A stretch of 20,000 nt of DNA from an uncultured virus (IMG/VR IMGVR_UViG_2660238032_000003) (lineage: Duplodnaviria; Heunggongvirae; Uroviricota; Caudoviricetes). Shown here piece after piece: positions 1-20,000 of this stretch (position 1 is the stretch's first letter; every line of letters begins with the position of its first letter). A program made the translations under genes and the position numbers. Where the stretch lies: the IMG/VR virus record IMGVR_UViG_2660238032_000003; one strand, 5' to 3'. The notes under the pieces are model-generated. The model was not told where the DNA came from. It saw only the letters and a list, made by a program, of their open reading frames with translations, and did no database searches.

Positions 1-9
1 TCTAGCCAT
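1..9 (-). CDS. 5' end of a gene leaving the window (MAR...), probably terminase small subunit
   Basis: ATG GCT AGA at 9..1 with purine-rich GAGGTGGTG upstream. Position downstream of the late regulator and late promoter is where terS normally lies. Only 3 codons visible. Confidence 0.35.
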
Positions 10-50
10 ATCTCACTATCACCACCTCACTCTGTTCAAATTATCATCTT

Positions 51-221
51 TCATATGCTGTAAACTGTTACTAAATAAAAATAAGCTAAACATTCAACTA
101 CTATACTTAAAATAGCTGATGCAAAGCTTATTAATTTATCGTTATTATTTTTTATTTTCTTGGCACATTCAATTATATTTAATATATGTGTTATTGCTAC
201 TCCTATAACAAGTAGTGTCAT
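51..221 (-). CDS. small two-TM membrane protein
   Basis: Two hydrophobic stretches (MTLLVIGVAITHILNII; LISFASAILSIVVECLAYFYLVTVYSI). Start moved to ATG 221 (or TTG 230) because 232..390 holds another ORF. Confidence 0.55.
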   Translation of the reverse strand: MTLLVIGVAITHILNIIECAKKIKNNNDKLISFASAILSIVVECLAYFYLVTVYSI

Positions 222-231
222 TATATACAAG

Positions 232-390
232 CTATGACCTTTTTTCTTTTTTAGATTTATATAATTCTCTTTTAATAATTCTATTACGTTCTTTATACGT
301 TTCACACTTACTTTTCATTTCTTTTACTGTTTTATATTTCTTACAGCCAAAACAGCATTTCATACATGGATTTTCTAATGGAGCTATCAT
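232..390 (-). CDS. 52-aa Cys-containing basic hypothetical protein (not in ORF track)
   Basis: Manual translation MIAPLENPCMKCCFGCKKYKTVKEMKSKCETYKERNRIIKRELYKSKKEKRS; strong SD AAAGGAG upstream. Confidence 0.65.
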   Translation of the reverse strand: MIAPLENPCMKCCFGCKKYKTVKEMKSKCETYKERNRIIKRELYKSKKEKRS

Positions 391-391
391 T

Positions 392-559
392 CTATCTTCT
401 CCTTTCACTATTCTTAAAACATTCTTTCCACCCTTTGTATTGATCCAATGTTACTTCTACTTTATTACAATTCTTATATCTATCACATGCTTCATTTCCA
501 ACTTTGCATAAGCATCTTAATTCTTTCCCTTTCCATCTTGTATAGCATTTTACTTTCAT
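392..559 (-). CDS. 55-aa Cys-rich hypothetical protein
   Basis: MKVKCYTRWKGKELRCLCK...; SD GAGGTG precedes ATG 559. The track start at 610 lies inside a terminator. Confidence 0.65.
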   Translation of the reverse strand: MKVKCYTRWKGKELRCLCKVGNEACDRYKNCNKVEVTLDQYKGWKECFKNSERRR

Positions 560-591
560 TGTTCTCACCTCTTTCTGTTTCGTTGAATAAT

Positions 592-618
592 AAAAAGCGC
601 CTAAATTCATAGGTGCTT
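592..618 (-). terminator. intrinsic terminator
   Basis: AAGCACCTA-TGAATT-TAGGCGCTT hairpin (one mismatch) followed by a T tract, after the 645..938 gene. Confidence 0.6.
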
Positions 619-644
619 CAATAAATAATTCTATATACTTTTTA

Positions 645-938
645 TTACAATAATACTACATCTATTTTATTTCCTTTTTTATCTGTAATGCCATTACTGC
701 TAACCTTTACTTTTAATAGTCTTTCAATTGCAGGTATTTCCATGTCCAATAACTTGTAAAACAATCCTAACAGCTTACTTGATACTTCATAATCACTTAA
801 CTCTTTAGTATCTACATATCTAATATACACACCGCCATGATAACTAATATAAAAATCAATACCATCCAATCCATATTCAATATGGTATTGTATCTTTTCT
901 CCTGCTTTAAATTTAGTTCTACTTCTTTTAACACTCAT
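645..938 (-). CDS. hypothetical protein (97 aa)
   Basis: ORF track; SD AAGGGGAG upstream. Confidence 0.7.
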   Translation of the reverse strand: MSVKRSRTKFKAGEKIQYHIEYGLDGIDFYISYHGGVYIRYVDTKELSDYEVSSKLLGLFYKLLDMEIPAIERLLKVKVSSNGITDKKGNKIDVVLL

Positions 939-1013
939 AATATGCTCCCCTTTGTATAACTAATTGTACAAAAAGAACTCTATTTCTAGAATTACTTTCC
1001 ATTATAATATATT

Positions 1014-1250
1014 CTATTTTTTTAGATATTCTATAAACTTTTCATTATCTAATTCTATATCTTCTAGTTGATTTATTATATTTTTATCTATTATTTCTAA
1101 ATTTCCTTCTATTTCTTTTATTTTCTCTATATCCTTTATATTATCTATACAAAATTTTAATACTTTTTTATATTCGTTTTTTTGTACTGTAATTAATTCT
1201 TTATATTGTTTATTAGTTAAATCAATTATTTCTATCTCCTTATTATTCAT
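1014..1250 (-). CDS. hypothetical acidic protein (78 aa)
   Basis: ORF track; SD AAGGAG upstream. Confidence 0.65.
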   Translation of the reverse strand: MNNKEIEIIDLTNKQYKELITVQKNEYKKVLKFCIDNIKDIEKIKEIEGNLEIIDKNIINQLEDIELDNEKFIEYLKK

Positions 1251-1288
1251 AATACTTCTCCTTTTTCTATAATATTTGCTATTATAAA

Positions 1289-1783
1289 CTAAATATCTAT
1301 GTGACCATCATCAATAAGTGCAATATCAATATATTTTATTTTCCGCAACTCATCATTTTTATCTGATTTTATTTTTATACATTCTTCATTATTATCAATT
1401 AATCTTCCAATAATATGTTCATGATCTTCTGGCGAACAACCCCCATTTGTAGGTTTCAGAAACATTTCTATTTTATCACCTTTTTTATGTTTATTAATCA
1501 TTTCTTTATATTCAAGAACATCATGTATTTCCCAAAATCTACTACAATTCTTACGTTCTTTATAATGTAATGCACTTAAATTAGTTCTTAACGAACCATC
1601 AATATCATAAGTATCATCTAATATATAAAGATTATCATCACCAGTTTCCTTTTTATAAATTTCCAGTGCTTTATTATAACTTTCTCTTTCTGTTTTTTCA
1701 AAAGTGGTTAAAATTTTATTTTCCCAGCAGAATATCATGTGCTTCTCTACTTCCGGATTTTCATGGAATGGGAGAAATGCCAT
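1289..1783 (-). CDS. hypothetical protein (164 aa)
   Basis: ORF track; SD AAAGGA; possible own promoter TTTACA-N16-TATTAT near 1855-1882. Confidence 0.7.
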   Translation of the reverse strand: MAFLPFHENPEVEKHMIFCWENKILTTFEKTERESYNKALEIYKKETGDDNLYILDDTYDIDGSLRTNLSALHYKERKNCSRFWEIHDVLEYKEMINKHKKGDKIEMFLKPTNGGCSPEDHEHIIGRLIDNNEECIKIKSDKNDELRKIKYIDIALIDDGHIDI

Positions 1784-1894
1784 ATCTTATCATTCCTTTC
1801 AACTTTATATAATTACATTACTTATATTCATAAATTCAATTATTTAATTCATAATAATATAATTATATAAAATAATGTAAATTCCTCCTAAATA

Positions 1895-1967
1895 TTAAAA
1901 ATACTCCATACAACCTACAAGACATCCAAGTATAAACTTAGATATTCGGTTAATACAGAGTATTTTA
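1895..1967 (-). terminator. long G.U-rich stem-loop followed by a T run (terminator or structured RNA)
   Basis: AAAATACTCTGTATTAACC pairs with GGTTGTATGGAGTATTTT; inner stem ATATCTAAGT/ACTTGGATGT. Wobbles work on the minus-strand RNA. Confidence 0.5.
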
Positions 1968-2062
1968 ACTATTGTATAAAAGGGTAATGAGAATTTATGA
2001 GAAAATAACCAAGGTATCTTATAAAACAAGGGGGGAGTTTTACTGGATACCTCTTACTTATT

Positions 2063-2116
2063 ATTATAAAGGTTATTTTTAATTATTTTTCTCAAATTTT
2101 TCTCATTTTCTTATCA
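2063..2116 (-). promoter_or_regulatory. putative late promoter with activator direct repeats
   Basis: TGATAAGAAAA-TGAGAAAAATT-TGAGAAAAAT (11-bp period) upstream of a perfect TATAAT (2063-2068) with no good -35. This layout is typical of RinA/ArpU-activated late promoters. Confidence 0.55.
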
Positions 2117-2848
2117 TTTATTTTCTTCATTCAATTTTTTTCTTTCTTCTATATTTGTAAATAGACTTTCAAATAAATACCCTAAAAAACCAATTATAGT
2201 AGCAGCTGTAGCTAATTTATTCATATCATTTAAAAATATAATTCCTGAGATTATTCCACTAAAAGCTATTATTAATCTTAACCATTGTCTTAATCCTTTT
2301 GGCCAATCAATTAACTTTTTTCTCTTGTTGCTTCTTTTATTCATAGTATTTATTGATTTTTTATTATTAATCATCAAATCTTCTTTCATTAATTTGGCTA
2401 ACATATTGCATTGTATAACATATTGATCTTTACTTTGTTGAAATAATCTTTTTTTACTAAATGTAAATTGACTATACTTCGATAACATACTATATATGTT
2501 AAATATTTCATCAGTTGCATACAATCTAATTTTCACTGAAACATTCATACTTTTTTGATTAATATTATCTAATTCATGTTGATATTTATCATGTGCAATA
2601 TCATAATCCCAATCTGAATAATCACAATATTTTCTTATATTTAAAAGTACTTCTAACGCTTCTAAATATGTTTCTTCTTTGTTTTTCATAATCTTTTCTT
2701 GTTTTTCAAAGTTTTTTTCCATGTTGAATTTGTTTTTTTCTATTTTATTATTATATATGTTTTGAATAAATCCACCCAATGTACCAATTAATATACCTGA
2801 TATTGTAAATATCCCAGTATATATTGCAATTTGTAATTTTGTATCCAT
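2114..2848 (-). CDS. moron membrane protein (1 N-terminal and 2 C-terminal TM helices)
   Basis: Hydrophobic N-terminus and two C-terminal hydrophobic segments; SD AAGGAGG; own promoter. Confidence 0.75.
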   Translation of the reverse strand: MDTKLQIAIYTGIFTISGILIGTLGGFIQNIYNNKIEKNKFNMEKNFEKQEKIMKNKEETYLEALEVLLNIRKYCDYSDWDYDIAHDKYQHELDNINQKSMNVSVKIRLYATDEIFNIYSMLSKYSQFTFSKKRLFQQSKDQYVIQCNMLAKLMKEDLMINNKKSINTMNKRSNKRKKLIDWPKGLRQWLRLIIAFSGIISGIIFLNDMNKLATAATIIGFLGYLFESLFTNIEERKKLNEENK

Positions 2849-2869
2849 CTAATTCCTCCTTCAGATGTA

Positions 2870-2898
2870 ATATTACCAAATAGTACAATTTAAGACAA
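2870..2898 (-). promoter_or_regulatory. sigma-A-type promoter of the moron
   Basis: TTGTCT-N17-TAATAT with a TG extension. Confidence 0.6.
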
Positions 2899-2902
2899 TA
2901 TA

Positions 2903-2930
2903 AGAACACCCATATTTCTACAGGTGTTCC
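2903..2930 (-). terminator. terminator hairpin after late regulator
   Basis: GGAACACCTGTA-GAAA-TATGGGTGTTCT, 12-bp stem with GNRA loop; weak U tail. Confidence 0.6.
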
Positions 2931-2934
2931 AAAA

Positions 2935-3456
2935 TTATTTATACATCCACATAGAATCAGCAATATTTTCAACTAATTCTTCTCTGTGCCTATAACACGT
3001 AGGAATGCTTAAATTAAGTTGCATTGCTATATATGGAATGTTTCTATTATCTCCATAGAAATACTCTATAAATCTTTTATCCTCTTCTCTTAAGCTTTCT
3101 ATATTAGTATCCATAATTCTTATAAAAGATTGCATTTCCATTATCTTAGATTCTGTTTTAATCTTTTGCTTTATCTTCTCTACTTTTCTTTGTTCTAATT
3201 TAGTAACCTCATTTTCCATTTGTTTTTCCATATAGGAGCTTCCACTAATACTAGCTTGTACTCTTTCTCCACATCCTGCTCCTGGTGGCATTGTATCTAA
3301 GCTTATATAATTATGAACATTTCTCATTTGATTATCTATAGCTTTAATTTGTTCCTCTAATGATTCAACTTTTCTATATTTTTTATTAATTTGTTTTTTA
3401 TATCTATAGTAACGGTAAAGCTGTCCTTCTGTTTTTTGAAATAGTTCTTTTTCCAT
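2935..3456 (-). CDS. RinA/ArpU-family late transcriptional regulator (sigma70 region-4-like HTH)
   Basis: N-terminal TEGQLYRYY, coiled coil, C-terminal EEDKRFIEYFY...IPYIAMQLNLSIPTCYRHREELV HTH; located at the end of the early region. Confidence 0.8.
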   Translation of the reverse strand: MEKELFQKTEGQLYRYYRYKKQINKKYRKVESLEEQIKAIDNQMRNVHNYISLDTMPPGAGCGERVQASISGSSYMEKQMENEVTKLEQRKVEKIKQKIKTESKIMEMQSFIRIMDTNIESLREEDKRFIEYFYGDNRNIPYIAMQLNLSIPTCYRHREELVENIADSMWMYK

Positions 3457-3473
3457 AGGCTAGTCCTCCTTTT

Positions 3474-4115
3474 TTATACCACAATTTTAATCATTAATTT
3501 TTCTAATTCTTCTAATATAGGTTTTTCCTCAAGAGGTTCTCCAAAATCTATATAATATCCAAACTTAAAATCTTCTTTTAATGTCTCAAATAATGCTTTA
3601 TCTGGATTCAATCTTATCTTCTTTAAAGTTTGTTTATTTGTATCTGTTAACATTATGTGAAATGGATTTTTATAATTATATGTTATATACAATAACCAAT
3701 ATAATTTTTGTAAATGAGCTAATTCTTTACCATTAAAATCTTTTTCTAATAATTTTATTCTACTTCTGCTTTCACCTATTATCACTTTCATAAACTCAAT
3801 TCTAAGTTCTTTAAATAACTTATCTCTATTACTCCAAAGATATTTTCTTATTGTTTCTAATATAAGATTACAATCATCATCTGCTAATGGGGCATACATC
3901 ATTTCAAACATTCTTAAGCTACCTTTTTTAACTTCTTTAAGCATTAATCTTATATCTTTAATGTTTATATCATTTCCATATTCATCTTTAGTTTGAGTGC
4001 TCCTAAACTTTCCCCAAAACATTTCTTCTTTAGTAGGTAAAACAAATTCCAAGTAATCTTTATCACTTTCTTCTGTATCCATTCCCCAGAAATGACTTCC
4101 TAATAAATATTTCAT
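3474..4115 (-). CDS. DNA polymerase beta-superfamily nucleotidyltransferase (RlaP/Nuc-transf-like)
   Basis: N-terminal LGS-x3-G-x5-SDKD signature (GS plus DxD) followed by a helical domain. Confidence 0.7.
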   Translation of the reverse strand: MKYLLGSHFWGMDTEESDKDYLEFVLPTKEEMFWGKFRSTQTKDEYGNDINIKDIRLMLKEVKKGSLRMFEMMYAPLADDDCNLILETIRKYLWSNRDKLFKELRIEFMKVIIGESRSRIKLLEKDFNGKELAHLQKLYWLLYITYNYKNPFHIMLTDTNKQTLKKIRLNPDKALFETLKEDFKFGYYIDFGEPLEEKPILEELEKLMIKIVV

Positions 4116-4423
4116 TAATATCTCCCCTCACTAATATCATCTTTGGACTTATTCCATACCATTCTTGAGCTTACATAAACATTATCTATCATCTTAAGTA
4201 TTTGTCCTACTCTATCTTTAAGTGGTGGATTCTTTGGTATTCCTTTACCTTCATTGCTTCTTACTTCATATAAAATGCTTGACCATCTATCATATACACC
4301 TAGTGCTTTTTTATGAAGATTATAGGCCCTTGCATATTCATTATCTTTCAATGTATCCATTTCATTAATAAGATCTGTGAAAGAATTTAAATCTTCTGTT
4401 GTTATAAAAGGACTATTTAACAT
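4115..4423 (-). CDS. hypothetical helical protein (102 aa)
   Basis: ORF track; SD AAGGAGG; stop overlaps the next start. Confidence 0.75.
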   Translation of the reverse strand: MLNSPFITTEDLNSFTDLINEMDTLKDNEYARAYNLHKKALGVYDRWSSILYEVRSNEGKGIPKNPPLKDRVGQILKMIDNVYVSSRMVWNKSKDDISEGRY

Positions 4424-4497
4424 CTTATCCTCCTTTTTGAATTACTAAGGCATGTATACTTGCAATAGAGCTTGTACCTTGCCTTGTAATTCTGTTT

Positions 4498-4998
4498 TTA
4501 TTTGCAAGTTTTAATCTTGTGTATCTTTAAAAAGCTTTTTAACTCATATCTATATCTAACCTTTTTCTTATTTCCTATAATTTCAATTCCATTTGCTTTA
4601 CACCATCCTAAAGGTATTGACCTTCTATCAGCAGTATCTATATATAACTTTAATTCTTTAGCTTTTATTGCATATGTTTTTTCATAATCTCTAAAGTTAA
4701 ATATAAAATATGCTTTAATCTTTGGATGCTGGATATTGGACATTTCTTCTATTTGGTTACTTCTAATACAGTTGAAAGGAATGCTAGCACCTGCATGAGA
4801 TTTGAGTTCCAATAATACTAAATAATCATTAGTCATTACCTGGAAGTCACATATATTATGAGCTTGAAATCTTACATTCTCATTTTTAGTTCCGCCAAAA
4901 TTTGCTGTACCATCTTTAAATCTATATATCCAACAATCTTCAGGAACTGACTTTTTAAAATCTTCTTCAAATAGCTTTCCCGGATTCTTCTTTACCAT
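4498..4998 (-). CDS. recU: Holliday junction resolvase RecU
   Basis: N-x-G-x-x-FE, CDF...LLELKS and I-x-x-NQ motifs of RecU. ATG 4998 with SD AGGCGG preferred over 5025. Confidence 0.8.
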   Translation of the reverse strand: MVKKNPGKLFEEDFKKSVPEDCWIYRFKDGTANFGGTKNENVRFQAHNICDFQVMTNDYLVLLELKSHAGASIPFNCIRSNQIEEMSNIQHPKIKAYFIFNFRDYEKTYAIKAKELKLYIDTADRRSIPLGWCKANGIEIIGNKKKVRYRYELKSFLKIHKIKTCK

Positions 4999-5141
4999 TT
5001 GTACCCGCCTTTCTTTACACTCCATCTACGTTTTTTCTTTTCAGTCTGATATTTTTGATAAGCAAGAAATTCATTTTCTTTACGCTCTCTTCTTTTAGCA
5101 ATATCTCTTACTGTTTTAGCAGCTAGTTCTTTTGCAGTCAT
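4992..5141 (-). CDS. 49-aa basic hypothetical protein (not in ORF track)
   Basis: MTAKELAAKTVRDIAKRRERKENEFLAYQKYQTEKKKRRWSVKKGGYKW; SD AGGAG; fills the gap and overlaps the recU start. Confidence 0.65.
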   Translation of the reverse strand: MTAKELAAKTVRDIAKRRERKENEFLAYQKYQTEKKKRRWSVKKGGYKW

Positions 5142-5152
5142 AATATCAACTC

Positions 5153-5917
5153 CTACATAGCTATTTGATTATTTACTAATGTTATTTCATCTTTAAGAAC
5201 AAATGGTACTTCATATTTATCTACTATTTCCTTGGCTATCTCTAATTGACTCCTTTTTATTGCTTTATAGCTATTAACCTCAAACTGTCTTTTTATTTCT
5301 CTTTGTATATCTCCAAATACTCTAGCTCTTAATGATTTATCATAATAAGCTTTTCTGTTATATCCTCCTAAACATTTAACTGCCTTCTTTTTGACTGCTT
5401 TTTGAAGTTCTTCGCAGTCTATATTGAATAATGGCATATTGTCTTTTAGATCCTTTACTTCATTTTCTAGCTTTTGTTGCTTTCCATCTATCATAAAGAT
5501 AGCTTGAAGTTCTTTAGACATTTTAGGAATTTCTGATCTCATGTTGAAATATCCATCAACTAATTTTTCATATTGCTCCCATGCAAGATCATCTTCTAGT
5601 ATTTTTAAAAGTTTTGAATATCCTCTTTCTGATAATAGATAAATATTATTTGCATTCCCGTATTGAGCATTAGTTAATCCCATTTCTAAAACAAGTCTTT
5701 TTGAAAGACCTGTTTTTAAATCTATAATATCCACATTGTCTTTAAATCTTTTTCTATTATTATTTATTAATTCATTTACCTTTTTAACTTCTCTCCTGTG
5801 TATTTCAGCAATTTCTTTAGCTAACATTGCTTTTTTACTTTCTCCAAATCCACCTTCAATATCATGAAAAGTCATTCCCTCAACAGTTATTAATCCTTTT
5901 ATCATTAAATTATTCAT
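5153..5917 (-). CDS. ORF6N/ORF6C-domain phage antirepressor-like DNA-binding protein
   Basis: AMLAKEIAEIH...VNELINNNRKRF and IYLLSERGYSKLLKIL (ORF6N); LRARVFGDIQREIKRQFEVNSYKAIKR (ORF6C). Confidence 0.85.
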   Translation of the reverse strand: MNNLMIKGLITVEGMTFHDIEGGFGESKKAMLAKEIAEIHRREVKKVNELINNNRKRFKDNVDIIDLKTGLSKRLVLEMGLTNAQYGNANNIYLLSERGYSKLLKILEDDLAWEQYEKLVDGYFNMRSEIPKMSKELQAIFMIDGKQQKLENEVKDLKDNMPLFNIDCEELQKAVKKKAVKCLGGYNRKAYYDKSLRARVFGDIQREIKRQFEVNSYKAIKRSQLEIAKEIVDKYEVPFVLKDEITLVNNQIAM

Positions 5918-6005
5918 TTTTAATCCTCCTTAAATTATCACTTGATTATCATATGAGAATATAAAGCTAGTATCGTAACATTTTTATACTCTCACATTTA
6001 GTTTT

Positions 6006-7037
6006 TTACTTTTCTATATAGCTCATAACATTTTTAATTATCATGTTCACACTTCCATCACCGTTAGGAACTATATCGAATTTATCCTGGTCATTATAGG
6101 CTACGTTTGATATATATAAATCTATTTCTCTGTCTATATTAAGTCTTACTTTTTTAACTTTCTTCTCAACATAAGTCTTGTCTACTCCAAATTCTTCTTC
6201 ACAACTTCCAGCCATATACACTTTAAAATTGTCTGCTGCTCCTGGTTCTTTTAATACTTCTTTTGCAACTTCTTCTATATTTATAATGTCCTCTTCTATA
6301 ACTTTATTTTTAAAAGAATCTCTTATTTTTTGTTGATCCTCTGCACTTTGCACATTTTTTCTTATCCAAGTCTCAGAATTATTTATAAAACTTTTTGTAT
6401 TATCTCTCTCATTAGTGATAAGTGTTGAGTATAAATAATCTGCTACGAAATAATTAATTCTTAATTCTGCATCTTCCTTAGTTCTCTTCTTCTTATCTAA
6501 GACATAAAGATTAAACAGATTATCTTCTCGATATGGTTTTATAAAAGCAGCCTTTTCTATTTTTTGACTACTCCCTGGTAGGCCTGCAATCTGTGGTACT
6601 ATTCCTACCCCTATTTTTTCATCTATAAATTGAATTTCATGAGTAAAGTTCTTTACATAATCCAATTTTAGTATTCCAATCATTGGTCCTTGATCTGTAG
6701 TTAAAGAGACTATAATCAAATCACATGAATCTATGCTTTCATCCATTTGCATGATTGCAAACATTTGCTTTGCTAAGCTTTTAGATAATCCTATAAAATC
6801 ATCATCAATTCCATTTAAATAATCCTTAACTGTTTCTTTAACTAAACTAGTGCCTTGTTTGAATTTAGCATATTTTAACTCATCATCTTTTAAGCACTTT
6901 TCTATATGCTTATATAAGAACTTGTACACTTCCTCAGTTAATTCTAAAGTAAATTCATTTAAAACTGGTTCTGCTGCATTTCTATCCAAAACATGAATTA
7001 CAGCTTGATTTATATTAATGTCATTTATATATTCCAT
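6006..7037 (-). CDS. nucleoid-associated protein (NdpA/YejK-like, 37 kDa)
   Basis: N-terminal IHVLD, IGILKLDY and GLP...KIEKAAFI motifs, and size typical of this family. Confidence 0.7.
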   Translation of the reverse strand: MEYINDININQAVIHVLDRNAAEPVLNEFTLELTEEVYKFLYKHIEKCLKDDELKYAKFKQGTSLVKETVKDYLNGIDDDFIGLSKSLAKQMFAIMQMDESIDSCDLIIVSLTTDQGPMIGILKLDYVKNFTHEIQFIDEKIGVGIVPQIAGLPGSSQKIEKAAFIKPYREDNLFNLYVLDKKKRTKEDAELRINYFVADYLYSTLITNERDNTKSFINNSETWIRKNVQSAEDQQKIRDSFKNKVIEEDIINIEEVAKEVLKEPGAADNFKVYMAGSCEEEFGVDKTYVEKKVKKVRLNIDREIDLYISNVAYNDQDKFDIVPNGDGSVNMIIKNVMSYIEK

Positions 7038-7056
7038 TGTTTTTCCTCCTAAATCA

Positions 7057-8064
7057 TTAAACTACTAATCTTCTATATTCATTTTTCAAATTTTCTTGTG
7101 AAAGTTGTGCATAAATCTGAGTTGTAGTTGGAGTAGTATGTCCTAATATACCTTGTACTCCTTCAATCCTCATTCCACTATTTAATAATCTAGTCGCCTG
7201 AGTCCTTCTAAACTTATGCGCATGAACCCTTTCTGTTACATTCGTCCTATTCTTTATCTTTTTAATAATTAACTGTAGAGCTCTAGTTCCTATTACTTGA
7301 TATGGTGCTTTTTGTGATATAAACAAATAGTCTGATTCTCCTTTTCTTGTATTTATATACTGTTCAATATGCAATTTAGCTTTAGTTGAAAAATAAACTA
7401 TTCTTTCTTTACTTCCTTTTCCTGTTACTTTTATGCTCTGCTCGGACCAGTTTATATCCTCTAACTTAATGTTATCTATTTCTGATATTCTACAAGCTGT
7501 ACTATCTAATAATTCAAACAATGCTTTTTCTCGTTCTGTTTTGCATCCTTCTCTTAATTTTTCAAGATTCTCTGCTTTGTAAGGTTGTTGAATTATTCTT
7601 GGCACCTTTGTTTGTTTTAACTTATAAGCTGGATTGTTAAAAATATATTCCTCTGATTGCAACCATCCGAAAAAGTTCTTTAAATAAGTGATATATCCAT
7701 TAACAGTACTTGCTTTCTTGCCTTTACCCAATAGAGCTAAGAACATTCTTAAATCCATTGTGTTTATAGTAGAACATGGTTTAGTAAAATACTGATCTAA
7801 CTTATTAAGAAACAGTCTGTAATTATATAATGTCTTATTGCTTAAACCTTCTAATTTCTTACAAGCAAGATATAGCTGAGCCTTTTCTTCTATATCGCTG
7901 CAAACTAAATCTGTACACTTACTTTGTACTTCGTAGTTATACAAAGTCTCATCTATAGTTCTCTTAACTTCTAGTTGCATATCTAATTTCTGTTCTAAAA
8001 AAGGTAATAACAATGTTAATTTTCCCACTAATTTAATGCTTACTTCTTCGTTTAGGTTGCTCAT
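7057..8064 (-). CDS. Xer-like tyrosine recombinase, intact
   Basis: SAM-like N-domain (GLSNKTLYNY); catalytic R (TACRISE), K (GKGSKER), HxxR (HKFRR), H (LGH), Y (TTQIY). Confidence 0.92.
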   Translation of the reverse strand: MSNLNEEVSIKLVGKLTLLLPFLEQKLDMQLEVKRTIDETLYNYEVQSKCTDLVCSDIEEKAQLYLACKKLEGLSNKTLYNYRLFLNKLDQYFTKPCSTINTMDLRMFLALLGKGKKASTVNGYITYLKNFFGWLQSEEYIFNNPAYKLKQTKVPRIIQQPYKAENLEKLREGCKTEREKALFELLDSTACRISEIDNIKLEDINWSEQSIKVTGKGSKERIVYFSTKAKLHIEQYINTRKGESDYLFISQKAPYQVIGTRALQLIIKKIKNRTNVTERVHAHKFRRTQATRLLNSGMRIEGVQGILGHTTPTTTQIYAQLSQENLKNEYRRLVV

Positions 8065-8100
8065 TATTTATTCCTCCCCTTGTGAAATTGATTATTTATT

Positions 8101-8144
8101 GAGAATAGATACTCAAGACAATAGTGTAGTAAGCATCTACTCCC
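8101..8144 (-). promoter_or_regulatory. G.U-rich hairpin in the recombinase leader
   Basis: GGGAGTAGATGCTTA pairs with TGAGTATCTATTCTC (15 bp including G.U pairs). Confidence 0.5.
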
Positions 8145-8164
8145 TATTCATTTGCTATATTACT

Positions 8165-8470
8165 TTATTCATATTTTTCTTCTGAAATTTCCGCTGCCAT
8201 AAATTTATCAATATCAAAATATCTTCCTGTTGTAATAAATGGTGGTTTAATTCCTATATAATTAAATCTTCTAAATTCACATAAGCTAATAATGTCATCA
8301 ATAATATATATACTTGACTTATTTTCTTTAAGATACTTGCTAAAATCATCATAATTAACTAAAATATAATCTTTGTTATATTCATTTTTATTATTAACTT
8401 TAGACATGATTACAACATATTCATTGCTATCAAAGTCTACCTTTACTACTTTTCCAATAAAATCAACCAT
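8165..8470 (-). CDS. hypothetical protein (101 aa), array gene
   Basis: ORF track; SD AGGAGAGG. Confidence 0.7.
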   Translation of the reverse strand: MVDFIGKVVKVDFDSNEYVVIMSKVNNKNEYNKDYILVNYDDFSKYLKENKSSIYIIDDIISLCEFRRFNYIGIKPPFITTGRYFDIDKFMAAEISEEKYE

Positions 8471-8511
8471 TTCTACCTCTCCTTTTCTACATCCTGTATT
8501 AGTATTGTGAA

Positions 8512-8676
8512 TTACTTTTCATACCAATCACAATTTTCCATAATCTTTTCTAGTTCTAATCTTGGCTTATCTATATCTAACATTTGACATACTGATTCAC
8601 AAATACTTGTCAAATCACATTCTAAACAACACTTTCCTGCTCCTGGACATTCACATTCAAAATTACATTTACTCAT
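8512..8676 (-). CDS. 54-aa protein with 9 Cys (not in ORF track)
   Basis: MSKCNFECECPGAGKCCLECDLTSICESVCQMLDIDKPRLELEKIMENCDWYEK; SD AAAGGGTG. Confidence 0.7.
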   Translation of the reverse strand: MSKCNFECECPGAGKCCLECDLTSICESVCQMLDIDKPRLELEKIMENCDWYEK

Positions 8677-8713
8677 TTATAGCACCCTTTCATATTTTAG
8701 TATTGTGAAGTTT

Positions 8714-9535
8714 CTACAATGCACATTCACAAGGTAGAAAACTCATTTGACCATCTATTTCTGGTAATGATTTATTTACCATTGACCAAAATCTTTGACT
8801 TCCTATTTTTTCTGTTGGAACTATACCTTTACACCTCATAGATGCAAATTTAGGTTCTAACTCTTCTAAAAATAAATCTTTTAAAATACTGTAACCAATA
8901 GCCTTTTCGGTTTCTTTGGCTTCTTCCCACAACTTAGGATATAAACAATAAGTTAAATACCATTGTTGCTTACCTGCCTTTAAGCAGCCTTTACAATTAG
9001 CATGTCTAAATAGTTCATATACATTAGGTCTTTTAATTCCTAATTCCTCTGTAGATTGTATTGTTCTATTCCAAAAAGCCAATGGAAAATCTGTTTTATA
9101 TCCTTGGTTTATCATAACTCCAATTCTTCTTTGGATTCTGTTAGTTTCTTTCTTATCAAATCCATATATTAAAGTTATATCTTCTCTTACTTCTCCTGGA
9201 GCTACTGGGTAATTATCTTTTAACCACTTATGAAATGGCTTAGTTTTTAAGTTATAAGTACAAAGTACTGGACCATTACCAAACTTAAATCCTCCAAGCT
9301 CTTTACATACCCTTAATGGTGTTTTATTTTCCCAACCTTCCATATTTGCATAAGTTATATCTATTCCTAAATATTTTGCAACTTCATTTTTAAATCTTTT
9401 TATGTCATTGTCCTCTACTTCCTCACTAATATTGTGATTAAGTAGTATTACATTTTCTTTGCCAACTTTTCTAACACATTCTATAGCACATAAGGCTGAA
9501 GAATGTCCTCCTGAAAAACATACAATATATTTCAT
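8714..9535 (-). CDS. PAPS-reductase-like PP-loop protein
   Basis: VCFSGGHSS PP-loop, CTYNLKTKP, HANCKGC and terminal PCEC Cys motifs. Start at ATG 9535 (MKYIV) or 9550. Confidence 0.8.
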   Translation of the reverse strand: MKYIVCFSGGHSSALCAIECVRKVGKENVILLNHNISEEVEDNDIKRFKNEVAKYLGIDITYANMEGWENKTPLRVCKELGGFKFGNGPVLCTYNLKTKPFHKWLKDNYPVAPGEVREDITLIYGFDKKETNRIQRRIGVMINQGYKTDFPLAFWNRTIQSTEELGIKRPNVYELFRHANCKGCLKAGKQQWYLTYCLYPKLWEEAKETEKAIGYSILKDLFLEELEPKFASMRCKGIVPTEKIGSQRFWSMVNKSLPEIDGQMSFLPCECAL

Positions 9536-9680
9536 AACTACCACTAACATAGTTAATTCCTTGCTAGTGGAAGCAATTTAGCACTCCTTGGGGAGCATCC
9601 GTATTACTTTACATATAAACGTCAATAAACACTTATTATATAACCTGGTCTACCAGGATTTAGTTATGTTTTACTCCTTT
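9533..9680 (-). ncRNA. candidate multi-stem cis-regulatory RNA leader
   Basis: Closing stem CATAACTA/TAGTTATG contains the ATG. Internal hairpins CCTGG-TAGA-CCAGG, TGCTCC-CCAA-GGAGTG and CCACTAGCA/TGTTAGTGG. Confidence 0.6.
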
Positions 9681-9692
9681 CTTATTAAGCAT
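9660..9692 (-). CDS. 10-aa leader uORF MLNKKGVKHN
   Basis: SD GAGGT upstream of ATG 9692; stop lies at the 5' strand of the leader's closing stem. Confidence 0.4.
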   Translation of the reverse strand: MLNKKGVKHN

Positions 9693-9734
9693 ATTTTTAC
9701 CTCACTTTTATTCTGACTTTCTACATATTGTGAA

Positions 9735-9923
9735 TTAAAAATTATTTAATTCTTCTAACTTTATTCTACTGAACATTTCAGTTTCCACATCTTGTATTAC
9801 GAATTGTTTTTCTTTTAAATCAAAGCCTATCTTTATATTGCAAGTTCCCATTGTTGCTTTTAATGCATTTAGAAAAAAGTTTATGCGTTCTTTAGCTTCT
9901 AATTGATCATTATTTTTACTCAT
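9735..9923 (-). CDS. hypothetical protein (62 aa)
   Basis: ORF track; SD GGGGGAG; overlaps the upstream stop. Confidence 0.7.
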   Translation of the reverse strand: MSKNNDQLEAKERINFFLNALKATMGTCNIKIGFDLKEKQFVIQDVETEMFSRIKLEELNNF

Positions 9924-10143
9924 TGCCTTCTCCCCCTAGATCTATATTTATACGTTCCGAATCTTCAGCATATATTTGTTCTACTTCTCTTTCTCCATAT
10001 AAATCCCACATGCTTTCATCTTGTCCTAAATACTCATTATCTTCTGAATAATCTTCTTGTACAAAAGTTCTAGTGTCCAAAAAATCTAAGTTTATATCAA
10101 CCATTTGTGAACTCAAAACACATCTTAAGTCTTTTAACTTCAA
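9916..10143 (-). CDS. hypothetical acidic protein (75 aa, TTG start)
   Basis: ORF track; SD AAGGA upstream. Confidence 0.65.
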   Translation of the reverse strand: MKLKDLRCVLSSQMVDINLDFLDTRTFVQEDYSEDNEYLGQDESMWDLYGEREVEQIYAEDSERINIDLGGEGNE

Positions 10144-10164
10144 CTTCTTTCATCCTTCCTGACT

Positions 10165-10617
10165 TTATATTTCTCCTGTTAATTTAACTCCAGCCATTTC
10201 TCCATTATCAGCTTCAAAACAAAGCATAATCCCATTACTCAAATGTTTTCCTGTTATAGTTAAACCATTTTCTAAGGCTTGGTTTATTAATTCATTTAAT
10301 TTAACTTTATAATAAACTGGATCATCTTTTCTTAATCCCATATTCTTCATCCTTTCCTTAACCAAATCTATATTGAAATTTTCTTCTATAGATAAAATCA
10401 TATAGCCTTCTTCTAAACCATATTGACCACCTTGTAAAATATAAGTTATTCTTACTGGTAAGCTATTTCCTGTATATATTTGACCATCAAATTCATTTAA
10501 TATTATAAAATCTCCTACTTTATAATCTCTATCATTCTTCCTTATTTCAAATTTCTTTTTCCCTTCTACTACAGCTTTAAAATATTGTGGTAGAATTTTT
10601 AAATAATGAATGTCCAT
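10165..10617 (-). CDS. DUF3850/ASCH (PUA-like) domain protein with C-terminal extension
   Basis: H-x-LKILPQYF-x-AV-x-x-G-x-KKFEIRKNDRDYKVGD signature. Confidence 0.85.
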   Translation of the reverse strand: MDIHYLKILPQYFKAVVEGKKKFEIRKNDRDYKVGDFIILNEFDGQIYTGNSLPVRITYILQGGQYGLEEGYMILSIEENFNIDLVKERMKNMGLRKDDPVYYKVKLNELINQALENGLTITGKHLSNGIMLCFEADNGEMAGVKLTGEI

Positions 10618-10648
10618 AAGATACTCCTTTAAAATTCACATTATCTGA

Positions 10649-10945
10649 CTACTTATAGTCCCATATAGATTCTCCATACTTTTTTCTAATAAAATTACAA
10701 GGCACAAAATCATTGTTTTCAAAATCACTCCCATATGCTATTACACATTGGTTACAATTAATCTGTGCGTCACAAGCTTCAATGGAATCTGTTAAATCTT
10801 CTTCTTTTACAATCTCTATTGCTTTATTCCAACAATCAATATGAGCTGTAGTAAACTTTTCTCTAAGTCTACCGCAATGAGCATCTAATGGATGCAACTT
10901 TTTATGGCATAAATCACATTCCATATATTCAACTTTATGAATCAT
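10649..10945 (-). CDS. Cys/His-rich hypothetical protein (98 aa)
   Basis: MIHKVEYMECDLCHKK...CNQC. ATG 10945 follows SD AAAGGA; the track start at 10993 overlaps the upstream gene. Confidence 0.7.
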   Translation of the reverse strand: MIHKVEYMECDLCHKKLHPLDAHCGRLREKFTTAHIDCWNKAIEIVKEEDLTDSIEACDAQINCNQCVIAYGSDFENNDFVPCNFIRKKYGESIWDYK

Positions 10946-10974
10946 ATTTTTTCGTCCTTTCTGACTATTGTGTA

Positions 10975-11289
10975 CTATATTGCTACCATACAAATTCCTT
11001 TATAACTATTTTGAAAGTGCCTAAATGAAAAGGAAAAATCAATGTTTTTGTATTCTTCTTTCAATTCTCTTAGTACAATTTCAGATATTTCATTTTCAAA
11101 GCCATATGTTACATTTCCATAAAAATCAACTGTAGTTGTTGTTTTTCCTTTTTCGATATTATCTTCAAATCTTTTAATACAAAGTTTTTTAAAATTATTA
11201 ACTTCTTTTCGTATTGTTTTATTTCTTATTCTTTCAGCCTTCTCTTTATAAGAAAAATCACTTTTAGATTTCAAAAAACCAAATAACAT
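10975..11289 (-). CDS. hypothetical protein (104 aa)
   Basis: ORF track; SD AAGGAG. Confidence 0.7.
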   Translation of the reverse strand: MLFGFLKSKSDFSYKEKAERIRNKTIRKEVNNFKKLCIKRFEDNIEKGKTTTTVDFYGNVTYGFENEISEIVLRELKEEYKNIDFSFSFRHFQNSYKGICMVAI

Positions 11290-11315
11290 TTATTTTCTCC
11301 TTTTTCTGACTTATA

Positions 11316-11726
11316 TTAAAATGGCATATCTCCATCATCCACTGGAGTTATATCTTCCTCAAAGCTCATTTCATCAAATGGATTACTTGATGATAAATTA
11401 TTATTTTTGCTTCCGCTCATAAATTCAACATTTTCAACTACTGCTTCAAGTGTATAAACTGTTGTTCCATTCTTGTCGTATTTACCACTTTGCATATGAG
11501 CTTCTATTTGTATTCCTATCCCCTTACTGAAATGTTCTGCTATAAACTCTGCTGTTTTACCAAACGCAATTATTGGAATAAAATCACTTTCATACTTTTG
11601 AGTATTTTTATCCTTAAATCTTCTTTTAGCTGCTACTGTATTTTTTAATACTGCTGTTCCTGTACCTTCTGTAAATTTTAAATCTATATCTCTTACTAGA
11701 TTTCCAGTAATGATTAATTTATTCAT
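11316..11726 (-). CDS. ssb: single-stranded DNA-binding protein
   Basis: MNKLIITGNLVRD, DFIPIIAFGKTAE and acidic DDGDMPF tail. Confidence 0.95.
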   Translation of the reverse strand: MNKLIITGNLVRDIDLKFTEGTGTAVLKNTVAAKRRFKDKNTQKYESDFIPIIAFGKTAEFIAEHFSKGIGIQIEAHMQSGKYDKNGTTVYTLEAVVENVEFMSGSKNNNLSSSNPFDEMSFEEDITPVDDGDMPF

Positions 11727-12114
11727 TTTTGTATTCCTCCAATATTATTAATTTTCCGCCCATACTAGCTCTTACAATATCTTCTCTAGCAAATAGACCT
11801 TTATATTGTTTTAACGTCTTTAATAGCCTATCTGTAGACTTAGAATTAATATCTAATATAGCTTGTACTTCTTCTCTGCTAAAATAATCTTTATTAAACA
11901 CAATCTCTAAATAATTTTGAAATTGTAATTTTATTGTTTCATCTAAATCGTGTCCATCTTTACCATGATGTATTGAGTAATGACACTTTTCACAAAGATC
12001 TATTAAATTCATTTTGCATTTAATTAATGCAGGTTGCTGACTTCTTTTTATTTTGTGATGCTCTGTTACTATTCCATTAATTCCGCACACTTCACAAGCT
12101 CCATACTTAGCTAT
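11719..12114 (-). CDS. HNH-type Zn-binding nuclease-like protein, probable ATA start
   Basis: CEVC...EHH...NLIDLCEKCH...H. The first CxxC needs 8 codons upstream of the GTG at 12090, beginning at ATA 12114. Confidence 0.7.
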   Translation of the reverse strand: MAKYGACEVCGINGIVTEHHKIKRSQQPALIKCKMNLIDLCEKCHYSIHHGKDGHDLDETIKLQFQNYLEIVFNKDYFSREEVQAILDINSKSTDRLLKTLKQYKGLFAREDIVRASMGGKLIILEEYKNE

Positions 12115-12734
12115 TTACAACACCTTCTTTTACTAATTTTTTCTTGTATTGCTGCTATAGCAACTCCTGTTTTGGTTAACTCTGCATCATTGTAAATTAA
12201 TTTGTTTTTATTCATTATTAATAACTGATGCCTAGTAACTAATATTAAATTATCTATATTTAAATTTGTTTTATCCCTATCTGAAAACACTATCGCATAG
12301 CCTTTAGGAACTTTGCCATTTTTCTTTTCCCAAATTACTAAATGTTTTAATCTCCATTTGTTGGATTCTGCTATTTTTATTTCAATATAGCCATCTTTTG
12401 TTATTCTCTCACTTCCTACAGGTTTATGATTAAATGGAATTTGACCTTTTTTGAACCAAGTTTTTTCGCTTCCTTTTGCATATATTCCTTTCATTCCTTT
12501 ATTATGTGGTATATTTCCTTTAGGCATATGACCTGTAAATCCTGTATTTAATTTGTATCTACTTATTGCACCTTTAATCTGATTTATAGTTAACTTTAAA
12601 TCAAATTTTTCATTTATTATCTTCTGTATTTCCATATAATGATGTCCTGGAGTTATTTCTTTAAGATATTCTTTTTCTTCATCATTCCAAATATGAAGTA
12701 CTTTACTTTTACTTCCTGATGGTCTTCCTTTCAT
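12111..12734 (-). CDS. HNH endonuclease (HNH_3 type)
   Basis: FKKG-x-x-P-x-N repeats, KHLVIWEKKNGKVPKG, D-x-DKTNL-x-IDNL. Confidence 0.8.
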   Translation of the reverse strand: MKGRPSGSKSKVLHIWNDEEKEYLKEITPGHHYMEIQKIINEKFDLKLTINQIKGAISRYKLNTGFTGHMPKGNIPHNKGMKGIYAKGSEKTWFKKGQIPFNHKPVGSERITKDGYIEIKIAESNKWRLKHLVIWEKKNGKVPKGYAIVFSDRDKTNLNIDNLILVTRHQLLIMNKNKLIYNDAELTKTGVAIAAIQEKISKRRCCK

Positions 12735-12737
12735 GTT

Positions 12738-12971
12738 TTAATCCTCTAGCATTTTAGGAATAACTACATTGTCTCTTCCTAATGTCTCCACTTGTAATTT
12801 TTTTGCTTGTAATATAACATCTGCATTATTTATAATTTGTGAAGCTATGCCAGTTACTGCTTTTGCCCTTATTATTTCTTCTTTAAGTTCATCTCCTGTT
12901 ATATCTTCATCATTCAATCTTTCTAATTGAGCAAACAAATGATTATTTAAATCTCCTAATGTATTTCTCAT
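12738..12971 (-). CDS. conserved phage protein (77 aa)
   Basis: NTLGDLNNHLFAQLERL motif, recognised as a frequent neighbour of HNH_3 genes. Confidence 0.75.
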   Translation of the reverse strand: MRNTLGDLNNHLFAQLERLNDEDITGDELKEEIIRAKAVTGIASQIINNADVILQAKKLQVETLGRDNVVIPKMLED

Positions 12972-12983
12972 ACTCTACCTCCA

Positions 12984-13772
12984 TTACATATAATTAAAAG
13001 TTGCTTTAATTTCATCTATTTTTGCATTAAATGCTTTTAATTCTTCCTCTTTATAAGCTTCCAATGTTTCTAAGTCCTTAAAATATTCTTTACCTGCTTG
13101 TACACCATTTTTAGTTATTTTATATATTCCAAACTTTCCTTCTAAAGTTATTTCTTTAGAGATAATCCTAAAGGTATCTTCTATAACCTTCTTGTTAGTT
13201 TCTACAGGCTTTTCTACCTCTTTAGGTATAATTGTATTACTTGTTTTTTGTTTCTCTTTATAAGCCTTATTTTTAGCTTTAATCTTTTCTCTATCATCTT
13301 TTGTTAATTCAGCACATTTTTTGCACCATTCTTCTTTAGTTTCCTTGAAAATATAAACTAAATCTTTAGTTGGAATATCTTTAAATTCTTTTTTTAATGA
13401 TTTAACACTATCTGCTTGGTTAAAATCCTTTTCCAATAATGATTTAGACATTTCAATAATTTTTGGTTTTAATTCATTAATTTTCATAATCCAATCCTCT
13501 CCATATTCACTTAAAAATTTTTCTGAATCTTTCATATACTCATTCGCTTTTATTATTAATTCCGTAATCTCTGTTATACTTAAATCTTTTTTATCAATTA
13601 AAGCTGCTGCTATGCATGTATCTAGTGCTTGATTAATTGACCAAACCATTTTATCTACTTTTTGATTTATATAATTATTTATTAATAGATTCTTTTCAGG
13701 AGATAGAGTTTTTATCCATTTTAGAAGCGATACTGAATCCCTCTCATTTCTCCTGCGTTCAACTCTATTCAA
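12984..13772 (-). CDS. hypothetical protein (262 aa)
   Basis: ORF track; TTG start with SD AGGTGA. Confidence 0.75.
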   Translation of the reverse strand: MNRVERRRNERDSVSLLKWIKTLSPEKNLLINNYINQKVDKMVWSINQALDTCIAAALIDKKDLSITEITELIIKANEYMKDSEKFLSEYGEDWIMKINELKPKIIEMSKSLLEKDFNQADSVKSLKKEFKDIPTKDLVYIFKETKEEWCKKCAELTKDDREKIKAKNKAYKEKQKTSNTIIPKEVEKPVETNKKVIEDTFRIISKEITLEGKFGIYKITKNGVQAGKEYFKDLETLEAYKEEELKAFNAKIDEIKATFNYM

Positions 13773-13776
13773 AAGC

Positions 13777-14088
13777 TCACCTACTTTTCAAAAGTATTTT
13801 TATAACTCCTATATGATGCCACCCTCTATTAACAAGTTTCTTGTTATGTCTCCTGTTTAACTCAATTAAATTCATATTTTTCTTAGCTAATAAGACTATT
13901 ACTCTTATACATACTTGAATTAAATCTTGGACCTCTTCTGCAATATGACATAAATCGCTTTCTCCTATAGCTTCATCAAGTTCTTTATACTCTTCCTTAA
14001 GTTTTTTTCTTATAGAATCCCAATTATCTTTTTGATTATCTTCATTAGTTTTAATATTTTTACCTAGCTGCATGAAATTTAGTATCAT
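13777..14088 (-). CDS. MazG-like NTP pyrophosphohydrolase
   Basis: KLKEEYKEL...IAEEVQDL (EExxE...EExxD) all-alpha signature. Confidence 0.7.
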   Translation of the reverse strand: MILNFMQLGKNIKTNEDNQKDNWDSIRKKLKEEYKELDEAIGESDLCHIAEEVQDLIQVCIRVIVLLAKKNMNLIELNRRHNKKLVNRGWHHIGVIKILLKSR

Positions 14089-14366
14089 TATAAAATCCCT
14101 TCTTTCATAACATCAATTTTTAATATTTCTAATGCTCCCTTAATAGTTAGTCCAGCTTCTACATTCATAACTGCTAATTCTATTAAATCCTCTAATCTTG
14201 TTCTTAAGATTTTATTTTCATTTTCTAAATTAGTAATTTGAATATCTTTAGCTTTTATAACTTTCTTAAGATAATTATTTTCTATCTTTGGATCCTTACG
14301 TAACATTTCTTCTAATTCTTCACTTTCCTTTAAGTGCAGATTAGTTTTATTCCTATCCATGTTCAT
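14088..14366 (-). CDS. hypothetical coiled-coil protein (92 aa)
   Basis: ORF track; SD GGGAGG. Confidence 0.7.
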   Translation of the reverse strand: MNMDRNKTNLHLKESEELEEMLRKDPKIENNYLKKVIKAKDIQITNLENENKILRTRLEDLIELAVMNVEAGLTIKGALEILKIDVMKEGIL

Positions 14367-15237
14367 TATCGTTATCCTCCCATCCTAATAATTTCTTTTC
14401 TAAATCGTCATAATCATAATCTCTTGCTTCAAAATTATTGAATCTAAGTGGTTTAGGTTGATTTTTAGAATTAATAGCCTTAGTATTTTTCTTATTATCT
14501 CTGCCTTCCGTTTGCCAATTTTGAATTATTCCAACTACATATTTATAATTATTTAGTTTTCCTCTTTCCATAGCTTCTGTAGCTGCATCAATCATATTTT
14601 TAGAACCATATATTTCAATATCTGCTGATATTTTTTCCATTAACATAGGTGTAACCATAAATCCACATTTTTCAAAATGTTTAAAAACTTCAACATTTGA
14701 GACGACTACTGACGATGTTTTTTCTTTATCTCTAGTCTCTTGTTCTATTTCTATCTCTTGTTCTATTTCTATCTCTATCTTTGGTGGACACTTTTCAGAC
14801 ATTTGTCCACTGCTTGTACTTTCAGGTAAACATACTTCATCATTTTCTTTTTTTAACTGTCTTTGTTGTTGCTTTTTAAAAGCTCCTATAGATTTAGAAC
14901 CTATCATATTTTCAATTTGAGTAAGATAAATCTCACCTGATTCGAATACTTTAACTAAACCTATTTTCTTAAGAAGTTCCATTGCAACTATAACTGTATC
15001 TAAATCTGTTTTTGTAATTTCAGAGAGTTTTTTTGCATCATATGGTATTAATACATTTCCAACTTTTCTTATTAAAATTCCATTATCTCTAAGGGACTTT
15101 AAGCAAAGCTTCAAATAAAAATGACTATATGCTATTCCATTATCCTGTTCCTCTAACCAATCTATTGCTCCTTCTTCAAAGAAATCTTCTTTTAATTGTA
15201 ACCAATAGAATTTTCTATCCTTTTCATATTTAGCCAT
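14353..15237 (-). CDS. phage replisome organizer / DnaD-domain replication initiator
   Basis: FYWLQLKEDFF...YLKLCLKSL N-domain; C-terminal YVVGIIQNW DnaD motif and FNNFEARDYDYD tail. Confidence 0.9.
   Translation of the reverse strand: MAKYEKDRKFYWLQLKEDFFEEGAIDWLEEQDNGIAYSHFYLKLCLKSLRDNGILIRKVGNVLIPYDAKKLSEITKTDLDTVIVAMELLKKIGLVKVFESGEIYLTQIENMIGSKSIGAFKKQQQRQLKKENDEVCLPESTSSGQMSEKCPPKIEIEIEQEIEIEQETRDKEKTSSVVVSNVEVFKHFEKCGFMVTPMLMEKISADIEIYGSKNMIDAATEAMERGKLNNYKYVVGIIQNWQTEGRDNKKNTKAINSKNQPKPLRFNNFEARDYDYDDLEKKLLGWEDNDNEHG
14738..14810. repeat. probable phage replication origin within the initiator gene
   Basis: Tandem 18-bp TCTTGTTCTATTTCTATC (14738-14773) plus inverted repeat GTGGACA-N13-TGTCCAC (14784-14810). 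Confidence 0.5.
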
Positions 15238-15254
15238 TATCCTGCCCTCCTTAG

Positions 15255-15283
15255 TTGAATATTCTTTTAATTTTTGGTAATAC
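15255..15283 (+). promoter_or_regulatory. antisense sigma-A-like promoter upstream of the initiator
   Basis: TTGAAT-N17-TAATAC with TG extension. Confidence 0.45.
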
Positions 15284-15334
15284 TATAACTGTAGTTATTG
15301 TTAACTACTTAGTTGAATACTTTTATTTTTTGGT

Positions 15335-15360
15335 TAGCTCCCAATTAAGGGAGCTATTTT
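15335..15360. terminator. terminator hairpin
   Basis: TAGCTCCC-AATTAA-GGGAGCTA followed by TTTT on the plus strand. Confidence 0.6.
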
Positions 15361-16067
15361 ATTTCTAAACCTGGAACTGCTGTATAAGTTTTTATACTAG
15401 TAAGTTCCTCGATTTCTTCTCTAAATCTATTTGGGTCTCCATTATCTCCACTTATGTGTATTAATGTAATATCTTTAGTTTTTTCTAAATTCCACGTTTG
15501 AAGAGTTTCTTTTAAAGTTTCTAAACTCATATGACTTTTTATTGTCCTAGCTCTCCATTGTGGTAATGTTGGTAATACATCTTCTGAATAATTGCATTCT
15601 ATAAGCACATGATCTATATCTCTAAATGTATTCTTTAAGTAATAGGTATCTGTAGCAAATACTATCTTTCCAATTTCTTTGTGATAGATAAGAAATCCTA
15701 AAGGCTCACTAACATCATGCTGAGTATTAAAAGGTATCAATGTAAATCCTCCTATACTCTTTGATACATTGTGTCTTAAGTAATTTATTCTATTACTAAC
15801 CATTTCTATAGGTATCTTAAATTCAATTCCTGTTGCTGTTCCTTCGCTCATATAAACATTAACGCCACTTTTCATTGCATCATTTACGCCTTTACTATGG
15901 TCTTTGTGTTCATGAGTTATTAATGCACCCACAACCTTACTTAAATCATAATTAAGAGCTTTTTTGATATTCTTAAAGTTAAGTCCTAATTCAAGCAAGA
16001 GAATTTCTTCTCCTGCTTGAATAATATATGAATTTCCTGTTGATCCGCTAGCTACAACTTTAATCAT
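15354..16067 (-). CDS. metallo-beta-lactamase-fold hydrolase (probable nuclease)
   Basis: ASGSTGN, THEHKDH, HD, ATDT, ECNY and H motifs. Confidence 0.9.
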   Translation of the reverse strand: MIKVVASGSTGNSYIIQAGEEILLLELGLNFKNIKKALNYDLSKVVGALITHEHKDHSKGVNDAMKSGVNVYMSEGTATGIEFKIPIEMVSNRINYLRHNVSKSIGGFTLIPFNTQHDVSEPLGFLIYHKEIGKIVFATDTYYLKNTFRDIDHVLIECNYSEDVLPTLPQWRARTIKSHMSLETLKETLQTWNLEKTKDITLIHISGDNGDPNRFREEIEELTSIKTYTAVPGLEIK

Positions 16068-16948
16068 TAAAATGGTTCATCTCCCATTTCCATTTGCTTA
16101 TCTGCACCGTTAGTTACAACTTCTTCAGCTTTAACTTCTTCAACTGGAATATCAATAACTTCTTGATTAGCATTTTCTTTAATTTCTTCTTTAACTTCTT
16201 GATGTGTACTTTCAACAATATCTTCTGGATTATACTCATTGCTTCTATTAATTGATTCAATTAGCAAATCACTATCATCACTAGTACATACAAAGTTTTT
16301 ACAAGCTCTATTTATAACGGTTTTCTTAGCCATTTCATCAGCAAAATTTGTATGTGCTTTACTTGATCCCTTGGCTGCACCTTGCATCCATGAATTATGA
16401 ATTTGTTTATAGTTCATAACTTCAACATAATTCTTTCCATCTTCCATAACTATTACTGCATAAGCGCCTTTAATTTTATCTATATCTATATTTTCAAAAC
16501 TTTGATCATGTTTAGTAATTTTTTTAAGTCCAGTATCTAAATCTATTTCATATGAAAAATCATCTTTATCATAAATTACATTTGCATATATGTTTTTAAC
16601 TCCTTTTAATCTTTTAGTTGCTGCCATATTTCCTAAATATGATTTCATTAATTGAAGTTTTCCACCAAATGCTATAAAGTAACATTGTTTCTTAGCAGGA
16701 CTTAAACCTTGTATTGTCATATCTAAAAGAGCATTTATTATGCTTGATTGACTGCAGGTTTGTAAAACTGATTTTCCATTCTTATCTACAGTTTCATTAA
16801 GTATTAAATATGCACTCTTAAGAGCATTAGAATAACTGTAATTACCTGGCATAGTTATATCTCCTGTGCCTTCTAATTCCTTAATTCTTGTTAATACCTT
16901 ATCTGTAATGTTTTTCTCTTGTATTGCTACTGATTTATTTTCACTCAT
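16067..16948 (-). CDS. recT: RecT-family single-strand annealing protein
   Basis: GLSPAKKQCYFI, SYLG and EMAKKTVINRACK motifs. Confidence 0.9.
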   Translation of the reverse strand: MSENKSVAIQEKNITDKVLTRIKELEGTGDITMPGNYSYSNALKSAYLILNETVDKNGKSVLQTCSQSSIINALLDMTIQGLSPAKKQCYFIAFGGKLQLMKSYLGNMAATKRLKGVKNIYANVIYDKDDFSYEIDLDTGLKKITKHDQSFENIDIDKIKGAYAVIVMEDGKNYVEVMNYKQIHNSWMQGAAKGSSKAHTNFADEMAKKTVINRACKNFVCTSDDSDLLIESINRSNEYNPEDIVESTHQEVKEEIKENANQEVIDIPVEEVKAEEVVTNGADKQMEMGDEPF

Positions 16949-18921
16949 TATTTATCTACCTCAACTTTCAATTTCTTATCTAAGCTAACAACTAACTTAA
17001 TTAGTTGACTATCTGTTTTATTTATTTCATTTATTGCTTCAGCATTATCTATAAATACCGGAGCTGAAATATTGTAATGTTCACAAAGCGTATTTATAAT
17101 GCTAAGTCCTGCATTTATTTGACTAGCTGTATTTGCATTACTGAAAGGAACACCATTGATAAGTGCTTCACATGTTTCTGCTAAACCGCCATTCACTTGT
17201 TGATTGAATAACTTGAATGTTACTGCACCTTTAAATTTCTTATTAATACTATCTTCTAAAAGCTCAACTTTAGTTCTTATAAACTCTTCACCTAGATATT
17301 GTTGTCCTTCAAGTTCTGCTATCTTAATTTGTAAGTCCTTTTCTTCTTGATTAAGTTCTTCCATTCTCTTCTTAAGTTCAGCATTAGTATCTTTCTTACC
17401 TAATGTTTTTGTTATATCTTCTAATTCTTCTTGTAATGCTCTCTTTTCATTCTTAAGTAAACTATTGTCTGCTGATTTAAAATCATTAACTTGAGCTTGT
17501 AGACCATCAATTTTAATTTGTAATTCATCTTCTCCTTCAACTATTGGCTTTACACAATCTATCTTTTGTTTTTGACATTCTAATTCTTCTAAGTTTTGAT
17601 CTAATACAAATTTTCTTCCTTCCAAATCAACAATTTTACTTTTGATTTCTTCTAATTCCTTTTCACTAGATTGAATCTTAGCTTCTAGACTTTTAATATC
17701 AGTAGCTATTGTTTTACCATCAGCAATAATTTTTGATATAATTTTAGATTTGTGTTCACTAAATTTCATTTCAACATTATTTTTGATTTCTTCGATTTTA
17801 TCTAAATCATATTCTCTTCCACAATGTGGACAACTAGATAATGAACTATCAAATTTAAACTCTTTATCATCTTCTAAATGATATTTATTAAGCAATTCTT
17901 GTTTTTTAAGTTTTTGATGTTCTAAATCTTCTTTCATAGATTCAATATATTTAAGAGTTCTTTCTCTATCTCTTTCTGAATCTTGAATTTTATAAGCTAA
18001 ATCTTGAGCATTATTTCTTACTTGATTTATATTGTTTTGAATATTATCTAAAGGCTTATTTGCACTTTTTAAAGCTTCTTGTTGTTTTTTAGAACGTTCC
18101 TCCTTAAGTTTATAGAGTTCATCTTGAAGCTTTAATTTTTCTTCATTAACTTTAGATGCATCTGCTATTTCTTCATCAATAATGTTAATCTTGCTTTGAA
18201 TATATGACTTTTTAATTTCTAATTTTGAAAAATCAATTTCTACTATTGAGTTATTACATTCATCTATACGATAAGGTATTGATTTAACTTGTTCTTTAAG
18301 TTTTGAAATACTAGCCTTGGTTCTTTTATTGAAGTTATCAATACCATCTGTTAATAGCTTCTTAAGTGGTGATAAAGCTTTGTTATAGTTGATTACATTT
18401 TCTTCACTTATGTCTCCTATAATGTCTAAAAGTATTTCTCTTTGTTTGGTCCAGTTAAGTGAGCTAAAATATAATGGATTAGTAATCATCTTAAACAAAT
18501 TTTCATCTACAAGCTCTGATATAGCTGCTTGATATTCTTTTTGCTTTACTGGAATATCATCTATTTCATAATCTGTAGTGCAACCCTTAAGTTCTTTTTC
18601 AGCACTTCCCCTAGTTTTTTGCCACTTTTCTTTGTAAGTTCTTTTAAATGTTTTTTCTGTTCCATCAATGTCTAAATAGCCTGTAACGTAATGCTCTAAA
18701 CCATGAATTACATCATTGTTACCATCTAATGTTTGAATTTCAAAATCCTTTTTATCATGACTATCCTTTCCAAACAATAACCAGTTAAATCCATCAAATA
18801 TAGTGCTTTTGCCTGTTCCATTCTCTCCTAAAATAGTAGTAACTGTTCCAAATGTAACTGTTAAGTGTTTAATCCCTTTAAAATTTTTAAGTTCTAATTT
18901 TTTTAGTTTAATCAACTTCAT
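16948..18921 (-). CDS. SMC/Rad50-like AAA ATPase
   Basis: NFKGI, Walker A GENGTGKS, long coiled coils, CPHC zinc hook, Walker B VFIDNAE. Confidence 0.9.
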   Translation of the reverse strand: MKLIKLKKLELKNFKGIKHLTVTFGTVTTILGENGTGKSTIFDGFNWLLFGKDSHDKKDFEIQTLDGNNDVIHGLEHYVTGYLDIDGTEKTFKRTYKEKWQKTRGSAEKELKGCTTDYEIDDIPVKQKEYQAAISELVDENLFKMITNPLYFSSLNWTKQREILLDIIGDISEENVINYNKALSPLKKLLTDGIDNFNKRTKASISKLKEQVKSIPYRIDECNNSIVEIDFSKLEIKKSYIQSKINIIDEEIADASKVNEEKLKLQDELYKLKEERSKKQQEALKSANKPLDNIQNNINQVRNNAQDLAYKIQDSERDRERTLKYIESMKEDLEHQKLKKQELLNKYHLEDDKEFKFDSSLSSCPHCGREYDLDKIEEIKNNVEMKFSEHKSKIISKIIADGKTIATDIKSLEAKIQSSEKELEEIKSKIVDLEGRKFVLDQNLEELECQKQKIDCVKPIVEGEDELQIKIDGLQAQVNDFKSADNSLLKNEKRALQEELEDITKTLGKKDTNAELKKRMEELNQEEKDLQIKIAELEGQQYLGEEFIRTKVELLEDSINKKFKGAVTFKLFNQQVNGGLAETCEALINGVPFSNANTASQINAGLSIINTLCEHYNISAPVFIDNAEAINEINKTDSQLIKLVVSLDKKLKVEVDK

Positions 18922-18972
18922 ACCCTCCTAATTTTCTTTAAAATGTGTTATACTGAACATGAATTATTTTCT

Positions 18973-19020
18973 AAGTTACTAAGATTTAAGTTTGGTCGCT
19001 TTGCTTAGTAGCTTTTCTTT
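18973..19020. terminator. stem-loop/terminator upstream of the ATPase gene
   Basis: AAGTTACTAAG...CTTAGTAGCTT followed by TTCTTT on the plus strand. Confidence 0.45.
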
Positions 19021-19183
19021 ATCTTTTAATATCTGAAAGTAGTCTATCAAATACTTCCATAACTTCGCTCATATCATCTTCAAGTTTTCTAAATACATCT
19101 TTCGTTCCTTCTAAATTTCCATCATCTAGTTGTCCTCTTACCTCTATAATGTCTTGTTTTAAATCATAGATTGATATTGACAT
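19019..19183 (-). CDS. 54-aa acidic hypothetical protein (not in ORF track)
   Basis: MSISIYDLKQDIIEVRGQLDDGNLEGTKDVFRKLEDDMSEVMEVFDRLLSDIKR; SD GGAGGTGA. Confidence 0.7.
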   Translation of the reverse strand: MSISIYDLKQDIIEVRGQLDDGNLEGTKDVFRKLEDDMSEVMEVFDRLLSDIKR

Positions 19184-19195
19184 TGACTCACCTCC

Positions 19196-19339
19196 CTATC
19201 GGACTATTTGTAATATAGGAAATCTTTTAATTGTAGTTTTAAATTCATCTTCTGCTAAGAAATAATTTCCTGAGATTTTTATGATTTCAAATCTATTACT
19301 CTTATATGTGAAATCTTTTCCTATTCTTAAGCAAGACAC
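19196..19339 (-). CDS. 47-aa hypothetical protein (GTG start, not in ORF track)
   Basis: MSCLRIGKDFTYKSNRFEIIKISGNYFLAEDEFKTTIKRFPILQIVR; SD AAGGGGAG. Confidence 0.55.
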   Translation of the reverse strand: MSCLRIGKDFTYKSNRFEIIKISGNYFLAEDEFKTTIKRFPILQIVR

Positions 19340-19490
19340 TTGTTATTCTCCCCTTTCTTAATTCTTTAGCTTTTTGTTTTTCTTTTGTTTCTTTAGCTCT
19401 ACATTTAGGACAAATATATCCATTCATAGGCACTTGAGCTTTTATACTAATGTTCCAATATAAATTACATTTACAACACTTAGCATCCAT
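19302..19490 (-). CDS. small zinc-ribbon protein
   Basis: CCKC...CPKC; SD AGGTGA before ATG 19490. Confidence 0.65.
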   Translation of the reverse strand: MDAKCCKCNLYWNISIKAQVPMNGYICPKCRAKETKEKQKAKELRKGRITSVLLKNRKRFHI

Positions 19491-19499
19491 AGTAGTCAC

Positions 19500-19661
19500 C
19501 TAAATATTTATTAGGTAAACTAGTACTGGAATAACTGCTGCTACGGTAATAGATCCTTCTAAATCTTTTTTAGTACCTGCTAACTTAAATGTTCTTAAAG
19601 TTAAAATTGCAATAACTAATATTGAATAAAGATTTAAAAATGTTTTTCCACCCTCCAACAT
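19500..19661 (-). CDS. 53-aa two-TM membrane protein (not in ORF track)
   Basis: MLEGGKTFLNLYSILVIAILTLRTFKLAGTKKDLEGSITVAAVIPVLVYLINI; SD GGTGGGGG. Confidence 0.65.
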   Translation of the reverse strand: MLEGGKTFLNLYSILVIAILTLRTFKLAGTKKDLEGSITVAAVIPVLVYLINI

Positions 19662-19790
19662 TTTTACCCCCACCTTATTAAATTTTTGTAATAATATACA
19701 TTTCTCAGCATAGAATATATTGAGAAAGTATTTACTTTTTTAAGTTAATAAAAATTTTTTTAAAGGCATCTCTGCCCTTTTATCATAAGT

Positions 19791-20000
19791 TTAAAGTTCT
19801 AACTCTTTAATATCATTTAAATCTGATAAATCTTTTCCTGTATTATCCTTTATAAATCGTTCTAGCTCTTCTGCTGGTATTTTTATAGTTCCTAATCTAA
19901 TAGCTTTAAGTAGTCCTGTTCTAACTAAGTTATATACTGCATTTTTATTTATTTTTAGTAATTGTGATGTTTCAGCTACAGTATAAATAATTTCTCTCAT
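19791..20000 (-). CDS. excisionase-like HTH (HTH_17) DNA-binding protein
   Basis: YTVAETSQLLKINKNAVYNLVRTGLLKAIRLG pattern. Confidence 0.8.
   Translation of the reverse strand: MREIIYTVAETSQLLKINKNAVYNLVRTGLLKAIRLGTIKIPAEELERFIKDNTGKDLSDLNDIKELEL

Follow-up and report, generated by a model that had tools for sequence, protein, structure and literature searches.

Background

Phage genomes are mosaics, and the conserved linkers once proposed to guide the exchange of phage modules have, to our knowledge, rarely been found. Integrons comprise the integrase IntI, an attI site and Pc promoter beside the divergent integrase gene at the head of the array, and attC repeats of 57–141 bp; attC arrays without an integrase use an enzyme supplied elsewhere. 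In the Gin/Cin/Min systems and the Rci shufflons, a dedicated recombinase inverts tail-fibre or pilin segments between inverted sites within one genome. The PeSL regulatory cassettes of T4-type phages are reportedly also a subject of Comeau et al. in 2014 (PMC4122927). According to Arbiol et al. in 2010, each cassette pairs a sigma-70 promoter with a terminator stem-loop and recombines by homology, and mini-circles were shown (PMC2839356). The pdif/dif modules of Acinetobacter plasmids are reported to carry 28-bp sites that mimic the host dif, with neighbouring sites in alternating orientation; the host XerC/XerD act on them, and the modules are reshuffled among replicons (PMC13141974, PMC6449649, PMC9947245).

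The locus described here lies in a window of 20,000 nucleotides (i.e., the whole stretch of viral DNA that was analysed). Like the PeSLs, it has a short, conserved motif repeated between the small, non-essential genes of a hyperplastic region, and the motif bounds insertions, deletions and replacements between close relatives, albeit with only 43 of 164 end-points at sites in the present case. Unlike the PeSLs, the element is without promoter or terminator signal, being a 24-bp, 9-6-9 quasi-palindrome fused to a ribosome-binding site (RBS) and occurring with three spacer classes; it is also known from contigs alone, whereas mini-circles are described for the PeSLs. The pdif modules are reported to be similar in that small accessory gene modules lie between many Xer-type sites (two arms and a 6-bp spacer); here, in contrast, the sites are 24 bp long, have a single orientation and belong to a phage that encodes a Xer-like enzyme close by. 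Pattern searches for a host dif site in three Clostridium genomes gave no convincing candidate, and the consulted parts of the text and supplements of a published dif prediction contain no Clostridium site.

The sequence-only reading proposed an integron-like cassette array. As in integrons, co-oriented and mostly promoter-less single genes are separated by imperfect inverted repeats and adjoin a tyrosine recombinase gene, and arrays also exist without the enzyme. However, the recombinase is not of the IntI type, and its gene is co-oriented with the array and stands at the downstream end; the sites are 24 bp long without attC hairpins, gene order is collinear, and neither attI nor a Pc promoter was seen in the array. 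Overall, the integron proposal found only partial support.

Genes of the block

Between ssb and the recombinase gene there were eight ORFs, all co-oriented, which fell into eight different clusters (Table 1); these had been described as about ten unrelated genes, which overstated their number. Gene content varied strongly among relatives, with many singleton ORFs. The gene maps showed that the NA37-type gene comes after the recombinase gene in most early-region relatives. Other functions encoded by the phage included RecT, an SbcC-like ATPase and an MBL-fold nuclease.

Table 1. Features of the accessory block and its borders (window coordinates)
Feature	Position	Strand	Details
NA37-type nucleoid-associated protein gene	6006..7037	-	Pfam NA37 2.7e-60
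Predicted Xer-like tyrosine recombinase, 335 aa	7057..8064	-	Pfam Phage_integrase + SAM-like N domain
Hairpin in recombinase gene leader	8101..8144	-	-20.9 kcal/mol, z -5.2
Eight accessory ORFs	8165..11289	-	most without family; most replaced by other genes in relatives
Accessory ORFs without listed family	10975-11289, 10649-10945, 9916-10143, 9735-9923, 8165-8470	-	
DUF3850/ASCH accessory ORF	10165-10617	-	
PAPS-reductase-like accessory ORF	8714-9550	-	
Cys-rich accessory ORF	8512-8676	-	
ssb	11316..11726	-	upstream border of block; Pfam SSB 9.7e-23
Junction element after ssb	11296..11319	-	left arm degenerate, overlaps stop; spacer GTCAGA; right arm = RBS of next gene
Junction element between 104-aa and 98/114-aa ORFs	10951..10974	-	TACACAATA-GTCAGA-AAGGACGAA; 25.5 bits
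Junction element	10635..10658	-	degenerate left arm over stop codon; spacer GTCAGA; good right arm TAATGTGAA
Partial junction element	10149..10172	-	AAATATAAA-GTCAGG-AAGGATGAA
Junction element	9711..9734	-	TTCACAATA-TGTAGA-AAGTCAGAA; 21.9 bits
Junction element	8686..8709	-	TTCACAATA-CTAAAA-TATGAAAGG; left arm exact, right arm weak
Junction element	8488..8511	-	TTCACAATA-CTAATA-CAGGATGTA; 22.1 bits

The recombinase is predicted to be a Xer-like enzyme with intact catalytic residues, as the sequence-only reading had held: R192, H283, R286, H309 and Y318 were invariant, and K216/K219 conserved, among 15 homologues. Its PDB matches were XerC-like, XerA and XerD, and its NCBIfam scores for XerA (211.2 bits, cut-off 220), XerC (177.9, cut-off 335) and XerD (162.3, cut-off 330) all fell below the curated cut-offs. 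It had no match to an arm-binding domain family. An IntI-type integrase was rejected, given that the integron integrase model of NCBIfam scored 67.1 bits against a cut-off of 265, over a C-terminal stretch only, and the Xer models were best; a role as the integration integrase of the phage was rejected from the gene maps. Relatives have two other sequence versions of the leader hairpin with a similar fold (z -3.8 and -4.0), and this hairpin-bearing leader suggests that the recombinase gene is regulated separately.

The junction element

All seven sites listed by the sequence-only reading were present at gene junctions on the minus (coding) strand. Relatives gave a 24-bp consensus, T(T/A)CRCAATA-N6-(T/A)A(T/G)(T/G)RYGAA, laid out as a 9-6-9 inverted repeat. 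The motif is real, with imperfect dyad symmetry around the 6-bp spacer. The 9-bp box follows directly 3' of the stop codon, with a gap of 0–3 nt. The right arm can be an inverted copy of the box but is more commonly the RBS of the next gene, ending in YGAA; the overlap of right arm and RBS noted before is the usual state. Most right arms are degenerate, perfect 9-6-9 copies being found in relatives. When 29 junction sites were picked by the left arm alone, leaving the right arm unused in selection, a spacer of 6 nt gave the best fit of right arm to inverted consensus (a mean of 4.72/9, against 2.1–3.7 at 15 other spacings). Spacers fell into three classes (GTCAGA, TGTAGA-like and CTAATA-like), the order of which was fixed (87 concordant and 10 discordant site pairs). 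All sites were in direct orientation on the coding strand, matches on the reverse strand being the same sites read as palindromes. The junction gaps, of 12–41 nt, held a 24-bp element.

Placement, and not a total count above chance, was the non-random feature of the two words that make up the element. The box (T[TA]C[AG]CAATA) occurred four times in the window, always in the coding strand and no more than 30 nt past a stop codon, a zone that covers 2.8% of strand-positions. AGTCAGR occurred five times, in every case on the coding strand at a junction between 9712 and 11311; four copies lay inside the same zone and the fifth overlapped the stop codon itself. Total counts were near chance, at 15 against 13.6 expected for the box with one mismatch, and 5 against 3.2 for AGTCAGR. 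A weight matrix built from relatives, whose training set included the sites of the window, produced three matches of at least 18 bits in the window against none in 60 Markov simulations. No match lay beyond 8488-11319, which bears out the earlier remark that the motif is absent outside the block, and in whole records the sites were likewise restricted to the accessory block. Two 24-nt degenerate patterns matched only 10 times in 2.9 million viral contigs, and all 10 matches belonged to this phage group.

Neither promoter-like nor terminator-like signals were detected at the elements on the coding strand. An RNA helix is unsupported, because the one variable outer pair showed no covariation (G-C 28, G-T 19, A-C 16, A-T 9) and the inner arm pairs were mostly A-G. 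The AGAAAGG... part of the motif is ribosome-binding sequence and was enriched at every junction; the box itself is not.

Breakpoints and gene order among relatives

In a group of temperate Clostridium phages, the element delimits exchangeable accessory genes of the early region. Where relatives shared only one flank, similarity stopped inside the element. There were eight left-only and seven right-only pairs across 76 sites; as read from the printed pairs, the left arm was identical at 8 or more of 9 positions in 6/8 left-shared pairs, and the right arm at 9/9 in 5/7 right-shared pairs. The left arm goes with the upstream gene and the right arm with the downstream gene, while the spacer is common to both. 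The shared stretch at exchanges was about 15–24 nt.

Individual elements in the window conformed to this pattern. At 11296..11319, similarity to L030 and L015 stopped at 11312/11313, and contigs from three runs joined or broke at 11314/11315. A contig of run X1 joined 10971 to the end of ssb, and was therefore without the 104-aa gene. Similarity to L009 and L014 across the 75-aa gene started at 10160, within 10149..10172; at 8686..8709, similarity to L008 stopped at 8698, in the spacer; and at 8488..8511, similarity to L028 stopped at 8504, while contigs of runs X6 and X7 ended at 8494. The genome G001 matched the window from 1 to 9737 and was unrelated upstream of 9711..9734; over 9737-6801 (2937 nt) the two were 99.97% identical, with the sole mismatch in the left arm of that element. 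Locus L024 had the upstream side of G001 and differed after the spacer. One site underwent two exchanges and shows almost no divergence nearby, which suggests a high rate.

The expectation that gains and losses break at the spacer was thus borne out where gene replacements ended inside the element, but it did not describe the arrays as a whole: 43/164 similarity end-points fell at sites, 68/164 at junctions without a site and 53/164 elsewhere. Since so many end-points lay at site-less junctions or elsewhere, general recombination is active in the region anyway. Enrichment of breakpoints at sites was weak either way (overall OR 2.3, p = 0.055; gap-matched, 10/22 against 21/63, p = 0.32). Shared segments were collinear in 66/68 locus pairs, the exceptions being one real change of order and one local repeat.

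Sites with and without the recombinase gene

The recombinase gene was missing or truncated in relatives through several different configurations. Thirteen recombinase-less loci were found through another gene, and nine of these carried 1–6 sites each, i.e., as often as loci with the gene. A recombinase orthologue was present in none of five whole records, and one record that was 91% complete had no tyrosine recombinase domain at all; Pfam PF00589 was absent from G012, and G012 and G006 contained no tyrosine recombinase. The dependence of the sites on the recombinase, on which the sequence-only reading turned, therefore fails, since the sites are equally present in related phages without the gene.

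Among loci found via the recombinase, strong sites lay no more than about 4 kb upstream of its gene, in two genome contexts (early-region and tail/lysis-region). Two arrays with a truncated recombinase belonged to genomes that also had an intact copy, judging by contig names (L024 with L007, and L038 with L010). For six genomes whose arrays lack the gene, the 35 loci of a close-relative search included no viral contig from that genome with a recombinase.

Explanations of the element

The reading tentatively preferred, while falling short of probable, is that the junction element is conserved and acts as a place of crossing-over for which the neighbouring recombinase is not needed. Related phages that share a cell, either as co-resident prophages or through superinfection, would cross over at the short shared elements, through homology-dependent recombination by the phage's own RecT-type system or that of the host. 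One gene slot would be replaced per exchange and order kept, much as with the promoter/stem-loop cassettes of T4-type phages. From its dyad symmetry, a dimeric DNA-binding protein may also read the element and keep its sequence conserved, while the Xer-like recombinase would be one more gene of the region, gained and lost and not required for the sites to persist. It counts against homology that 15–24 nt is short for homologous recombination, that the two exchanges at one site point to a high rate, that strong sites stand close upstream of the recombinase gene in two contexts, and that the 9-6-9 dyad and discrete spacer classes, which equal the core layout of a simple tyrosine recombinase, are left unexplained; no candidate protein binding the element was found.

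That layout is what the next alternative takes as its starting point, which we regard as a serious possibility though a doubtful one: the elements would be core sites of a simple Xer-type tyrosine recombinase, and slot-wise exchange would occur between same-spacer sites of two genomes, crossovers at two sites of different class replacing the genes between them (a natural heterospecific-site cassette exchange). This is a narrowed form of the sequence-only proposal without integron-type capture. The inverted arms around an asymmetric spacer, the fit peaking exactly at 6 nt, the uniformly direct sites with three spacer classes in fixed order, and the partition of left arm, common spacer and right arm between neighbouring genes all agree with it, as do an intact Xer-like enzyme without match to the arm-binding family, the strong sites upstream of its gene in both contexts, and the leader suggestive of separate regulation. 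The encoded enzyme would act where present, and otherwise a copy in trans (from a co-resident prophage) or a related host enzyme; the truncated-recombinase arrays in genomes with an intact copy fit this, but the equal frequency of sites without the gene, the whole records and genomes that lack it and the six genomes without a recombinase contig do not. Moreover, most right arms are ribosome-binding sites and not inverted boxes, an active enzyme would delete the four direct GTCAGR sites of the window, and only a minority of end-points are at sites. Perfect palindrome copies in over 100 other viral contigs mostly lacked a recombinase homologue: of 80 loci retrieved together with their flanks, only 9 had one.

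Conservation without the recombinase, the position 0–3 nt after the stop and running into an extended RBS, the dyad symmetry and the restriction to the coding strand would also suit an element that is chiefly regulatory, the mosaic borders being incidental. It might serve a dimeric DNA-binding protein of phage or host as operator or roadblock, or be an RNA processing or translation signal for each cistron; the stoperators of cluster A mycobacteriophages are comparable regulatory sites, lying between genes and oriented with transcription. This is improbable, however, given the lack of a candidate binding protein, of promoter- or terminator-like signals at the sites and of covariation to support an RNA helix; discrete conserved spacers would be unexpected in an operator, and the in-frame copies at mosaic joints of tail-fibre genes (described below) would go unexplained. 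Finally, a fortuitous similarity of A/T-rich intergenic spacers and ribosome-binding sites, with which the near-chance word counts and the RBS sequence at every junction accord, is scarcely credible, being refuted by placement at junctions of one block, by the confinement of all 10 pattern matches to the group and by the 6-nt spacer peak.

A defined 24-bp element with the layout of a recombinase core site is thus found at module borders in one phage group, tied to very recent gene replacements. If no recombinase acts on it, it would join the T4 PeSLs as a second, clean case of a repeated junction element that channels shuffling, and it would point to a further DNA-binding factor. If one does, it would represent a new site-specific trade of accessory genes, and possibly of receptor-binding genes, between phages, and a natural parallel to the engineered exchange of cassettes at heterospecific sites.

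Copies in tail-fibre genes

A broader form of cassette exchange, which we consider rather unlikely, would have clostridial and other Firmicutes phages use one family of palindromic 24-bp core sites (box TTCGCAAT / ATTGCGAA), whose spacers are heterospecific, to bracket both early accessory genes and receptor-binding tail-fibre ends, Xer-type recombinases, phage-borne or in trans, swapping the modules by two same-spacer crossovers. Were the cassette-exchange reading true, it would provide a site-specific route to mosaicism and host-range change distinct from both integrons and homologous recombination. More than 100 viral contigs had the same palindrome at the flanks of variable tail-fibre modules, its copies lying in frame within the gene at mosaic joints. 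As with Gin/Cin/Min and Rci, in-frame sites join a constant N-terminal part to alternative C-terminal parts; unlike those systems, most carriers of the palindrome have no homologous recombinase, and two direct sites with different spacers flank a single module, the alternatives to which sit in other genomes.

Early region and its relatives

All genes of the window are on the minus strand and make up the early region of a temperate phage with low G+C content. Its relatives came from Clostridium genomes, and the nearest record, G001, matched window 1-9737. A near-identity search of the phage collection with the window gave no match, and a distant search of the same collection gave short gene-level matches only. 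Eight ORFs were counted between ssb and the recombinase, rather than the 'about ten' genes of the sequence-only reading.

The Rfam search returned no RNA family at the gene junctions, its sole match being a DUF3800-VIII RNA (51.5 bits; gathering score 40.2). An unusually long gap of 184 nt, which contains a mini-ORF of 10 codons and a CCTGGT..ACCAGG hairpin, may be a regulatory leader of the PAPS-reductase-like gene that it precedes. A similar hairpin was present in a relative (L011, about 7993-8187), ahead of a 292-aa gene.

Features of the window and their order
Feature	Position	Strand	Remarks
Genes on the ssb side, in order		minus	SbcC-like ATPase, RecT, MBL-fold hydrolase, replisome organiser, MazG, two HNH endonucleases, ssb
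ssb	11316-11726	minus	after the two HNH endonuclease genes
Genes after ssb, in order		minus	eight small ORFs, tyrosine recombinase (7057-8064), NA37 nucleoid-associated protein, anti-repressor, RecU
Block with elements at its junctions	8488-11319		4 box and 5 AGTCAGR copies, coding strand
184-nt gap	9551-9734	minus	before PAPS-reductase-like gene
Recombinase leader hairpin	8101-8144	minus	
DUF3800-VIII RNA	1900-1964	minus	Rfam match

A 24-bp element at the gene junctions

Every site quoted in the sequence-only reading was present in the window and, in line with its remark that the motif was not seen at junctions outside one block, all copies of the left arm, or box, T[TA]C[AG]CAATA, and of AGTCAGR lay at junctions of that block. 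In 35 loci collected via the recombinase, for which genes were mapped and junctions printed, the box recurred on the coding strand beside unrelated genes; by eye, a stop triplet lay no more than 9 nt ahead of 22 of the 25 coding-strand copies in 36 sequences. The full element spans 24 bp and consists of T(T/A)CRCAATA, a 6-bp spacer and (T/A)A(T/G)(T/G)RYGAA. Its best copies were perfect 9-6-9 inverted repeats (e.g., in loci L017, L030 and L014 and record G008). When 29 junction sites were selected on the left arm alone, the match of the right arm to the inverted box scored highest when the spacer was 6 nt long (4.72 of 9; other spacings gave 2.1-3.7).

A weight matrix was built from sites found by a short regular expression in the loci and grew from 23 to 146 sites in four rounds, such that weak matches may include drift. 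At 12 bits or more there were 114 coding-strand and 41 opposite-strand matches, many of the latter being coding-strand sites read again as palindromes. Two degenerate 24-nt patterns occurred in 6 and 4 places of the viral collection, all of them contigs of this phage group, and no published description of the element was found. The spacers of 92 distinct sites included 19 of GTCAGA (class G), about 30 resembling TGTAGA (class T) and about 25 resembling CTAATA (class C). Towards the recombinase the classes were ordered G, T, C, with 87 site pairs concordant and 10 discordant, although these pairs are not independent because the arrays are related.

Two 7-mers, AGGGTTC and GGGTTCT, were enriched about 15-fold within 40 nt after stop codons at the junctions of loci L007-L041, and represent a junction motif distinct from the 24-bp element. 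The motif TTCTTTGAAAATTGAATA or its complement recurred near elements in several loci (L020:8590-8640; L032:7200-7330 and 8400-8470), and also in two chromosomal contigs (L179, L182).

Elements as borders of mosaicism

Record G001 and the window matched as far as 9734-9737, where the stop codon and box lie, and were unrelated beyond; across window 9737-6801 a single mismatch was seen, located in the left arm. Locus L024 was G001-like upstream and diverged after the spacer. Similarity to other relatives ended at 11312/11313, 10160, 8698 and 8504, in each case within or beside an element. Among 76 sites, 8 pairs had the left flank only in common and 7 the right flank only; the left arm tended to track the upstream gene and the right arm the downstream gene, while the spacer was common to both. 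In a contig from public sequencing run X1, the end of ssb was joined to 10971, and therefore the 104-aa gene was missing; a complete element was present after ssb. Contigs from other public runs broke at 8474/8494 and 11314/11315. The public runs together consisted of contigs, none with more than 0.24 of the sampled words, and parts left uncovered carry no meaning. Four draft contigs from three genomes (L007:1, L024:1, L012:1 and L018:1) started 61-62 nt ahead of an element, which would fit an assembly graph branching at the spacer end between two copies with a common upstream side.

Most breakpoints lay away from the sites, which speaks against a recombinase-driven array: of 164 distinct similarity end-points in the arrays, 43 were at sites, 68 at junctions lacking one and 53 in other positions. 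Junctions with a site were end-points in 14 of 31 cases, compared with 58 of 217 for the rest (odds ratio 2.3, p = 0.055), and in 10 of 22 cases compared with 21 of 63 when junctions were matched for gap length (p = 0.32); with crudely called ORFs and related loci, the test has little power. Common segments of the arrays were collinear, with one real change of order in 68 locus pairs, which likewise speaks against such an array.

The recombinase and its absence

Judged by its sequence, the recombinase is Xer-like; profile scores were 211 bits for XerA (cut-off 220), 178 for XerC and 162 for XerD, and PDB matches were XerC-like, XerA and XerD. Its description as intact was upheld by the conservation of R192, K216/219, H283, R286, H309 and Y318 in 15 homologues. 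It is not the integrase for integration. A second, larger tyrosine recombinase gene was seen in three relatives (L011, L031 and L037), on the opposite strand and beside repressor-like genes. The homologue was placed after tail or lysis genes in some relatives and in Clostridium phage phiCp-D (41% identity). In phiCp-D (L221), which also encodes ParM, TTCGTAAAT-GAAAAA-GAATACGAA lies at 6925-6950, between a tail gene and the homologue; it has the outer TTCG..CGAA dyad of the element and scored below the matrix threshold.

Another set of 23 loci was collected via a different gene, encoding a 173-aa regulator. The recombinase was absent from 13 of these, of which nine carried 1-6 sites of at least 16 bits and the remaining four extended for under 3 kb upstream. 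The sites therefore persist without the gene, contrary to the proposal of a recombinase-driven array. No recombinase orthologue was found in any of five recombinase-less whole records searched, three of them 90-97% complete, and Pfam PF00589 was not found in G012, a record 91% complete with its array present. The gene was absent in differing configurations and truncated in L024, L038/L039 and L027.

A strong hairpin in the recombinase leader was also present in two relatives (L009:9925-9964; L020:9920-9963). Single-sequence folds showed its stem to be kept in three different sequence versions (z -3.8 to -5.2), with A/U-rich sequence 3' of it, and it may be an attenuator or binding site. A consensus fold of 15 leaders gave no structure because leaderless sequences were mixed in. 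Locus L196 retained a remnant of the hairpin though its recombinase gene was gone. In L008, L011, L013, L016, L022, L027-L029, L031 and L040, the recombinase is followed some 2-3 kb downstream by another tyrosine recombinase-like ORF, a short one of 180-264 aa, which is part of a conserved set of four genes preceding those for packaging.

A palindrome search of three Clostridium genomes gave no convincing candidate for host dif; its matches were sites within prophages, a hairpin belonging to a terminator, and unrelated upstream sites. A dif-core pattern gave no more matches than its control.

Interpretation of the element

Plain counts of box and AGTCAGR were near chance, such that the signal lies in their placement; the zone up to 30 nt after stop codons comprises 2.8% of strand-positions in the window, and chance resemblance is scarcely credible. 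A mainly regulatory site is considered unlikely. The right arm of most copies consists of A/G-rich ribosome-binding sequence and keeps the terminal YGAA. Promoter or terminator signals were sought at the sites and none was found, and the promoter or terminator reading was dropped. An RNA-hairpin reading was also dropped, as base-pair covariation was absent.

Slot-wise, site-specific exchange by an Xer-type enzyme, in cis or in trans, is a possibility of some weight, in that the element resembles a simple tyrosine-recombinase core site in its layout, its orientation, its spacer classes and its neighbourhood. However, good sites are kept without the recombinase gene, arrays are collinear and site-less end-points are numerous. 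These same observations fit the reading tentatively preferred here, that the element is quite possibly a conserved sequence where general recombination crosses over. Among described systems, PeSLs and Acinetobacter dif modules come closest.

Related palindromes in tail-fibre genes

A search of the viral collection gave 117 stretches with the perfect palindrome TTCGCAAT-N8-ATTGCGAA, and most copies were in frame within apparent coding sequence in the contexts printed. Where the carrying gene was checked, six of eight had tail-fibre, minor-tail or host-range family matches. Several contigs carried, at a distance of 1.6-2.2 kb, a further copy whose spacer differed; in the cases inspected (L078, L088) this copy was intergenic. 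Two recombinase-bearing loci, L017 and L036, had the same two-copy layout. The flanks recombined freely, 103 contexts comprising 65 left and 59 right classes in 90 combinations, with one left class paired with 10 right classes. A recombinase homologue (34-84% identity) occurred in only 9 of 80 palindrome loci fetched with flanks. Three complete palindrome-bearing records were searched and none contained a real orthologue of the recombinase of the window, one having no tyrosine recombinase whatever.

An argument from codon usage, that in-gene sites are under selection at the nucleotide level, was set aside and is not evidence, being biased because these sites were found with the matrix; GCG, TCG and ACG, which form the box, account for 5.2% of Ala, 2.4% of Ser and 3.9% of Thr codons, respectively. 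In viral contigs L052-L168, the in-frame palindrome in tail-fibre genes sits at a mosaic joint. Further copies were located at L017:5832 and 7049, L036:6809 and 7958, and G008:C18:8082 and 9247.
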